Position numbers and translations under genes: made by a program. A stretch of DNA of 64,000 bases from an uncultured Lachnospiraceae bacterium (GTDB lineage: Bacteria; Bacillota; Clostridia; Lachnospirales; Lachnospiraceae). Under the pieces are notes generated by a model. The model was not told where the DNA came from, did not search any database, and worked only from the letters and a program-made list of their open reading frames with translations. Positions 1 to 64,000 of the stretch are shown piece after piece. The stretch's first letter is position 1; each line of letters begins with the position of its first letter. Where the stretch lies: the NCBI GenBank assembly GCA_900314445.1, contig OMVA01000103.1, positions 257 to 64,256 on the forward strand, written 5' to 3'.

Positions 1-28
1 AAAAGTCTTTAAAATTAATCAGTGGGTG

Positions 29-63
29 CCGGGGATAGACAGAGGTGTCTATCCCTGGTTTCT
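29..63 (+). terminator. Intrinsic terminator-like hairpin (probably ends the upstream gene outside the window)
   Basis: CCGGGGATAGACA-gagg-TGTCTATCCCTGG followed by TTTCT. Confidence 0.6.
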
Positions 64-101
64 TATGTAACTTCGCCAAGGCGAAATGAAGGAGAAGAAT
101 A

Positions 102-830
102 ATGAAAAAGTTTAAAAAGGTATTTGCTGCAGTAATGATTGGAGCTCTTATAATGTCTCTGGGCGCTTGCAAATCTATTTCAAGAGATACAGCCGCATCT
201 ACAGAAGAGAGCACAGAAAATGCGGATTTTGTTTCTGCACCATCTAATTCAAAAGCGGATGCATCCATTACAGATGCCACAAGTGATGTGCCAATCCTTG
301 GTACAGTAACCGATGGTGTCTATGCAAATGAGTATTTCAATGTAAAGTTCACAGCACCTGCTGATTATGAATTCCGATCACAGGAAAAGCTTGCTGAAAC
401 ATCTGGTCTTACTACAGAATATTTCAATGATGAATTTTTGAAAAAGAATGTTATTGGTAACAATGCAAATTACTTTGATGATCTGGGTGCAGAAAGACTG
501 GATCCTAGATGTCGAGTAACAGCAGTAATCGCTGGTATTGCAACAGATACAGATTCTACAAGACAGGTTGTATCAGATAATCTGGAAGCAGCGCTTATGC
601 AGTATGAATCCCAGGGAACAACGGTAAGCAATACAGATGTTAAAGATACAGTATTTGCCGGTCATAATGTATTTGGCTATTCAGGCCAGTTAAAAACAAG
701 TGCTGGACAGACAGCCTATGAAAATCGTTACTACCTCTTTCATGGTAGAACAGTAATGTGCATCACAATTCTTGCAGAACATGAAGCAGAACTGAAGGAT
801 GCAATTGCTGCATTTGAAGCTTTAAACTAA
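102..830 (+). CDS. Putative lipoprotein of unknown function
   Basis: Basic N-terminus, hydrophobic stretch and lipobox LGAC (Cys23); S/T/A-rich linker; RBS GGAG upstream. Confidence 0.8.
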   Translation: MKKFKKVFAAVMIGALIMSLGACKSISRDTAASTEESTENADFVSAPSNSKADASITDATSDVPILGTVTDGVYANEYFNVKFTAPADYEFRSQEKLAETSGLTTEYFNDEFLKKNVIGNNANYFDDLGAERLDPRCRVTAVIAGIATDTDSTRQVVSDNLEAALMQYESQGTTVSNTDVKDTVFAGHNVFGYSGQLKTSAGQTAYENRYYLFHGRTVMCITILAEHEAELKDAIAAFEALN

Positions 831-841
831 GTACATTTGCA
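830..841. repeat. Intergenic palindromic repeat family, single degenerate half-site
   Basis: AGTACATTTGCA directly at the stop codon; one mismatch to the core AGTYCATTTGC. Confidence 0.4.
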
Positions 842-847
842 TGTATA

Positions 848-877
848 GAAGGCGGAGATTAATTCTCCGCTTTTTCT
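848..877 (+). terminator. Intrinsic terminator
   Basis: GCGGAGA-ttaat-TCTCCGC + TTTTT. Confidence 0.85.
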
Positions 878-1024
878 ATGTAATGAATTTGTTAAAATTG
901 CAAAATTATTAGTAACAATATTTGTATCCAGCGCCGATAATTGATAGTTGTTTGCCTGGAAAACGAGCATAATAAAAAGTGAGAAAAATAATAAATATGT
1001 ATTGGGATATGAAAGGTAAGTGTT

Positions 1025-3457
1025 ATGAAAAAGTGGAGTCGAATTAATTACCTGCCATGCTTACCTCTGGGAAGAGATGGTAGAAGAGTGACAGGTTCAA
1101 GGAAACATATTGTGCAGTCAAGAAATGCTGCCAGAGAAGGAATGGTTCTTCTTAAAAATGAAAATAATGTACTGCCTCTTAGCCTGGGACAGAAAGTTGT
1201 ACTTATGGGAAAAGGTACAACTGATTATGTGAAGGGCGGCGGTGGATCCGGCGATGTTGTTGTGGATTATAGTATGACCCTGGCAGATGGTATGCGTGAA
1301 AAGATGGCCAAGGGTAAGGTTCAGGTTTTTGATGAACTTATCGATTTTTATGTGGATAATATCTGGGCACAGTATAATTCAGGTTGTGTACCAGGACTTA
1401 CCTCAGAACCAGAAATTCCTGCTGACCTTTTAGAAAGAGCTAGGGAATTCTCAGACACAGCCATTGTATCTATTAGCCGTTTCTCTGGAGAAGGCTGGGA
1501 TCGTACATCTGTTGGAGAAGCAGATATTCGTCGTGAATATGGTTCCTGGGAGGGAGAAGATCGAGACGTAAATCTTGCAAATCAGATTTTTGAACGTGGC
1601 GATTTCTATCTCTCTAAGGCAGAAGAGAAGATGATTGAAACAGTAAAGAAAAACTTTGCTCATGTTATTGTTGTCATGAATGTTGGCGGTATGGTGGATT
1701 CCGAATGGTTCTACCAGGATGATCGTATCGAAGCTGTGCTTATGGCATGGCAGGGTGGAATTGAAGGTGGTGGAGCAGCTGCAGATATTATCTGTGGTGA
1801 TGCAAATCCATCTGGACATCTTACGGATACCTTTGCAAAGTCCTTAGAGGATTATCCATCTTCCGCTGAGTTCCATAAGTCTGCTGATTATGTTGAATAC
1901 ACGGATGATATTTATGTTGGTTATCGATATTTTGAAACCATTCCAGGGGCAGCAGAAAGAGTAAATTATCCATTTGGATTTGGTCTTTCTTACACAAACT
2001 TTGAAATTGCGCTGGACAATGCGATGGTAAAAGACCAGCAGATTATTTTTGAAGTATTGGTTCGAAACGCAGGTAATGTTGCAGGTAAAGAAGTAGTTCA
2101 GATTTATGCATCTGCACCCCAGGGAAAGCTTGGTAAGGCAAAGAAAGTCCTGGTTGGATTTACGAAAACTTTCTTCCTGGATCCAGGAGAAAGACAGTTA
2201 ATCAAGGTGTCTGTAGATATTAAAAATCTTGCTTCTTATGATGATCAGGGACTGGTTCAGAAATCAGCCTGGGTACTTGAAAAAGGGAAATATCGTTTCT
2301 ACGTGGGTGAAAACGTACGTGATGCAGGAGAAACAGAATTTATTTACGAAGTGACAGAGGATAGAGTTTTAGAGCAGCTCTCTGAAAGACTGAAGCCTTA
2401 TGGCCTCACGAAGAGAATGCTGGCGGATGGCACTTTCCAGGAAGTTCAAGTAGAAGAGAAGCCACAAGATCCATGTGGTTTTGAAAGACAGGATCCATTA
2501 AGTCTGGAAGGTGTTCTTCCTATCGTTCGTGGGGAGTCAGGCAAATCCCTTCTTCGGATGCAGATGGAGAAAAAGCCACAGTTAATTGATGTTTATAAGG
2601 GAAAGATGTCTCTGGATGACTTCCTGATTCAGCTTCCTTTACAGAATCGAATTGACCTTTTAGGTGGTCAGCCAAACACAGGCCTGGCAAATACATTTGG
2701 CATTGGTAATCAGGCGGAATATGGTATTCCAAATGTAATGACTGCAGATGGTCCTGCAGGACTTCGTGTGACTGCTGATTCTGGCGTTACAACAACAGCC
2801 TGGCCTTGTGCAACAATGCTTGCTTGTTCCTGGAATACAGAACTTGTGGAAGGGGTTGGTAGATCCGCAGCGTTGGAAGTAAAAGAGAACAATATTGGTA
2901 TGTGGCTTACACCTGCATGCTGTATTCATAGAAGTCCACTGTGCGGAAGAAACTTTGAGTATTACTCAGAGGATCCATTCCTGTCAGGTAAGATTGGTGC
3001 AGCTATGGTAAATGGTATTCAGTCTGAACATATTGCTGCATCTCCAAAGCACTTTGCAGCAAACAATAAGGAGACAAATCGTAAGGCATCAGACTCTATT
3101 GTTTCAGAGAGAGCACTTCGTGAAATCTATTTGAAGCAGTTTGAAATTATTGTTAAGGAATCTGATCCTTGGACTATCATGTCATCATATAATCTCTTAA
3201 ATGGTACACATACTTCAGAGTCTTACGACCTGCTTACAGGTATTCTTCGTGAGGAATGGGGCTTTCAGGGAATGGTAACTACAGACTGGTGGAGCCTGGG
3301 AGAGCATTACCTGGAGACAAAGGCAGGCAATGATCTAAAGATGGCTAACGGTTATCCAGATCGAGTAAAAAAGGCTTATGAAATGGGTCTGATCTCCGAA
3401 GAAGAAATTAACCTTGCTGTTAAGAATATTCTTGGTCTGATTTTAAAGATCGATTAA
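1025..3457 (+). CDS. Glycoside hydrolase family 3 (beta-glucosidase/xylosidase-like), circularly permuted domain order
   Basis: GH3_C motifs first (AAREGMVLLKN, GGGSG, YVGYRYF, PFGFGLSYT) and an Fn3-like domain; GH3_N last (ADGPAGLR, GRNFEYYSEDP, KHFAANN, nucleophile in VTTDW). Confidence 0.93.
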   Translation: MKKWSRINYLPCLPLGRDGRRVTGSRKHIVQSRNAAREGMVLLKNENNVLPLSLGQKVVLMGKGTTDYVKGGGGSGDVVVDYSMTLADGMREKMAKGKVQVFDELIDFYVDNIWAQYNSGCVPGLTSEPEIPADLLERAREFSDTAIVSISRFSGEGWDRTSVGEADIRREYGSWEGEDRDVNLANQIFERGDFYLSKAEEKMIETVKKNFAHVIVVMNVGGMVDSEWFYQDDRIEAVLMAWQGGIEGGGAAADIICGDANPSGHLTDTFAKSLEDYPSSAEFHKSADYVEYTDDIYVGYRYFETIPGAAERVNYPFGFGLSYTNFEIALDNAMVKDQQIIFEVLVRNAGNVAGKEVVQIYASAPQGKLGKAKKVLVGFTKTFFLDPGERQLIKVSVDIKNLASYDDQGLVQKSAWVLEKGKYRFYVGENVRDAGETEFIYEVTEDRVLEQLSERLKPYGLTKRMLADGTFQEVQVEEKPQDPCGFERQDPLSLEGVLPIVRGESGKSLLRMQMEKKPQLIDVYKGKMSLDDFLIQLPLQNRIDLLGGQPNTGLANTFGIGNQAEYGIPNVMTADGPAGLRVTADSGVTTTAWPCATMLACSWNTELVEGVGRSAALEVKENNIGMWLTPACCIHRSPLCGRNFEYYSEDPFLSGKIGAAMVNGIQSEHIAASPKHFAANNKETNRKASDSIVSERALREIYLKQFEIIVKESDPWTIMSSYNLLNGTHTSESYDLLTGILREEWGFQGMVTTDWWSLGEHYLETKAGNDLKMANGYPDRVKKAYEMGLISEEEINLAVKNILGLILKID

Positions 3458-3526
3458 AAGGGTCTCAAAAGATAGTATAATCATTCTTGGCCTTATAAGA
3501 TCATATATAAATATAATTTGTGAATT

Positions 3527-3558
3527 AAGGCGTCCGCGTTGTGCGGGCGTCTTTTTTT
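3527..3558 (+). terminator. Intrinsic terminator
   Basis: AAGGCGTCCGC-gttgt-GCGGGCGTCTT + T-run. Confidence 0.85.
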
Positions 3559-3605
3559 ATAGGCGAATGTTGTATTGTGAAATCTATTAATACGTATTAA
3601 TAAAA

Positions 3606-3664
3606 CTTAAGAAAATCTTAATCTCTTCCTTATTTCTTCTTAATTCTATTTTGTGTAATATAAT
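3606..3664 (+). promoter_or_regulatory. 11-bp-phased CTTAA direct repeats upstream of a TATAAT -10; candidate OmpR-family binding array
   Basis: CTTAAG 3606, CTTAAT 3617, degenerate CCTTAT 3628, CTTAAT 3639; TATAAT 3659-3664. Confidence 0.5.
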
Positions 3665-3688
3665 TACATAAACAGGAGGGGGAATCAC

Positions 3689-4378
3689 ATGTACACAATC
3701 TTAATTTGCGATGACGATAAAGATATCGTAAGAGCGCTCGAAATCTATCTTGCAAATCCAGATTACAAAATTATAAAAGCCTATAACGGAGAAGAAGCCT
3801 TGCAAAGGGTAGTCTCTGAGGAAGTACATTTAATCCTCATGGATATCATGATGCCTGTGATGGACGGACTTACTGCTATGACAAAAATCAGAGAGAAGTC
3901 CAATGTGCCAGTGATTCTTCTTACCGCAAAGTCTGAGGATACCGATAAAATTCTGGGACTGAATGTGGGGGCAGATGACTATATCACAAAGCCATTTAAT
4001 CCTATCGAAGTGCTGGCTCGCGTTAAGTCCCAGCTTCGCCGTTATATGACCCTGGGTGGAGGAGAGGTGAAGGCAGATACCATTTCCCTTCGAGGAATTG
4101 AACTGTCTGAAGCCAACCGAAAAGTTACAGTGGATGGCAATCCCATTTGCCTTACACCAAAGGAGTTTGAAATTCTTCGCTTTTTTATGAAACATCCCAA
4201 TCATGTGTATTCACCTACTGACATTTATGAAAATATCTGGCATGAATCCAGTCTCTCCAAAGATGGAAATACGGTTGCTGTTCACATCCGTCACCTGAGA
4301 GAGAAGATTGAAATAGACCCTGCCAACCCTAGAATTCTCAAGGTTGTATTTGGGCAGGGCTATATATTAGAGAATTAA
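3689..4378 (+). CDS. OmpR/PhoB-family response regulator
   Basis: ILICDDD, LILMDIMMP (phospho-Asp), GADDYITKPF; winged helix LTPKEFEIL...VAVHIRHLREKIE. Confidence 0.96.
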   Translation: MYTILICDDDKDIVRALEIYLANPDYKIIKAYNGEEALQRVVSEEVHLILMDIMMPVMDGLTAMTKIREKSNVPVILLTAKSEDTDKILGLNVGADDYITKPFNPIEVLARVKSQLRRYMTLGGGEVKADTISLRGIELSEANRKVTVDGNPICLTPKEFEILRFFMKHPNHVYSPTDIYENIWHESSLSKDGNTVAVHIRHLREKIEIDPANPRILKVVFGQGYILEN

Positions 4379-4384
4379 TGGAGG

Positions 4385-6544
4385 ATGATTATGATTAAGT
4401 TCTTTAAAAGCCTTCCTGGAAAAGTTTTGCTTTTTATAGTGACTTGGATACTGGGAATTACCATGGTTGCTTCCATCATTGCCACGGCCTTCCTGACACT
4501 TTCGGATGACTACAAAACCGAAAGAAAGAATCTCATTTACACACGTGTAAATAGCGAGACCCTAGCCTATGCAATTGGACTTGCCAAGGATACTTTTAAT
4601 ATTGACTATAGAGATGAATGTTATGACGGAAATACAACCATACCTGATTCATTGAAATATCGTATTGTTTCTGTGGATGATAAGAAACAAGTATATGGTG
4701 AGAATACGAAAGCAGAGTTTGATCCTGAGTTCACATATACGATTATCAGAGATGTGAAAAATGGTTACTTGGTCGATGTGGTTATGTCCAATATTCCTGA
4801 GGAAGAGATTAGTAATGTGATTGCAAGTTACGTCTGGTCTAATGAGAATCAGGATGAGGAATATGATATAGTAAATGATACAGTAAATGATACGGAAGCT
4901 ACTACTGAAATAGCTGCGGAAGCTACTACTTTGGAAGCAGCTGCGGAAGACCCTATTGAAAGTACAGCTAATGAGGAATATGAAGTAATTAAGGATTTTG
5001 GTGAGTACAGTGTTCGCTATGAAAAATCTGATTACGCATCCTACTACCTGTATTGCACTTATAATGGGGATTATTCTTCCTTTGCAAGCCTGCAGGCAGA
5101 GCTTTTGATTGGCGATTTTGTAAATGCAAATCGATACCTGATTTATACCCTGGCAATGATTTCAAGTCTTCTTTTCCTGGCAGCGTATATACTGCTTCTC
5201 TGTGTATCCGGAAGAAGAAAAGAAGAAGGGTTGTATCCAGGATTCTTCCATAAAGTACCTACGGATCTCTTGCTTGCCGCAACGGTAATACTTGTATTCC
5301 TTTTGTCTTTATGGATGGATTCTTTATCATTCACACCAAGCAATCTTTATTTCTTCTTCATAATGGGATGTGCTTTGGGCCTGATTTTCCTGGGTCTTTC
5401 CATGAGTCTTGCAACCCGTATTAAGGCAAAAACTCTTTTCAAGAATACAGTAATTGTTTGGCTGATTTGCCTCCTGATCAAATTATGCAAATGGGTTGCG
5501 GGTAAATTTCATGATTTATTTGAGAACATTCCATTTGGCTGGTTCTTTGCATACCTGGCCCTGTTTATTCTGCTGGTAATCTTTGAAGGAATCTTCCTGA
5601 TAGGATTCCGAAGCCCGAGCTACTGGTTCCTTAAGAATGTCGCATTATTCGTAGTCCTGCTTGTACTAGCCTTAGATATTGCCAAATTACGTAAGGGAAC
5701 ATCCAATATTGCAAAGGGTAAGGTGGATTATAAGATTGAAGCAAAGAAATTACATGGTCCATTTATCCAGCAGGGAGAGGATTTAAATCATATTTCTGAT
5801 GGAATTTCAGTTGCCGTAGAAGAGCAGCTGAAGAGTGAACGCATGAAGACAGAGCTCATCACCAACGTATCTCACGATATTAAGACACCTCTTACATCCA
5901 TTATCAATTACACGGATTTACTGGATAAGGAACTGACAGAGGAAGAGAAGGCTGCAAATCCAAAACTGTCCGAATATACAGAAGTGCTCACACGACAGTC
6001 CAATAAGTTAAAGAGGCTGATTGAGGATTTGGTGGAGGTGTCTAAAGCATCCACAGGAAATCTGGACGTGAAGTTATCTATTTGTAATGCAGCAGTCTTT
6101 CTGTCACAGGTTGCGGGAGAGTATAAAGAAAAACTGGATGCTTCCAATCTGGAGCTTGTAATCAAAGGAGAAGACCTCTTTGTTCCAATCAAGGCAGATG
6201 GCAGAAGAATGCTGAGAGTATTTGATAATCTGATGAATAACATCTGCAAGTATGCCCAGCCAGGAACTAGAGTCTATCTGAATCTGGCAGATGTGCATGA
6301 CACAGCAGTCATTACATTTAAGAATACATCCCGAGAAGAGTTGGATGTGACACCTGATGAACTGATGGAGAGATTTGTCAGAGGAGATAAGTCCCGTACA
6401 ACAGAGGGAAATGGACTTGGTCTAGCCATTGCCCGCTCTATGACAGAACTTCAGGGAGGACAGATGAACATTGAAATTGATGGTGATTTATTTAAAGTCA
6501 TTCTTCGTTTCCCGATAAATAGGGAAGCAAATCTGACAGAATAA
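4385..6544 (+). CDS. Membrane sensor histidine kinase
   Basis: N-terminal TM, large extracytoplasmic domain with acidic linker, several TMs; H-box NVSHDIKTPL, N-box DNLMNNICKY, G2 GNGLGLAIA. Confidence 0.95.
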   Translation: MIMIKFFKSLPGKVLLFIVTWILGITMVASIIATAFLTLSDDYKTERKNLIYTRVNSETLAYAIGLAKDTFNIDYRDECYDGNTTIPDSLKYRIVSVDDKKQVYGENTKAEFDPEFTYTIIRDVKNGYLVDVVMSNIPEEEISNVIASYVWSNENQDEEYDIVNDTVNDTEATTEIAAEATTLEAAAEDPIESTANEEYEVIKDFGEYSVRYEKSDYASYYLYCTYNGDYSSFASLQAELLIGDFVNANRYLIYTLAMISSLLFLAAYILLLCVSGRRKEEGLYPGFFHKVPTDLLLAATVILVFLLSLWMDSLSFTPSNLYFFFIMGCALGLIFLGLSMSLATRIKAKTLFKNTVIVWLICLLIKLCKWVAGKFHDLFENIPFGWFFAYLALFILLVIFEGIFLIGFRSPSYWFLKNVALFVVLLVLALDIAKLRKGTSNIAKGKVDYKIEAKKLHGPFIQQGEDLNHISDGISVAVEEQLKSERMKTELITNVSHDIKTPLTSIINYTDLLDKELTEEEKAANPKLSEYTEVLTRQSNKLKRLIEDLVEVSKASTGNLDVKLSICNAAVFLSQVAGEYKEKLDASNLELVIKGEDLFVPIKADGRRMLRVFDNLMNNICKYAQPGTRVYLNLADVHDTAVITFKNTSREELDVTPDELMERFVRGDKSRTTEGNGLGLAIARSMTELQGGQMNIEIDGDLFKVILRFPINREANLTE

Positions 6545-6567
6545 ATAAATTGCTCAAAAGGTAACGA

Positions 6568-6596
6568 TTGACAACTGTAAAATGCTGTATTATTTT
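6568..6596 (+). promoter_or_regulatory. Sigma-A promoter for the riboswitch leader
   Basis: TTGACA 6568-6573, 17-bp spacer, TATTTT 6591-6596. Confidence 0.55.
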
Positions 6597-6607
6597 ATCT
6601 TCGGTTA

Positions 6608-6690
6608 ATCTCTGGAGAGTTCCCATTAAGGGACGCCGAAGGTGTAAAGCAGTAGACAGGCTGCCGATCTCTCAGGCAAATGGACAGAGC
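6608..6690 (+). ncRNA. Glycine riboswitch (single aptamer)
   Basis: Hallmark segments CTCTGGAGAG...CGCCGAAGG...CTCTCAGG...GGACAGAG; P1 CTCTG/CAGAG; lies upstream of an Ala/Gly symporter. Confidence 0.9.
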
Positions 6691-6746
6691 ATATACATTG
6701 CGTTTATATGCATTGGATTTATCAATCCCGTTCTAACACTCTTTAG

Positions 6747-6797
6747 AGAGCCAGTTCAACATGAGGTAAGGAGAACCTTATGTGAACCGGCTCTTTT
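6747..6797 (+). terminator. Long terminator hairpin = riboswitch expression platform
   Basis: AGAGCCAGTTCAACATGAGGT...ACCTTATGTGAACCGGCTCT + TTT(CGTTTT), between the aptamer and the start codon. Confidence 0.75.
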
Positions 6798-6882
6798 CGT
6801 TTTGTCGATTCGACAATTCAAAAAGCCTCATTTTTATGAAAATATCCTGTCACACATTTCATTTTGAGGAGGATTTCCAAAC

Positions 6883-8349
6883 ATGGAAACACTAAACAAG
6901 GTACTCGGTAACATTGACGATTTCGTCTGGGGCGTTCCACTGATCGTCGCAATCCTGGCTGTAGGTCTTTTACTTACAATCAGAACAAAGGGCTTGCAGT
7001 TCAGCAAACTGGGCTTAGGCTTCAAGTATGCCTTTTCTAGAGATAAGGCTCATCAGAAGGAAGGCGATCTTTCACCTTTCCAGGCTCTTTGTACAGCACT
7101 TTCTGCAACAATTGGTACAGGTAACATTGTCGGCGTAGCAACAGCTATTGCAGCCGGTGGTCCTGGTGCGCTTTTCTGGATGTGGATGGCAGCACTGGTT
7201 GGTACAGCAACAAAGTTTTCTGAGTGTATGCTTGCTGTAAAGTATCGTACTAAGGCAGAAGATGGTCATATCGTTGGTGGACCTTTCTATTATATTGAAA
7301 AGGGTATGGGACCAAAGTGGAAATGGCTTGCAAAGCTTTTCGCTTTCTTCGGACTTCTTGTAGGTCTTTGGGGAATTGGTACATTCTCACAGATTAATGG
7401 TATCACTTCAGCCGTTAAGAACTTCTTTGATCCAAACACTGCTCATGTAGCATTCCACGCATTTGACATGGACTACTCATGGTCAACAGTTATTACAGGA
7501 CTTCTCCTTACACTTGCAGTTGGTCTTGTAATCATCGGTGGTGTTAAGAGAATCTCAGCTGTTGCTGAAAAGATCGTTCCATTCATGGCCGTTCTTTACA
7601 TCGTAATCAGCTTAATCGTTCTGTTTACACACATTACATCAATTCCTGCAGCTTTATCAGTAATCATCAGAGCAGCATTTAATCCTAAAGCTGTAACAGG
7701 TGGTGCTGTTGGTTCTATCGTCGTAGCAATGCAGAAGGGTATCGCACGTGGTATCTTCTCTAACGAAGCAGGTATCGGTTCAGCTCCTATCGCAGCAGCT
7801 GCAGCAAGAACAGAAGAACCAGTTCACCAGGGGCTTATCTCTATGCTGGGAACATTTATTGATACAATCATCATCTGTACTATGACAGGTGTTACAATCG
7901 TAATCATGCAGCTTAGTAATGCATCTGCATTTGATGGCCTGGAAGGCGTTCAGATTACAACAAAGGCATTCCAGTTAGGTCTTCCAATTCCTGAGCAGTG
8001 GTCAGCGTTCATCCTGATGATCTGCCTTGTATTCTTCGCATTCACAACAATCCTTGGTTGGAATTACTACTCAGAGAGATGTCTGGATTACCTTTCACAC
8101 AACAATGTTAAGGCAATCAAGATCTTCAGATTCCTTTACATCCTCTGCGTATTCATCGGACCTTACATGACAGTATCTGCTGTATGGACAATCGCTGATA
8201 TCGTAAATGGTCTTATGGCTATTCCAAACCTCATCGCACTGGTTGCTCTGAATGGTGTAGTGGTAGCAGAAGTAAATGCTTACTTCAAAAAACTGAATAC
8301 AACTCCTAGTATTGAGTCACCTAGCATCGTAGAGTCAATTGATGAATAA
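6883..8349 (+). CDS. agcS: Alanine/glycine:cation symporter (AGCS family)
   Basis: ALSATIGTGNIVGVA, GGPGALFWMW, GGPFYYIEKG, RGIFSNEAGIGSAP, FAFTTILGW. Confidence 0.95.
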   Translation: METLNKVLGNIDDFVWGVPLIVAILAVGLLLTIRTKGLQFSKLGLGFKYAFSRDKAHQKEGDLSPFQALCTALSATIGTGNIVGVATAIAAGGPGALFWMWMAALVGTATKFSECMLAVKYRTKAEDGHIVGGPFYYIEKGMGPKWKWLAKLFAFFGLLVGLWGIGTFSQINGITSAVKNFFDPNTAHVAFHAFDMDYSWSTVITGLLLTLAVGLVIIGGVKRISAVAEKIVPFMAVLYIVISLIVLFTHITSIPAALSVIIRAAFNPKAVTGGAVGSIVVAMQKGIARGIFSNEAGIGSAPIAAAAARTEEPVHQGLISMLGTFIDTIIICTMTGVTIVIMQLSNASAFDGLEGVQITTKAFQLGLPIPEQWSAFILMICLVFFAFTTILGWNYYSERCLDYLSHNNVKAIKIFRFLYILCVFIGPYMTVSAVWTIADIVNGLMAIPNLIALVALNGVVVAEVNAYFKKLNTTPSIESPSIVESIDE

Positions 8350-8433
8350 TTCATTTGCTTAAAAATACACGACCTATGTAGCGGAAATGGAATATAGACT
8401 TCTATATTCCCATAGTAACTGTATTTTTATATA

Positions 8434-8484
8434 AGCCTGCAAGTTCAGGGTCTACCCCCCCGATTGAACTTGCAGGCTCTTTTG
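8434..8484 (+). terminator. Intrinsic terminator
   Basis: AGCCTGCAAGTTCA ... TGAACTTGCAGGCT + CTTTTG. Confidence 0.8.
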
Positions 8485-8502
8485 TTTATTATAGGAATAT
8501 GT

Positions 8503-8528
8503 GCAAATGCACTGCGCAGTTCATTTGC
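8503..8528. repeat. Intergenic palindromic repeat family, near-perfect 26-bp type copy
   Basis: GCAAATGCACTGCGCAGTTCATTTGC (palindrome with one mismatch). Confidence 0.85.
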
Positions 8529-8584
8529 CAAAGGGAAAAGATTAACACAAGTATTTTTACTTGGTGGAGGACAGCCTACTGGAG

Positions 8585-8836
8585 ATGGACTGGCTTCTGA
8601 TTATTTTACTTATCGAGGAGAAAAATGGTAGATTTGCTGTCTGTGGCTTGGTTGCAGGAATTGTTAGTTTGCTGCTGGCACTTCGTGGCGTCATGCTTGG
8701 TTTTCTTCCATGGGTATGTGCTCTGATTTTTATTGCTAAGGGATTTAAGAGTAATCGAAAAGGAGAAACAATTGCAGCATTGATTTTCCTTCTGGCAAGT
8801 ATTCCTGTATTTTTGTGGAGGCTTGCAATTAGTTAA
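8585..8836 (+). CDS. Small hypothetical membrane protein (start uncertain; ORF extends to 8561)
   Basis: Two to three hydrophobic segments; fills the gap before the esterase gene. Confidence 0.5.
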   Translation: MDWLLIILLIEEKNGRFAVCGLVAGIVSLLLALRGVMLGFLPWVCALIFIAKGFKSNRKGETIAALIFLLASIPVFLWRLAIS

Positions 8837-8853
8837 AACAAAAGGAGTTATGC

Positions 8854-10686
8854 ATGTCAGCATATAGTGACAAAATTAGACATGATTTTGGTGAAAGTGA
8901 TGCAAAGCGTGACGCAGGACTGAAGATTCCTGGGGACGTTTTTCGTTACACCAATTTTCATTATGGAGAAGAAGAACAGCAGGTTCTGGATGTGTATCGT
9001 CCTAGATCTGCCAAGGATATAACATCCATTCCGGTTATCGTGAGTGTGCATGGTGGGGGCTGGATGTATGGTGATAAAGATTTATATCAGTATTACTGTA
9101 TGAGTCTATGCCGTTTTGGTTTTGCTGTGGTGAATTTTTCTTACCGACTTGCACCAGAACATAAGTTTCCTGCCATGCTTGAAGACACGAATCTTGTTTT
9201 CAGATGGTTAGAAGATCATGCTGGCCAGCTCGGTATTAATATGAGCCATGTATTTGCCCTGGGAGATTCTGCAGGTGCAAATATACTTGGTCTCTATGCA
9301 AATTTACTTACAAATCCGGAATATGCAGATCTGCTAATGGAAGCTTATCCAAATGCAGATCTAGAATGCCCTGCAAATTTAAAACTTTCTGCCATCTGCC
9401 TTAATAACGGTTGTTACGAAATGAATGGCAGAAGTGATGAAGGACTACAACTCATTGCTCAGGATTTATTTGAGAATAAGGGAACTCCTGCAGAGTTGGA
9501 GCAGGTAAATGTACTGAAGTTCGCAAACTCCCATTTCCCAAAGAGCTTAATTATGACCTGTACAGGAGATTTCTTAAAGGCAGAAGCACCTAAAATGGAT
9601 GCAAGGTTAAATGAACTGGATGTGCCACATGAGTCAGTCTTTTATGGAGACGAAGACCATATCTTAGGTCATGTATTCCATCTCAATATGAAGTCTGAGG
9701 ATGCCTTTGAATGTAATCGAAGAGAGTGCGCTTTCTTCCAGCAGGAACTGGCAGAAGGTGGTGGCATTATTCACCGTACAGCCACTAGTCGCGAGATGAA
9801 AAAATGCATTAAGGCTGTGAAACGAATGACCGGTAAAATGGGATTCGACGAGAATATGAAGGAAATGGACTGGGAAAAGGTCAGAACTATTAATAAAATT
9901 GGTTCTGCATTCCAGGCAAAGGAAAGAGGTATCACAGTTCGACGTCGTAAGATTGGAAAACTGGATGCTCTTATTTGCGTTCCAGAAAAACCTGTTTCTC
10001 AGGATTTGATTATGTATATTCATGGTGGTGGTTTTGTGTCTGGTTCTGCTATGCAGTCCCGTCCATATTGCACCATGCTGGCGGTGGCCACAGGTCTTCG
10101 CGTGGTGAGTGTGGAGTATCGCCTGGCACCAGAACATCCATACCCTGCAGGACTGAAGGATTGCCAGCGCATGTACACCATGCTGAAAATGATTTGTAAG
10201 GGCAAGGTTGCTCTGGTGGGGGATTCTGCGGGTGCAAATCTATGCCTGGCTCTGACCCTGAAATTAAAGGATGAGAAGGCAGAACTGCCACCGGCTGTGG
10301 TGCTTCACAGTCCTCTGGTGGATTTCTCCAACCGCCTGGACCGCACCAAGGTACAGGCAGATGATTTCACAGTGAAGTTAAAGGGCTTGCAACCAATGAA
10401 GGAGCTTTATGCCGGAAATGAGGATGCAAGAAATCCGGAGATTTCCCCAATCTATGGAAATTACAAGGGCTTCCCTCCAATGATGATTACCTGTGACGCC
10501 AAGGAGACTTTGACAGAAGACAGCTTTGCCCTTTACAGAAAAGCGGTTCGATACGACGTGCCAGTAAAGATGATTGTGATGGAGAACGCTTACCACACCT
10601 TTGCCACACTGGGAAATCGTACACCAGAAACAAGGCAGATTCTGGAAGAAACAGCCAGCATGATTATTGATGCCATGGCAAAATAA
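8854..10686 (+). CDS. Tandem double alpha/beta-hydrolase (two HSL-family esterase domains)
   Basis: Domain 1: HGGGW, YRLAPE, GDSAG, GDFL, GHVFH; domain 2: HGGGF, YRLAPE, GDSAG, ETLTED, YHTF; RBS AAGGAG. Confidence 0.9.
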   Translation: MSAYSDKIRHDFGESDAKRDAGLKIPGDVFRYTNFHYGEEEQQVLDVYRPRSAKDITSIPVIVSVHGGGWMYGDKDLYQYYCMSLCRFGFAVVNFSYRLAPEHKFPAMLEDTNLVFRWLEDHAGQLGINMSHVFALGDSAGANILGLYANLLTNPEYADLLMEAYPNADLECPANLKLSAICLNNGCYEMNGRSDEGLQLIAQDLFENKGTPAELEQVNVLKFANSHFPKSLIMTCTGDFLKAEAPKMDARLNELDVPHESVFYGDEDHILGHVFHLNMKSEDAFECNRRECAFFQQELAEGGGIIHRTATSREMKKCIKAVKRMTGKMGFDENMKEMDWEKVRTINKIGSAFQAKERGITVRRRKIGKLDALICVPEKPVSQDLIMYIHGGGFVSGSAMQSRPYCTMLAVATGLRVVSVEYRLAPEHPYPAGLKDCQRMYTMLKMICKGKVALVGDSAGANLCLALTLKLKDEKAELPPAVVLHSPLVDFSNRLDRTKVQADDFTVKLKGLQPMKELYAGNEDARNPEISPIYGNYKGFPPMMITCDAKETLTEDSFALYRKAVRYDVPVKMIVMENAYHTFATLGNRTPETRQILEETASMIIDAMAK

Positions 10687-10700
10687 GAGATGAAAATATG

Positions 10701-10729
10701 TGCGCAGTCCATTTGCAAATGGGATACGC
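10701..10729. repeat. Intergenic palindromic repeat family copy
   Basis: TGCGCAGTCCATTTGCAAATGGGATACGC (contains palindrome CCATTTGCAAATGG). Confidence 0.8.
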
Positions 10730-10767
10730 GAGACGAGATAAAAAAGACAAGATACGCGAGACGAGAT
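10723..10767 (+). repeat. 17-bp perfect direct repeat, two copies
   Basis: GATACGCGAGACGAGAT at 10723-10739 and 10751-10767. Confidence 0.9.
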
Positions 10768-10780
10768 GAGAGAGGCAGAT

Positions 10781-11734
10781 ATGAAGATTGTAGTATTAGA
10801 AGCAGATTCCGTAGGAAGAGACGTAAGCTATGATGCCATGAAGCGGTTTGGAGAAGTGGTTTGTTATGATTCCACACCAAATGACAAGATTCTGGAAAGA
10901 ATTCAGGATGCGGATATTGTGATTCCAAACAAATGTCTGATCACAGGCCAGATTCTTGTTCAGGCGCCTAAGGTAAAACTCATAGCGGAATCCGCCACAG
11001 GTTATAACAATATCGATGTGGACTATTGCCATGCAAATGGAATTGCCGTAACCAATGTCAGTGGATATTCCACAGATGCAGTGGCACAGCATACCTTTGC
11101 CCTGCTTTTGTCCTTGAACAATCATATGGCTTACTACAGTGATTATGTAAACTCAGCTGCTTATTCTCAGCAGGCTTCCTTTACCAATGTTTCTAATATT
11201 TTTCTGGATTTAGCAGGGAAGACCATGGGAATTATTGGACTGGGTGCCATTGGAAAGAAGGTGGCTGAAATTGCCACAGCCTTTGGTATGAAAGTAATTT
11301 ACCATTCTGTTTCTGGTCATGCCCAGGACGTTAGCTATGCGTGTGTTAGTTTTGAAGAAATCTTAAAGAAATCCGATGTACTTTCCATTCACACACCACT
11401 GACAGAGAAAACACGTGGCTTGATTAATAAGGCGGCACTTAAGCAAATGAAGAATACAGCTGTTCTAATCAATGTGGCCCGTGGTCCTATTGTAGTGGAA
11501 AAGGATTTGGTGGAAGCTTTGAATGAGGGACAAATTGCAGCAGCAGGTCTGGATGTATTTGAGACAGAACCGTTGCCAGAAACAAGCCCTCTTTTAGGTA
11601 TTCAGGATAAGGATAAACTTTTACTGACACCACATATTGCCTGGGGTTCTTATGAAGCCCGCTCCAATCTGATTCAGGAGGGTGTTCTGAATATTCAGAG
11701 CTTTCTGGATGGTGGAGACAGAAACCGGGTATAG
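10781..11734 (+). CDS. D-2-hydroxyacid dehydrogenase (glycerate dehydrogenase/HprA-like)
   Basis: GIIGLGAIG Rossmann motif, INVARG, DVFETEP, TPHIAW; start MKIVVLE chosen for the GAGAGG RBS. Confidence 0.92.
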   Translation: MKIVVLEADSVGRDVSYDAMKRFGEVVCYDSTPNDKILERIQDADIVIPNKCLITGQILVQAPKVKLIAESATGYNNIDVDYCHANGIAVTNVSGYSTDAVAQHTFALLLSLNNHMAYYSDYVNSAAYSQQASFTNVSNIFLDLAGKTMGIIGLGAIGKKVAEIATAFGMKVIYHSVSGHAQDVSYACVSFEEILKKSDVLSIHTPLTEKTRGLINKAALKQMKNTAVLINVARGPIVVEKDLVEALNEGQIAAAGLDVFETEPLPETSPLLGIQDKDKLLLTPHIAWGSYEARSNLIQEGVLNIQSFLDGGDRNRV

Positions 11735-11786
11735 AAATAATCAGAGTCATGAATTCATAAAATACAAGAAATAAAGAAAAGTGGAG

Positions 11787-11812
11787 AAGCCCGTGGAGAC
11801 ACGGGCTTTTTT
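11787..11812 (+). terminator. Intrinsic terminator
   Basis: AAGCCCGTG-gaga-CACGGGCTT + TTTT. Confidence 0.88.
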
Positions 11813-11928
11813 CTTACGCATTCATGTCAAAAAATCAACAATTATACAAAATTATCAATAGAAAAGAATAAGGCTAAGCGTATGATTAAAGGTGAAATCA
11901 CAGGGAAATTGCGTATTAGGAGACGACC

Positions 11929-13299
11929 ATGGTTAAGAGTATGACAGAGGGGAAACCCATAAAATTAATCCTGCAATTTGCTTTTCCGCTGCTGCTGGGA
12001 AATTTGGTACAGCAGACTTACAATATGGCGGATGCTGCAATTGTTGGTAAAAAGCTGGGGACAAATGCACTTGCTGCAGTTGGTGCTTCCACATCTGTAC
12101 AGTTCCTGGTTCTTGGTTTTGTAATTGGAACTTGTGCAGGTTTTGGTATTCCCATTGCCCAGGCCTTTGGAGCAGGAGATCATAGTAGAATGCGAAAATA
12201 TATATTCCATTCCGCTCTCTGGACCGGTATTATTGGCCTGCTCTTAACGAGTATAACTGCTTTACTTACAGGAAATATTCTGCATCTTATGCAGACACCA
12301 GAGGATATTTACAGGGACGCTTATCTATATCTTTTGGTAATCTTTCTGGGCATCCCATTTTCCCTGCTTTACAATTTAACCTCCAGTATGCTGAGAGCGG
12401 TGGGAGATAGTAAGACTCCTTTTGTAATTCTTGCCATATCCGCCTTTCTCAATATTTTCCTGGATCTTTTCTGTATCGTGGTTTTGAAATGGGGATGTTT
12501 AGGAGCAGCCATTGCAACCATTTCTTCCCAGGCAATTTCTGGAGTTCTATGCCTCATACTGATTTTGAAAAGGTATGAAATTTTAAGGCCGAAAAAAGAA
12601 GAGATGGTCTTTGTACCTTCTATTTTTGGATATGTAATAAAGATGGGAGCTCCAATGGGCTTCCAGTATTCCGTTACAGCAATTGGCTCGATGGTCATGC
12701 AGTCTGCAAACAATGCACTGGGGAGTGTTTATGTTTCTGCCTTCACAGCGGCCACGAGAATTAAGCAGTTCACCATGTGTCCTTTTGATGCCCTGGCTAC
12801 AGGTGTAGGTACTTTTGTGGGACAAAATTTCGGTGCAGGAAAAATGCAAAGAGTGAAAATGGGCATTATCCATGGAGCGATTGTTGGCGTAATTTATGGA
12901 GCCTTTATAGGACTTATAATGATTGTCTTTGGACGCATGGCCTCCTTACTCTTTCTTGATGGAAGTAAGGTTGCGGTACTGGATGCATCCGCTAAATATC
13001 TGCGGGCTATGGGATTTTTCTATTGGGTGCTGGGTGTGCTGAATGTTTGTAGATACAGCGTTCAGGGCTTGGGCTATTCCGGTAGAGCTATTTTCTCAGG
13101 TCTTGTGGAAATGCTGGCAAGAACAATTGTGAGTTTGATCTTTGTACCAATGTTTGCCTTTTCCGCTATTTGTTTTGCGGACCAGACAGCCTGGGTTTCA
13201 GCAACCCTATATAATATTCCTGTTTGTATCTGGGCTTTCCATAAGTGCGTGAGCCTTGTGAATGGTAATAAGGAAAAGGGAATTAATAGGCTGAATTAA
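11929..13299 (+). CDS. MATE family efflux transporter
   Basis: MTEGKPIKLILQFAFP, QQTYNMADAAIVG, LRAVGDSKTP, VGQNFGAG; about 12 TMs. Confidence 0.94.
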   Translation: MVKSMTEGKPIKLILQFAFPLLLGNLVQQTYNMADAAIVGKKLGTNALAAVGASTSVQFLVLGFVIGTCAGFGIPIAQAFGAGDHSRMRKYIFHSALWTGIIGLLLTSITALLTGNILHLMQTPEDIYRDAYLYLLVIFLGIPFSLLYNLTSSMLRAVGDSKTPFVILAISAFLNIFLDLFCIVVLKWGCLGAAIATISSQAISGVLCLILILKRYEILRPKKEEMVFVPSIFGYVIKMGAPMGFQYSVTAIGSMVMQSANNALGSVYVSAFTAATRIKQFTMCPFDALATGVGTFVGQNFGAGKMQRVKMGIIHGAIVGVIYGAFIGLIMIVFGRMASLLFLDGSKVAVLDASAKYLRAMGFFYWVLGVLNVCRYSVQGLGYSGRAIFSGLVEMLARTIVSLIFVPMFAFSAICFADQTAWVSATLYNIPVCIWAFHKCVSLVNGNKEKGINRLN

Positions 13300-13411
13300 A
13301 GATTTAATTGGCTTCGCAAATTATGGTTCTTATTCTGATCTTGCAATCTGGTCTGTATGGTGCCTCATTAATGCAATTCTTGCAGTTATTTCATTGATTA
13401 TAAAAAAATAA
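13295..13411 (+). pseudogene. 3' remnant of a small membrane-protein gene (no start codon or RBS)
   Basis: Open frame IKDLIGFANYGSYSDLAIWSVWCLINAILAVISLIIKK* reads like a natural TM C-terminus; resembles from memory a Firmicutes small membrane protein family ending GSYSDLxIWxxWCL. Confidence 0.5.
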
Positions 13412-13492
13412 ACTGTGAGTTGCTGGAGCTAACCCTTAACATCTAATACAATTCAGTTGTTCATAGTTTTCATAGTTTGTTTCTTTCGTTTC

Positions 13493-13541
13493 GGAACTGA
13501 CTTACCACTCCTAATAGGGGAGGGGGAGTCAGTTCCTTTTT
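13493..13541 (+). terminator. Intrinsic terminator
   Basis: GGAACTGACT 13493-13502 / AGTCAGTTCC 13527-13536 + TTTTT. Confidence 0.75.
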
Positions 13542-13615
13542 ATTTCCTTGCATTTGCCGGCCTTTTGGGTAAAATGAAAGAAGGTGTTTTGATAAAAATA
13601 AAGGGGGATAAAGCA

Positions 13616-14731
13616 ATGCCACATTCATCAGGAGGAGGCAGTCATGGTGGAGGAAGTCACGGAGGAGGCGGAAGACATTCATCCGGTGGAGGTAGCAGAA
13701 GCGGTGTTACCTTACCAAGAGTTTCTTCCTCAAAATTTAAAGGCTCTAAACGATATGTGAAATATAGACATGGTCGTCCAAAATATTTTTATTCGGATAT
13801 GGATCCAGCGAAAAGAGAGGTACGTCTGTGGATTCTTATTTTCTATCTACCTTTTCTGATTATGCTTTCTATTTCAATTAAGAATGCATTTGGATTCGCA
13901 AAACCACTTTCAACCAATTATGATCATAAGGTAATTGTAGAAGACAATTGTGGAGTCATCGATAATGAAAGAGCGTTAAGAGAAAGTTTTTCCAGGTTTT
14001 ATCAAAGAACTGGTATTACTCCTTCCATAATTACTGTACATGATGAAGACTGGAAGGATCATTATTCTTCCCTGGAAAATTATGCATATGAAAAGTATGT
14101 AAAGACTTTCAACGATGAAAGCCATTGGTTATTTCTTTACTCTGAGCCAGAACATCCGGATAAGGAATTTAATGATTGGTCCTGGGAAGGTATGCAGGGA
14201 AATGATACAGATCCTGTTCTTACACAGAGGATAACATCTGCCTTTAATGAAGAGTTTCAGAAGAATCTTTTGAAGGATAATGAGCATTCAGTAGGTCAGG
14301 CCCTTAAGATTTCTTTTGACTATATTACGCCAAAAACATTGAAGATGGATTTAAATACGCCGGCCTTGGTTGTTTTCTTATTGGTTCTGGCTTTTGTGTT
14401 CTTTCATGGTATGGGTATGGCAGGACTTACTCCATCTTACTTTAGAACCAGAGGAGCAGTGCTGGCACCAGAAGAATATGCCACAGATTCTACTTCCAGT
14501 AATGGCGTATCTCCTGCAGCCTTAATTCATTTAAATAAACAAAAAGAAAAATGTGTATTCTGCGACAGCATATTCCCAGCTGGCACCTATACCACTTGTC
14601 CAAATTGTGGAGGTTCCCTTGTGTCCATAGAATCTTCCCCAAAGGGAAATGGGAATCCGGCAGCAAGTAGTAATCCATATACTGGTGCGAGTGTGGGCCC
14701 AGGACGGCAGCCAACCTTCTGGGAAAAATGA
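13616..14731 (+). CDS. Membrane protein: Gly/Ser/His-rich N-terminus, TPM-like extracellular domain, C-terminal zinc ribbon
   Basis: Start MPHSSGGGSHGGG after an AAGGGG RBS; TM; TPM-like EDNCGVID...TGITPSIITV; TM; CVFC...CPNCG. Confidence 0.75.
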   Translation: MPHSSGGGSHGGGSHGGGGRHSSGGGSRSGVTLPRVSSSKFKGSKRYVKYRHGRPKYFYSDMDPAKREVRLWILIFYLPFLIMLSISIKNAFGFAKPLSTNYDHKVIVEDNCGVIDNERALRESFSRFYQRTGITPSIITVHDEDWKDHYSSLENYAYEKYVKTFNDESHWLFLYSEPEHPDKEFNDWSWEGMQGNDTDPVLTQRITSAFNEEFQKNLLKDNEHSVGQALKISFDYITPKTLKMDLNTPALVVFLLVLAFVFFHGMGMAGLTPSYFRTRGAVLAPEEYATDSTSSNGVSPAALIHLNKQKEKCVFCDSIFPAGTYTTCPNCGGSLVSIESSPKGNGNPAASSNPYTGASVGPGRQPTFWEK

Positions 14732-14798
14732 TTAGTCGAAATAATTTGTTGGAAATAATAATAAGGAATAGCAGTAAGGAATAATAAGGAATTGTCCT

Positions 14799-16967
14799 AT
14801 GTGGAAAGCAATTAAGAAATCCATTCCCTGGCTTCTTTTTACAATTATATATTGGTATGAAGAACTGATCTTCAATCTCTTTACAGAGAAGAGTCTAGGC
14901 ATATGGACTGTGGTTTTCTGCCTGCTGTCAGCCCTTACTATTGGAGGCGTGGCAGCGCTACTTGTATCTCTCTTTCCAAGAAGGGGAGCTAAGATTGTTG
15001 CAGGAGTCATCCTTTTACTTTCCAGCATTCCATTTTTAGTGGAAATCTTTATCTATATGCAATTTAAGATTCTCTATGACCTGAATACGGTGGTATTTGG
15101 AGCAGGGGATGCTTTGGGGGGCTTCAGTAAGGATATCTGGAGACTGGTATCCAGCCCTATGGGAATCCTTGTCATTATTCTTTATCTGCTACCAGTCATA
15201 TCATATGGACTTGTAGCCATCTTTCTGGATAAGGAGAAGAAACTTTATGGTGAGAAAAGTTGGAAATTAAGAGGCGGCCTTTGTGGCCAGGCCCTGCTGG
15301 CTTACCTTATCTTTTTACTTATGGTAAATGCACTGCCCGCAGAAAAGGCCCTTTATACAAAGGACTATGTCTTTAGTGATGCTGTGGATGACTTTGGTCT
15401 TATGACCGCAATTCGAAAAGAAGTAGTGCTGAAGATTACTGGTCAGGACAAAAAAGTGGAGTTTGATTTTGCAAATCTTTCTACAGAAGATATGGATGCT
15501 TCCGAGGAGCATGAAGGAGTAGCAGTTGATGCTTTGGACTCTGGTGAAAGTGCCACTGCCAGTGATGCAGATGCTGAGGCTTTGCAAAACTCATTTGCAG
15601 AGGCCGCTGGCACAGATCCTGAGCAATTGGAGAAGGATAAGGCGCCACTGGCGGAAATCACAGGGGATAATTCACTGGATATTGATTTTGCAAGTCTGGC
15701 AGAAAAGGACACAGGTACTTTTAAGGACCTGGATACCTATGTTTCCACACTTACTCCATCCAATAAAAATCCCTATACTGGAATTTTTAAAGGAAAGAAT
15801 CTGATTTTCATTAGTGCAGAGGCTTTTTCTGGTGATGTGATTCGGCCGGATCTTACACCAACGCTTTACCGGCTGGCCACTAAGGGCATCAATGTGGAAA
15901 ATTATTATCAGATATCGGGAGCGGGCACCACTGGTGGAGAGTTCCAGAATCTCTTTGGACTTCTGCCCATGGCAGGGGGCTCCTCCTTTAAGAAAACAAA
16001 GAATTACAACAATTATTTCACCATAGGTAGGCAGCTGAATCGCCTGGGTTATTGGGGAAAAGCTTATCATCCAAATGATTACAAATATTATTCCCGTAAT
16101 CAGACTCATAATAATCTGGGATACTCCCAGGGCTTTATGGGATATGGAAATGGTATGGAAGAGTACGTAAATGGTGATTTGTGGCCAGAAAGTGACCTGG
16201 AAATGATGGAAGGCACGGTGGATGAATTTATCAACCATCAGCCCTTCGATATTTATTACATGACCGTTAGTGGTCATAGTAATTATGGTAAGAGTTTTAA
16301 TGCTATGTCAGCTAAACATTGGAACCAGGTGGAAGACCTTCCCTATTCGGATACGGTGAAGGCCTATATCGCAGCCCAGCTGGAATTGGAGGATGCCTTA
16401 ACGTATCTGGTGGGCCGACTGGAGGATGCGGGAATTGCAGATGATACGGTAATTGTTCTGTCCGCAGATCATTTTCCATATGGCCTGGACCGAGACCAGA
16501 TGTCAGGACAGTTCGTTTATCTCAGCGAATTGTATGGACATGAGGTAGCGGGAAATTTTGATCGGGATCATAACCGCCTGATTATCTGGAGCGGCAGCCT
16601 GGAAAAGCAGAAAACCATTGTAGTAACGGACCCAGTGCAGTCCATCGATATCCTGCCAACCCTATCCAATCTCTTTGGCACAGAATACGATTCCCGTCTT
16701 ATGGTGGGACGAGATATTTTCTCCAACACAGAGGCACTTGTCTTTAATGATGGGAAGGAATGGATAAGCAATAAGGGAACTTACCAGGGCGGAAAATTCA
16801 CCCCTTTTGATGCAAATGAGATTGTCTCGGATGAGTACATTGCTAACATGAATACCATTGTCAGCAATAAACTGGCCTTTACAAAGGGGCTGGTAAATAA
16901 TGATTACTTTGGACATCTATATGAGGAAGGTTTGCTTCCTCAGGATGACTATAGGAAGACAGAGTAA
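14799..16967 (+). CDS. LTA synthase / alkaline-phosphatase-sulfatase superfamily membrane protein
   Basis: Five N-terminal TMs; NLIFISAEAF, GTTGGEF (catalytic Thr), TVSGH, SADHFPY, SIDILPTL. Confidence 0.88.
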   Translation: MWKAIKKSIPWLLFTIIYWYEELIFNLFTEKSLGIWTVVFCLLSALTIGGVAALLVSLFPRRGAKIVAGVILLLSSIPFLVEIFIYMQFKILYDLNTVVFGAGDALGGFSKDIWRLVSSPMGILVIILYLLPVISYGLVAIFLDKEKKLYGEKSWKLRGGLCGQALLAYLIFLLMVNALPAEKALYTKDYVFSDAVDDFGLMTAIRKEVVLKITGQDKKVEFDFANLSTEDMDASEEHEGVAVDALDSGESATASDADAEALQNSFAEAAGTDPEQLEKDKAPLAEITGDNSLDIDFASLAEKDTGTFKDLDTYVSTLTPSNKNPYTGIFKGKNLIFISAEAFSGDVIRPDLTPTLYRLATKGINVENYYQISGAGTTGGEFQNLFGLLPMAGGSSFKKTKNYNNYFTIGRQLNRLGYWGKAYHPNDYKYYSRNQTHNNLGYSQGFMGYGNGMEEYVNGDLWPESDLEMMEGTVDEFINHQPFDIYYMTVSGHSNYGKSFNAMSAKHWNQVEDLPYSDTVKAYIAAQLELEDALTYLVGRLEDAGIADDTVIVLSADHFPYGLDRDQMSGQFVYLSELYGHEVAGNFDRDHNRLIIWSGSLEKQKTIVVTDPVQSIDILPTLSNLFGTEYDSRLMVGRDIFSNTEALVFNDGKEWISNKGTYQGGKFTPFDANEIVSDEYIANMNTIVSNKLAFTKGLVNNDYFGHLYEEGLLPQDDYRKTE

Positions 16968-17037
16968 TTAAATAGGATTTGATAACTGTATTTGCTAACT
17001 GCAATTTACTTTCTGCAATTTGTAAGTTTAGAAATAC

Positions 17038-17679
17038 CTAAACGAGTAGTATTTTCACAGCGCAATAAATAAGAAGGAAAGCCATGATGGTATTCACAAT
17101 CCTGTAGTACTTATTATATATTGGACGAAGAATACTACCCAGACTTGCCCAGATGATGTTGCCAGTACCGCAGCAGATTGTCATGGTAAAGGCAAAGAGA
17201 AGAGTGAGTAGAATATTAGCGCCAAGACTTGCGCCAATATAGAAGTTGTTATTGTCAGCGCTGGCGCCATTCAAGAAATAGACTGGGAAGGCAGCCAGTC
17301 CCAGCATAATTACTTTAACATTTAAAAATTGAAGCAGAAAGCCATTCCAAAAAGGGAGTGGCTTTTCTTTTGTTTGCTCATCTTCAGAAGATGCCCCTTT
17401 ACGAGTAAAGGTACGCCAGGCCAGATAAAGGATGTATGCCGCTCCAATGTATTTGAAAACCGGAACAATTTTAGGAACCCAGATACTGAGGATCGTGCAG
17501 AAAGTTCCGGCCAGAATCATAAGGGTGATGAGTCCGGTCCAAATGCCCAGAAGAAGAAGCAGACATTTCTTGAAACCATGTCTATTTGCTTCAGACAAAA
17601 GCAGTACATTATTGGGGCCTGGAAGTATGGTAGTGGTCAGGGCATATATTATAAATGCAAGGTATAAATCCAGAGTCAT
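17038..17679 (-). CDS. LysE/RhtB-family amino-acid exporter
   Basis: TILPGPNNVLL, KYIGAAYILYLAW, GFLLQFLNVK. Confidence 0.92.
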   Translation of the reverse strand: MTLDLYLAFIIYALTTTILPGPNNVLLLSEANRHGFKKCLLLLLGIWTGLITLMILAGTFCTILSIWVPKIVPVFKYIGAAYILYLAWRTFTRKGASSEDEQTKEKPLPFWNGFLLQFLNVKVIMLGLAAFPVYFLNGASADNNNFYIGASLGANILLTLLFAFTMTICCGTGNIIWASLGSILRPIYNKYYRIVNTIMAFLLIYCAVKILLV

Positions 17680-17875
17680 AATGAGGTCCTTTAATAGAGA
17701 TTTTTTATATTTCCGAAATTATTGCATGAAAAATGCAGAATGCAATTAAATTTTAGGAGCTAGACAAAAACGAAAAAATTTTGGCTTCTTAAAGAAATTT
17801 AATACATAAAAAACAGAAAATCAAGGAATTAGACAGAAAATTGTTATTCTATTTACGGGAAAAGACCAAAAAATA

Positions 17876-17904
17876 TTGACTTGAAACTGTATGGTTCATA
17901 TAAT
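17876..17904 (+). promoter_or_regulatory. Sigma-A promoter of the TRAP operon
   Basis: TTGACT-N17-TATAAT, 65 bp upstream of dctQ. Confidence 0.75.
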
Positions 17905-17969
17905 ATCTCTTGCTGTTAGTGGAAAATTCATAGAATTTCCACAAATTATAGCAAAGAAAGGGAATAGAT

Positions 17970-18719
17970 ATGAAGGTATATCGAAAGATCATGCAAATCA
18001 TTACCAAGATTGAAGATATCGTTCTCGCCATTTCCGTATTTGGCGTAATGGCACTCACTTTTGGCAACGTTATTGCACGAAAAGTTTTCCAGCATTCCTG
18101 GGGATTTACAGAAGAGATTGTAGTAGCAGTCTTTGTTCTGATTTCACTTCTGGGTGCCGGTGTGGCTGCAAAGCAGCCAGGTGGACTTGTTAATCTGGGT
18201 ATTATTTCAGATAACGTTGGCCCTAAGGCTCGTAAGGTTCTCAATACAATCGCAAATATCATTTGCATTGCTTATTCAGGACTTCTTGCATATGAAGGAT
18301 ATGACCGTATGGTAACAGACCATACTGCCAGCCCAATTCTCCATATTTCAAAGTCAGTCTTCTGGGCATTCGTGCTGATTGGTGGTATTTCACTGATCCT
18401 TCATTTTATTGAAAATACAATTGATTTCTTACAGCGTGATTTAGTTGCGGAAGTTGAAGAACAGAAGAAGTTCGATGAAGAAGCAAAGAAAGAAGAAGCT
18501 GAAGAAGAAAAAGAAGAAGCTGAAAAAATTGCGGAAGCAAAGGCTGAAAGAGCTGAGGAAAAGGCTGAGAAGGCTGAGACAAAGGCAGTAAAGGCAGAAG
18601 AGAAGGCAGAGGAAGCAGAAGAAGCTGCAGCGGAGGCTGTAGTGGAAGCTAAGGAAAATGCTGGTAGGAAGCCTTCAAATAATAAGAAAAAATCTGGCAA
18701 GAAGGGAGGACGTAAATAA
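17970..18719 (+). CDS. dctQ: TRAP transporter small permease with long charged C-terminal tail
   Basis: Four TMs, GNVIARKVF..SWGFTEEI motif; E/A/K-rich tail; TAATG overlap with the next gene. Confidence 0.9.
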   Translation: MKVYRKIMQIITKIEDIVLAISVFGVMALTFGNVIARKVFQHSWGFTEEIVVAVFVLISLLGAGVAAKQPGGLVNLGIISDNVGPKARKVLNTIANIICIAYSGLLAYEGYDRMVTDHTASPILHISKSVFWAFVLIGGISLILHFIENTIDFLQRDLVAEVEEQKKFDEEAKKEEAEEEKEEAEKIAEAKAERAEEKAEKAETKAVKAEEKAEEAEEAAAEAVVEAKENAGRKPSNNKKKSGKKGGRK

Positions 18720-21700
18720 TGATTACATTAATTCTTTTTGCATCATTTTTCGTATTACTCCTGATTGGTGTACCTATCGCAATCTGCCTTGGTGCATCTT
18801 CAGCACTTGCTGTTCTCTATGCATCAGCAACAGATCCACAGTTTGCAAATCTGTCGCTGAGTATTGTAGCTACAAATACATATACAGGTATTTCTAAGTT
18901 CCTGCTCCTGGCAATTCCTTTCTTCGTACTTTCCGGAGATATTATGGCCAAGGCGGGTATTTCTAAGAGGCTTGTAAAGTTCATTGATGATATGTGCGGT
19001 CACCGTTGTGGTGGTATGGCCATTACCTGTGTAATCGTATCCTGTTTCTTTGGTGCAATCTCAGGTTCTGGTCCTGCAACTGTAGCCGCTCTTGGTGCAG
19101 TTCTGATTCCAGCCATGATCGCATCAGGATTTTCACCTTCTTTCTCAGAAGGCCTGATGGCAACATCTTCATCAATTGCTATTGTTATTCCTCCATCCAT
19201 CGCATTTGTTGTCTATGCGTCAATCACAGGACAGAACGTTGGGGAAATGTTCATTGCTGGTATTATTCCAGGTATCTTAATGGGCCTTGCACTGATTATC
19301 GTTGTTCTCATTGAAGCTCGCCGTAAGGGTATTAAGGCAGCCCATGCACGTAAGACATGGAAGGAAAGATGGCATTCATTCAAGGACGCATTCTGGGGAC
19401 TTCTTATGCCAGTTATCATCCTTGGTGGTATCTATGGTGGTATCTTCACTCCAACAGAAGCAGCTGCTGTATCTGTAGTATACGGTCTCTTCGTTGGTAT
19501 GTTTATCTATAAGGAGATTAAGGTAAAGGATCTTTTAGGTATTCTGGTTGGTTCTGCAAAGACTTCCGGCAGTATCATGATGATTGTTGCATCTGCATCC
19601 CTTTTCTCTTACTGCTGTACATTATTTGGTATTTCCCAGTCAGCACAGGCACTTCTTGCATTCCTTGGATCAAACAAGATTGTCTTCCTTCTGATTGTTA
19701 ATATCATTTTCCTGATTGCAGGATGTTTCCTGGATGCAAACTCAGCTATGTATATCTTCATTCCAATCATGGCTCCAGTAGCTGAATCACTTGGTTACAG
19801 CTTAGTTGCATTCGGTATTGTTGCAACAGTTAACCTTGCTATCGGTCAGGTTACTCCTCCGGTAGGTGTAAACCTCTTCGTAGCACTTGGTCTTAAGGTT
19901 AAGGATGAAGCTGCATCTCTTAAGGCAAAAGCAGATAAGTTCTATCATGTAACATTGCCTATGATTTCAAAGGCAGTTCTTCCAATGATTCTGGCTTGTC
20001 TGATTGTACTTGCAACTCTTACTTATGTTCCAAAGATTTCAACAATCTTTGCCAAGGACAAGGGAGAAGAAGTTGCAAATAACTCTGGAAAAACTTCCAG
20101 TGCCAAGACAAATCTTGAATACAAAGACTATATGGGTTCTGACGAATATGTAGCGAAATACGATGCTGCTAAGTACACAGGTAGTGATGAGTGGCCAACA
20201 GCTACATGGAACTTCGACTGTTCAACAGGCGAGTCTTCAACATGGGCCCAGGCTGGTTACTACTTCAACGCTCTGATGCAGGAATCAACTGGCGGTAAGG
20301 TAAAGGTTGATGTTTACCCAGGTGAACAGCTTACAAATGGAGACCAGGTTGCTGGTATCCAGGCTTTGATGGATGGTGATCCTATTCAGGTATCCCTCCA
20401 CTCAAATCTCATTTACGCAAACTTTGATCCTAGATTTAATGTAGTATCTCTGCCATATATCTACAATGATTATGATGATGTAGACGCTGTTATGAGTGGG
20501 GCAGGTGGAGATGAATTAAAGGAACTTCTTGATCAGTATGGTATTGTCTGTGGTGGTATCGCAGAGAACGGTTTCCGTCAGATTACCAACTCAAAACAGC
20601 CAATTAAGTCTGTAGATGACTTAAAGTCAATCAAGATGAGAATCTGTTCAAATGATCTTTGCTCAGAAGTTTATAAAGAATGGAATTGTGACGCATCAGC
20701 AATGAACTGGTCTGAAACTTATACAGCTCTTCAGCAGGGAACCGTTGATGGTCAGGAAAATCCGGAAACAGCTATTGCATCCGCATCTGTTCAGGATGTA
20801 CAGAAGTACATTTCTCTTTGGAATGCATACTATGATTGCTTATTCTTCGGTATGAATAAGGAAGTATTTGAGCAGTACACACCAGAACAGCAGGCAGTTA
20901 TTCTGGAAAACATGCAGAAGGCTACAAACTACGAAAAGGCTCAGAACCGTAAGCAGGTTGATGAACTGGTTGAAGAGTGGAAGACTTCTGGTGAGATGGA
21001 AGTTACAACAAATGATGAGATTGATTCTGAATCCTTCAAGGAAGCTTCTGCTGGAGCTGCTGATTGGTATAAGGAACAGCTCCTTTCAAATAAGGATCTG
21101 GGACTTACAGAGGAGCAGGTAGATACATTTGTAGATGCCTTTACAAATCCTAAGAAGAGAGAAAAACTGTCCTATGATGATTATCAGTATTCTGATAAGT
21201 TCAATGCGGTTTCTCAGGCAGCAGTTTATGACGGCGAGGATGAATGGCCAGCATCAACTTGGAACTTCGACTGTTCAACAGGTGAATCTTCATCCTGGGC
21301 ACAAGCCGGTAAGTACTTTAATGCTCTGATGCAGGAGTCAACTGGCGGTAAGGTAAAGGTTGATGTATATCCGGGCGAACAGCTTACAAATGGAGACCAG
21401 GTTGCTGGTATTCAGGCTCTGATGGATGGTGATACAATGCAGGTATCCCTCCACTCAAATCTCATTTACGCAAACTTTGATCCTAGATTTAATGTAGTTT
21501 CTCTGCCATACATCTATGAGAATTATGATGATGTTGACGCAGTCATGTCTTCAGAAGGTGGTCAGGAACTGAAAGACCTGCTGAATGATTATGGACTTGT
21601 ATGTGGTGGTATCGGTGAAAATGGATTCCGTCAGATTACAAACTCTAAGCAGCCTATTAAGTCTGTTACTGACCTCAAGTCAGTAAAGATGAGAATTTGT

Positions 21701-23278
21701 TCAAATGATCTTTGCTCTGAAGTTTATAAGGAGTGGGGATGTGATGCATCAGCAATGAACTGGGCAGAGACTTATACAGCTCTGCAGCAGGGCACCGTTG
21801 ATGGTCAGGAAAATCCGGAAACAGCTATTGCATCTGCATCTGTTCAGGATGTTCAGGATTACATTTCTCTTTGGAATGCATACTATGACTGCTTATTCTT
21901 CTGTATCAACAAGGAAGTATATGATCAGTACACACCAGACCAGCAGGCAGTTATTCTGGAAAATATGCAGAAGGCTGCAGATTACCAGAAGAACATCAAC
22001 CGTATTCAGGTTGATCAGACAGTTGCTGAATGGACAGAATCTGGTGCAATGGAAGTTACTCCATTTGATGAAATTGATTCAGATTCCTTCAAGAATTCAT
22101 GCACAGGTGTAGTTGATTGGTATATCAATCAGCTTGAAAGCAACAAGGATCTTGGTCTTACAAAGGATCAGGTTGAAGAGTTTGTTGCAGCATTTACAGA
22201 TACATCAAAGCGTGGTACAGAATCTTCTTCAAGCAGCGGTTCTGTTACAGGCGGAGATGGATCTTACTGGTCATCCGACGTATACGATGCAACTAAAGAA
22301 GCAGCTAGGTACGAAGGCACAGATGAGTGGCCAGAAATGACACTGAACTATGACTGCTCAACAGGTGAACAGTCAACATGGGCACAGGCAGGTTACTACT
22401 TCAATGCCCTTATGCAGGAAACAACTGGTGGTAAAGTTAAGATTGACGTTTACCCAGGTGAACAGCTTACAAATGGTGACCAGGTTGCAGGTATTCAGGC
22501 TCTGATGGATGGTGATCCAATTCAGGTATCCATGCATTCAAATCTCATTTACGCAAACTTTGATCCAAGATTCAACGTTGTGTCTCTGCCATATCAGTTT
22601 GCTGATTATGATGCAGTAGATAAGGCAATGAATGGAGCAGGTGGTCAGGAACTGAAGGATCTGCTTAAGGACTACGGTCTTGTATGTGGCGGTATCGGTG
22701 AAAATGGTTTCCGTCAGATTACAAACTCAAAGCAGCCAATTAAGTCTGTTGATGATTTGAAATCCGTAAAGATGAGAATTTCATCCAATGACCTTTCTGC
22801 AGAAATCTACAAGGAGTGGGGTTGTTCTGCATCAGCTATGAACTGGGCAGAAACATACACAGCTCTTCAGCAGGGAACAATTGACGGACAGGAAAATCCT
22901 GTAACAGCCATTGCTTCTGCATCTGTACAGGACGTACAGGATTACATCTCACTTTGGGATGCATATTATGACTGTCTCTTCTTCTGTATGAATGAAGATG
23001 TTTATAATCAGTTCACACCAGAACAGCAGAAGGCAGTTTCTGAGAACATGCAGAAGGCTGCAGATTATGAAAAGGCAATCAACCGTGCACAGGTTGAAGA
23101 AGTAGTTGCTAACTGGCAGAAGACAGGAGATATGCAGGTAACAACCGTGGATGAAATCGATTCCAATTCCTTCAAGAAGGCATCTGAGGGCGCATATCCT
23201 TGGTTCGAATCCCAGATTGAGAAGTCAGCTGGTATGAGCGAAGATGATGCAAAGTCATTTGTAGAAGCTTTCCAGTAA
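18719..23278 (+). CDS. dctM: TRAP large permease fused to three tandem DctP-type substrate-binding domains (1519 aa)
   Basis: aa 1-~445 DctM (LLAIPFFVLSG, FFGAISGSGPA, IVIPPSI, GIFTPTEAA, GQVTPPVG); three SBP repeats starting at aa 491, 842 and 1203, each with ENGFRQIT, KMRI and GTxDGQENP. Confidence 0.93.
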   Translation: MITLILFASFFVLLLIGVPIAICLGASSALAVLYASATDPQFANLSLSIVATNTYTGISKFLLLAIPFFVLSGDIMAKAGISKRLVKFIDDMCGHRCGGMAITCVIVSCFFGAISGSGPATVAALGAVLIPAMIASGFSPSFSEGLMATSSSIAIVIPPSIAFVVYASITGQNVGEMFIAGIIPGILMGLALIIVVLIEARRKGIKAAHARKTWKERWHSFKDAFWGLLMPVIILGGIYGGIFTPTEAAAVSVVYGLFVGMFIYKEIKVKDLLGILVGSAKTSGSIMMIVASASLFSYCCTLFGISQSAQALLAFLGSNKIVFLLIVNIIFLIAGCFLDANSAMYIFIPIMAPVAESLGYSLVAFGIVATVNLAIGQVTPPVGVNLFVALGLKVKDEAASLKAKADKFYHVTLPMISKAVLPMILACLIVLATLTYVPKISTIFAKDKGEEVANNSGKTSSAKTNLEYKDYMGSDEYVAKYDAAKYTGSDEWPTATWNFDCSTGESSTWAQAGYYFNALMQESTGGKVKVDVYPGEQLTNGDQVAGIQALMDGDPIQVSLHSNLIYANFDPRFNVVSLPYIYNDYDDVDAVMSGAGGDELKELLDQYGIVCGGIAENGFRQITNSKQPIKSVDDLKSIKMRICSNDLCSEVYKEWNCDASAMNWSETYTALQQGTVDGQENPETAIASASVQDVQKYISLWNAYYDCLFFGMNKEVFEQYTPEQQAVILENMQKATNYEKAQNRKQVDELVEEWKTSGEMEVTTNDEIDSESFKEASAGAADWYKEQLLSNKDLGLTEEQVDTFVDAFTNPKKREKLSYDDYQYSDKFNAVSQAAVYDGEDEWPASTWNFDCSTGESSSWAQAGKYFNALMQESTGGKVKVDVYPGEQLTNGDQVAGIQALMDGDTMQVSLHSNLIYANFDPRFNVVSLPYIYENYDDVDAVMSSEGGQELKDLLNDYGLVCGGIGENGFRQITNSKQPIKSVTDLKSVKMRICSNDLCSEVYKEWGCDASAMNWAETYTALQQGTVDGQENPETAIASASVQDVQDYISLWNAYYDCLFFCINKEVYDQYTPDQQAVILENMQKAADYQKNINRIQVDQTVAEWTESGAMEVTPFDEIDSDSFKNSCTGVVDWYINQLESNKDLGLTKDQVEEFVAAFTDTSKRGTESSSSSGSVTGGDGSYWSSDVYDATKEAARYEGTDEWPEMTLNYDCSTGEQSTWAQAGYYFNALMQETTGGKVKIDVYPGEQLTNGDQVAGIQALMDGDPIQVSMHSNLIYANFDPRFNVVSLPYQFADYDAVDKAMNGAGGQELKDLLKDYGLVCGGIGENGFRQITNSKQPIKSVDDLKSVKMRISSNDLSAEIYKEWGCSASAMNWAETYTALQQGTIDGQENPVTAIASASVQDVQDYISLWDAYYDCLFFCMNEDVYNQFTPEQQKAVSENMQKAADYEKAINRAQVEEVVANWQKTGDMQVTTVDEIDSNSFKKASEGAYPWFESQIEKSAGMSEDDAKSFVEAFQ
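20189..23275 (+). repeat. Intragenic triple tandem repeat (about 1.05-1.08 kb units)
   Basis: Units begin at 20189, 21242 and 22325; for example 59 bp are identical between 20387-20445 and 21440-21498. Confidence 0.95.
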
Positions 23279-23279
23279 G

Positions 23280-23305
23280 ACAAATGAACTTGCCATCGAT
23301 TTGCA
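23280..23305. repeat. Intergenic palindromic repeat family copy (degenerate)
   Basis: ACAAATGAACTTGCCATCGATTTGCA, 1 bp after the dctM stop. Confidence 0.6.
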
Positions 23306-23335
23306 TGAAAACACAGAAGCAAGATGGTAATACAG

Positions 23336-23371
23336 AAAAGGTTCGACTAGTGTCTAGTCGGATCTTTTTTT
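23336..23371 (+). terminator. Intrinsic terminator of the TRAP operon
   Basis: AAAAGGTTCGACTAG-tgt-CTAGTCGGATCTTTT + TTT. Confidence 0.85.
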
Positions 23372-23442
23372 GTGTTATAATAAGGCAGTTTGTGGGGCTT
23401 TTAGGGTGGAATCCTTAAGAATTTAGAAGGTGAAATGAAAGA

Positions 23443-24777
23443 GTGTTTATGGAAAAGAAAAAACTGGGTAAGACACTAATTGTTTTAGATATTTTAATAG
23501 CTCTCATATTCCTGGCTTTGGTGGGCTTTGTAATTTACAGTCTTCTTATTAAGAAGGATAAAAAAGAAAATGCCAGCAGTGAATCCATCAGTGAGTCACT
23601 TTCAAAGCTGACCAGCGAATCCGACACAGAAAGTGTAAATATTGCCAGTCCCAATGAGGCAAGCGATACGGATGCTGAGCCAGAGTTTTTCTCATTAGCT
23701 ACACCTGCGGATGCCTACATGGAGTATAGTAAGAGAGAATTTAAGAAAACAGAGAACACGGTTGAACTGGAATCCTCATCGGTAAAACAGGCGGAACTGC
23801 AGGAACAATTGAATGCGGAATGGCAAAGTGCTGTGACGGATGAAGAGAAACAGACAGTGCTGAACAAATATTCAGCCAGGATTCCTGTGGATGAATCGGG
23901 AAATTCAACCGGAGAAACGCCAATAGCTACTTACTACAATTTACTGAGACTGACACCGGCAGAAAATGCCGCATATCCAGCCACAAGTAATTTGGATAAT
24001 AATCAGGCAATCGTTAGTCGTTATGCACTTCTGGTGGATCTGGATACTAATGAAATCGTGGCTCAGAGAGATTCTGAGGATCAGGTTATTGTGCCAGCTT
24101 CCATGACCAAGGTTCTGACAGCCCTTACCGCTGCGGACTACCTGACAGAAGATAATCTGGATGACGAATATATCATGCCCCAGGATATTATTGACTACTG
24201 TATTGATCAGGAAGCGTCCCGAGTGGGCTATCTGGATGGAGAGCCTACAACAGTTAGAGATATGTTCTATGGCATGCTGGTTACATCTGGCGCCGATGCC
24301 ACACTTGGCCTGGTAAATTATGTTGCAGGATCAGAAGAAGATTTCATGAAGCTTATGAATCAAAAAGCAAGAGAACTTGGTTTGTCAGAGGAAGCCAATT
24401 TTACAAATCCCATCGGACTTTATGATCCGGATCTGCACTGCACCATGTCAGACATGGCCAAAATCATGGCAGCAGCTACAGAGAATCCTCTCTGTGCCGA
24501 TGCCATGCAGCAGAAAACCTATGTGACAATTCCTTGGGGAGAAGAGTTACCAGAGGGAATTACCATTTGTAACGAGTTCGTTGACAACATCCTCATACAA
24601 CTTCCTGCAAATGGACTTGGCGCAAAGACAGGCTATGTGGATGAAGGAGGTTTTTGTGCAGCTTCCTTCCTGAAAACGGAGAGTGGAAAAACCTATGTGC
24701 TTGTAACGGCAGATTGTAATAGCAAGTGGCGGGTTATTCATGATCATGTTTCACTTTATCGTTCCTATACCTACTAA
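23443..24777 (+). CDS. D-alanyl-D-alanine carboxypeptidase (S11), membrane anchored
   Basis: N-terminal TM, acidic linker, SxxK (ASMTK), SGADA at the SxN position, KTGY; start GTG 23443 or ATG 23449. Confidence 0.88.
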   Translation: MFMEKKKLGKTLIVLDILIALIFLALVGFVIYSLLIKKDKKENASSESISESLSKLTSESDTESVNIASPNEASDTDAEPEFFSLATPADAYMEYSKREFKKTENTVELESSSVKQAELQEQLNAEWQSAVTDEEKQTVLNKYSARIPVDESGNSTGETPIATYYNLLRLTPAENAAYPATSNLDNNQAIVSRYALLVDLDTNEIVAQRDSEDQVIVPASMTKVLTALTAADYLTEDNLDDEYIMPQDIIDYCIDQEASRVGYLDGEPTTVRDMFYGMLVTSGADATLGLVNYVAGSEEDFMKLMNQKARELGLSEEANFTNPIGLYDPDLHCTMSDMAKIMAAATENPLCADAMQQKTYVTIPWGEELPEGITICNEFVDNILIQLPANGLGAKTGYVDEGGFCAASFLKTESGKTYVLVTADCNSKWRVIHDHVSLYRSYTY

Positions 24778-24919
24778 AATAAATATTATATCCGAAAAAA
24801 TTACCTGAAAACCCTGTGGAATCGTCTATAAATACATATAGGCAAGTTTGCTGTTTTGCGTTAATATAGAAAAGTATTTTATCTTAAAATATTATTTATT
24901 AATCAAGAGGGAGAGAGTT

Positions 24920-26575
24920 ATGAAAAACGTAGCTTTAAAAGTAGTGTTAGTCATTGTGGCTTGCTTACTTGTTTCCTTATGTGTGTATTCTTATTTCACA
25001 CGTGGAACAACAGTAGGAGCAGAGAACTATGAAAGTGCATTCTATGCAAGTTGCATTTCTCTTTTGCCACCAGTTGTAGCCATTGTTCTGGCTCTGATTA
25101 CCAAGGAAGTATATTCATCACTTTTCATCGGTATCATTACTGGTGCACTTCTTTATTCAGATTTTAATCTGGAACTTGCAATCAATACCATGCTCTTCAA
25201 TGAAGATGGCGGTATGATTACTAAGCTGGCAGATAGCTGGAATGCAGGTATCCTGGTATTCCTTGTTCTGCTGGGTATCCTGGTTGCTCTTATGAATCAT
25301 GCAGGTGGTTCTGCAGCATTTGGTAACTGGGCATCTAAGAGAATTAAGACAAGAATTGGCGCCCAGATTGCAACCATTTTCCTGGGAGTTCTGATCTTTG
25401 TAGATGATTACTTCAACTGTCTTACAGTAGGTTCTGTTATGAGACCTGTAACAGATCGTCATAAGGTATCTCGTGCAAAGCTTGCATATCTGATTGATGC
25501 AACAGCAGCTCCAGTATGTATTATTGCACCAATCTCTTCCTGGGCAGCAGCAGTAACATCATCTGTTCCAGAAGATGCAGATATCAATGGTTTCCAGACA
25601 TTCATCAGGACAATCCCATATAACTATTATGCGATTCTTACTCTTGTTATGCTGTTCGTTCTGGTTATTCGTCGTATCGACTACGGTCCAATGAGAAAGC
25701 ATGAGCTCAATGCCTATAAGGGTGATCTCTTCACAACAGGCGATGAGCATATTAAAGATGAGAATGCAAGGAAAATCAGCACAAAGGGTAAGGTAATTGA
25801 CCTGGTACTTCCTGTACTTGTTCTGATTACTGCTTGTATTATGGCTATGGTTTATACAGGTGGTATTTTAGATGGTGAAAGCTTTGTAAATGCCTTTGCT
25901 GGTGCTGATGCATCTACAGCACTGGTAATGGGTGGTATCATTGCAGTAATTTTCACTTTCTTCTTCTACTTACTTCGTGATGTTATTACATTTAATGACT
26001 TTATGGAATGTGTTCCTGCAGGTTTCAAGGCTATGATTTCACCAATCCTGATTCTGACAATGGCATGGACACTTTCTGGTATGACAAACCTTCTGGGGGC
26101 TAAGGTATTCGTTGCATCCCTTGTGGAAGGTTCTGCAGCCGGATTCCAGTCACTGCTTCCAGCAGTTATCTTCCTGGTTGCTCTTGGTCTTGCTTTTGCA
26201 ACTGGTACATCATGGGGAACATTTGGTATCCTCATTCCTATCGTTATGGGTGTATTTCCAAGCGGAGAGATGATGCTGATTTCAATCGCTGCATGTCTTG
26301 CAGGTGCTGTTTGTGGTGACCACTGCTCACCAATTTCTGATACAACAATTATGTCATCTGCTGGTGCTCAGAGTAATCACATCAATCATGTATCAACACA
26401 GCTTCCATATGCTCTTACATGTGCAGGTGTATCCTGTGTTACTTACATCATTGCAGGATTTGTAAAGAATCCATATATCTGCTTGGCAATTGGTGTTGTA
26501 CTCATGGTTGTGACTCTTCTGGTAATCGAGAAGGCAACAGGTAGAGAGCCTATCGATGAAGGGACAGAAAAATAG
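24920..26575 (+). CDS. NhaC-family Na+/H+ antiporter-like transporter (family includes amino-acid transporters)
   Basis: FVDDYFNCLTVG, DATAAPVCIIAPISSW, FATGTSWGTFG, GDHCSPISDTT; ATG 24920 follows GAGGGAG. Confidence 0.88.
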   Translation: MKNVALKVVLVIVACLLVSLCVYSYFTRGTTVGAENYESAFYASCISLLPPVVAIVLALITKEVYSSLFIGIITGALLYSDFNLELAINTMLFNEDGGMITKLADSWNAGILVFLVLLGILVALMNHAGGSAAFGNWASKRIKTRIGAQIATIFLGVLIFVDDYFNCLTVGSVMRPVTDRHKVSRAKLAYLIDATAAPVCIIAPISSWAAAVTSSVPEDADINGFQTFIRTIPYNYYAILTLVMLFVLVIRRIDYGPMRKHELNAYKGDLFTTGDEHIKDENARKISTKGKVIDLVLPVLVLITACIMAMVYTGGILDGESFVNAFAGADASTALVMGGIIAVIFTFFFYLLRDVITFNDFMECVPAGFKAMISPILILTMAWTLSGMTNLLGAKVFVASLVEGSAAGFQSLLPAVIFLVALGLAFATGTSWGTFGILIPIVMGVFPSGEMMLISIAACLAGAVCGDHCSPISDTTIMSSAGAQSNHINHVSTQLPYALTCAGVSCVTYIIAGFVKNPYICLAIGVVLMVVTLLVIEKATGREPIDEGTEK

Positions 26576-26707
26576 TATAAAAGGCATTTATCCATAACTG
26601 CTAAAAAACTGCCATATAATTGCATAAAATGCAATCATAAACAAGAATATTGACATAAAGAATGGAAAGTTCTTATATACCTTTCTACTCTTTTTTGTTA
26701 CTATTCC

Positions 26708-26720
26708 ATTGTAAGCAATT
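26708..26720. promoter_or_regulatory. Candidate MarR/OhrR operator
   Basis: ATTG-TAAG-CAATT upstream of the MarR gene; the same pattern occurs upstream of trxB. Confidence 0.5.
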
Positions 26721-26752
26721 TTATTGAAATATGAGATTTTAAGGAGTAATTT

Positions 26753-27196
26753 ATGGATAAGTATGATTGCCTGAAGCTTGAAAATCAGTTGTGTTTTCCA
26801 CTGTATGCATGCTCAAAGGAAATTGTGAGAAAGTATAAGCCATTTCTTGATGAACTTGATTTAACTTACACGCAGTACATCACAATGATGGTTCTTTGGG
26901 ACAAGAAGCAGACCAATGTTAAGGAACTTGGAAAATACTTATTCCTGGATTCGGGAACACTGACTCCTGTATTAAAGAAGTTAGAAGCTAAGGGTTATAT
27001 TACAAGACATCGTAGTGCAGAAGATGAGAGAAACCTCATCGTAAAGATCACAGATCGTGGTGTTAAGCTTAGAGAAAAGGCTTACACAATCCCTGAGAAG
27101 ATGGGCAAGTGTGTGAACCTTAACCCTGACGATTTCCAGACTTTATATACACTTCTTTATAAAATCTTAAACAACGTGAACAGCGAAGAAAACTAG
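26753..27196 (+). CDS. MarR-family regulator, OhrR-like (redox Cys)
   Basis: LENQLCFPLYA, DLTYTQY, LDSGTLTPVLKKLE, RSAEDER. Confidence 0.9.
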   Translation: MDKYDCLKLENQLCFPLYACSKEIVRKYKPFLDELDLTYTQYITMMVLWDKKQTNVKELGKYLFLDSGTLTPVLKKLEAKGYITRHRSAEDERNLIVKITDRGVKLREKAYTIPEKMGKCVNLNPDDFQTLYTLLYKILNNVNSEEN

Positions 27197-27247
27197 GACA
27201 CAAATGCATTTTGTGAAGGATTCTTCAAAAGTAAAGGAGGATTCATT

Positions 27248-27559
27248 ATGGTAATTCAGATTAATGGTGATGATCAGAAGTTCGAAGAGGAAGTATTAAA
27301 GAGCGACAAGCCAGTTCTTGTTGATTTCTGGGCAACATGGTGTGGACCATGTAAGATGCTTTCTCCAATCGTTGATGAACTTTCTGAAGAAGTGGATACA
27401 GTTAAGTTTGTAGGTGTTGATGTAGATCAGTCTGAAAGACTGGCAATCAAGTATGGCATCAGCTCAATTCCTTGCCTTGTGCTTTTCAAGGACGGCGAAG
27501 AAGTAAAGCGTACAGTTGGCGTTCAGCCTAAGCCTGCACTTGCTGCATTCATTCAGTAA
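27248..27559 (+). CDS. trxA: Thioredoxin
   Basis: VDFWATWCGPC active site, 103 aa. Confidence 0.97.
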   Translation: MVIQINGDDQKFEEEVLKSDKPVLVDFWATWCGPCKMLSPIVDELSEEVDTVKFVGVDVDQSERLAIKYGISSIPCLVLFKDGEEVKRTVGVQPKPALAAFIQ

Positions 27560-27567
27560 TGAAAAGA

Positions 27568-27602
27568 AATAGCGGAAGTAGAATATGCTTCCGCTTATTT
27601 TT
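27568..27602 (+). terminator. Intrinsic terminator between trxA and trxB
   Basis: AGCGGAAGTA-gaata-TGCTTCCGCT + TATTTTT. Confidence 0.8.
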
Positions 27603-27612
27603 TAAAGAAAAA

Positions 27613-27626
27613 AATTGCACACAATT
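27613..27626. promoter_or_regulatory. Candidate MarR/OhrR operator upstream of trxB
   Basis: AATTG-CACA-CAATT imperfect palindrome. Confidence 0.5.
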
Positions 27627-27640
27627 AAAGTGGCGCGGGA

Positions 27641-27668
27641 GCACAGTCCATTTGCAAATGGAATGTGC
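27641..27668. repeat. Intergenic palindromic repeat family copy (head-to-head)
   Basis: GCACAGTCCATTTGCAAATGGAATGTGC. Confidence 0.85.
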
Positions 27669-27712
27669 CCAGTATATATTTTTAAGAATAATCACCGGAG
27701 GGTTAACAAAAT

Positions 27713-28630
27713 ATGATTGACGTATTAATTATTGGTGCCGGCCCTGCAGGAATGTCTGCTGCGATTTACGTACAGAGAGCAGGTAAGCAGGCGGTTTTAT
27801 TAGAGAAAATGACTTTTGGTGGAAAGATTGTAAACACACCGGAGGTTGCAAATTATCCAGGATTGGAAATGATTTCTGGTTTTGACTTTGCCATGAACCT
27901 TTATAATCAGGCAACGAAGCTTGGAGCAAAGGTGGAATATGAGCAGGCCATGAAGATTGAGGATGTGGATGGCATCAAGAAGGTGCATACAGCATCTGGT
28001 AAGGTCTATGAAGCCAAGGCAGTTATTATTGCCACTGGTGCAGCCAACCGTCATCTGGGACTTGCAAAGGAAGATAGCCTGGTGGGCAAGGGGGTATCCT
28101 ATTGCGCAACATGTGATGGTGCTTTCTTCAAGGGACAGGATGTTGCTGTGAATGGTGGTGGAGCTACTGCCATTGAGGATGCCATGTTCCTGGCTAATTA
28201 CTGTAAAAAGGTATATGTGATTCACAGACGTGGTGAGTTCCGTGCACCAGAAGTTGAAATTGCTGAGTTAAAAACAAAGGGAAATGTTGAGTTTATCTTA
28301 AATTCCACTGTTACAAAACTTCTTGGCGATGGAAAACTGGAGGGTGTAGAAATATACGATTCCAAGTCGGAAGAAAGAAAGACTCTTGCCATTACAGGAC
28401 TCTTTGTAGCCATTGGACAGGAACCTGCAAATTCAGACTTTGCCAATGTTGCAGATTTAGATGATAAGGGTTATGTGCTTGCAACAGAGGATTGTAAAAC
28501 AAAGACACCTGGTGTATTTACAGCAGGAGACTGCAGAACGAAGACGATTCGTCAGCTCACAACAGCTGCATCGGATGGAACCATTGCAGCACTGGCTGCA
28601 ACTCTTTACATTAGTCAGCAGGGTAAGTAA
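27713..28630 (+). CDS. trxB: Thioredoxin-disulfide reductase
   Basis: GAGPAG, VSYCATCDG, GGGATA, HRRGEFRA, GVFTAGD. Confidence 0.95.
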   Translation: MIDVLIIGAGPAGMSAAIYVQRAGKQAVLLEKMTFGGKIVNTPEVANYPGLEMISGFDFAMNLYNQATKLGAKVEYEQAMKIEDVDGIKKVHTASGKVYEAKAVIIATGAANRHLGLAKEDSLVGKGVSYCATCDGAFFKGQDVAVNGGGATAIEDAMFLANYCKKVYVIHRRGEFRAPEVEIAELKTKGNVEFILNSTVTKLLGDGKLEGVEIYDSKSEERKTLAITGLFVAIGQEPANSDFANVADLDDKGYVLATEDCKTKTPGVFTAGDCRTKTIRQLTTAASDGTIAALAATLYISQQGK

Positions 28631-28645
28631 TAATTGATGAATCTG

Positions 28646-28684
28646 GAAGGGCTTGCTAATATGATAAGCGAGCCCTTCTTTTTA
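28646..28684 (+). terminator. Intrinsic terminator
   Basis: GAAGGGCTTGCT ... AGCGAGCCCTTC + T-run. Confidence 0.85.
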
Positions 28685-28703
28685 TGGGTTCAATAATTAG
28701 AAT

Positions 28704-29891
28704 ATGAGAATAAGAATGACGAAAGTACAGAATAAAGAACAGAAAAAAGAACAAAATAAAGAACAAAATATAGAGCAGAATATTGAGCAGAAAACAGTGC
28801 AGAATAGAAAGGGAAATACCACTGCATATTTGGCAAAGCAAATTCTGGAATGGCATAAGGATCATAGAAGAGAACTGCCCTGGAGAAAGGATCAGGATCC
28901 TTATCATGTATGGGTATCTGAAATTATGCTTCAGCAGACTCGTATTGAAGCAGTGATTCCATATTATGAGCGCTTTCTGAAGGAACTGCCAGAAATCAGT
29001 GATCTGGCTCAGTGCCCGGATGAGAAACTCATGAAACTTTGGGAAGGACTAGGCTATTACAGCCGTGTTCGTAACCTGAAAAAAGCTGCCAAGCAGATTA
29101 TGGATGAGTATGGAGGTAAGTTCCCAGAGGAACCAAAAGACATCTTGGGACTGGCTGGTATTGGCGCCTATACCGCAGGCGCTGTAGGTTCCATTTGCTT
29201 TGGAAATCAGACTCCAGCAGTGGATGGAAATGTACTGCGCATATGGATGCGCTACTTTGCGGAGGATTCCTGTATTGATGATGCCAGGGTGAAGAAGGAG
29301 GTTACAGAAAAACTGGCCCTGGTATATGAGAAGGACACAGCAAAGGCACTGACAGAAGGTCTGATGGAACTGGGACAAACTGTTTGTATACCGAATGGAA
29401 GGGCGAAGTGTGAAGATTGCCCTTTACAGAAAAAGTGTCGTGGCTGTATTGAAAAGAACTGGGATCTCTTTCCTGTGAGAGCGGCAAAGAAAGCCAGAAA
29501 AGTTGAAAAGAAAATTGTCTATGTTCTGATTACAGATGACCAAAGAATCATTGTGGAAAAGAGAGGGGACACAGGACTTCTGGCGGGAATGTGGCAATTC
29601 CCAAATGCAAAGCTGGAAAAACTGGATGCGGAAAAGCAGGATCAGTTCTTCTTAAAGTGTGGCATTAACCTGCGGGAAATCTTTGCCAAGATTCCATATA
29701 AACATATCTTCAGTCATGTGGAGTGGGATATGGAAAGCCATTACTATAAAATAGATTTGGATGAAGAAAAACTTGCGAAGAATTCCAACTACCTGGCGGT
29801 TTCCATGGATAAACTGAAGGAGGAATATGCCATTCCATCAGCCTTCCAGCCATTCTTAAAAAATGCAGAAAAATTATTGGGCGATGAATAA
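28704..29891 (+). CDS. mutY: A/G-specific adenine glycosylase
   Basis: WVSEIMLQQT, WEGLGYYSR, LAGIGAYTAG, AVDGNV, 4Fe-4S motif CIPNGRAKCEDCPLQKKC, NUDIX-like C-terminus. Confidence 0.96.
   Translation: MRIRMTKVQNKEQKKEQNKEQNIEQNIEQKTVQNRKGNTTAYLAKQILEWHKDHRRELPWRKDQDPYHVWVSEIMLQQTRIEAVIPYYERFLKELPEISDLAQCPDEKLMKLWEGLGYYSRVRNLKKAAKQIMDEYGGKFPEEPKDILGLAGIGAYTAGAVGSICFGNQTPAVDGNVLRIWMRYFAEDSCIDDARVKKEVTEKLALVYEKDTAKALTEGLMELGQTVCIPNGRAKCEDCPLQKKCRGCIEKNWDLFPVRAAKKARKVEKKIVYVLITDDQRIIVEKRGDTGLLAGMWQFPNAKLEKLDAEKQDQFFLKCGINLREIFAKIPYKHIFSHVEWDMESHYYKIDLDEEKLAKNSNYLAVSMDKLKEEYAIPSAFQPFLKNAEKLLGDE
28728..28811 (+). repeat. Degenerate 12-bp coding minisatellite, seven units, in the mutY 5' end
   Basis: CAGAATAAAGAA, CAGAAAAAAGAA, CAAAATAAAGAA, CAAAATATAGAG, CAGAATATTGAG, CAGAAAACAGTG, CAGAATAGAAAG. 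Confidence 0.8.
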
Positions 29892-29992
29892 ATATGTGAT
29901 AAAATGGACCAATTAAAATTAGGGAATAAAGTTTTTTAATTATTAAAGTTAAGTGTTTATTGGGAATATCTGTACAAATAAAGGAGTATGTC

Positions 29993-31474
29993 ATGGAAAT
30001 CGGATTTAGTAATGAGAAATACATGGAGATGCAGTCAAAGCATATTCGTGAAAGAATTGATCAGTTTGGAGGAAAACTCTACCTGGAGTTTGGCGGAAAG
30101 TTATTTGACGACTTCCATGCCAGCCGTGTACTTCCAGGCTTCCATCCAGATTCAAAGATCCAGATGCTGAAGCAGCTTGCAGATCAGGCTGAAATTGTAA
30201 TCGCTATTAAGTCTGGAGATATTGAAAAGAATAAGGTACGTGGCGATATCGGTATTACTTACGATCAGGATCTTCTTCGTCTTATCGACGCATTTACCAA
30301 CAATGGACTTCTGGTAGGTTCCGTAGTACTGACTCAGTTCTCTGAGCAGCCATCTGTACTTGCTTATGAAAAGAAGCTGAAGGCGCTTGGCCTGAAGGTG
30401 TACCGTCATTACATCATTCCTGGTTATCCATCCAATATTCCTATGATCGTATCCGATGAGGGTTTTGGAAAGAACGATTATATTGAAACAACAAGACCAC
30501 TTGTTGTTGTAACTGCACCTGGCCCTGGTTCCGGTAAAATGGCCACTTGCCTTTCACAGCTTTACCATGAAGCAAAGCGTGGTGTTAAGGCAGGATATGC
30601 TAAGTTCGAGACATTCCCAATTTGGAACATTCCACTGAATCATCCTGTTAACCTTGCTTATGAAGCAGCTACAGCTGATTTAAATGACGTAAACATGATC
30701 GACCCATGGCATTTAGAAGCTTATGGTGAGACAGTAGTAAACTACAACCGTGACGTAGAAGTATTCCCAGTACTGAAGGCAATGTTCGAGAAAATTTCTG
30801 GAACATCTCCTTATCAGTCACCAACAGACATGGGCGTAAACATGGCTGGATATGGTATTGTAAATGACGAAGCTTGTAGAAAGGCTTCTAATCAGGAAAT
30901 CATCCGTCGTTACTATGAAGCACTTGCCAACTTCAAGTCTGGTAACGCAACAGAACAGCCAGTTCATAAGATTGAACTTCTGATGGAAAAGTCAGGAATC
31001 TCCATTGCTGACCGTCCAGTTGTTGCAGCTGCCAATATTCGTTCAGAAGAAACAGGCGGACCAGCAGCAGCTATGGAAATGCCAGATGGCACAATCCTTA
31101 CAGGTAAGACTTCGAATATGATGGGTGCATCAAGTGCACTTCTTCTCAATGCCCTTAAGTATTTCGCTGGCATTGATGACGCTGCAAAACTCATTTCCCC
31201 AGAGGTATTAGAACCAATCATGGAACTTAAGGTTAAGCATCTGGGAGACCATAACCCTCTGCTTCATCTGGATGAGCTTTTAATCACACTTTCAATTCAG
31301 GCTCTTACAAGCGAAGATGCAAAGCGCGCTTATGACGAACTGCCAAAGCTTGCAGGCCTTGAAGTTCATTCTTCTGTAATGCTTTCTCATGAAGACATCG
31401 CCGTATTCAAGAAGCTGGGTTGTCATTTAACATGTGAAGCCAAGTATGAGAGCAAGAAGCTTTACCACAGATAA
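29993..31474 (+). CDS. DUF1846/UPF0371-family protein
   Basis: KLYLEFGGKLFDDFHASRVLPGF, TAPGPGSGKMATCLSQ, YEAATADL; ATG 29993 follows AAGGAG. Confidence 0.9.
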   Translation: MEIGFSNEKYMEMQSKHIRERIDQFGGKLYLEFGGKLFDDFHASRVLPGFHPDSKIQMLKQLADQAEIVIAIKSGDIEKNKVRGDIGITYDQDLLRLIDAFTNNGLLVGSVVLTQFSEQPSVLAYEKKLKALGLKVYRHYIIPGYPSNIPMIVSDEGFGKNDYIETTRPLVVVTAPGPGSGKMATCLSQLYHEAKRGVKAGYAKFETFPIWNIPLNHPVNLAYEAATADLNDVNMIDPWHLEAYGETVVNYNRDVEVFPVLKAMFEKISGTSPYQSPTDMGVNMAGYGIVNDEACRKASNQEIIRRYYEALANFKSGNATEQPVHKIELLMEKSGISIADRPVVAAANIRSEETGGPAAAMEMPDGTILTGKTSNMMGASSALLLNALKYFAGIDDAAKLISPEVLEPIMELKVKHLGDHNPLLHLDELLITLSIQALTSEDAKRAYDELPKLAGLEVHSSVMLSHEDIAVFKKLGCHLTCEAKYESKKLYHR

Positions 31475-31635
31475 GTGGAAGGTCTTTGGGATTTTCATTA
31501 CTCTAGAAAGATGTATGCAAATGTACTTGTCAGAAATTTCTTCTGGCAGGTACATTTTTTATTTCCCAGAGGCGAAAATTCGCTTATACTTATTAGGTGT
31601 TTATAGAAGACAATTAATAGAAAGAGGATTTAATC

Positions 31636-31941
31636 ATGGAAGAAGAGAGATTATCACCAGCAGAAAAGGTGGACCGTCAGATGATGCAGTTCTCCAATGA
31701 ATTGAAGGAAAAGATGATGGAATTTGCTTTACCAGAAGAACAGCAGGCTGTAATTATGGATTATTTTAATAAGGCAGCAGGCGGAGCAGTTGTGAATTGC
31801 CTGACTCTGGAGGTGTTTGCAGACATGGTTTCAAGAAAAATAGGTCAGCAGAAGGCTTCTAAAATGCTCAGTGAGGCCATTACACAGACAATCGTAATGA
31901 CAGGAAATCAGGAAAAGCAGCAGGCAAAGAAAGACAACTAG
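31636..31941 (+). CDS. Hypothetical protein
   Basis: RBS AGAGGA, host-like codon use, helical composition. Confidence 0.7.
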   Translation: MEEERLSPAEKVDRQMMQFSNELKEKMMEFALPEEQQAVIMDYFNKAAGGAVVNCLTLEVFADMVSRKIGQQKASKMLSEAITQTIVMTGNQEKQQAKKDN

Positions 31942-32033
31942 AAAACGAACTGAAATTTTAATTTTGAAAACAGTTTGAAACCTATTTGATTCGCATTTGA
32001 AAAAGCATTTGAAAAGCAGGAAGTGAGGGCGAT

Positions 32034-33314
32034 ATGTATTTATTAAAAAATGGTCACGTGGTTGATCCTGTAACAAATACAGATGAAATACTTGATGTAT
32101 TAATTGATGGAAGAATCATTAAAAAAGTAGCGAAAGATATTGCTGGGGATACAGAGGCAGCGGGAGCTGAAGTCATTGAATGCACTGGGCTTACCATTGC
32201 GCCTGGCCTTATGGATGCTCATGTACATTTCCGTGATCCTGGTTTTACTTATAAAGAAGATATTGAATCCGGTGCCAAAGCTGCAGCCCGTGGTGGTGTG
32301 ACAACGGTTGTCCTTATGGCCAATACCAAGCCTGCAGTAGATAATGTGGAGACTCTTCATTATATTCAGGAAAAGAGTGAGAAGACAGGAATTCATATCA
32401 TTCAGACAGCTGACGTTACCAAGGAAATTGCTGGTAAGGAGCTGGTGGATATGGATGAACTGGCTGCAGAGGGTGCAGCAGGTTTCACGGATGATGGTCT
32501 TCCAATTATGGATGCCAAGCTCTTACGTGATGCCTGCATAAAAGCAAAGGAACTGGATCTGCCTCTTTCTTTACATGAAGAGGATCCTGCCTTTATTGAG
32601 AAACCTGGTGTAAATATGGGGAAGGTTTCTGAAGAACTGAATTATGGTGGCGCATCCCATTTGGCTGAGGATGTTATGGTTGCCAGGGATGCAGCTATTG
32701 CCTTAGAAACAGGTGCGCCTGTTGTTATCCAGCATATTTCTTCCGGGGTGTCCGTTGGCATTGTACGTGCTTTCAAGGCCATGGGTGCTGATCTTTACGC
32801 AGAAGCGACCCCTCACCATTTCACTCTGACTGAGGATGCAGTTCTGAAGTATGGTACCAATGCTCGTATGAATCCACCTCTTCGTACAGAAGAAGACAGA
32901 CTTGCTATTATTGAGGGTATTAAAGATGGCACCATCGATATGATCGTGACAGACCATGCGCCTCATAGTAAGGAAGAGAAGCAGCGCCCAATGGACAAGG
33001 CGCCTTCCGGAATCACAGGTATTGAAACATCCCTAGCTCTGGGAATTAAATCTCTGGTGCAGACAAATGAGATAACTCTTATGAAGCTCATCGAACTCAT
33101 GTCCACCAATCCGGCCAAGATCTATCGTATGGAGCCAGATACAGTAAGTGAGAATGCTGTGGCGGATTTAGTTGTATTTGGTGAAAATGAAAATTGGGAA
33201 GTTAAGGAAGAAGAATTTGCTTCCAAGGCAAGTAACAGCCCATTTATTGGATGGGAATTGCCTGGTAAGATTCATTACACCTTCTGTGATGGAAAGATTG
33301 TTTATCAGGCCTAA
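32034..33314 (+). CDS. pyrC: Dihydroorotase
   Basis: PGLMDAHVHFRDPG, GFTDDG, HEED, EATPHH, MNPPLR, TDHAPH. Confidence 0.95.
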   Translation: MYLLKNGHVVDPVTNTDEILDVLIDGRIIKKVAKDIAGDTEAAGAEVIECTGLTIAPGLMDAHVHFRDPGFTYKEDIESGAKAAARGGVTTVVLMANTKPAVDNVETLHYIQEKSEKTGIHIIQTADVTKEIAGKELVDMDELAAEGAAGFTDDGLPIMDAKLLRDACIKAKELDLPLSLHEEDPAFIEKPGVNMGKVSEELNYGGASHLAEDVMVARDAAIALETGAPVVIQHISSGVSVGIVRAFKAMGADLYAEATPHHFTLTEDAVLKYGTNARMNPPLRTEEDRLAIIEGIKDGTIDMIVTDHAPHSKEEKQRPMDKAPSGITGIETSLALGIKSLVQTNEITLMKLIELMSTNPAKIYRMEPDTVSENAVADLVVFGENENWEVKEEEFASKASNSPFIGWELPGKIHYTFCDGKIVYQA

Positions 33315-33407
33315 GCTTCAGACAATCTATAATATAAAATGCCAGACTTAAGGTCATAAGTATAAGATGTTGTGCTTGTCTTTGACCACTGCCACTAGAT
33401 ATGCTAG

Positions 33408-33450
33408 AATGCCTCTGTATGCCTATAATAGGCGTGCAGAGGCATTTCTT
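33408..33450 (+). terminator. Long hairpin, probable terminator after pyrC
   Basis: AATGCCTCTGTATGCCTA-taa-TAGGCGTGCAGAGGCATT + TCTT. Confidence 0.65.
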
Positions 33451-33530
33451 ATTTACGTAAAAGCGATTTTTAACTAAAGGTTTATAGAAAAAAATAGCGC
33501 TCTGATGCAAAGTGATAATAGCTGGGCTTA

Positions 33531-33547
33531 TGCGCAGTTCATTTGCA
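33531..33547. repeat. Intergenic palindromic repeat family half-site
   Basis: TGCGCAGTTCATTTGCA. Confidence 0.8.
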
Positions 33548-33585
33548 GGAAGAGCAATTAGAATTATTTTTTGGTGAGGATTCAA

Positions 33586-35877
33586 ATGGAAAAGATCAAA
33601 GAAGTTGATTACGAAGAGGAGATGGGGCAGGACTACGTGGATTATGCCATGTCCGTTATTACAGAACGTGCGCTGCCTGATGTTAAGGATGGCCTCAAGC
33701 CGGTTCAGAGAAGAATTTTGTATTCTCTGTCAGAACTGACTCGTTCCGATGCGCCACACAGAAAGTGTGCTCGTATCGTGGGTGACTGCATGGGTAAATA
33801 TCATCCACATGGTGATTCGTCTATCTATGAAGGTCTGGTTAATATGGCACAGAGCTGGAAGTTGCCAATTCCACTGGTAGACCCTCACGGTAACTTCGGT
33901 GATGTTTCTGGTTCTGGCGCTGCTGCCATGCGTTATACAGAGGCAAGAATTGCCAAGTATACAGAGGACGGAATGAAGGACTTAAAGTACTGCCAGTTTG
34001 TACCAAACTTTGATGGTACGGAAAAGGAGCCAGTTCATTTACCATTCCTGATTCCTAATATTTTAACTTCAGGTACAACGGGTATTGCCGTTGGCATGGC
34101 TACCAATATTCCAACTCATAATCTGAATGAAGTTGCAGATGCAGAAATTGCTTATTTGGAAAATCCAGATGTAAGCCTGGATGAACTCTTAGATATTCTT
34201 CATGGTCCTGATTTCGCCACAGGTGGAATTATCAATGCCAACAAAGAGGCAATCAGACAGATTTATGAAACAGGTTTAGGTAAGGTTCGTGTACGTGGCA
34301 AGGTAGAAATTCGCGATATTGGTCGTGGCAGACGTTCTATCTGTGTAACAGAAATTCCTGTAACCATGATTAATGGTACAGAAAAGTTCTTAAATACCGT
34401 TGCGGATCTGGTTCGTCAGGGTAAGTTACCTGCAGTTGTTGATATTGCTGACCGTGGTGATAAGGATGGAGAGTGCCTGGCCATCGATGTAAAGAAGGGT
34501 ACCACTGACGAGGAAATCCAAAAGATTCTCAATATCCTTTATAAGAAGGCAGGTCTGGAAGAAAACTTCAGTGTCAACATGAACTGTATCTACAATAAGA
34601 AGCCAGAGGTTATGGGACTTCGTCGTATTCTTCAGACTTATACAGAGTATAAGAAGGAAGTATATCAGGCTAAGTACGAAAAGCTGAAGGCTGATGAAGC
34701 AGATATTAAGGAAGTAAAGGCCGGACTTTTACAGGCGGTTGATGTTATTGATCTGATTATTGAAATCCTTCGTGGTTCCAAAACTCTGAAGGATGCTAAA
34801 GAATGTCTTATGTTTGGTAAGACAGATGCCATTAAGTTCCGTTTCCAGGGTTCTGAAATGGATGCCCGTGAATTACATTTCACAGAGAAGCAGACAGATG
34901 CCATCCTTGCCATGAGACTGCAGAAGCTCATTGGTTTGGAAGTGGATGTTCTGAAGAAGGAACTGGCTGAGGCAGAAAGACTTTACGCCAGGTATACGAA
35001 GCTTCTGGAATCTCCAGCTGCCATGAGAAAGCAGATGGTTGCGGATATTGAAGATTTAAAGGCCAAGTATGGAATTGAAAGACGTACAGAAATCCTTGAT
35101 CTGGGTGAAGTTATTGTGAAGAAGGAAAAGGAAGTTCCTACAGAAGAAGTAGTACTTCTGGATCGATTCTTCTATATCAAGTCTGTTCCACAGTCTGTAT
35201 TTGAAAAGAATCAGGATGTTTCTTATAAGTATGCCACAGCGCTTATGTCCACAGATCGAATTGGTCTCTTTGACACAGATGGTATGATTCATATCATCAA
35301 GGTCAAAGATATTATGAAGAAGCAGCAGGATCTTTTAAAGAAGCAGAATAAGAAAGATAAAAAGTTAAAGATTACAGATAAGGGTGTACAGATTTTCGAG
35401 TTCTGTCAGATGGACGAGAATGCTGACATCGTTGCCATGTTTGCCATGTCTGAGCTTTCTCCTTTGGCTGGTGTTACTCCAGAGGAACTTAGCCAGATGA
35501 ATCCTGCAGATTATCCAAAGGCTGCAAATCTGGTATTTGTTACGGATGAGGGTAAGGCAAAGCGAGTACTGGCATCTGTATTTGATTCCTCCCGTAAGAC
35601 AGCCCAGGCCATCAAGGCTCATCCTGTTTATGTGGGATTTGAAAAGGAATATGTTGTTGCAGAAACAGAGGGTGGCTTCTCCATCAAGGTTAAGTCCGAT
35701 GAACTTCCAGTTCAGGGTAAGGGTGCTTCTGGTGTAGGCCTCATTTCCCTGCGCAGAGGAGATAAGGTGGCATCTGCCATTTCTGCCAACAATGAAGATA
35801 CTTTCAATGGAATTTCACTTTCCCAGATGAAGGCCGTTAAACGTGGCGGTAAGGGAAATAAGAAGTCTGCTAAATAG
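33586..35877 (+). CDS. parC: Type IIA topoisomerase A subunit (ParC/GyrA-like, short CTD)
   Basis: RALPDVKDGLKPVQRR, GKYHPHGDSSIYE, AAMRYTE (catalytic Tyr), GPDFATGG; few CTD blades; ATG 33586 follows GAGGA. The parC-versus-gyrA assignment is inferred. Confidence 0.85.
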   Translation: MEKIKEVDYEEEMGQDYVDYAMSVITERALPDVKDGLKPVQRRILYSLSELTRSDAPHRKCARIVGDCMGKYHPHGDSSIYEGLVNMAQSWKLPIPLVDPHGNFGDVSGSGAAAMRYTEARIAKYTEDGMKDLKYCQFVPNFDGTEKEPVHLPFLIPNILTSGTTGIAVGMATNIPTHNLNEVADAEIAYLENPDVSLDELLDILHGPDFATGGIINANKEAIRQIYETGLGKVRVRGKVEIRDIGRGRRSICVTEIPVTMINGTEKFLNTVADLVRQGKLPAVVDIADRGDKDGECLAIDVKKGTTDEEIQKILNILYKKAGLEENFSVNMNCIYNKKPEVMGLRRILQTYTEYKKEVYQAKYEKLKADEADIKEVKAGLLQAVDVIDLIIEILRGSKTLKDAKECLMFGKTDAIKFRFQGSEMDARELHFTEKQTDAILAMRLQKLIGLEVDVLKKELAEAERLYARYTKLLESPAAMRKQMVADIEDLKAKYGIERRTEILDLGEVIVKKEKEVPTEEVVLLDRFFYIKSVPQSVFEKNQDVSYKYATALMSTDRIGLFDTDGMIHIIKVKDIMKKQQDLLKKQNKKDKKLKITDKGVQIFEFCQMDENADIVAMFAMSELSPLAGVTPEELSQMNPADYPKAANLVFVTDEGKAKRVLASVFDSSRKTAQAIKAHPVYVGFEKEYVVAETEGGFSIKVKSDELPVQGKGASGVGLISLRRGDKVASAISANNEDTFNGISLSQMKAVKRGGKGNKKSAK

Positions 35878-35920
35878 GCAGGCTTGGTTTAAAGAGAAAT
35901 AATCTGTGATGCAAGAATCT

Positions 35921-35955
35921 TGCAAATGGACTGTGCAAAGACAAGTTCATTTGCA
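35921..35955. repeat. Intergenic palindromic repeat family copy (inverted pair)
   Basis: TGCAAATGGACTGTGC-aaagaca-AGTTCATTTGCA. Confidence 0.85.
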
Positions 35956-35975
35956 TCTGACATAAAGGAGTTTAT

Positions 35976-37883
35976 ATGGCTAAGGAATACAATTCTGATG
36001 CGATTAAGGTATTAAAGGGTCTGGAACCGGTAAGACTTCGGCCTGGTATGTATATCGGTTCTACCGGACGTCAGGGTCTCAACCATCTGGTACAGGAGCT
36101 GATCGATAATGCAGTGGATGAGCATCTGGCTGGTTTCTGTAAGAATATTTATGTATCTCTCAATGAGGATGGTTCTGCCACAGTTACCGATGACGGCCGT
36201 GGTATTCCTGTTGATATGCATCCAACGGAAAAGAAGACAGCAGAGCGAGTTGTATTTACTGTGCTTCATTCCGGTGGTAAGTTCAACGATTCCATCTATA
36301 AGATTTCCGGTGGTCTTCACGGTGTAGGTTCTGCGGTAGTAAATGCCCTGTCCAGGAAGATGATTATTGATATTTACCGTGATGGCAATGTTTATCATGA
36401 TGAGTATTCCTGCGGACAGCCACAGGTGAAGCTGATTGATGGCTTGCTGGAAGCGGTTCCTGTAAAGGGAAAGAAGACTGGTACATCCATTACTATTTAT
36501 CCAGATGAGACTATCTTCGAAACCGTTCGCTTTAAGTCCAGTGCAATTCGTAATCGATTAAAGGAAACTGCTTACTTAAATCCAAATCTTACCATTACCT
36601 TTGAGAATAAGAGAGATGGATATGAACCAGAAGTATTCCATCAGCCAGGTGGACTGACAGCTTTCGTAGAAGATCTTTCCAAGGATATGGTTAAGACTTC
36701 TCCTGTGATTTCTCTTTCTGGAGAAAAGAACGGTATTCAGGCGGATATCGTATTTGTTATGACAGAAGACGGTGATGAAAATATCATCGGTTTTACAAAT
36801 AATATTACCAACCCAGAGGGTGGTACCCATGTAACTGGTTTTAAGACTGCATTTGCCAAGATTGTAAATCAGTATGCAAGAAATGAACTTGGTGTTCTGA
36901 AGGAAAAAGATTCCAATCTGACTGGTAGTGACATTCGTCAGGGTATGCAGGCAATCGTTTCCATTAAGCATCCAGATCCTCAGTTCGAAGGTCAGACCAA
37001 GACACGTCTTTCCAATACGGATGTAATTCCTGCCATGGAAGGAATCCTTCGTGAGCAGCTGACTGTATACTTTGACCGTAACTATGATGTGCTGAAGGAT
37101 ATCGTTGATAGAGCGGTGGAAACGGCCAAGGCCAAGGCCAAGTCTAAGACGAAAATCAATCTTTCCAAGTTCTCCTTTGAGGGAAATGGTAAACTGGTTC
37201 GTCAGGAATCTAACGAATCTGAGAAGTGCGAAATCTTCATCGTCGAGGGTGATTCCGCTGGTGGCTCTGCCAAGAGTGCTCGTAATCGTAAGTATCAGGC
37301 AATTCTGCCTCTCCGCGGTAAGATTCTGAATGTGGAAAAGGTACCTGTTTCCAAGGTTCTGGAGAATGCAGAAATCAAAGCCATGATTAATGCCTTTGGT
37401 TGTGGTTTCTCCCAGGGCTTCGGTAACGACTTTGATATTAATAAGCTTAATTACGATAAGATCATCATTATGACAGATGCCGACGTGGATGGCGCGCATA
37501 TCGCTACTCTGCTCCTGACATTCTTCTATAGATTCTATCCAGAACTGATCAATGAAGGTCATATCTATATTGCCATTCCGCCACTTTACCGTGTGGGCGA
37601 GGGCAAGAAGATTCAGTATCTATATTCAGATGATGAACTGGCTAAGTACAGAGCTTCACATAAGAATAAGTTTGTAATTCAGAGATACAAGGGTCTTGGT
37701 GAAATGGATGCCAGTCAGCTCTTTGAAACCACTATGGATCCAGAACACAGACTCCTGAAGCGCGTATCCATCGCTTCTCGTGCAGAAGCATCCATGATTA
37801 CAAGTACTCTCATGGGAACAGAAGTTGCTCCTCGTCGTAAGTACATTGAGGAAAACTCAACGGACGCTGTCATCGATGCTTAA
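35976..37883 (+). CDS. parE: Type IIA topoisomerase B subunit (ParE/GyrB-like)
   Basis: LEPVRLRPGMYIG, ELIDNAVDE, DDGRGIP, SGGLHGVG, EGDSAGG, PLRGKILNV, IMTDADVDG, YKGLGEM. Confidence 0.87.
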   Translation: MAKEYNSDAIKVLKGLEPVRLRPGMYIGSTGRQGLNHLVQELIDNAVDEHLAGFCKNIYVSLNEDGSATVTDDGRGIPVDMHPTEKKTAERVVFTVLHSGGKFNDSIYKISGGLHGVGSAVVNALSRKMIIDIYRDGNVYHDEYSCGQPQVKLIDGLLEAVPVKGKKTGTSITIYPDETIFETVRFKSSAIRNRLKETAYLNPNLTITFENKRDGYEPEVFHQPGGLTAFVEDLSKDMVKTSPVISLSGEKNGIQADIVFVMTEDGDENIIGFTNNITNPEGGTHVTGFKTAFAKIVNQYARNELGVLKEKDSNLTGSDIRQGMQAIVSIKHPDPQFEGQTKTRLSNTDVIPAMEGILREQLTVYFDRNYDVLKDIVDRAVETAKAKAKSKTKINLSKFSFEGNGKLVRQESNESEKCEIFIVEGDSAGGSAKSARNRKYQAILPLRGKILNVEKVPVSKVLENAEIKAMINAFGCGFSQGFGNDFDINKLNYDKIIIMTDADVDGAHIATLLLTFFYRFYPELINEGHIYIAIPPLYRVGEGKKIQYLYSDDELAKYRASHKNKFVIQRYKGLGEMDASQLFETTMDPEHRLLKRVSIASRAEASMITSTLMGTEVAPRRKYIEENSTDAVIDA

Positions 37884-37924
37884 TGCAAATGAACTTAGCG
37901 GATTTTGTGCACATCTCATTTGCA
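37884..37924. repeat. Intergenic palindromic repeat family copy (inverted pair)
   Basis: TGCAAATGAACT...CATCTCATTTGCA abutting the stop codon. Confidence 0.8.
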
Positions 37925-37943
37925 AGTAGATCAAATAATAAAT

Positions 37944-37968
37944 TGCCGCAAGGAAGCCCCTTGCGGCA
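37944..37968. other. GC-rich hairpin without T-tract
   Basis: TGCCGCAAGG-aagcc-CCTTGCGGCA. Confidence 0.6.
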
Positions 37969-37989
37969 TCGTAATGTAAAGAGAATTAT

Positions 37990-39870
37990 ATGAGTATTAT
38001 TAACGTAGAAAATGTAAGTAAAAAATTCGGCGAGAAAGTAATTCTGCAGGATGTTTCCTTTGGAATGGAGGCTGGGGAGAAGATCGGTGTTATTGGTATT
38101 AATGGTACTGGTAAATCCACTTTACTTAAAATCATTGCTGGTCAGGAAGAAACAGATCAGGGTAATGTGATTCGCCGTAACAATCTTAAGGTAGCGGTAC
38201 TTCCACAGGTGCCGGAATTCCCAAAGGGGAAGACGCTTCTTTCCTGTATTACAGACTCCATTGAGGATATGGCGTATGGCTGGAATATGGAGGCTAGAGC
38301 CAGAGAAATGCTAACAGCTCTGGAACTTCCGGATGTGGAAACAGCAGAACATTTGTCTGGTGGAGAATTAAAGAAGCTGGCTTTGATTCAGACTTTGATT
38401 CAACCTTCGGATATTTTGATTCTGGATGAGCCTACCAATCATCTGGATCTTTCCATGGTTGCCTGGTTGGAGAAAGAACTTCTTCGCTATAAGGGCGCCA
38501 TCTTACTGGTTACCCATGACCGATATTTCCTGGACCGAATTACAGATCGAATTCTGGAAATTGATCACGGTAGTGTCTATTCTTATCTTTCTAACTATTC
38601 AGGATTTTTGCTGGCCAAAGAAGCTCGTATTGAAGCTTCCATTCTGGCAGAGCATAAGAGACAGCAATTCATTCGTACCGAGCTGGAGTGGGTAAGACGC
38701 GGTGCCCAGGCACGTACTACAAAACAGAAAGCCCGTCTCCAGAGATTTGAAGAAATTTCTTCCATGACAAGGCTGGATATTAATCAGGACGGCAAGGTGG
38801 AAATGCAGTCCATTGCCTCAAGGTTGGGAAATAAAACCGTTGAAATTTCTGGTGTCAGCAAGGGTTTTGAAAATCGTTCCTTAATTTCAAACTTTACTTT
38901 TACGGCTCTCAGAAATGACCGAATCGGAATTGTGGGTCCGAATGGTTGTGGAAAATCCACACTGTTGAAGTTGATTGCGGGAGTGGAGCGGCCTGACACT
39001 GGTAGCATTCAGCTGGGTGAAACTGTAAAAGTGGGTTATCTCACTCAGAATATGGATGATATCAATTCTCAGAAACCGGACACCAGGGTTATTGATTATG
39101 TCAGAGATGTGGCAGAATATATCAATACGCCGGATGGTAAAGTAACCGCAGCGAAAATGCTGGAGCGATTCCTCTTTGAAGGACCTCAGCAGTACACACC
39201 TTTGGAAAAACTTTCCGGTGGAGAAAAGAGAAGACTGAGACTTCTGCGTGTGCTTATGGAGGCGCCAAATGTACTGCTCCTGGATGAGCCTACCAATGAT
39301 CTGGATATTGCAACCCTTGCAGTCTTTGAAGATTTCATTTCTCACTTTGACGGCATTGTGATTGCAGTCAGCCATGATCGATATTTCCTGGATAATATTG
39401 CAGATCGTATTTTGGCTTTTGAAGCTGGAGGAAATCTGGTTTTCTATCCAGGCAATTACACAGACTATGCCAAGAGAGTGGGTAAGGACCCTTCTGGTAT
39501 GCTTCAGACAAGTTCTGGCAGTGCTGGCAAAGTGGCAGGGGATATAGCGTCAGGTGATAAAACGGATGGAGCTGCTGCAGATGATCGAAAGGCTGCTAAG
39601 AATGATGGCAGACGCCATGACGACAAACCTCGTTTCTCATATCAGGAAAAGAGAGAGTATGAGACCATAGAGGCAGATATTGAAGCTTTGGAATTAAAGA
39701 ATGAAGAGTTAGATCAGAGCATTGCAGCCAATGCTTCAGACTTCGCCAAACTCAGTGCCCTTTCTGCAGAAAAGGAAAAAGTCGAGACAGAGCTTATGGA
39801 AAAGATGGAAAGATGGGAATATCTTTCCAATCTTGCAGAAAGAATAGATAGCTATAATCAGAACAAGTAA
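37990..39870 (+). CDS. ABC-F family ATPase (Uup/YfmR-like)
   Basis: Two ABC domains (GINGTGKST/LSGG/DEPTNHLD and GPNGCGKST/LSGGE/DEPTNDLD), RRGAQARTTKQKAR linker, C-terminal coiled coil, no TM. Confidence 0.94.
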   Translation: MSIINVENVSKKFGEKVILQDVSFGMEAGEKIGVIGINGTGKSTLLKIIAGQEETDQGNVIRRNNLKVAVLPQVPEFPKGKTLLSCITDSIEDMAYGWNMEARAREMLTALELPDVETAEHLSGGELKKLALIQTLIQPSDILILDEPTNHLDLSMVAWLEKELLRYKGAILLVTHDRYFLDRITDRILEIDHGSVYSYLSNYSGFLLAKEARIEASILAEHKRQQFIRTELEWVRRGAQARTTKQKARLQRFEEISSMTRLDINQDGKVEMQSIASRLGNKTVEISGVSKGFENRSLISNFTFTALRNDRIGIVGPNGCGKSTLLKLIAGVERPDTGSIQLGETVKVGYLTQNMDDINSQKPDTRVIDYVRDVAEYINTPDGKVTAAKMLERFLFEGPQQYTPLEKLSGGEKRRLRLLRVLMEAPNVLLLDEPTNDLDIATLAVFEDFISHFDGIVIAVSHDRYFLDNIADRILAFEAGGNLVFYPGNYTDYAKRVGKDPSGMLQTSSGSAGKVAGDIASGDKTDGAAADDRKAAKNDGRRHDDKPRFSYQEKREYETIEADIEALELKNEELDQSIAANASDFAKLSALSAEKEKVETELMEKMERWEYLSNLAERIDSYNQNK

Positions 39871-39903
39871 ACCTACGCAAGAGTGCGTATAGGAAAGAAG
39901 CCA

Positions 39904-39920
39904 GGCAAATCTCATTTGCC
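39904..39920. repeat. Intergenic palindromic repeat family, short variant B
   Basis: GGCAAAT-CTC-ATTTGCC. Confidence 0.7.
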
Positions 39921-39976
39921 GAATAAAAGAAAAATGGAAGGCAGGGGCGCGGGAGATTTAGCGTCAATTAAAATAT

Positions 39977-42157
39977 ATGGATATCACGAAAGTAATAACA
40001 GAAGAACTTGGAGTTGGATTCAAACAGGTAGAGGCAGCGATTCAGCTGTTGGATGAGGGATGTACAGTTCCTTTTATTGCCCGTTATCGTAAGGAGAAGA
40101 CTGGTGGTCTGCTGGACGTTCAGTTAAGACAGCTGGAAACTCGTCTTGCATCTCTTCGTAATCTGGAGGAGAAGAAGGCGTCTGTTCTTAAGAATATTGA
40201 AGAGCAGGGCAAGCTTACAGAGGAACTGAAGAAGGAAATTGAAGAAGCCATGACTATGGTGGCTTTGGAAGATATTTATCGTCCTTACAAGCAGAAGAGA
40301 AGAACCAGAGCAACTATCGCCAAAGAAGCAGGTCTGGAACCACTTGCCCTTCTGATTCAGTTACAGAAACTGACAAAACCATTGGCAGAAGTTGCCAGGG
40401 AATATATTAATGAGGAAGCAAAGATTAATACGCCAGAGGATGCTCTGGCTGGTGCTTCCGATATCCTGGCTGAAACAATTTCGGATTCTGCAGATTACAG
40501 AACATGGATTCGTGAGAAGACCATGGAAAAGGGTAATATTGCTTCGGAAGCAAAGGATGAAAAGGCAGAGTCTGTATACGAGAACTATTACAAGTTCGTA
40601 TCTCCAATTAAAAAGCTGAATGGTTATCAGGTTCTGGCTTTAAATCGTGGCGAAAAGGAAAAGATTCTTACAGTTAAGATTGAGGCACCAGAAGAGGATG
40701 TTCTTAAGTATCTTGCTCGTAAGACAATTGATAAGGATACAGAAGGTGAACTTCGTGAATTCCTGAAGAGTGTAGCGGCAGATGCCTATGCGCGTCTGAT
40801 TGCTCCTTCTATTGAAAATGAAATTCGTAACCAGCTCTTTGAAGATGCAGAAGATGCAGCAATTTCTGTATTTGGTAAGAACTTAAAGCAGCTTCTTATG
40901 CAGCCGCCAATTGCTGGTCAGACAGTACTGGGCTGGGATCCAGCCTTCCGTACAGGATGTAAGTGTGCGGTGGTTGATCCAACAGGTAAAGTTCTGGATA
41001 CTGTGGTTGTATATCCAACTGCTCCAACGACACCGGCAAAGATCGCTGATGCAAAAGCGAAAATCAAGGCTATGATTAAGAAGTATCATGTCACACTTAT
41101 TTCCTGTGGTAATGGTACAGCTTCTCGTGAGTCTGAAAAAATCATTGCTGAAATTATTCAGGAAATTCCAGAAGAGAAGGTTTCATATGTTATTACAAAT
41201 GAAGCGGGTGCTTCTGTATATTCAGCCAGCGAACTGGGCTCTGAAGAGTTCCCTAACTTCGATGTCGGACAGCGTTCTGCCACATCTATTGCAAGACGTG
41301 TTCAGGATCCACTGGCAGAACTTGTAAAGATTGATCCAAAGTCCATTGGTGTCGGTCAGTACCAGCATGATATGAATCAGAAGAAACTTTCTGAACAGTT
41401 AAAGAATGTAGTAGAAGACTGTGTAAACTCAGTTGGTATCGATTTAAACACAGCCTCCTTTGCACTGCTCCAGTATATATCTGGTATTTCAAAAGTAGTT
41501 GCCAAGAATATTGTAACTTACAGAGAAGAAAATGGTGAGTTCAAGACTCGTCGTGAACTTCTCAAGGTTGCCAAGCTTGGACCAAAGGCCTTTGAACAGT
41601 GTGCAGGTTTTCTTCGTATTCGTAATGGTAAGAATCCTCTGGATAATACAGCGGTTCATCCAGAATCCTATGCAGCTGCAGAAGAACTTCTCAAGGAACT
41701 TTCTGTGGCGGATCAGATGAAGAAGGGAGATACACTCTCCGTGAAGGCTGCTCTGGAAACTGTTTCAACAAAGGATCTCAAGGCTTTTGCTGAGAAGCAG
41801 GAAATTGGTCTGCCAACTCTTCAGGATATGGTTGAAGAATTAAAGAAGCCAGGTCGTGATCCTCGTCAGGATATGCCGCGCCCAATTCTTCGTCAGGATG
41901 TTATGCAGTTATCTGACCTGTCTGTAGGAATGGTTCTGAAGGGAACTGTTCGAAATGTTATTGATTTCGGTGCCTTTGTAGATATCGGTGTCCACCAGGA
42001 TGGTCTGGTTCACATTTCCCAGATGGCAAAGAATCGTTTCGTAAAGCACCCGCTGGATGTGGTCGGCGTTGGTGATATTGTGGATGTTAAGGTAATCAGC
42101 ATTGACGAAAAGAAGGGCAGAATTGGCCTTTCTATGATTTTAGAAAATAATAAATAA
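39977..42157 (+). CDS. tex: Tex-family RNA-binding transcription accessory protein
   Basis: TVPFIARYRKE, LGWDPAFRTGCK, NEAGASVYSAS, IGVGQYQHD, C-terminal S1 domain (FGAFVDIGVHQDGLVHIS). Confidence 0.96.
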   Translation: MDITKVITEELGVGFKQVEAAIQLLDEGCTVPFIARYRKEKTGGLLDVQLRQLETRLASLRNLEEKKASVLKNIEEQGKLTEELKKEIEEAMTMVALEDIYRPYKQKRRTRATIAKEAGLEPLALLIQLQKLTKPLAEVAREYINEEAKINTPEDALAGASDILAETISDSADYRTWIREKTMEKGNIASEAKDEKAESVYENYYKFVSPIKKLNGYQVLALNRGEKEKILTVKIEAPEEDVLKYLARKTIDKDTEGELREFLKSVAADAYARLIAPSIENEIRNQLFEDAEDAAISVFGKNLKQLLMQPPIAGQTVLGWDPAFRTGCKCAVVDPTGKVLDTVVVYPTAPTTPAKIADAKAKIKAMIKKYHVTLISCGNGTASRESEKIIAEIIQEIPEEKVSYVITNEAGASVYSASELGSEEFPNFDVGQRSATSIARRVQDPLAELVKIDPKSIGVGQYQHDMNQKKLSEQLKNVVEDCVNSVGIDLNTASFALLQYISGISKVVAKNIVTYREENGEFKTRRELLKVAKLGPKAFEQCAGFLRIRNGKNPLDNTAVHPESYAAAEELLKELSVADQMKKGDTLSVKAALETVSTKDLKAFAEKQEIGLPTLQDMVEELKKPGRDPRQDMPRPILRQDVMQLSDLSVGMVLKGTVRNVIDFGAFVDIGVHQDGLVHISQMAKNRFVKHPLDVVGVGDIVDVKVISIDEKKGRIGLSMILENNK

Positions 42158-42221
42158 GTATATTCATAAAAGAATGAATAAGAGTATTTATTAACATAAA
42201 ATTTGAAGCAAGTCCCTTTAC

Positions 42222-42249
42222 GCAAATCCCATTTGCAAATGGACTTTGC
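42222..42249. repeat. Intergenic palindromic repeat family, composite copy
   Basis: GCAAATCCCATTTGCAAATGGACTTTGC inside the larger inverted repeat AAGCAAGTCC...GGACTTTGCTT. Confidence 0.85.
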
Positions 42250-42269
42250 TTGTTTAATGGGGTGTTGTT

Positions 42270-42614
42270 ATGCATGAAATGAGTACAGTCATTCGTCTTG
42301 TGAATATGGCCTCAAGTGTGGCAGTGGAAAACAATGCTACAAGTGTGAAGAAGATAAAGGTGGCTATCGGCGAGATGACAGGGGTTCTGCCGGAGTATGT
42401 GAGAAAGTATTATCCTGAGGCGGTAAAGGGAACTATGCTGGAGGGTTCGGAACTTGAGATTGAAGAGGTTCCTTTGCTGGGAGAATGCCAGGAATGCCAG
42501 GAAAAATTTCGGCCGGATAAATCCAATGACTATGCCTGTCCTAAGTGTCATAGTTCGAATTGTAAAATTCTACAGGGTAGAAAAACGGAACTTGTGTCCA
42601 TTGCCTTTGAGTAG
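42270..42614 (+). CDS. hypA: Hydrogenase/urease nickel metallochaperone HypA/HybF
   Basis: MHEMS N-terminus, GEMTGV, two CxxC (CQEC, CPKC), GRKTEL. Confidence 0.9.
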   Translation: MHEMSTVIRLVNMASSVAVENNATSVKKIKVAIGEMTGVLPEYVRKYYPEAVKGTMLEGSELEIEEVPLLGECQECQEKFRPDKSNDYACPKCHSSNCKILQGRKTELVSIAFE

Positions 42615-42926
42615 AAAAATAACAAAATTATTCATTTGTCAAATTTGAAAATTTACGAATGACTTCCAAAATTTCTGCGAAATGCACGAAATTTCTTAAA
42701 AAAGTTTGGTGATATTTCTAGAAAGAAGCCAGAAATTTGATAAAAATATTATTTTTCAAATAGGGAGATTTATAAATACTTACAAATAATTTTTGTTAAT
42801 AATCGTTAATATGTACAAAGTGACGAAATGCTAAAAATATAAGAAATTTGACATTGTGCATTTTATAGTGTTCGGCTTGCAAAAATAAGTCAAAATCCGA
42901 AAAAAGGGAGAAATCTCCCGTGATTA

Positions 42927-42955
42927 TTGAAAAAGCTATACGAAATGGCTACAAT
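42927..42955 (+). promoter_or_regulatory. Sigma-A promoter candidate
   Basis: TTGAAA-N17-TACAAT upstream of the Lys/Ala-rich gene. Confidence 0.5.
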
Positions 42956-43023
42956 GTTCAGCAGTGAAGGGCTTGTGAATTAGGGCTACGAAAAAAGTTG
43001 ATCAAAATATGGAGGAAACAAAA

Positions 43024-43521
43024 ATGACAACTAAGAAGGCATCTGTTAAGGATCTTGCAGCAAAGGCTGCAGCAGCTAAGAAGGCAAACGAGAAGAAGGC
43101 TGAAGAAGTTAAGGTAGCTACACCAGCAGTTAAGGCTGAAGCTCCAAAGAAGGAAGCAGTTAAGAAGGCAAACGAGAAGAAGGTAGCAGCTCCAAAGAAA
43201 GAAGCAGCAAAAAAGGTAGCTCCTGCTAAGAAGGAAGCTCCAAAGGCAGCTGAAAAGAAAGTAGCAGCTCCTAAGAAGGCAGTAGCTCCTAAGAAGGAAG
43301 CAGCTAAGAAGGCAGCAGCTCCAAAGAAGGCAGCAGCAAAGCAGACTGTAACTGTAACCGTTCAGTACCAGGGATTCGATGTAACAACTGAAGAAGTAGT
43401 TGCTAAGGTTCTTGAAGTAGCTGGCAAGAAGAGCGCTAAGGAAGTAAATGTTTACTACCAGCCAGAAACAAGAGTTGCTTACTACACAATCGATGGTGAG
43501 AGTGGAGAAGTAAATCTGTAA
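43024..43521 (+). CDS. Lys/Ala/Pro-rich histone-H1-like protein with small C-terminal domain (DUF6465-like)
   Basis: Repeated APKKEAAKK/KANEKK units; C-terminal QYQG...VYYQPE...AYY domain; ATG 43024 follows GGAGG. Confidence 0.8.
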   Translation: MTTKKASVKDLAAKAAAAKKANEKKAEEVKVATPAVKAEAPKKEAVKKANEKKVAAPKKEAAKKVAPAKKEAPKAAEKKVAAPKKAVAPKKEAAKKAAAPKKAAAKQTVTVTVQYQGFDVTTEEVVAKVLEVAGKKSAKEVNVYYQPETRVAYYTIDGESGEVNL

Positions 43522-43543
43522 ATTCTTCTTTTGAATATAAGGA

Positions 43544-43573
43544 AAGCCGGAAGCTAATTCTTCCGGCTTTTTT
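43544..43573 (+). terminator. Intrinsic terminator
   Basis: AAGCCGGAAG-ctaatt-CTTCCGGCTT + TTTT. Confidence 0.88.
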
Positions 43574-43596
43574 GCTTCACATTCATAAGTGAAATA

Positions 43597-43635
43597 ATAA
43601 ACCCGAGCGCAGGGATACTTGCACTCGGTTTTTTA
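43597..43635 (-). terminator. Probable terminator for clpX (bidirectional hairpin)
   Basis: AAAACCCGAG...CTCGGTTTTTT, A-run and T-run flanks. Confidence 0.55.
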
Positions 43636-43668
43636 CGTTTGACTTAATTTGAAAAATAAATTTTAAAC

Positions 43669-45156
43669 TTACTCCTGACCTCGAAGGGAAATCTTTGGGG
43701 ATCCCTTACCACGTACGTAGTCCTCGGTGATGGTAACCATTCCAATGGTGTCATCCTTAGGGATTTCATACATGATATCCAGCATAAATTTCTCGATGAT
43801 GGAACGGAGAGATCTTGCACCGGTTTTTCTCTTAGCTGCAAATTCTGCAATGGCATTATAAGCGCCATCTTCAAATACGAGTTTTACTTCATCCAAACGC
43901 AGTAACTTCTGGTACTGTTTGATGATGGAGTTTCTTGGTTCTGTAAGAATACGTTTATACATATTTGTATCCAGCTCATCCAGAGTGAAGATGACAGGAA
44001 GTCTGCCGATGAACTCAGGAATCATACCGAATTCTCGAATGTCTTCTGGTGCAACCTTTGAAAGAAGATGAGGGTCTGCATCCAGATCAGAACGAAGAAC
44101 AGAACCGAATCCCATGGATGTCTGATCAGAAAGTCTGGTCTTAATGATTTCTTCCAGAGCAGAGAATGCGCCGCCACAGATAAAGAGGATATCAGTGGTA
44201 TCCATCATTGTGGTTGGTGTCATGGCATTCTTGCTGCCGGTTCCGATAGGAACTTCAATCTTAGCCCCTTCTAACAGTTTCAAAAGACCCTGCTGAACAG
44301 CTTCACCGCTGACATCTCGAGAACGTGTTTCCTGTTTCTTGGCAATCTTATCAATTTCATCGATGAAGACAATTCCGTGTTCTGCTTTTTCTACATCGTT
44401 ATCTGCAGCAGCAAGTAACTTGGAAAGAACGCTTTCAACGTCATCGCCGATGTAGCCGGCTTCTGTAAGAGAAGTAGCGTCGGTGATGGCCAGTGGAACA
44501 TTGAGAATCTTTGCAATGGTCTTAACCATATATGTCTTACCAGAACCTGTTGGCCCAATCATAAGCATATTGGATTTCTCAATCTGTACCATGTCCAGTT
44601 CGTCGTTTTCATTCTTGTTTTCTGTTTCTTCAGAAAGAACTCTCTTGTAGTGGTTATATACAGCAACGGACATAACTTTCTTTGCGTAGTCCTGGCCTAC
44701 AACATCCTTATCCAGTTCTGCCTTAATTTCGTGAGGAGATGGGATGGTTTCCAGGGTGAGCTTTGGCTCTTCCTTTTCTTCCTCAGAAGAAGCTTCTGCC
44801 TTTTTAGGACTTCTTTTCTTAACACGCTGGTTATTTGGAATGTTCATATTCGGGAACATATTTCCCAGGTCCATACCAGAACCGAAAGGTGAATCAGAGT
44901 TAGGACCTAAATTTGGCATGCTGGTAAGATCGATGAAAGGCATATTGTTTATGGAGTTAAAAGCCTTCTGTAAACAGTCGGAGCAAATGCTTATACCATT
45001 GGATAACTGCAAAAGCTTACCTGCGACAGACTCAGGGCGTCTGCACATGTAACAATAGTTTTCATATTCATCGTCATCATTATTCTTATCATTATCTTTT
45101 TTGGATGTGTCGAATTCATCTGACTCGAACTCATCCGGATTCTTAAAATCGTCCAT
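43669..45156 (-). CDS. clpX: ATP-dependent Clp protease ATPase subunit ClpX with acidic N-extension
   Basis: C4 zinc finger (CYMC...CSDC), GPTGSGKT, DEIDKI, RDVSGEAVQQ, MGF loop, PEFIGRLP, TGARSLR; start 45156 follows GGAGA. Confidence 0.93.
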   Translation of the reverse strand: MDDFKNPDEFESDEFDTSKKDNDKNNDDDEYENYCYMCRRPESVAGKLLQLSNGISICSDCLQKAFNSINNMPFIDLTSMPNLGPNSDSPFGSGMDLGNMFPNMNIPNNQRVKKRSPKKAEASSEEEKEEPKLTLETIPSPHEIKAELDKDVVGQDYAKKVMSVAVYNHYKRVLSEETENKNENDELDMVQIEKSNMLMIGPTGSGKTYMVKTIAKILNVPLAITDATSLTEAGYIGDDVESVLSKLLAAADNDVEKAEHGIVFIDEIDKIAKKQETRSRDVSGEAVQQGLLKLLEGAKIEVPIGTGSKNAMTPTTMMDTTDILFICGGAFSALEEIIKTRLSDQTSMGFGSVLRSDLDADPHLLSKVAPEDIREFGMIPEFIGRLPVIFTLDELDTNMYKRILTEPRNSIIKQYQKLLRLDEVKLVFEDGAYNAIAEFAAKRKTGARSLRSIIEKFMLDIMYEIPKDDTIGMVTITEDYVRGKGSPKISLRGQE

Positions 45157-45364
45157 GTAGTCTCCAATCATTGGGTAATAAAATTAGTAGTAATAAGTAT
45201 AACAAAGTAAACTTGACAGGTAAAGAATTCTGCTTAGCCGTTCTTATGGCTTGTTTTACTATCTTAAGAATATATCAAAGTTCACTTAAAATAATTAAAG
45301 AATTTATTGAAAGTGCTTTTTTATAGTGATACGATACATCTATATTGAAAACGAGGTATTGCTT

Positions 45365-45703
45365 ATGAAAAAGCTTGAAATAATTATCAAGCCTGAAAAG
45401 CTTGAGAGGGTTAAGAAAATTTTAGACGAGAATGGTGCCACAGGTGCTATGATTTCCAATATTATGGGTTATGGTAATCAGAAGGGCTATCAGACTACCT
45501 ATCGTGGAAGTCAGATGATGATTAATCTGCTTCCTAAAATCAAAATTGAAACCGTAATGACGGACCAGGCTACTGAAAATCTGATATCTGCTTTGGAAGA
45601 ATATCTTTCATCGGATAAGGTAGGTGCAGGTAAGATTTTCTTATATGATGTAGCGGATGCTGTACGTCTTCGTACTGGAGAACGGGGAGAGCAGGCTTTA
45701 TAG
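45365..45703 (+). CDS. glnB: P-II family nitrogen regulator
   Basis: MKKLEIIIKPEK, GYGNQKG T-loop with YRG, PKIKIE, GAGKIF, VRLRTGERG. Confidence 0.93.
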   Translation: MKKLEIIIKPEKLERVKKILDENGATGAMISNIMGYGNQKGYQTTYRGSQMMINLLPKIKIETVMTDQATENLISALEEYLSSDKVGAGKIFLYDVADAVRLRTGERGEQAL

Positions 45704-45790
45704 AGAGCAGGCTTAGTAAAGAGTGAGTTTCAAAGTGAACAGGCTTTAAAGCAATTAAGTGGAATGGCTTCTTTCCTAGAGGGGGACACT

Positions 45791-46165
45791 ATGAAGCATA
45801 GAATTCAGGAATATTTAAAGTATATAGATGGAATACTCCAGGAGAATAAAAATGGTCAGGAGAAGGATGCTGGCTATTGGGATCAGGAGATTGTAAAACA
45901 TTTGGAGCAGATTCGCTTCTTTCAACATGAGAGGTTAGTGCATCTGATTGTTTTTAGTCTTGTGGCCGTTTGTACTGTAATGAGTATTCTTTTTTATGTG
46001 GCATACGAAAAAATAATACTTTTGCCACTTATTCTTATGCTCTTTGTTTTACTTGTTCCATATTGTATGCATTACTATCTTTTGGAAAATAGTGTTCAAA
46101 AAATGTATGACCAATATGATCAGATGCAGGCAAAGAAGAAAGAATATTTCCAGGTAAAAAAATAA
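45791..46165 (+). CDS. Hypothetical two-TM membrane protein
   Basis: FFQHERLVHLIV then two TMs, HYYLLENSVQKMY; RBS GAGGGG. Confidence 0.75.
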   Translation: MKHRIQEYLKYIDGILQENKNGQEKDAGYWDQEIVKHLEQIRFFQHERLVHLIVFSLVAVCTVMSILFYVAYEKIILLPLILMLFVLLVPYCMHYYLLENSVQKMYDQYDQMQAKKKEYFQVKK

Positions 46166-46328
46166 AAAATTTTTAAGGGCAAATATTTCGTATGGAATGG
46201 CGCTGAAATCGACAGGTTTGGTAAATGAATTCTTAAAAATATCAATATTCTGTCATTTCAGGCAAAATTCAATTGTTTTAAAAGTATTACGAGTCCTTGA
46301 CAATGTTCTCGAAAACGCCGTAAAATAA

Positions 46329-46364
46329 AAGGTGCGTCCGAAAAACGGATGCACCTTATTTCTT
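46329..46364 (+). terminator. Terminator-like hairpin
   Basis: AAGGTGCGTCCG-aaaaa-CGGATGCACCTT + ATTTCTT. Confidence 0.6.
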
Positions 46365-46449
46365 TACATATCATATTTTGTAGGACAGATTATTTATACC
46401 ACAAGATATAGTTCCTGTAAAGGAAAAATGACGGAAAAGAGATGATAAA

Positions 46450-47532
46450 ATGAAAAAGACTTCAAGACGGACTAAAAATTCAATATTAATTTTAGCGATA
46501 ATTATGACAATTTTACCTTTGATTTTATTCGGCATATTTGTGTACAAGATAAATCAGGTGAATCAAAAAACAGAGGATTACTTAAATAAAAATAAGGTGA
46601 CAGACACCTGTTACAGTGCAGATGAATCAGGAGAATCCTTGCAAGATTTATATGCAATGGCAAGTGGAACTGATTATGAAGCAGATAGAGCAAGTGAAGC
46701 GGATCAAAAGTTAGAAAAAGATACTACTTCAACTTCCCATCTTTCCAGTTCAGAAGTAACACCAACGGATGCCAGTGCTACAGATGCAGCTGAGATGCAG
46801 GCAGAGGCAGAAGAGGGTGATGTGGAATACAATGGTAAGACAGTTTACCTGACATTTGACGATGGTCCATCCATCTATACAGACCAGATCCTTGATATTC
46901 TGAAAGAGAAGAATGTAAAGGCAACTTTCTTCCTGGTGGCTAAGGATTATACCTATAGTGAAGAGATGAATCGAATTGTTAATGAAGGACATACCATTGC
47001 AATGCATTCTTCTTCCCATGACTATAGTGTGATTTATAAAAATCTCAGTTCCTTTAAGAGAGATGTAAAAAGTGTTCATGACATTATCTACGATGTAACA
47101 GGAGTTGATGCATGGGCTTATCGATTCCCAGGTGGTTCATCCAATACGGTTTCTCAGGTTCCAATTGATGACTGTGTAAAGTATCTGGATTCCCAGGGAT
47201 ATGTATATTTTGACTGGAATGCATTAAATGATGATGCAACTTCTGTTTATTACACACCAGAAGAATTGAATCAGATTGTTATGACTTACGTGAATAATAA
47301 CCCTGGCGATTCCATGGTTCTTCTTCATGATCTGGAGACACATGAGTCTACAGTAAAAGCTTTACCGGATCTGATTGATCAGTTAAAGGAAGAAGGATAT
47401 CGCATCCAACCTATTACAAAGGATACGCCAACCTTCCAGCATTACGTTCCGGAAGAGAATACAGAAGATGAGAAAGATAATACAAACAAAGATTCAACTT
47501 CCATTATGGCGGAAAATACAAGTGGAAATTAA
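46450..47532 (+). CDS. Polysaccharide deacetylase (CE4/NodB), membrane anchored
   Basis: N-terminal TM, acidic linker, TFDDGPS, HSSSH, RFPGG, FDWN, LLHD. Confidence 0.92.
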   Translation: MKKTSRRTKNSILILAIIMTILPLILFGIFVYKINQVNQKTEDYLNKNKVTDTCYSADESGESLQDLYAMASGTDYEADRASEADQKLEKDTTSTSHLSSSEVTPTDASATDAAEMQAEAEEGDVEYNGKTVYLTFDDGPSIYTDQILDILKEKNVKATFFLVAKDYTYSEEMNRIVNEGHTIAMHSSSHDYSVIYKNLSSFKRDVKSVHDIIYDVTGVDAWAYRFPGGSSNTVSQVPIDDCVKYLDSQGYVYFDWNALNDDATSVYYTPEELNQIVMTYVNNNPGDSMVLLHDLETHESTVKALPDLIDQLKEEGYRIQPITKDTPTFQHYVPEENTEDEKDNTNKDSTSIMAENTSGN

Positions 47533-47602
47533 GGCCTGTATCTTTTAAGAAAAGGCCATGTGTGTTATATTTGTAGCGATTCTGAGTGAAGGGGCGGTAA
47601 GT

Positions 47603-48949
47603 ATGACATACGAGCAGGTTATTTCATATATTGAAGATCGTAACAAGCTTGGTTCTGTACCAGGGCTTGATAATATTAATCATTTGCTGAAACGGCTCGG
47701 CAATCCAGAAAAGAAGTTACCAGCGATTCATATTGCTGGTACAAATGGAAAAGGCAGTATTATGTCTTTTGTGGAGCAGGGCCTGATGGAAGCGGGATAC
47801 ATGGCAGGCAGATATATATCACCTGCCATTTTTAATTATAGGGAACGCTGGCAGATTGGACATGAGTTCATCAGCCAGGAAGATACAGCGAAGATTTTAT
47901 CTAAGGTCATTGCTGAAGTTGAAGAGATGGAGAGACTGGGAGAGGGGCAACCTACATCCTTTGAAATCGAAACAGCTGCAGCATTCGTATATTTTCTGGA
48001 AAAGGGCTGTGATCTAATGCTCATTGAGTGTGGCATGGGTGGCAGACTGGATGCTACAAATGTACTTGGCCAGGATACAGTGAATGTGCTGGCCTCCATT
48101 TCCAGAGACCATATGCAATTTCTGGGAAATACAATAGAAGAAATAACAAAAGAAAAGCTGGGCATTATTAAAGATAATGGCTATCTTTTTACCTACCCGA
48201 ATGTGGGAGTTGCCAAAGAGGTAACGGAAGAATTTTGCCATGAGCATCACGTAAAACTCATCCCGGCAGATTCGGAAGCCCTTCTTGTAAAAGAAACAGA
48301 TTTTACGGGCAGTTTATTTGCATATAAGGGAAAAGATTATAGAATTCAAATGGGGGGAGATTTCCAGATTCTCAATGCCATTACTGCCATTGAAGTGATG
48401 GAAGGCCTGAAGGAAGCTAGTGCTTCCTGGAAGACGGAGATTTCAATCCCTGAGGATATCATTCAGTCGGCTCTCAGTCATACCCATTGGCCAGGACGTT
48501 TTATGGTGCTGAATAAGGAACCCCTCCTGATTGTGGATGGTGCTCATAATGAAGATGCCTGGATTCATTTACAAAAGAGTCTGACGCAGTATTTTCCAGA
48601 GATGCGTTTTCATTTTGTGCTTGGTGTTTTGAAAGACAAGGAGGTGAGCCGAATGCTGGACCTTTTACTTCCTTTGGCAAAAAGTATTTTCACCATTGCT
48701 TCGGACAATCCTCGTGCCCTGGCCGCAGAGAATTTGGCAAATGAGATTCGCAGCCGAGAAGAAAATCTTAAGGAAGACAGTGCTACTTTCCAGTACACTG
48801 TTCCTTCGGTTTCTTCCAGAGATAGCGTTGGCGCTGCTGTAGAGAGTGCCATCGCGGATGCAGACCGGGATCATTTGCCTGTAATTTGTTGTGGTTCCCT
48901 TTCCTTTATCGGAGATGTAATCAGGGACTTTGAAAGGATTAGTTATTAA
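47603..48949 (+). CDS. folC: Folylpolyglutamate synthase/dihydrofolate synthase
   Basis: HIAGTNGKGS, PTSFEIET, ECGMGGRLDATN, DHMQFLG, DGAHNE, CGSLSFIG. Confidence 0.94.
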   Translation: MTYEQVISYIEDRNKLGSVPGLDNINHLLKRLGNPEKKLPAIHIAGTNGKGSIMSFVEQGLMEAGYMAGRYISPAIFNYRERWQIGHEFISQEDTAKILSKVIAEVEEMERLGEGQPTSFEIETAAAFVYFLEKGCDLMLIECGMGGRLDATNVLGQDTVNVLASISRDHMQFLGNTIEEITKEKLGIIKDNGYLFTYPNVGVAKEVTEEFCHEHHVKLIPADSEALLVKETDFTGSLFAYKGKDYRIQMGGDFQILNAITAIEVMEGLKEASASWKTEISIPEDIIQSALSHTHWPGRFMVLNKEPLLIVDGAHNEDAWIHLQKSLTQYFPEMRFHFVLGVLKDKEVSRMLDLLLPLAKSIFTIASDNPRALAAENLANEIRSREENLKEDSATFQYTVPSVSSRDSVGAAVESAIADADRDHLPVICCGSLSFIGDVIRDFERISY

Positions 48950-49437
48950 TGGATATGAAGAGAATGGAAGCTATTCTGAATCACAAGCTCTTTCAGGATA
49001 CGCTTCATCAAATAGAAGAGAAGGAAGTTCATCGTGAGTTTTGCAGACATGGTATGCCTCATTTGCTGGACACAGCCAGGATTGCTTATATCACATGCCT
49101 GGAAAATGGACTGCCCTTGGAAAAGGACATTGTTTATGCCACGGCTCTTCTTCATGATCTGGGGCGGGCGTGTCAGGATGAAGAAGGCTATGACCATCGA
49201 TTGGGAGGACTTCCTATTATTGAAGAAATTTTGAAGGATTCCGGATTTGATGACAGTGAAATCCGGGAGATTAAGAAGGCTGTGGCTTCCCATGGTCAGA
49301 AACCACAGGATTCGGACCAGTCCCTTTCTGCCGTTCTCTATCGGGCGGATAAACAATCAAGAAATTGCTTTTGGTGTCCAGCGGCATTACAATGCTACTG
49401 GCCAGAGAATCAAAGAAATATGTCAATAAAATCGTAA
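48949..49437 (+). CDS. HD-domain phosphohydrolase in the folate operon
   Basis: H...ALLHDLGR...H...YRADK metal motif; TAATG coupling to folC. Confidence 0.88.
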   Translation: MDMKRMEAILNHKLFQDTLHQIEEKEVHREFCRHGMPHLLDTARIAYITCLENGLPLEKDIVYATALLHDLGRACQDEEGYDHRLGGLPIIEEILKDSGFDDSEIREIKKAVASHGQKPQDSDQSLSAVLYRADKQSRNCFWCPAALQCYWPENQRNMSIKS

Positions 49438-49448
49438 AGGTGAAGACT

Positions 49449-51128
49449 ATGGATCAGATTATCATTCGTAACTTAAAAGTGTTTGCTCATCATGGCGTTC
49501 TTGCAGAAGAAAAGAAGAATGGACAGGACTTTTTTGTGAACGCTATTTTAGAAATGGATTTAAGAAAAGCTGCTCTGGATGATAATTTAAATGAGTCAGT
49601 GAATTATGATGAAGCGTCTCATTTAATCGTGAATTCTATGCAGGAGGAAACCTTCGATACCATTGAAGCCGCTGCAGAAACTACGGCGAGACATTTGCTT
49701 CTGGAATATCCAGTATTAAAGAATGTAACCATTCAAATTGGTAAGCCACACGCACCAATTCAGTTAGATTTTGATACAGTGCTTGTAAAGCTTAAGAGAG
49801 GATGGCACACAGCTTTCCTTGGCATTGGTTCCAATATGGGAGACAGAAAGCATTTCCTGCAATATGCAGTGGACCAGCTTGGCGCGGATGAATCCATTCG
49901 TGTGGAAAAGGTTTCTACCTTTGTGAATACAGAACCTTATGGACCTGTGGAACAGGATGACTTTTTAAATGGTGTACTTGAAGTGTCCACCTTACTGACG
50001 CCTCACGAACTTCTTTCCGTGGCAAATGATATTGAGAAAGAAGCGGGAAGAGAGAGAAAGGTTCATTGGGGACCAAGAACTTTAGATATTGATATTCTTT
50101 TTTATGATGACTGGATTGTATCGGATGAAAGACTTCGTATTCCACATCCAGAAATTGCTAAGAGAACTTTTGTGCTGGAACCTATGTGCGAAATCGCACC
50201 TTACTATAGGCATCCAATTCAGCAGAAGACTGTATCGGAATTACTGGATCATCTGGGCCGCCATGCAACAGAGAGAGAAGATATCGAATTAAATTATGAA
50301 GAAGTTCCTTCATTAGATATGGAAGATGCTACAGTTGTTTATGCCGGTGTTCCTGGAGCTTATGCTGAGGAAGCAGCCAATCGTTACTTTGGTAAGCAGG
50401 TGCAGTATTGTAATGTAAAAACATTCGCCGATGTGGTAAATGAAGTGGCTGCGGGAAAGGCTGACTTCGGTGTTATTCCAATCGAAAATTCCAGCGCTGG
50501 CTTTGTGGCTGGTAATTATGACATCATCCGAGAGGGTGGTATCAGTATTATCGCTGAAGTAGTTGTGGATATTCACCACGCCCTTCTGGGACTTCCGGAT
50601 TCCAGCCTTACAGATATTAAAAAGGTATATTCTCATCCACAGGGTATTATGCAGTGCAGAGAATTTATTGAGGAACATGACTATACAGCGGAGAGTGTAA
50701 CTAATACAGCTCTTGCAGCCAAGAAGGTTCGTGATAAGGGAGATCCTACAGCGGCAGCCATTGCCAGTGAGCGTGCCGGTAAGCTTTACGACCTGAAGGT
50801 GCTGAAGAAGCATATTAACTTCCAGAATGACAACTCTACAAAGTTTGTAGTTGTGGTAAAGAACAGAATTTGTCTTTCAGATGCAACCAATATTAGTATT
50901 TGCTTTACAACCAAGCATAAGGTTGGTGCCCTTTATGATATTATGGGCATTTTCTTCCACAACCGCCTGAACATGACATCCATCGAATCCCGCCCATCCC
51001 TGAAGCACAAGTGGGAATACATGTTCTATGTGGATTTCGAGGGTAAGCTTACAGACCGAAATGTGCAGAAGGCCCTGGGAGAGATTAATGCCAACAGTGA
51101 TGAATTGCTTGTATTGGGAACTTATTAA
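49449..51128 (+). CDS. folK: Trifunctional fusion: dihydroneopterin aldolase (FolB) + HPPK (FolK) + prephenate dehydratase/ACT (PheA, no chorismate mutase domain)
   Basis: FolB: FAHHGVLAEE, SVNY, IEAAAE, GKPHAPI; FolK: GIGSNMGDR, QDDFLN, WGPRTLDIDIL, IPHP; PDT: GVPGAY, PIENSSAG, SHPQ, NSTKF, ACT IESRP; single open frame. Confidence 0.92.
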   Translation: MDQIIIRNLKVFAHHGVLAEEKKNGQDFFVNAILEMDLRKAALDDNLNESVNYDEASHLIVNSMQEETFDTIEAAAETTARHLLLEYPVLKNVTIQIGKPHAPIQLDFDTVLVKLKRGWHTAFLGIGSNMGDRKHFLQYAVDQLGADESIRVEKVSTFVNTEPYGPVEQDDFLNGVLEVSTLLTPHELLSVANDIEKEAGRERKVHWGPRTLDIDILFYDDWIVSDERLRIPHPEIAKRTFVLEPMCEIAPYYRHPIQQKTVSELLDHLGRHATEREDIELNYEEVPSLDMEDATVVYAGVPGAYAEEAANRYFGKQVQYCNVKTFADVVNEVAAGKADFGVIPIENSSAGFVAGNYDIIREGGISIIAEVVVDIHHALLGLPDSSLTDIKKVYSHPQGIMQCREFIEEHDYTAESVTNTALAAKKVRDKGDPTAAAIASERAGKLYDLKVLKKHINFQNDNSTKFVVVVKNRICLSDATNISICFTTKHKVGALYDIMGIFFHNRLNMTSIESRPSLKHKWEYMFYVDFEGKLTDRNVQKALGEINANSDELLVLGTY

Positions 51129-51154
51129 GACATATATAAGTATATAAATAATCC

Positions 51155-51200
51155 TGGCAAATGAACTGTTCATGGAAATATGTGCGCAGTCCATTTGCCA
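51155..51200. repeat. Intergenic palindromic repeat family copy (inverted pair)
   Basis: TGGCAAATGAACTG...ATATGTGCGCAGTCCATTTGCCA. Confidence 0.88.
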
Positions 51201-51249
51201 GAATAAAGATAGATAGGGCTTTTCTGGGAAAATAAATAGAATTTCTCTG

Positions 51250-51278
51250 TTGACAAAAGACTTTGTGTAATGTATTAT
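51250..51278 (+). promoter_or_regulatory. Sigma-A promoter of infC-rpmI-rplT
   Basis: TTGACA-N17-TATTAT with TG extension. Confidence 0.8.
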
Positions 51279-51292
51279 GTCTATCGTTGTGT

Positions 51293-51416
51293 AGCAAGTA
51301 GAGTATCCACTCTCACCTTGAGTTGCAGATGGCGACCGGGTTCATAGTTGATAGACACACTATTTTTGTGTGCTTCTTCTTTGTGGATACCTGTCTTTGC
51401 GGACAGGTTTTTTTAA
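51293..51416 (+). ncRNA. Ribosomal protein L20 leader (transcription attenuator)
   Basis: AAGTAGAGTATCCACTCTCACC 5' motif; GTATCCAC 51303-51310 pairs with GTGGATAC 51383-51390, overlapping terminator ACCTGTC-tttgcg-GACAGGT + T-run. Confidence 0.85.
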
Positions 51417-51435
51417 TGTGTAGGAGGATAAGACA

Positions 51436-51939
51436 ATAGAGTACATTACAAATGACAGAATCAGAGCAAAGGAAGTAAGAGTTATTGGTTCAAAAGGTAA
51501 TCAGCTTGGAGTAATGTCCCTTCAGGAAGCGCGTGATGCTGCCGAGAAGGAAGGCGTTGATCTTGTATTGGTTTCACCTAATGCGAAACCTCCAGTATGC
51601 AGAATCGTCGATTATGGAAAATTCCGTTATGAGCAGATCAAAAAGGAAAAGGAATCGAAGAAGAAGCAGAAAGTGGTTGAAATTAAGGAAGTTAGAATTT
51701 CACCAAACATTGACGAGAATGATTTAGCAACTAAGATAAATCAGGCAAGAAAGTTCCTTGAAAAAGGCAATCGAGTTAAGGTAACACTCCGTTTCCGCGG
51801 AAGAGAACTTGCTTACGTAAAGCAGAGCAAACCAATTCTTGATGCATTCGCAGAGAAACTTTCCGACGTGTCGACTGTAGATAAGGCGGCAAAATTTGAA
51901 GGCAGAAGCATGTTCATGTTTCTTGCTGCAAAGAAATAG
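51436..51939 (+). CDS. infC: Translation initiation factor IF-3, non-canonical ATA start
   Basis: [42 protein letters not shown]; AGGAGG 8 nt before in-frame ATA 51436; in-frame stop at 51421. Confidence 0.93.
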
Positions 51940-51965
51940 GTTCACAATTTAAGGAGGACAAAGAA

Positions 51966-52163
51966 ATGCCAAAGTTAAAGACAAAAAGAGCAGCTGCAAA
52001 GCGCTTCAGAGTTACAGGTACAGGTAAGTTAAAGAGAAATAAGGCTTACAAGAGCCATATCCTTACTAAGAAGACAACAAAGCGTAAGAGAAATCTTCGT
52101 AAGGCAGCTATGACAGATAAGACAAACGTTAAGAACATGAAGAAGATCTTACCTTATCTGTAA
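51966..52163 (+). CDS. rpmI: 50S ribosomal protein L35
   Basis: [14 protein letters not shown]...KSHILTKK. Confidence 0.98.
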
Positions 52164-52201
52164 GGTGCTGTAGATACATATTCGATTAGGAGGATAATAT
52201 A

Positions 52202-52558
52202 ATGGCAAGAATTAAAGGTGGCGTAGGTGCCAAGAAGAGACATAATAGAACATTAAAGGCTGCAAAGGGTTATGTAGGCGCTCGTTCTAAGCAGTACAGA
52301 GTTGCTAAGCAGTCAGTTATGCGTGCTGAAAACACAGCATTCGCAGGACGTAAGGAAAAGAAGAGAGACTTCCGCAAGCTTTGGATCGCTCGTATCAATG
52401 CTGCAGCTCGTCTTAACGACATCTCTTACAGCCAGCTTATGCATGGTCTTAAGGTTGCTGGTATTGACATCAACCGTAAGATGCTTTCTGAAATCGCTAT
52501 CAGCGATCCAGAAGGATTCACAAAGCTTGTTGAAATAGCAAAGGCTGCTATCAACTAG
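52202..52558 (+). CDS. rplT: 50S ribosomal protein L20
   Basis: [32 protein letters not shown]. Confidence 0.98.
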
Positions 52559-52596
52559 TATCAATTATCTGTCTTTTTACTAGAGTAATTGTTTGA

Positions 52597-52650
52597 TTTG
52601 AAGCATATTTTTCGGGTGTTTTCGCACCCGAAAATGACTTCAAATAAAAA
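52597..52650 (+). terminator. Long hairpin terminator after rplT
   Basis: TTTGAAG...TTTTCGGGTG / CACCCGAAAA...CTTCAAA. Confidence 0.65.
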
Positions 52651-52673
52651 TAAGTAAAAAGTCAAAAACTTTG

Positions 52674-52702
52674 TTGACAAAGATGCGACATCGTGATAAT
52701 AT
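52674..52702 (+). promoter_or_regulatory. Sigma-A promoter of the tRNA gene
   Basis: TTGACA-N17-TAATAT with TG extension. Confidence 0.7.
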
Positions 52703-52746
52703 ATGTTTCGTTGCGAACAACAAAAGGCGACAAACTTAATAAATAC

Positions 52747-52830
52747 GCGGGAGTGCTGGAATTGGCAGACAGGCTAGACTAAGGATCTAGTGATGGAAAC
52801 GTCGTGTGGGTTCAAGTCCCATCTCCCGCA
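52747..52830 (+). tRNA. tRNA-Leu, anticodon AAG (CCA not encoded)
   Basis: Acceptor GCGGGAG/CTCCCGC, discriminator A; anticodon arm CTAGA-CTAAGGA-TCTAG; long variable arm; T arm GTGGG-TTCAAGT-CCCAT. Confidence 0.95.
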
Positions 52831-52832
52831 CT

Positions 52833-52861
52833 AAGGCTTTGCAGAAATGCAAAGCCTTTTT
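52833..52861 (+). terminator. Intrinsic terminator after the tRNA
   Basis: AAGGCTTTGCA-gaaa-TGCAAAGCCTT + TTT. Confidence 0.9.
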
Positions 52862-53039
52862 GCTTTTTATGGGAGACCTTGTAATAAAGCTTTACATTTT
52901 GAAGTGACTGTTTTTTGATATTTTGATAGCTCAGGGCTTTCAGTTTATTATATGTAAAGCTTCTTCCTTCATCTTGCTTTTTTAGGGTTTGAATGGTAAC
53001 ATTACACGGAAATTTTGAGAGAGTGAAAGGACAGTTCTG

Positions 53040-54608
53040 ATGAGTAGTAAAGAACAAATCTATGATAGATATAGAAGTAATAGAACTCAGGATATTGTAA
53101 ATCTTGTGTTCCTTTTTTATATGAGTGTCGTATTCCCTATTTATATGCATGATATGTATTTCGACATTACTTTGACCAGAGCCACCGTTTTTGCGGATGG
53201 CGTTATTTTTTATCTAATCCTTATGGCTTCTGCAATTGCCTTAGAGGTATTTATGCTTAGCTATTACAGAGTACCTGGTCCATATTTCTATAAAGACAGT
53301 AAGGTAATTGCTATGCCGGAAGTATGGATGCTTTTATTTTTGACTGCCAATTTTGCGGCATTCTGCATGGCTCCAGACAAAACACCTGCATGGACTGGTC
53401 AGGCAGGACGTAGAATGGGACTTTCCATTATCCTCTGCTTAGCTCTTATGTTTATTGTGCTGGCTAGGGATTGCGTGGTAAATGCATTTGTCTACCTTTG
53501 TGTATGTTTTTCTTCTACTGTAAGTGCAACCATTGCTATTCTTCAGCATTTTGGATTTGATCCATTCTCATTAAGAGAGCGTGTAGTTGTAAAGCAGAAG
53601 CAGATGTTTATTTCTACATTTGGTAATATCAACACCTATTCCTCATTTATAGCAATAGTACTTCCAATCTTTGTGGCGGTATTTATTTTCTCAAAGAAAT
53701 TATGGGAGAGAATAGTAGCGGCCTTTATGATTATGCTCCTTGGTGCAGCAATCATTCCTGGTAAGAGTGATAATGTATATCTTGGACTTCTTCTGGGCTT
53801 CGTAATTCTGTTTTATCTGGCTGTTTGGAATAAGAAAGTATTCGAGTATTTCTTTGGAATTATGCTGATGGCAGCAGGACTTTTTGTATTGGCTATTTTT
53901 AATGATATATATTCAGGAAGTCAGAAACATATCAATGGTATTGCCAGAGGTGTTGAGAGCCCAACCGTTATGGGAGCGTTTGTGATTCTGATGTTCATTC
54001 TTTCAGCAATCTTCTTTATCTTTAGAAAGATTTCACTGAAGAATTACGAAAAGGTTCAGTCAAAGCAGTTTCTGATTGGACTTACTATCTTCCTTATTAT
54101 TATGTCTGTTGGTGTAATGATCTGGGGTAGCAGAAGTAAGTATGCGATTTTCCACTTCAATGATAAGTGGGGCACATATCGTGGCTATATTTGGAGAAGA
54201 GGATTTGATCTATTCCTTAATGGAACTCCATTACAAAAGATATTTGGTTATGGTAATGAAACCATTGGTTCGTTAATGAAGAACAATTACTATAATGAAA
54301 TGGTTTCGATTACAGGTAAGAAATATGACAACTGTCATAATGAATATCTGCAGTATCTGGTTACAACGGGACTCTTTGGAGCAATTTCCTATATTGGTCT
54401 CTTCTTTTCATCTATGATTTATATGATTAAGAGAGCTAAGGGAGATGCAGTTGTAATTGCTTGCCTTGCCAGTGCAGCAGCCTATGCGGGACAGGCTCTT
54501 GTAAACCTGAATCAGCCAATTACTTCACCTTTCTACTTCGTGATTCTTGCTGCTGGTATCGGATTTATAAGATATCGTGATCAGGGCTTTGGCATTTACA
54601 ATAAATAA
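53040..54608 (+). CDS. O-antigen ligase/polymerase-like (Wzy_C) polytopic membrane protein
   Basis: About 12 TMs; STFGNIN, GTYRGYIW, FGYG, CHNEYLQYLVTTGLFG. Confidence 0.82.
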   Translation: MSSKEQIYDRYRSNRTQDIVNLVFLFYMSVVFPIYMHDMYFDITLTRATVFADGVIFYLILMASAIALEVFMLSYYRVPGPYFYKDSKVIAMPEVWMLLFLTANFAAFCMAPDKTPAWTGQAGRRMGLSIILCLALMFIVLARDCVVNAFVYLCVCFSSTVSATIAILQHFGFDPFSLRERVVVKQKQMFISTFGNINTYSSFIAIVLPIFVAVFIFSKKLWERIVAAFMIMLLGAAIIPGKSDNVYLGLLLGFVILFYLAVWNKKVFEYFFGIMLMAAGLFVLAIFNDIYSGSQKHINGIARGVESPTVMGAFVILMFILSAIFFIFRKISLKNYEKVQSKQFLIGLTIFLIIMSVGVMIWGSRSKYAIFHFNDKWGTYRGYIWRRGFDLFLNGTPLQKIFGYGNETIGSLMKNNYYNEMVSITGKKYDNCHNEYLQYLVTTGLFGAISYIGLFFSSMIYMIKRAKGDAVVIACLASAAAYAGQALVNLNQPITSPFYFVILAAGIGFIRYRDQGFGIYNK

Positions 54609-54637
54609 TGCTATAATTCCTCATTGGTAAAAGAGAA

Positions 54638-54650
54638 AGTTCATTTGCCA
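54638..54650. repeat. Intergenic palindromic repeat family half-site
   Basis: AGTTCATTTGCCA. Confidence 0.7.
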
Positions 54651-54719
54651 TGTTCATGATATAAAAATATTATTATGTTATGATGATTCTAAGAGAATAT
54701 ATTGTTGAAGGAGAATACG

Positions 54720-55940
54720 ATGGGCGTTTATGAAGAATTAATTGCAAGAGGACTGATTGCACAGACAACAGATGAAGCAGAAATCCGTGAACTGGTTAAT
54801 GCGGGTAAGGCTACATTCTATATTGGTTTTGATCCAACTGCGGATTCTCTGCATGTAGGTCACTTCATGGCACTTTGCCTGATGAAGCGTCTGCAGATGG
54901 CAGGAAATAAGCCTATCGCTCTTGTTGGTGGTGGTACTGGTATGATCGGTGATCCATCAGGACGTTCAGATATGCGTAAGATGATGACAATCGAACAGAT
55001 TGATCATAACTGTGAGTGCTTTAAGAAGCAGATGAGCCGTTTCATTGAATTTGGTGAAGGCAAGGCTATGATGGTTAATAATGCTGACTGGCTTAGAAAC
55101 CTGAACTTCCTTGATTTCATGCGTGAGATTGGGCCATGTTTCTCAGTAAATGACATGCTCCGTGCAAGATGTTATGTTAACCGTCTTGAACAGGGTCTTT
55201 CATTCCTTGAGTTCTCATATATGTTAATGCAGGGCTACGATTTCTATAAGCTCTACACAGACTATGGTTGTAATATGGAATTTGGTGGTGATGACCAGTG
55301 GTCAAATATGCTTGCTGGTACAGAACTGATTCGTAAAAAACTTGGTAAGAATGCATATGCCATGACGATCAACCTTCTTACAAACTCTGAAGGTAAGAAG
55401 ATGGGTAAGACAGTTGGTGGTGCTGTTTGGCTTGATCCTGCGAAGACTTCTCCTTACGAGTTCTACCAGTACTGGAGAAATGTTGGCGACCAGGATGTTA
55501 TTAAGTGTCTCAAGATGCTTACTTTCCTTCCACTTGAAGAAATTGCTGAAATGGAAAAGTGGGAAGGCGCTGAACTTAACAAGGCAAAGGAAAAGTTAGC
55601 TTACGAGCTTACTGCTCTTGTGCATGGTGAAGAAGAGGCTACTAAGGCTGATGTTGCTGCAAAGGCAATATTCGTTTCTGGTACAACAGAGAATATGCCA
55701 GAATCTGAAATCACAGCAGAGGACTTTGTTGATGGTTCCATCGAACTGACATCTCTTCTTGTTAAGGCTGGACTTGTTAAATCTAAGACAGAAGGTAGAC
55801 GTGCTGTTGAGCAGGGCGGTGTTTCTGTTAATGGTGAGAAAATTACAGATGTTAAGTACACACTTACTGAAGCTGATTTTGCAGAGGAATTAATTCTGAA
55901 GCGAGGTAAGAAGAATTTCCGCAAGATTATTCTTAAATAA
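54720..55940 (+). CDS. tyrS: Tyrosyl-tRNA synthetase
   Basis: [15 protein letters not shown] (HIGH), GGDDQW, KMGKT (KMSKS), C-terminal S4 domain; ATG 54720 follows AAGGAG. Confidence 0.97.
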
Positions 55941-55942
55941 TC

Positions 55943-55968
55943 TTATTTGCGGAAGGTATGCAAATGAA
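55943..55968. repeat. Intergenic palindromic repeat family copy (degenerate)
   Basis: TTATTTGC-ggaaggtat-GCAAATGAA. Confidence 0.55.
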
Positions 55969-55969
55969 T

Positions 55970-56000
55970 GGTGATGCGGCGCAAGTTGCATCACCTTTTT
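55970..56000 (+). terminator. Intrinsic terminator after tyrS
   Basis: GGTGATGC ... GCATCACC + TTTTT. Confidence 0.85.
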
Positions 56001-56043
56001 ATGGAAGCTAAGGGTATGATATTTTAATTATTCGGGGGAGAAT

Positions 56044-57381
56044 ATGGTTTTAGGTATTGTGCTTGCGGTTCTGTCAGCTGGGGTGCTGGTATGGATTCTT
56101 ATTAGAATGTTGAAACAAGACAAGAATGCTGCTTTAACAGCAGAGGAATATCTAAGAAATCAAACTGCGGAATCTCCAATTCCTGTCGTTCGTAAAGATG
56201 AAGATACGGATGAATTAAGGAATGCCGAAGAGCAATCTGTGGCACCATTCCAGAAAATGGTTTCCAGCTTTGTGTCTTCTGATCGTGATTCCAACAGTGA
56301 ACCGGTGGAGTTGAAATCTTTACAGTTATACAATCGTGAAGGTGGTTTTTATATCCTGGCGGTTGATCCGAAAATCAGTGAAACTGCAAAACTGAAAGTG
56401 TTTGCAAATCGTATGGGAGCCAATCTCACAGAGTGTCAGAGTGGTCCGGCATGTCTGGAAGAGTGCTCTAAAAATATGTACGATTTAATTATCGTTGCGG
56501 CTACCATGCCTTGGATGGATGGTGCCCAGACTTTGCACAATCTGCAGAAGAGTGAAAACTCTAAATGTAAAGATGCAAAGGTTTATGTATTAGTTGAAGA
56601 GAACAAGAATCATCCAGATTCTTATTATTATGATGAAGGTTTCGATGGAATTATTCGTAAACCTGTTGAGGAAGTCGTAATGGAGGACACAGTTATGGAA
56701 CTGGCTCCAAAACGTATGCTGACACAGGCGCAGTACATTTACGAAGACATACGAAACATGGCTGGGCATGCACGCACGCTGCAAGAGTCACACATTCGTT
56801 TTTCTGCGGCCCTTTCTCATAATGCCAACGACCTGACTATTTTAAAGAAGGCCGCTGAACGTTTCTGTTCTTTATATAATGAGCAAAGCGAAGATATGGC
56901 TGACGCTCTTTATTCTGCAAATGCAAGTGTCTATATGGAAATGGCAAGAACTCTTCGAGATCTGTCAGCAAATCTGGGCGCAGCTCATTTGTCAGATGTA
57001 TTTGATGACCATGTAAACATGGCAAAGGATGAATCTCTGGAAGTTGCAGAAAGCAAATGGATTGCGCTAAGGGGTGAATGGGCAGAAGTTGTTTCTGGAC
57101 TTGCGGACTGGCTGGGTATGAAAGATATTGACGTATCTTCCTCTGATATTATTTCTCCTCAGTCCAATTCCATTACACTCTCTAAAAATGATATACGTGA
57201 GAGAGTGCAGGAGATTTTATCTTACGTGGAGAAGGAAGAGCAGGATATTGCTTTGGAAAAACTTAATAAAATTGGGGAATATGTACTTGATGAAGATGTC
57301 CGACTGAAGTTCAATCAGACGGCAAAGGCTTTTGAAAAAGGCAGCATTAACACGGCTGTTAACATATTAAAAACATTCTAA
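56044..57381 (+). CDS. Membrane-anchored pseudo-receiver + pseudo-Hpt protein
   Basis: N-terminal TM; receiver fold (YILAVD, DLIIVAATMPWMDG, GFDGIIRKP) with Ala at the phospho-Asp position; Hpt-like helix MARTLRDLSANLGA with Arg at the His position. Confidence 0.75.
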   Translation: MVLGIVLAVLSAGVLVWILIRMLKQDKNAALTAEEYLRNQTAESPIPVVRKDEDTDELRNAEEQSVAPFQKMVSSFVSSDRDSNSEPVELKSLQLYNREGGFYILAVDPKISETAKLKVFANRMGANLTECQSGPACLEECSKNMYDLIIVAATMPWMDGAQTLHNLQKSENSKCKDAKVYVLVEENKNHPDSYYYDEGFDGIIRKPVEEVVMEDTVMELAPKRMLTQAQYIYEDIRNMAGHARTLQESHIRFSAALSHNANDLTILKKAAERFCSLYNEQSEDMADALYSANASVYMEMARTLRDLSANLGAAHLSDVFDDHVNMAKDESLEVAESKWIALRGEWAEVVSGLADWLGMKDIDVSSSDIISPQSNSITLSKNDIRERVQEILSYVEKEEQDIALEKLNKIGEYVLDEDVRLKFNQTAKAFEKGSINTAVNILKTF

Positions 57382-57402
57382 CATCAAAGGAAGGATAAAC
57401 GA

Positions 57403-58488
57403 ATGAAGGCATTTCTAATTCTAGAAGACGGCAGCGTTTACGAAGGCAAGTCCATCGGCGCTACAAATGAAGTTATCAGCGAAATTGTTTTCAATACCTC
57501 AATGTGGGGGTATGAAGAAGTTCTGACTGATCCATCGTATGCTGGACAAGCAGTATGTATGACATATCCATTGATTGGTAACTACGGTGTCAACCAGGAG
57601 GATATGGAAGCAGATAGATCTTTTGTATCAGGATTTATCGTTAGAGAACTTGCATCTCTTCCAAGTAACTTCCGCTGTGAAGGAAGCCTTGAGAAATTCC
57701 TCATTGAACAGAATATTCCAGGTATTGCTGGTGTAGATACCAGAGCTCTTACAAAGAAACTTCGTACCGCAGGTACTATGCGTGGCATGATCACAACAGA
57801 TGAAAACTATGATTTAAAGCGTGTGCTTGAAAAGATTCGTTGTTGGAAGATGGGTCATGTTGTTCTTGATGTTACTTGCAAGGAAAAGAAGACTTATCCA
57901 GGTGCAGTTGGCGGATGTGGCTATAAGGTAGCTCTCGTTGACCTGGGTGTTAAGAAGGCTATTATTAAGAATCTTACTAAGCGTGGCTGCACAGTCACAG
58001 TGTATCCTGCAGAAACAAGCGCTGAAGAAATCATCGCTGACGCTCCAGATGGAATCATGCTTTCCAATGGTCCTGGAGATCCAAAGGATAATAAGAAGAC
58101 AATCATTGAAATTCAGAAATTATTCCAGACAAAAATTCCTATTTTTGCAATCTGTCTTGGCCATCAGTTACTTGCTCTGGCAAATGGTGCAGATACTAAA
58201 AAGATGAAGTATGGTCACCGTGGTGCTAACCACCCTGTTAAGGATTTAAAAACAGGCAAGGTATACATCTCTGTACAGAACCATGGTTATATGGTACGTG
58301 AAGATACAATCGATCGTGATATTGCTGAAGTATCCTTCCGCAATGTTAATGATGGAACGGTTGAGGGCGTACACTACCTTGGAAAGAATGTTCAGACAGT
58401 TCAGTTCCATCCAGAAGCTTCTGCAGGTCCAAAGGATACCGAGTTCTTATTTGACCAGTTTATTAATATGATGGAGGTTGCAAAATAA
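57403..58488 (+). CDS. carA: Carbamoyl-phosphate synthase small subunit
   Basis: EIVFNTSM, LTDPSYAGQ, YPLIGNYG, LSNGPGDP, ICLGHQ, QFHPEA. Confidence 0.97.
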   Translation: MKAFLILEDGSVYEGKSIGATNEVISEIVFNTSMWGYEEVLTDPSYAGQAVCMTYPLIGNYGVNQEDMEADRSFVSGFIVRELASLPSNFRCEGSLEKFLIEQNIPGIAGVDTRALTKKLRTAGTMRGMITTDENYDLKRVLEKIRCWKMGHVVLDVTCKEKKTYPGAVGGCGYKVALVDLGVKKAIIKNLTKRGCTVTVYPAETSAEEIIADAPDGIMLSNGPGDPKDNKKTIIEIQKLFQTKIPIFAICLGHQLLALANGADTKKMKYGHRGANHPVKDLKTGKVYISVQNHGYMVREDTIDRDIAEVSFRNVNDGTVEGVHYLGKNVQTVQFHPEASAGPKDTEFLFDQFINMMEVAK

Positions 58489-61400
58489 TGCCAAAGAATT
58501 CAAACATTAAAAAAGTAGTAGTCATCGGTTCTGGCCCAATCGTAATTGGACAGGCAGCTGAATTCGATTATGCTGGTACACAGGCATGTAGATCTCTTGA
58601 AGAAGAGGGCATTGAAGTTGTACTCATCAATTCAAATCCTGCCACAATCATGACAGATAAGGATATTGCCGATAAGGTTTATATCGAACCTCTTACAGTA
58701 GATGTTGTTAAGCATGTAATCAAGAAAGAAAGACCAGATTCAGTACTTCCAACACTGGGTGGTCAGGCTGCTCTGAATATCGCTATGGAACTGGAAGAGT
58801 CTGGTTTCCTTAAGGCACACAATGTTCGTCTGCTTGGTACAAGTGCAAACTCTATTAAGAAGGCAGAAGACCGTCTTGAATTCAAGAAGACAATGGAAAA
58901 AATCCATCAGCCAGTTGCACCTTCACAGGTCGTAACAAGCATTAAGGATGGTCTTGATTTCGTTCAGGTTATTGGATATCCAGTTGTTCTTCGTCCTGCA
59001 TACACACTGGGTGGTTCCGGTGGTGGTATTGCTAAGAATGAAGAAGAATTCGTAGAAATCCTGGAAAATGGACTGCGCCTTTCTCGTGTAGGCCAGGTAC
59101 TTGTTGAAAGAAGTATTGCTGGTTGGAAGGAAGTAGAATACGAAGTAATGCGCGATGCAAATGATACTTGTATCACAGTTTGTAACATGGAAAATCTGGA
59201 TCCTGTAGGTGTTCATACTGGTGACTCCATCGTAGTTGCACCATCACAGACACTGACAGATCGTGATCATCAGATGCTTCGTACTGCAGCTCTGTCTATT
59301 ATTTCTGAGCTGGATATCAGAGGTGGTTGTAACGTACAGTTTGCTCTGAATCCAAACTCATTTGAATACTGTGTAATCGAAGTAAATCCTCGTGTAAGCC
59401 GTTCATCAGCTCTTGCTTCTAAGGCAACTGGTTACCCAATTGCTAAGGTTTCAGCTAAGATTGCTCTGGGCTATAACCTGGATGAAATTCCAAATGCTAT
59501 TACAAAGAAGACATTTGCTTCTTTCGAACCTACACTGGATTACTGTGTAGTTAAGATTCCAAGACTTCCATTTGATAAGTTCATTACAGCTTCTCATAAG
59601 CTGACAACACAGATGAAGGCTACTGGTGAAGTAATGAGTATCTGCACAAACTTCGAAGGCGCACTTATGAAGGCTCTTCGTTCACTGGAGCAGCATGTGG
59701 ATTCTCTTCAGTATGCAGGTATTCCTGAACTTTCTGATGATGAAATCAGAAAAGAACTTCACAATGTTGATGACCGTCGTATCTTCGTAGTAGCTGAGGC
59801 TCTGAGAAGAAACGTATCCATGGAAGAAATTCATGACGATACACAGATTGATATGTGGTTCCTGAATAAGATCAACAATATCGTAGTTATGGAAAAGGCT
59901 ATTGCAGAAGCTCCTGTTATGACAAAGGAACTTATGCAGGATGCTAAGAGAATGGAATTCCCTGATACAGTTATCGCCAGACTTCGTGGCCAGAAGGAAG
60001 AGGAAGTACGTAACCTTCGTTACGAAATGGGAATTACAGCTCATTATAAGATCGTTGATACATGTGCAGCTGAGTTTGATGCAGAAACACCATACTTCTA
60101 CAGCACATATGAAAGTGCAGAATCAGAGGATGCTTCTTCCACAGATAAGAAGAAGGTTATGGTTCTTGGTTCTGGTCCTATCCGTATCGGACAGGGTATC
60201 GAGTTCGATTATTGTTCTGTTCATTCTACATGGATGTTCAAGAAGAAGGGCTACGAAACAATCATCGTAAACAATAACCCTGAAACAGTAAGTACTGACT
60301 TTGATATTGCAGATAAGCTTTACTTCGAACCTCTGACAGCTGAAGATGTACAGTCTATCGTTAATCTGGAAAAGCCAGATGGAGCTGTTGTACAGTTCGG
60401 TGGCCAGACAGCAATTAAGCTGACAGAAGACCTGATTCGCATGGGCGTGCCAATTCTTGGTACAAGCGGCGAAAATGTAGATGCTGCAGAAGACCGTGAA
60501 ATCTTCGACGAAATCCTGCAGACAAACAATATTCCACGTGCAGCTGGTAAGACCGTATTCACACGTGAGGAAGCTGTTACTGTTGCAAATGAGATTGGCT
60601 ACCCAGTTCTGATTCGTCCATCCTATGTTCTTGGTGGACAGGGTATGAGAATTGCTGTATCTGATAAGGATATCATTGAATTCATGGATATCATTAATCA
60701 GCATGTACAGAAGCATCCAGTACTGATTGATAAGTATCTGATGGGTAAGGAAATCGAAGTTGATGCTGTATGTGATGGAGAGAATATCGTAATCCCAGGT
60801 ATCATGGAACATATTGAAAGAGCTGGTATCCACTCTGGAGATAGTATTTCTGTATATCCTGCACAGGATCTTTCAGATCGCATCAAGAGAGTGATTGTAG
60901 ATTACACACGTAAGCTGGCTATGAGCCTGCATGTAATCGGTTTGATTAACATTCAGTACATTCTCTACCGTGATGAAATTTATGTAATTGAAGCAAATCC
61001 ACGTTCAAGCCGTACTGTTCCATATATCAGTAAGGTTACAGGTATTCCAATTGTAGATCTTGCTACTCGTGCAATTCTTGGTGAAAAGCTTACCGATATG
61101 GGATATGAGCCTGGACTTCAGCCAGAAGCATCTCACTTTGCTATTAAGATGCCTGTATTCTCATTTGAGAAGATTAGAGGCGCTGATATTTCACTGGGAC
61201 CAGAAATGAAGTCTACTGGTGAATGCCTTGGTATTTCAGAAGACTACAATGAAGCACTTTATAAGGCTTTCCTTGGAGCAGGTGTCAATGTATCTAAGTA
61301 CCATAAGATGATCATGACTGTTCGTGATTCAGATAAGCTGGAAGCAGTAGAAGTTGCTAAGCGTTTCGTTGAACTGGGCTACCAGATCTTTACTACAGAT

Positions 61401-61712
61401 GGAACTTGCCGTGCCTTTGCAGAACATGGCGTAAAGACAACATCAATTCATAAGATTGAAGAGCCTTCACCAAACCTTCTGGACCTTGTACTTGGCCACG
61501 AAATCGATCTGATTATCGATATTCCAATGCCAGGTGTTCAGCATTCAAAGGATGGTTTCCTGATTCGTCGTCATGCCATCGAAACAGGCGTTACTGTTCT
61601 TACTTCACTGGATACAGCCAATGCACTTCTGAATTCTCTGGAATCTAGTGAACCAAATGATCTGTCACTGGTTGATATTGCTGATATTCCTGATCTTGTA
61701 GAACAGAAATAA
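58488..61712 (+). CDS. carB: Carbamoyl-phosphate synthase large subunit
   Basis: GSGPIVIGQAAEFDY, two ATP-grasp halves, GSGPIRIGQGIEFDY, MGS C-domain; TAATG overlap with carA. Confidence 0.98.
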   Translation: MPKNSNIKKVVVIGSGPIVIGQAAEFDYAGTQACRSLEEEGIEVVLINSNPATIMTDKDIADKVYIEPLTVDVVKHVIKKERPDSVLPTLGGQAALNIAMELEESGFLKAHNVRLLGTSANSIKKAEDRLEFKKTMEKIHQPVAPSQVVTSIKDGLDFVQVIGYPVVLRPAYTLGGSGGGIAKNEEEFVEILENGLRLSRVGQVLVERSIAGWKEVEYEVMRDANDTCITVCNMENLDPVGVHTGDSIVVAPSQTLTDRDHQMLRTAALSIISELDIRGGCNVQFALNPNSFEYCVIEVNPRVSRSSALASKATGYPIAKVSAKIALGYNLDEIPNAITKKTFASFEPTLDYCVVKIPRLPFDKFITASHKLTTQMKATGEVMSICTNFEGALMKALRSLEQHVDSLQYAGIPELSDDEIRKELHNVDDRRIFVVAEALRRNVSMEEIHDDTQIDMWFLNKINNIVVMEKAIAEAPVMTKELMQDAKRMEFPDTVIARLRGQKEEEVRNLRYEMGITAHYKIVDTCAAEFDAETPYFYSTYESAESEDASSTDKKKVMVLGSGPIRIGQGIEFDYCSVHSTWMFKKKGYETIIVNNNPETVSTDFDIADKLYFEPLTAEDVQSIVNLEKPDGAVVQFGGQTAIKLTEDLIRMGVPILGTSGENVDAAEDREIFDEILQTNNIPRAAGKTVFTREEAVTVANEIGYPVLIRPSYVLGGQGMRIAVSDKDIIEFMDIINQHVQKHPVLIDKYLMGKEIEVDAVCDGENIVIPGIMEHIERAGIHSGDSISVYPAQDLSDRIKRVIVDYTRKLAMSLHVIGLINIQYILYRDEIYVIEANPRSSRTVPYISKVTGIPIVDLATRAILGEKLTDMGYEPGLQPEASHFAIKMPVFSFEKIRGADISLGPEMKSTGECLGISEDYNEALYKAFLGAGVNVSKYHKMIMTVRDSDKLEAVEVAKRFVELGYQIFTTDGTCRAFAEHGVKTTSIHKIEEPSPNLLDLVLGHEIDLIIDIPMPGVQHSKDGFLIRRHAIETGVTVLTSLDTANALLNSLESSEPNDLSLVDIADIPDLVEQK

Positions 61713-61742
61713 TAGTAATCAGTAAATAAAATGAAATAATAT

Positions 61743-61792
61743 AGCCTTCGGGAATGCTGGGGATTGCCCCTTGCAAACCTGAAGGCTTTTTC
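61743..61792. terminator. Terminator between convergent carB and XRE genes
   Basis: AGCCTTC ... GAAGGCT + TTTT. Confidence 0.6.
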
Positions 61793-61797
61793 TTTGA

Positions 61798-62193
61798 CTA
61801 GTGGGCTTTTACAAGTTTTGCCTCAGCCTTTCCTTTTTCTCTGGATTGATAAACGGACATTTGTGACCTGCGGATTCGACTTAATCTTTTTCTTTCTTCC
61901 TTCTTTTCTATGCGTTCCTTTTGAATGGCTCCTGTGGCCAGATTGTATTTAAAGGCTCTCTGTTCCTCGAGAAATTCAACTGGCATACAATCTGAAACGT
62001 ATTGAAGTAAATCTACATCGTAGATGTTGGACAGGATTGCTAGGTGTTCTGGTGCAGGATGGCAACGTCCTGTTTCCAGATTGCTGTAATCTTGTCTACT
62101 GATATGAAGTACTGAAGCAACCTCCCCCTGTGTTATTCCCCTGCTAGTTCGAACCTGGCGAAGCAAATCGCCCCAGAATATTTTAGTGCTCAT
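61798..62193 (-). CDS. XRE-family HTH transcriptional regulator
   Basis: LRQVRTSRGITQGEVASVLHISRQDYSNLETG; RBS GGGAGG on the - strand. Confidence 0.88.
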   Translation of the reverse strand: MSTKIFWGDLLRQVRTSRGITQGEVASVLHISRQDYSNLETGRCHPAPEHLAILSNIYDVDLLQYVSDCMPVEFLEEQRAFKYNLATGAIQKERIEKKEERKRLSRIRRSQMSVYQSREKGKAEAKLVKAH

Positions 62194-62428
62194 AAGATAA
62201 CCTCCCCTTATAAATATTTTTGCTTGTCAGGAACGAAGAATATGCTAACATGACTCTTTTTTTCAGGGGGGAGAATTCTTCGAAAAGCACCCTGGCATCG
62301 CTGAATTGCTAAAAAGTGCTGAATATGATACTTTCGATACAGACTTTTATGCTAAGAATCTGCGCACACTACCTTTGTTTGGCCGGGTGTGTTATAGTAG
62401 AAGCATTGTATTTTTTATGGAGGGCAAT

Positions 62429-63259
62429 ATGAGTAAAGCTGATGAACTTTATATTCAGATGTGTAAAGATATCCTGGAAAATGGAATCGATACAAAGGGA
62501 GAGAAGGTTCGCCCGAAGTGGGAAGATGGCACATCTGCTTATACAATAAAAAAATTTGGTGTGGTAAATCGTTATGATTTGAGCAAGGAGTTCCCTGCTA
62601 TCACACTTAGAAAGACATATATTAAATCTGCAATTGATGAGATTCTCTGGATCTGGCAGAAAAAGTCTAATAACATTAAGGATCTGAAGAGCCACATCTG
62701 GGATGAATGGGCTGACGAAGATGGCTCCATTGGTAAGGCTTATGGCTATCAGCTTGGCGTGAAACATCAGTACAAGGAAGGAGAGTTTGATCAGGTAGAC
62801 CGTGTTCTCTACGATTTGAAAAACAATCCTTATAGTCGTCGTATCATGACAAATATCTATGTGCATCAGGATCTTCACGAGATGAATCTTTATCCTTGTG
62901 CCTATTCCATGACATTCAATGTTACAGGAAATAAGCTGAATGCAATCCTTAACCAGCGCTCTCAGGATGTACTGGCAGCTGGTAACTGGAATGTGGTTCA
63001 GTATTCGGCTCTTCTTATGATGATTGCTCAGGCAACAGGCTTTGAAGCTGGAGAACTGGTACACGTTATTGCAGATGCACATATCTACGACCGTCACGTT
63101 CCAATTATTAAGGAGCTGATTGAAAGACCAACTTTCCCTGCACCAAAGGTAACTTTAAATCCGGATGTAAAAGACTTCTACAAGTTTACTGTAGATGATT
63201 TCAAAATCGAGGATTATGAGGCAGGACCACAGGTTAAGGATATTCCGATTGCAATCTAG
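62429..63259 (+). CDS. thyA: Thymidylate synthase
   Basis: DELLWIW-like DEILWIW, SRRIM, LYPCA (catalytic Cys), NQRSQD, NVVQY, HIYDRH; ATG 62429 follows GGAGGG. Confidence 0.97.
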   Translation: MSKADELYIQMCKDILENGIDTKGEKVRPKWEDGTSAYTIKKFGVVNRYDLSKEFPAITLRKTYIKSAIDEILWIWQKKSNNIKDLKSHIWDEWADEDGSIGKAYGYQLGVKHQYKEGEFDQVDRVLYDLKNNPYSRRIMTNIYVHQDLHEMNLYPCAYSMTFNVTGNKLNAILNQRSQDVLAAGNWNVVQYSALLMMIAQATGFEAGELVHVIADAHIYDRHVPIIKELIERPTFPAPKVTLNPDVKDFYKFTVDDFKIEDYEAGPQVKDIPIAI

Positions 63260-63292
63260 GCAAATGGGATTTGCGCGAGCAGTTCATTTGCA
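63260..63292. repeat. Intergenic palindromic repeat family, composite copy
   Basis: GCAAATGGGATTTGCGCGAGCAGTTCATTTGCA abutting the thyA stop. Confidence 0.85.
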
Positions 63293-63321
63293 TGAAATTA
63301 TTAAATGGGTGGTGAATAAAT

Positions 63322-63825
63322 ATGAAACTGATTGCTGCTGTTGATCAGAACTGGGCTATTGGAAATAGAGATGATCTTCTTGTACATATTCCAGAAGACC
63401 AGAAGAATTTTAGAAGAATCACAACAGGAAATGTTGTGGTGCTTGGACGTAAGACATTATCTGGATTTCCTGGTGGTCGTCCTTTAAAGGATCGTTTAAA
63501 TGTTATTTTGACAAAGAATCCTGACTTTGAAGCTGGGGATGCTGTGATTGTTCGATCCCAGGAAGAACTGTTTGAACAGTTAAAGAAGTATCCAAGTAAT
63601 GAGGTTTATGTCATCGGTGGCGGTACTCTTTATAAGATGCTGGAACCATATTGCGATGAGGCAATCATTACGAAGATTGACTATTCTTATCAGGCGGATA
63701 CATATTTCCCTAACCTTGATGAGAAGGAAAATTGGGAGCTTGTAGAAGAGGGAGAAGAACAGACATACTTCGATTTGATTTATCATTTTGATACTTATCG
63801 TAATAAAACTCCAAAGGAAATTTGA
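63322..63825 (+). CDS. folA: Dihydrofolate reductase
   Basis: AIGNRDDLL, PEDQKNF, GRKT, PLKDRLN, VIGGG, ADTYFP. Confidence 0.96.
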   Translation: MKLIAAVDQNWAIGNRDDLLVHIPEDQKNFRRITTGNVVVLGRKTLSGFPGGRPLKDRLNVILTKNPDFEAGDAVIVRSQEELFEQLKKYPSNEVYVIGGGTLYKMLEPYCDEAIITKIDYSYQADTYFPNLDEKENWELVEEGEEQTYFDLIYHFDTYRNKTPKEI

Positions 63826-63969
63826 CCGAAAATCAAAGTCCTATAATTATTGAACAAATTTACGGAAAATACCCCCTGGATTTGTACGAATTGCACAAAA
63901 AAGAATTGATTTCTTTATTGTACATGCTATAATGTACTAGTGTAATTATACAGATTGGGGGGTATTTTT

Positions 63970-64000
63970 ATGGCAGAAAATATGATGCTGACGACAGGGT
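63970..64000 (+). CDS. 5' end of a CDS running off the window
   Basis: ATG GCA GAA AAT ATG... after a G-rich RBS and a TATAAT at about 63927. Confidence 0.45.
   Translation, partial: MAENMMLTTG

What the first reader, a model, noticed from the sequence alone, without database searches (positions are those of the whole stretch)
49449..51128. FolB-FolK-prephenate dehydratase triple fusion linking folate and phenylalanine synthesis
Seen: intact motifs for all three enzymes plus the ACT domain in one 559-aa frame. The join (about 50260-50330, RHATEREDIELNYEEVPSLD) looks like the linker that normally follows a chorismate mutase domain, which is absent. Known: FolB-FolK fusion (SulD) and CM-PDT fusion are each common; both folate (via pABA) and Phe draw on chorismate; FolB is octameric and PDT is Phe-regulated through ACT. 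Inference: either a fixed deletion that swapped CM for FolBK, or a selected fusion that could place pterin synthesis under Phe allostery or build a large oligomeric metabolon. I do not recognise this architecture as described.
Basis: partly seen in the sequence, partly recalled or inferred. Interest (0 to 1): 0.72.

Follow-up and report, generated by a model that had tools for sequence, protein, structure and literature searches.

The report
Folate–phenylalanine triple enzyme gene fusion
A gut bacterium of ruminants makes two folate-pathway enzymes and a phenylalanine-pathway enzyme as a single protein, because neighbouring genes merged after one domain was lost; the merger is real, recurs in related bacteria and is undescribed, but probably reflects gene order rather than a new metabolic link.

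Summary
Window 49449-51128 (+) is one uninterrupted 559-aa ORF with FolB (dihydroneopterin aldolase), FolK (HPPK), prephenate dehydratase (PDT) and an ACT domain, and no chorismate mutase (CM). Contigs from four independent runs cover it without a difference. More than 100 protein clusters (40-68% identity) from Lachnospiraceae gut and rumen assemblies share the architecture, with key catalytic and Phe-site residues kept.

Related genomes preserve the route:
- folBK and a normal CM-PDT-ACT pheA a few kb apart;
- the two genes directly adjacent;
- folBK adjacent to a CM-less PDT, in one case separated by a single in-frame stop codon;
- the fused gene.

Trees of both halves split the fusions into three clades that never group together, which suggests two or three independent origins.

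The most likely function is three unchanged activities on one chain, with Phe feedback acting on the PDT part only. Coupling of folate synthesis to Phe is untested. I found no paper describing the architecture. Half of the fusions sampled, including this one, carry TKF in place of the catalytic TRF triad. I rate it a new variant of a known kind, of moderate interest.

The parts
49449..51128 (+). Whole fused gene: FolB-FolK-PDT-ACT, 559 aa plus stop. Start ATG 49449 is preferred over the upstream ATG 49392 (578 aa) and TTG 49365 (587 aa).
   Evidence: Homologues start 'MDxIxI' at this ATG. An AGGTGA Shine-Dalgarno-like sequence lies 7 nt upstream.
49449..49799 (+). FolB domain (dihydroneopterin aldolase), residues 1-117
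   Evidence: Pfam PF02152 E 1.9e-32 and TIGR00525 at 98 bits against a cut-off of 72. E21, Y53, E73 and K99 are invariant in 60 fusions. The model matches 5f3m with target TM-score 0.95.
49809..50228 (+). FolK/HPPK domain, residues 121-260
   Evidence: PF01288 E 2.6e-40 and TIGR01498 at 147 bits against a cut-off of 54. The 'WGPRTxDxDI' motif, P232-H233, R239 and F241 are conserved. Together with FolB it is colinear with S. pneumoniae SulD 2cg8 (residues 1-269, E 3.5e-64; target TM-score 0.89).
50229..50261 (+). Natural C-terminal tail of FolBK ('TVSELLDHLGR'), residues 261-271. In unfused relatives the stop codon follows here.
   Evidence: Tails of unfused FolBK proteins: L015 '...TVSEMLDELGR*' and L055 'TILELKEALEEKES*'.
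50262..50330 (+). pheA-derived linker, residues 272-294 ('HATEREDIELNYEEVPSLDMEDA'). It is the former CM-to-PDT interdomain linker. The join itself is HATER, residues 272-276.
   Evidence: Junction table. BLASTP to L055 PheA residues 95-125, E 5e-07. pLDDT is below 50 only at residues 272-276 and 348-352, and residues 284-286 are predicted as a strand.
50331..50864 (+). Prephenate dehydratase catalytic domain, residues 295-472. It carries T464-K465-F466 (window 50838-50846) in place of the TRF triad.
   Evidence: PF00800 E 8.3e-57. Matches 2qmx at E 1.5e-48. Target TM-score 0.87-0.89 to 6vh5 and 2qmx. The PIENS and SHPQ..QC motifs are conserved, and TKF/TRF counts are.
50898..51125 (+). ACT regulatory domain, residues 484-559, with GALY (493-496) and ESRP (513-516)
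   Evidence: Pfam ACT is weak (2.5e-4). ESRP is present in 60 of 60 fusions and G493/L495 are invariant. The motifs are defined in PMC13217925.
48949..49437 (+). HD-domain gene directly upstream (11-nt gap). Candidate dihydroneopterin-triphosphate phosphohydrolase of the folate operon.
   Evidence: PF01966. The position is conserved in most related loci. HDIG 'FolQ2' candidates in folate gene clusters are described in PMC1971073.
47558..48949 (+). folC-like gene (Mur ligase M and C domains), first folate gene of the same-strand cluster
   Evidence: Pfam. The order folC-(folE)-HD-(folP)-folBK is conserved in 80 loci.

Best explanation
The gene encodes one polypeptide carrying three ordinary enzymes. 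These are dihydroneopterin aldolase and HPPK (consecutive steps of the pterin branch of folate synthesis, as in SulD-type FolB-FolK proteins) and prephenate dehydratase with its Phe-binding ACT domain (the step that makes phenylpyruvate, the immediate precursor of phenylalanine).

It arose because folBK and pheA (CM-PDT-ACT) are conserved neighbours in Lachnospiraceae. The genes became directly adjacent and translationally coupled. The CM domain of pheA was lost. Loss of the folBK stop codon then joined the reading frames, so the FolBK tail now runs into the former CM-PDT linker.

Shown: the ORF, its conservation, the intermediate gene arrangements, and the homology of the linker. Inferred: all three activities persist, they act independently (the pathways share no intermediate and the join is flexible and poorly conserved), Phe feedback acts on the PDT part only, and prephenate comes from a CM encoded elsewhere in the genome. 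The fusion probably arose two or three times.
For: The ORF is intact and identical in four independent runs. About 105 clusters at 90% identity have the same architecture, at 40-68% identity and full coverage.

Catalytic and ligand residues are kept in 60 diverse fusions: FolB E21/Y53/E73/K99, HPPK WGPRTxDxDI, PDT PxENS and SHxQ..QC, and ACT ESRP. Every domain is conserved (52-68% mean pairwise identity) against 26% in the linker. The AF2 model has mean pLDDT 88, and its halves match 2cg8 and solved PDT structures with target TM-scores of 0.87-0.89.

A graded series exists in 80 loci:
- folBK and CM-PDT 1-8 kb apart in 20 loci;
- directly adjacent in 8 loci;
- adjacent to a CM-less PDT in 3 loci;
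- fused in 6 loci plus the window.

In L005 the folBK stop codon TAG is in frame with the PDT ORF, and a GAGGAG Shine-Dalgarno sequence sits inside the FolBK tail. Its 287-aa PDT is seen on 12 contigs.

Fusion linkers of 34-41 aa equal the FolBK tail (11-20 aa) plus the CM-PDT linker (about 22-24 aa).

In NJ bootstraps the three fusion clades are each 100% supported. They never group together: 0/200 for the PDT half, 0/200 for the FolBK half and 0/300 concatenated. Each clade is closer to unfused relatives than to the other fusion clades. All three clades sit in folate operons but with different flanking genes.
Against: No activity has been measured.

The window protein and 30 of 60 fusions have TKF in place of the catalytic TRF, whereas 32 of 32 unfused relatives have TRF. 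The NCBIfam PDT equivalog score is just under its cut-off (217.2 against 219). A PDT-fold protein, GqqA, fails to complement pheA (PMC4879726), so homology alone does not prove PDT activity.

No CM was found in the 64-kb window, and the rest of the genome could not be searched. folP and folE are also absent from the window, although most relatives keep at least folP in the operon.

Three independent origins that all lack CM, with no FolBK-CM-PDT form seen, could point to selection rather than accident. The trees are NJ only, and clade A is weakly supported in the FolBK tree (24/200).
Confidence: 0.75

Rival explanations
1. The fusion is selected for a functional coupling. One version: the FolB octamer core (as in SulD) replaces the lost, dimer-forming CM domain as the scaffold that holds PDT-ACT dimers together. 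Another version: Phe binding to ACT is passed on to the pterin enzymes, tying folate precursor synthesis to aromatic amino-acid status.
For: The same architecture appears in three clades that do not group together. CM is missing every time, and no FolBK-CM-PDT form was seen among the listed hits. Linker length is held at 34-41 aa. A FolC-CM-PDT fusion (P0123) also exists, and folate genes and pheA are neighbours across many Lachnospiraceae. That AroQ-type CM is an obligate dimer and that PDT acts as a dimer or tetramer is background knowledge, not tested here.
Against: The linker is the least conserved part (26% identity). Residues 272-276 are predicted disordered, and pTM 0.52 gives no fixed arrangement of the domains. 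The unfused CM-less PDTs of L005, L006 and L015 evidently work without either scaffold. In most loci with the two genes apart, the DUF5050 gene between them is on the opposite strand, so the neighbourhood is synteny and not co-transcription. The pathways share no metabolite.
Confidence: 0.15
2. The PDT-ACT part no longer makes phenylpyruvate. It has become a purely regulatory or ligand-binding module, or acts on another substrate.
For: TKF replaces TRF only in a subclade of fusions that includes the window. The NCBIfam equivalog score falls just below its cut-off. The PDT-fold protein GqqA has a non-PDT activity and does not complement pheA (7am0 is among the fold matches). CM is lost and no other CM is seen in the window.
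Against: T464, F466, the P-x-E-N-S motif and the S-H-x-Q..Q-C motif are invariant or nearly so, and ESRP is present in 60 of 60 fusions. R to K is a conservative change, and the other 29 fusions keep TRF. PDT and ACT are as conserved as HPPK (66-68%). The best sequence and fold matches are bona fide PDTs with bound Phe (2qmx, 6vh5).
Confidence: 0.07
3. Artefact: an assembly or sequencing error hides a stop codon, or a chimeric contig joins two genes.
For: None found.
Against: Four independent runs give identical contigs across the whole ORF. The cluster has 80 members on many contigs. More than 100 diverged clusters share the architecture.
Confidence: 0.01

Closest known systems
SulD-type bifunctional FolB-FolK (DHNA-HPPK) of Streptococcus pneumoniae, PDB 2cg8
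   Same: Residues 1-269 are colinear with 2cg8 residues 1-268 (E 3.5e-64, 38% identity, target TM-score 0.89). The domain order and catalytic residues are the same.
   Different: SulD ends where the window protein continues into a 23-residue linker and a 265-residue PDT-ACT module.
P-protein / PheA (CM-PDT-ACT), e.g. E. coli PheA and the Lachnospiraceae PheA next to folBK (L055, 376 aa)
   Same: The PDT and ACT domains and the linker that precedes PDT are homologous. The ESRP and GALV-type Phe-site motifs are kept.
   Different: The N-terminal CM_2 domain (residues 7-85 in L055) is absent and FolB-FolK takes its place. The window has TKF instead of TRF.
Monofunctional PDT-ACT enzymes with solved structures (Chlorobium tepidum 2qmx, Brucella 6vh5, S. 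aureus 2qmw)
   Same: Full-length match to residues 293-559 (E 1.5e-48 to 2qmx; target TM-score 0.87-0.89).
   Different: These are stand-alone proteins of about 280 aa. Here the module is the C-terminal half of a 559-aa chain.
Eukaryotic FolB-FolK-FolP trifunctional folate enzyme (PMC4224340)
   Same: A trifunctional fusion that starts with FolB-FolK, with a history of repeated fusion and fission (title and abstract).
   Different: There all three parts catalyse consecutive folate steps. Here the third part belongs to an unrelated pathway.
Other PDT and folate fusions found here: FolC-CM-PDT (P0123), PDH-PDT (P0159, P0172), aminotransferase-PDT (P0191), CM-PDT-DAHPS (P0151, P0183), FolB-HPPK-DHFR (P0109 and others)
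   Same: They show that both PDT and FolBK fuse readily with neighbouring genes in this group of bacteria.
   Different: Apart from FolC-CM-PDT, the partners are within one pathway. None combines FolB-HPPK with PDT.

Membership tests
Dihydroneopterin aldolase FolB (PF02152 / TIGR00525) | Profile score above the curated cut-off | tested here: met
   PF02152 scores 112.6 bits against 31.8. TIGR00525 scores 98.2 against 72.15.
Dihydroneopterin aldolase FolB (PF02152 / TIGR00525) | Catalytic Glu and Lys plus the substrate-binding Tyr and Glu (S. aureus E22, K100, Y54, E74; numbering from memory) | tested here: met
   E21, K99, Y53 and E73 are invariant in 60 fusions. Their mapping onto the S. aureus residues rests on my own knowledge.
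Dihydroneopterin aldolase FolB (PF02152 / TIGR00525) | Octameric assembly and aldolase activity | not testable with these tools
   Only a monomer model was made.
HPPK FolK (PF01288 / TIGR01498) | Profile score above the curated cut-off | tested here: met
   PF01288 scores 137.9 bits against 25.7. TIGR01498 scores 146.9 against 54.1.
HPPK FolK (PF01288 / TIGR01498) | Mg/ATP and pterin-site residues (E. coli R82, R92, D95, D97, H115, F123; numbering from memory) | tested here: met
   R201, R210, D213, D215, H233 and F241 are invariant. The fold matches E. coli HPPK with target TM-score 0.90.
SulD-type FolB-FolK bifunctional protein | FolB then HPPK on one chain, colinear with 2cg8 | tested here: met
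   Residues 1-269 match 2cg8 residues 1-268, E 3.5e-64.
Prephenate dehydratase (PF00800; NCBIfam PRK11898) | Profile score above the curated cut-off | tested here: inconclusive
   Pfam PDT scores 192.4 bits against 25.2 (met). The NCBIfam equivalog PRK11898 scores 217.2 against 219, narrowly not met.
Prephenate dehydratase (PF00800; NCBIfam PRK11898) | TRF catalytic triad (PMC13217925) | tested here: inconclusive
   The window has T464-K465-F466. Thr and Phe are kept and Arg is replaced by Lys. Among 60 fusions there are 30 TKF, 29 TRF and 1 PRF. All 32 unfused relatives have TRF.
Prephenate dehydratase (PF00800; NCBIfam PRK11898) | ACT domain with the GALV and ESRP Phe-site motifs (PMC13217925) | tested here: met
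   ESRP is present in 60 of 60. GALV appears as GALY, GSLY or GALF, with G and L invariant. The Pfam ACT score itself is below its cut-off (21.2 against 27).
Prephenate dehydratase (PF00800; NCBIfam PRK11898) | Prephenate to phenylpyruvate activity, inhibited by Phe | not testable with these tools
   Needs an enzyme assay or complementation.
P-protein (bifunctional CM-PDT, PheA) | N-terminal AroQ-type chorismate mutase domain (PF01817) | tested here: not met
   There is no CM_2 hit in the protein or in any ORF of at least 60 aa in the window, using an HMM built from 30 neighbouring CM domains. The P-protein profile matches only from its position 99 onward. It is therefore not a P-protein, although its PDT half descends from one.

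The most novel reading that the evidence does not exclude
The repeated, CM-less joining of PDT-ACT to FolB-FolK is convergent and selected. The FolB octamer would take over the oligomerising role of the lost chorismate mutase dimer, giving an 8-chain particle with paired PDT-ACT modules. That particle could also let phenylalanine binding tune pterin (folate precursor) synthesis. If so, this would be a new allosteric link between aromatic amino-acid status and folate supply in gut anaerobes.
Probability: 0.13. Interest if true: 0.65.

Novelty: new variant of a known kind. Interest (0 to 1): 0.42.

Why it matters
Gene fusions are widely used as 'Rosetta stone' evidence that two proteins work together. 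Here a conserved and probably recurrent fusion joins enzymes of pathways that share only a distant precursor, chorismate. The intermediate gene arrangements are still present in living relatives: genes apart, adjacent, CM lost, a single stop codon left, fused. That makes it a clean natural example of how multifunctional enzymes arise from gene order, and a warning for function prediction by fusion.

It also matters for annotation. Public records name these proteins only 'HPPK' or only 'prephenate dehydratase', so metabolic reconstructions of rumen and gut Lachnospiraceae may score Phe or folate synthesis as missing. If the fusion does turn out to couple Phe sensing to pterin synthesis, it would be a new regulatory link.

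Tried and rejected
- Sequencing or assembly error: rejected.
- Strain-unique accident: rejected, with >100 clusters in three clades.
- Regulatory RNA such as a T-box or THF riboswitch: Rfam finds nothing near the operon. The window holds only a tRNA at 52747 and a glycine riboswitch at 6602.
- Chorismate mutase elsewhere in the window: an HMM built from 30 CM domains found nothing. Pfam on ten small or medium ORFs of 88-167 aa found neither CM class. Pfam on further larger ORFs found no aromatic-pathway genes.
- CM remnant in the N-termini of the CM-less PDTs of L006 and L015: not significant (E 9.7; no CM_2 hit).
- FolB-FolK-CM-PDT forms: none among the 120 listed full-length hits or the 150 representatives.
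- Whole-genome questions (a second PDT, CM, folP, folE, pab genes): not answerable. Only ±10 kb around matches is available. The runs labelled organism A hold about 0.95 million contigs, so they are not clean isolate genomes.
- A Biopython bootstrap timed out and a module import failed. I replaced them with my own NJ code.
- Literature searches on PDT with DHNA, HPPK or folK returned only unrelated papers.
- Internal translation start for a separate PDT: M291 is not conserved and, on my reading, has no good Shine-Dalgarno sequence.
Full report
**1. The observation**

Window 49449-51128 (+) is one open reading frame of 559 codons from ATG to TAA. Pfam finds three domains far above their cut-offs: FolB (residues 4-115), HPPK (123-251) and PDT (296-472). 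A weak ACT match lies at 491-545. NCBIfam agrees. folB TIGR00525 and folK TIGR01498 pass their cut-offs. The PDT equivalog PRK11898 covers residues 295-559 at 217.2 bits, just under its cut-off of 219. That probably explains why public records name relatives only 'HPPK' or only 'prephenate dehydratase'.

No chorismate mutase domain is present. The P-protein profile aligns only from its position 99 onward.

Contigs of four independent public runs cover 48800-51600 with no difference and no gap. These are a coded 'organism A' sample, a gut metagenome, a bovine metatranscriptome and a sheep gut metagenome. The 90%-identity cluster has 80 member sequences on many contigs. The ORF is real.

**2. 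How widespread it is**

A search of 5.8 billion proteins returned about 105 clusters with the full FolB+HPPK+PDT(+ACT) architecture. They are 559-598 aa long, 40-68% identical and cover the whole query. The few source names given are 'Eubacterium sp.' and 'Lachnospiraceae bacterium' MAGs.

In species-representative genomes the true fusion was seen in six loci, all Lachnospiraceae-type MAGs (architectures assigned):
- L001 and L002: rumen RUG MAGs;
- L003: UBA9790;
- L004: BRZ_LN bin26;
- L007: E04 bin283;
- L008: Eubacterium sp. RGIG9269.

The window sequence itself occurs in bovine and sheep gut samples.

**3. Integrity of the parts**

The following are invariant in 60 diverse fusions:
- FolB E21, Y53, E73 and K99;
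- HPPK R201, R203, W207-G-P-R-T211, D213, D215, P232-H233, R239 and F241;
- PDT P344, E346-N-S348, S395-H396, Q398, Q402-C403 and F466;
- ACT G493, L495 and E513-S-R-P516.

The TRF triad and the GALV and ESRP motifs are the accepted catalytic and Phe-site signatures of PDT (PMC13217925).

Mean pairwise identity within the window's clade is 0.52 (FolB), 0.66 (HPPK), 0.66 (PDT) and 0.68 (ACT), against 0.26 for the linker. No domain is decaying.

The AlphaFold2 model has mean pLDDT 88.4. Only residues 272-276 (the join) and 348-352 fall below 50. Its halves match S. pneumoniae SulD (2cg8) and solved PDTs (6vh5, 2qmx, 2qmw) with target TM-scores of 0.86-0.89. The sequence matches are E 3.5e-64 and 1.5e-48.

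There is one deviation. The window has T464-K465-F466 in place of TRF. Thirty of the 60 fusions have TKF and 29 have TRF, while 32 of 32 unfused relatives have TRF.

**4. Where it came from**

I called ORFs in the 80 related loci and scored them with domain HMMs. They form a graded series.

(a) In 20 loci the folate operon folC-(folE)-HD-folP-folBK is followed 1-8 kb downstream by a normal CM-PDT-ACT pheA. In seven of the eight loci I examined, a DUF5050 gene lies in the gap, mostly on the opposite strand.

(b) In eight loci folBK and CM-PDT-ACT are directly adjacent. In Anaerostipes L055 they are 1 nt apart and the Shine-Dalgarno sequence lies inside the FolBK tail codons.

(c) In three loci folBK is adjacent to a PDT that has no recognisable CM: L005 (287 aa), L006 (325 aa) and L015 (326 aa).

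(d) In six loci and the window the genes are fused.

L005 is colinear with the fusions except for one in-frame stop codon: '...GAG GAG AAA TAG ACG ATG...', which reads '...ENEEK*TMELYDYDKLFVMENSLDVNADTVVAYQGVPGAF'. Its separate 287-aa PDT is recorded on 12 contigs, so this state is real. A single base change in that stop codon would give a fusion.

**5. The junction**

In every fusion the segment between the end of HPPK and the start of PDT is 34-41 residues long. In unfused relatives FolBK has a tail of 11-20 residues after HPPK ('TVSEMLDELGR*'). PheA has about 22-24 residues between CM and PDT ('EEDSYVRKKFKQVDRLEINSD'). The two add up to the fusion linker.

The window's 'IELNYEEVPSLDME-DATVVYAGVPGAY' aligns to residues 95-125 of L055 PheA, downstream of that protein's CM_2 domain at residues 7-85. 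The roughly 88-residue helical CM domain is exactly what is missing.

**6. One origin or several**

NJ trees with bootstrapping split the fusions into three clades:
- A: the window, L001-L004, L008 and most database hits;
- B: L007, P0094, P0103 and P0105;
- C: P0092, P0097, P0098 and P0107.

Each clade has full support in the PDT and concatenated trees. The three never form one group: 0/200 (PDT), 0/200 (FolBK) and 0/300 (concatenated). B groups with CM-containing neighbours L019 and L074 in 220 of 300 replicates. C groups with L068, L047 and L078 in 222 of 300.

Each clade is closer to unfused relatives (mean distance 0.72-0.84) than to the other fusion clades (0.96-1.03). The exhaustive representative search agrees. 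The window's PDT half is 44-45% identical to several unfused PDT relatives of 300-381 aa (four of them have PheA-like lengths and offsets), but only 40% identical to the two listed representatives of the other fusion clades, P0137 and P0105.

The flanking genes also differ:
- A: deacetylase-folC-HD-fusion-infC;
- B: folC-folP-fusion-UDG;
- C: folC-folE-folP-fusion.

I conclude that two or three independent fusions are likely. NJ trees are not decisive, and clade A is weakly resolved in the FolBK tree (24/200).

**7. How it most likely works**

The protein should catalyse three reactions:
- 7,8-dihydroneopterin to 6-hydroxymethyl-dihydropterin (FolB);
- pyrophosphorylation of that product (FolK);
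- prephenate to phenylpyruvate (PDT), with Phe feedback through ACT.

These assignments follow from established knowledge of the families together with the residue conservation shown here. No activity was measured.

The two halves share no intermediate. The join is flexible and poorly conserved, and pTM 0.52 gives no defined arrangement of the domains. I therefore regard the halves as functionally independent and the fusion as a product of conserved gene order.

Prephenate must come from a CM encoded elsewhere. None is in the 64-kb window, and the rest of the genome could not be searched.

**8. Rivals**

(i) Selected coupling. The FolB octamer might replace the CM dimer as a scaffold for PDT-ACT pairs, or Phe sensing might be passed to the pterin enzymes. 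The recurrence of the fusion, the consistent absence of CM and a separate FolC-CM-PDT fusion (P0123) speak for it. The flexible linker, the viable unfused CM-less PDTs and the opposite-strand gene between the two loci in many genomes speak against it. I give this about 0.15.

(ii) A changed role for the PDT part. The TKF variant, the sub-threshold equivalog score and the precedent of GqqA are hints. GqqA is a PDT-fold protein that does not complement pheA (PMC4879726). The otherwise complete motif set argues against it. I give this about 0.07.

(iii) Artefact. Refuted.

**9. Comparison with what is known**

The N-terminal half is a SulD-type FolB-FolK protein. The C-terminal half descends from a P-protein but fails the defining CM feature, so it is not a P-protein. 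It resembles monofunctional PDT-ACT enzymes.

Trifunctional FolB-FolK-FolP fusions are known in eukaryotes (PMC4224340). HDIG phosphohydrolase candidates in folate gene clusters were noted in the 2007 comparative-genomics survey, whose text does not mention prephenate or chorismate mutase (PMC1971073). Four full-text searches found no description of a FolB-FolK-PDT protein.

**10. Verdict**

This is a real, conserved and so far undescribed domain architecture made of well-known enzymes, with an unusually well-documented and probably recurrent evolutionary path. It is a new variant of a known kind and of moderate interest (0.42). It is valuable as an example of fusion by gene order and as an annotation fix. 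It would become more interesting only if Phe-dependent coupling or scaffold dependence were demonstrated.

Noticed in passing
window 50838-50846 (T464-K465-F466): The PDT catalytic triad reads TKF in place of TRF. The R-to-K change is seen in 30 of 60 fusions and in none of 32 unfused relatives. Its effect on activity or substrate is unknown.
   Followed up: partly
window 48949-49437; L005, L006, L008: An HD-domain gene sits inside the folate cluster. It matches the HDIG 'FolQ2' candidate dihydroneopterin-triphosphate phosphohydrolase noted in PMC1971073. In L005, L006 and L008 it is fused to FolC (584-613 aa).
   Followed up: partly
P0123 (824 aa): A second kind of folate-phenylalanine fusion: Mur-ligase (FolC-like) + CM_2 + PDT on one chain. 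Here the CM domain is retained.
   Followed up: no
P0109, P0113, P0117, P0119: FolB-HPPK-DHFR fusions of about 440-460 aa occur among the closest unfused FolBK relatives.
   Followed up: no
window 47558-51128 versus L004, L007, L008, L055, L081, L083: The window's folate cluster lacks folP and folE, and so do L001 and L002. Most relatives keep folP (and some folE) between folC/HD and folBK. Neither gene was found anywhere in the 64-kb window. thyA (62306-63259) and folA (63322-63825) lie 11 kb downstream.
   Followed up: partly
L005 10823-10831: folBK and a CM-less PDT are separated only by TAG-ACG-ATG in the same reading frame, with a GAGGAG Shine-Dalgarno sequence in the FolBK tail. This is either the immediate precursor of a fusion or a secondary split. 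The 287-aa product is seen on 12 contigs.
   Followed up: yes
L024 10958-11995 (-) and the same position in L043, L053, L067, L068, L078, L079: A membrane-anchored DUF5050 protein of 339-400 aa is conserved between folBK and pheA in many Lachnospiraceae, usually on the opposite strand.
   Followed up: partly
window 51250-51513: A near-consensus promoter-like site (TTGACA-17-TATTAT, 51250-51278) and a hairpin with a T-run (51389-51408) precede infC (51514). This may be a leader or attenuator of the infC-rpmI-rplT operon. No Rfam family matched it.
   Followed up: no
window 6602-6697: A glycine riboswitch (57.9 bits) lies upstream of a sodium:alanine symporter-family gene (6883-8349).
   Followed up: no
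P0159, P0172, P0191, P0151, P0183, P0130, P0122: Many other PDT fusions exist among close relatives: prephenate dehydrogenase-PDT, aminotransferase-PDT, CM-PDT-DAHP synthase, PDT-DAHP synthase-CM, and a tandem PDT.
   Followed up: partly
L009, L011: Two contigs labelled as Bacteroides sp. MAGs carry a Lachnospiraceae-like folC-HD-folP-folBK cluster that is 56-57% identical to the window's FolBK. This could be mis-binning or gene transfer.
   Followed up: no
window 13457-14731 and 45764-46165: ORFs of 424 aa and 133 aa have no Pfam match.
   Followed up: no
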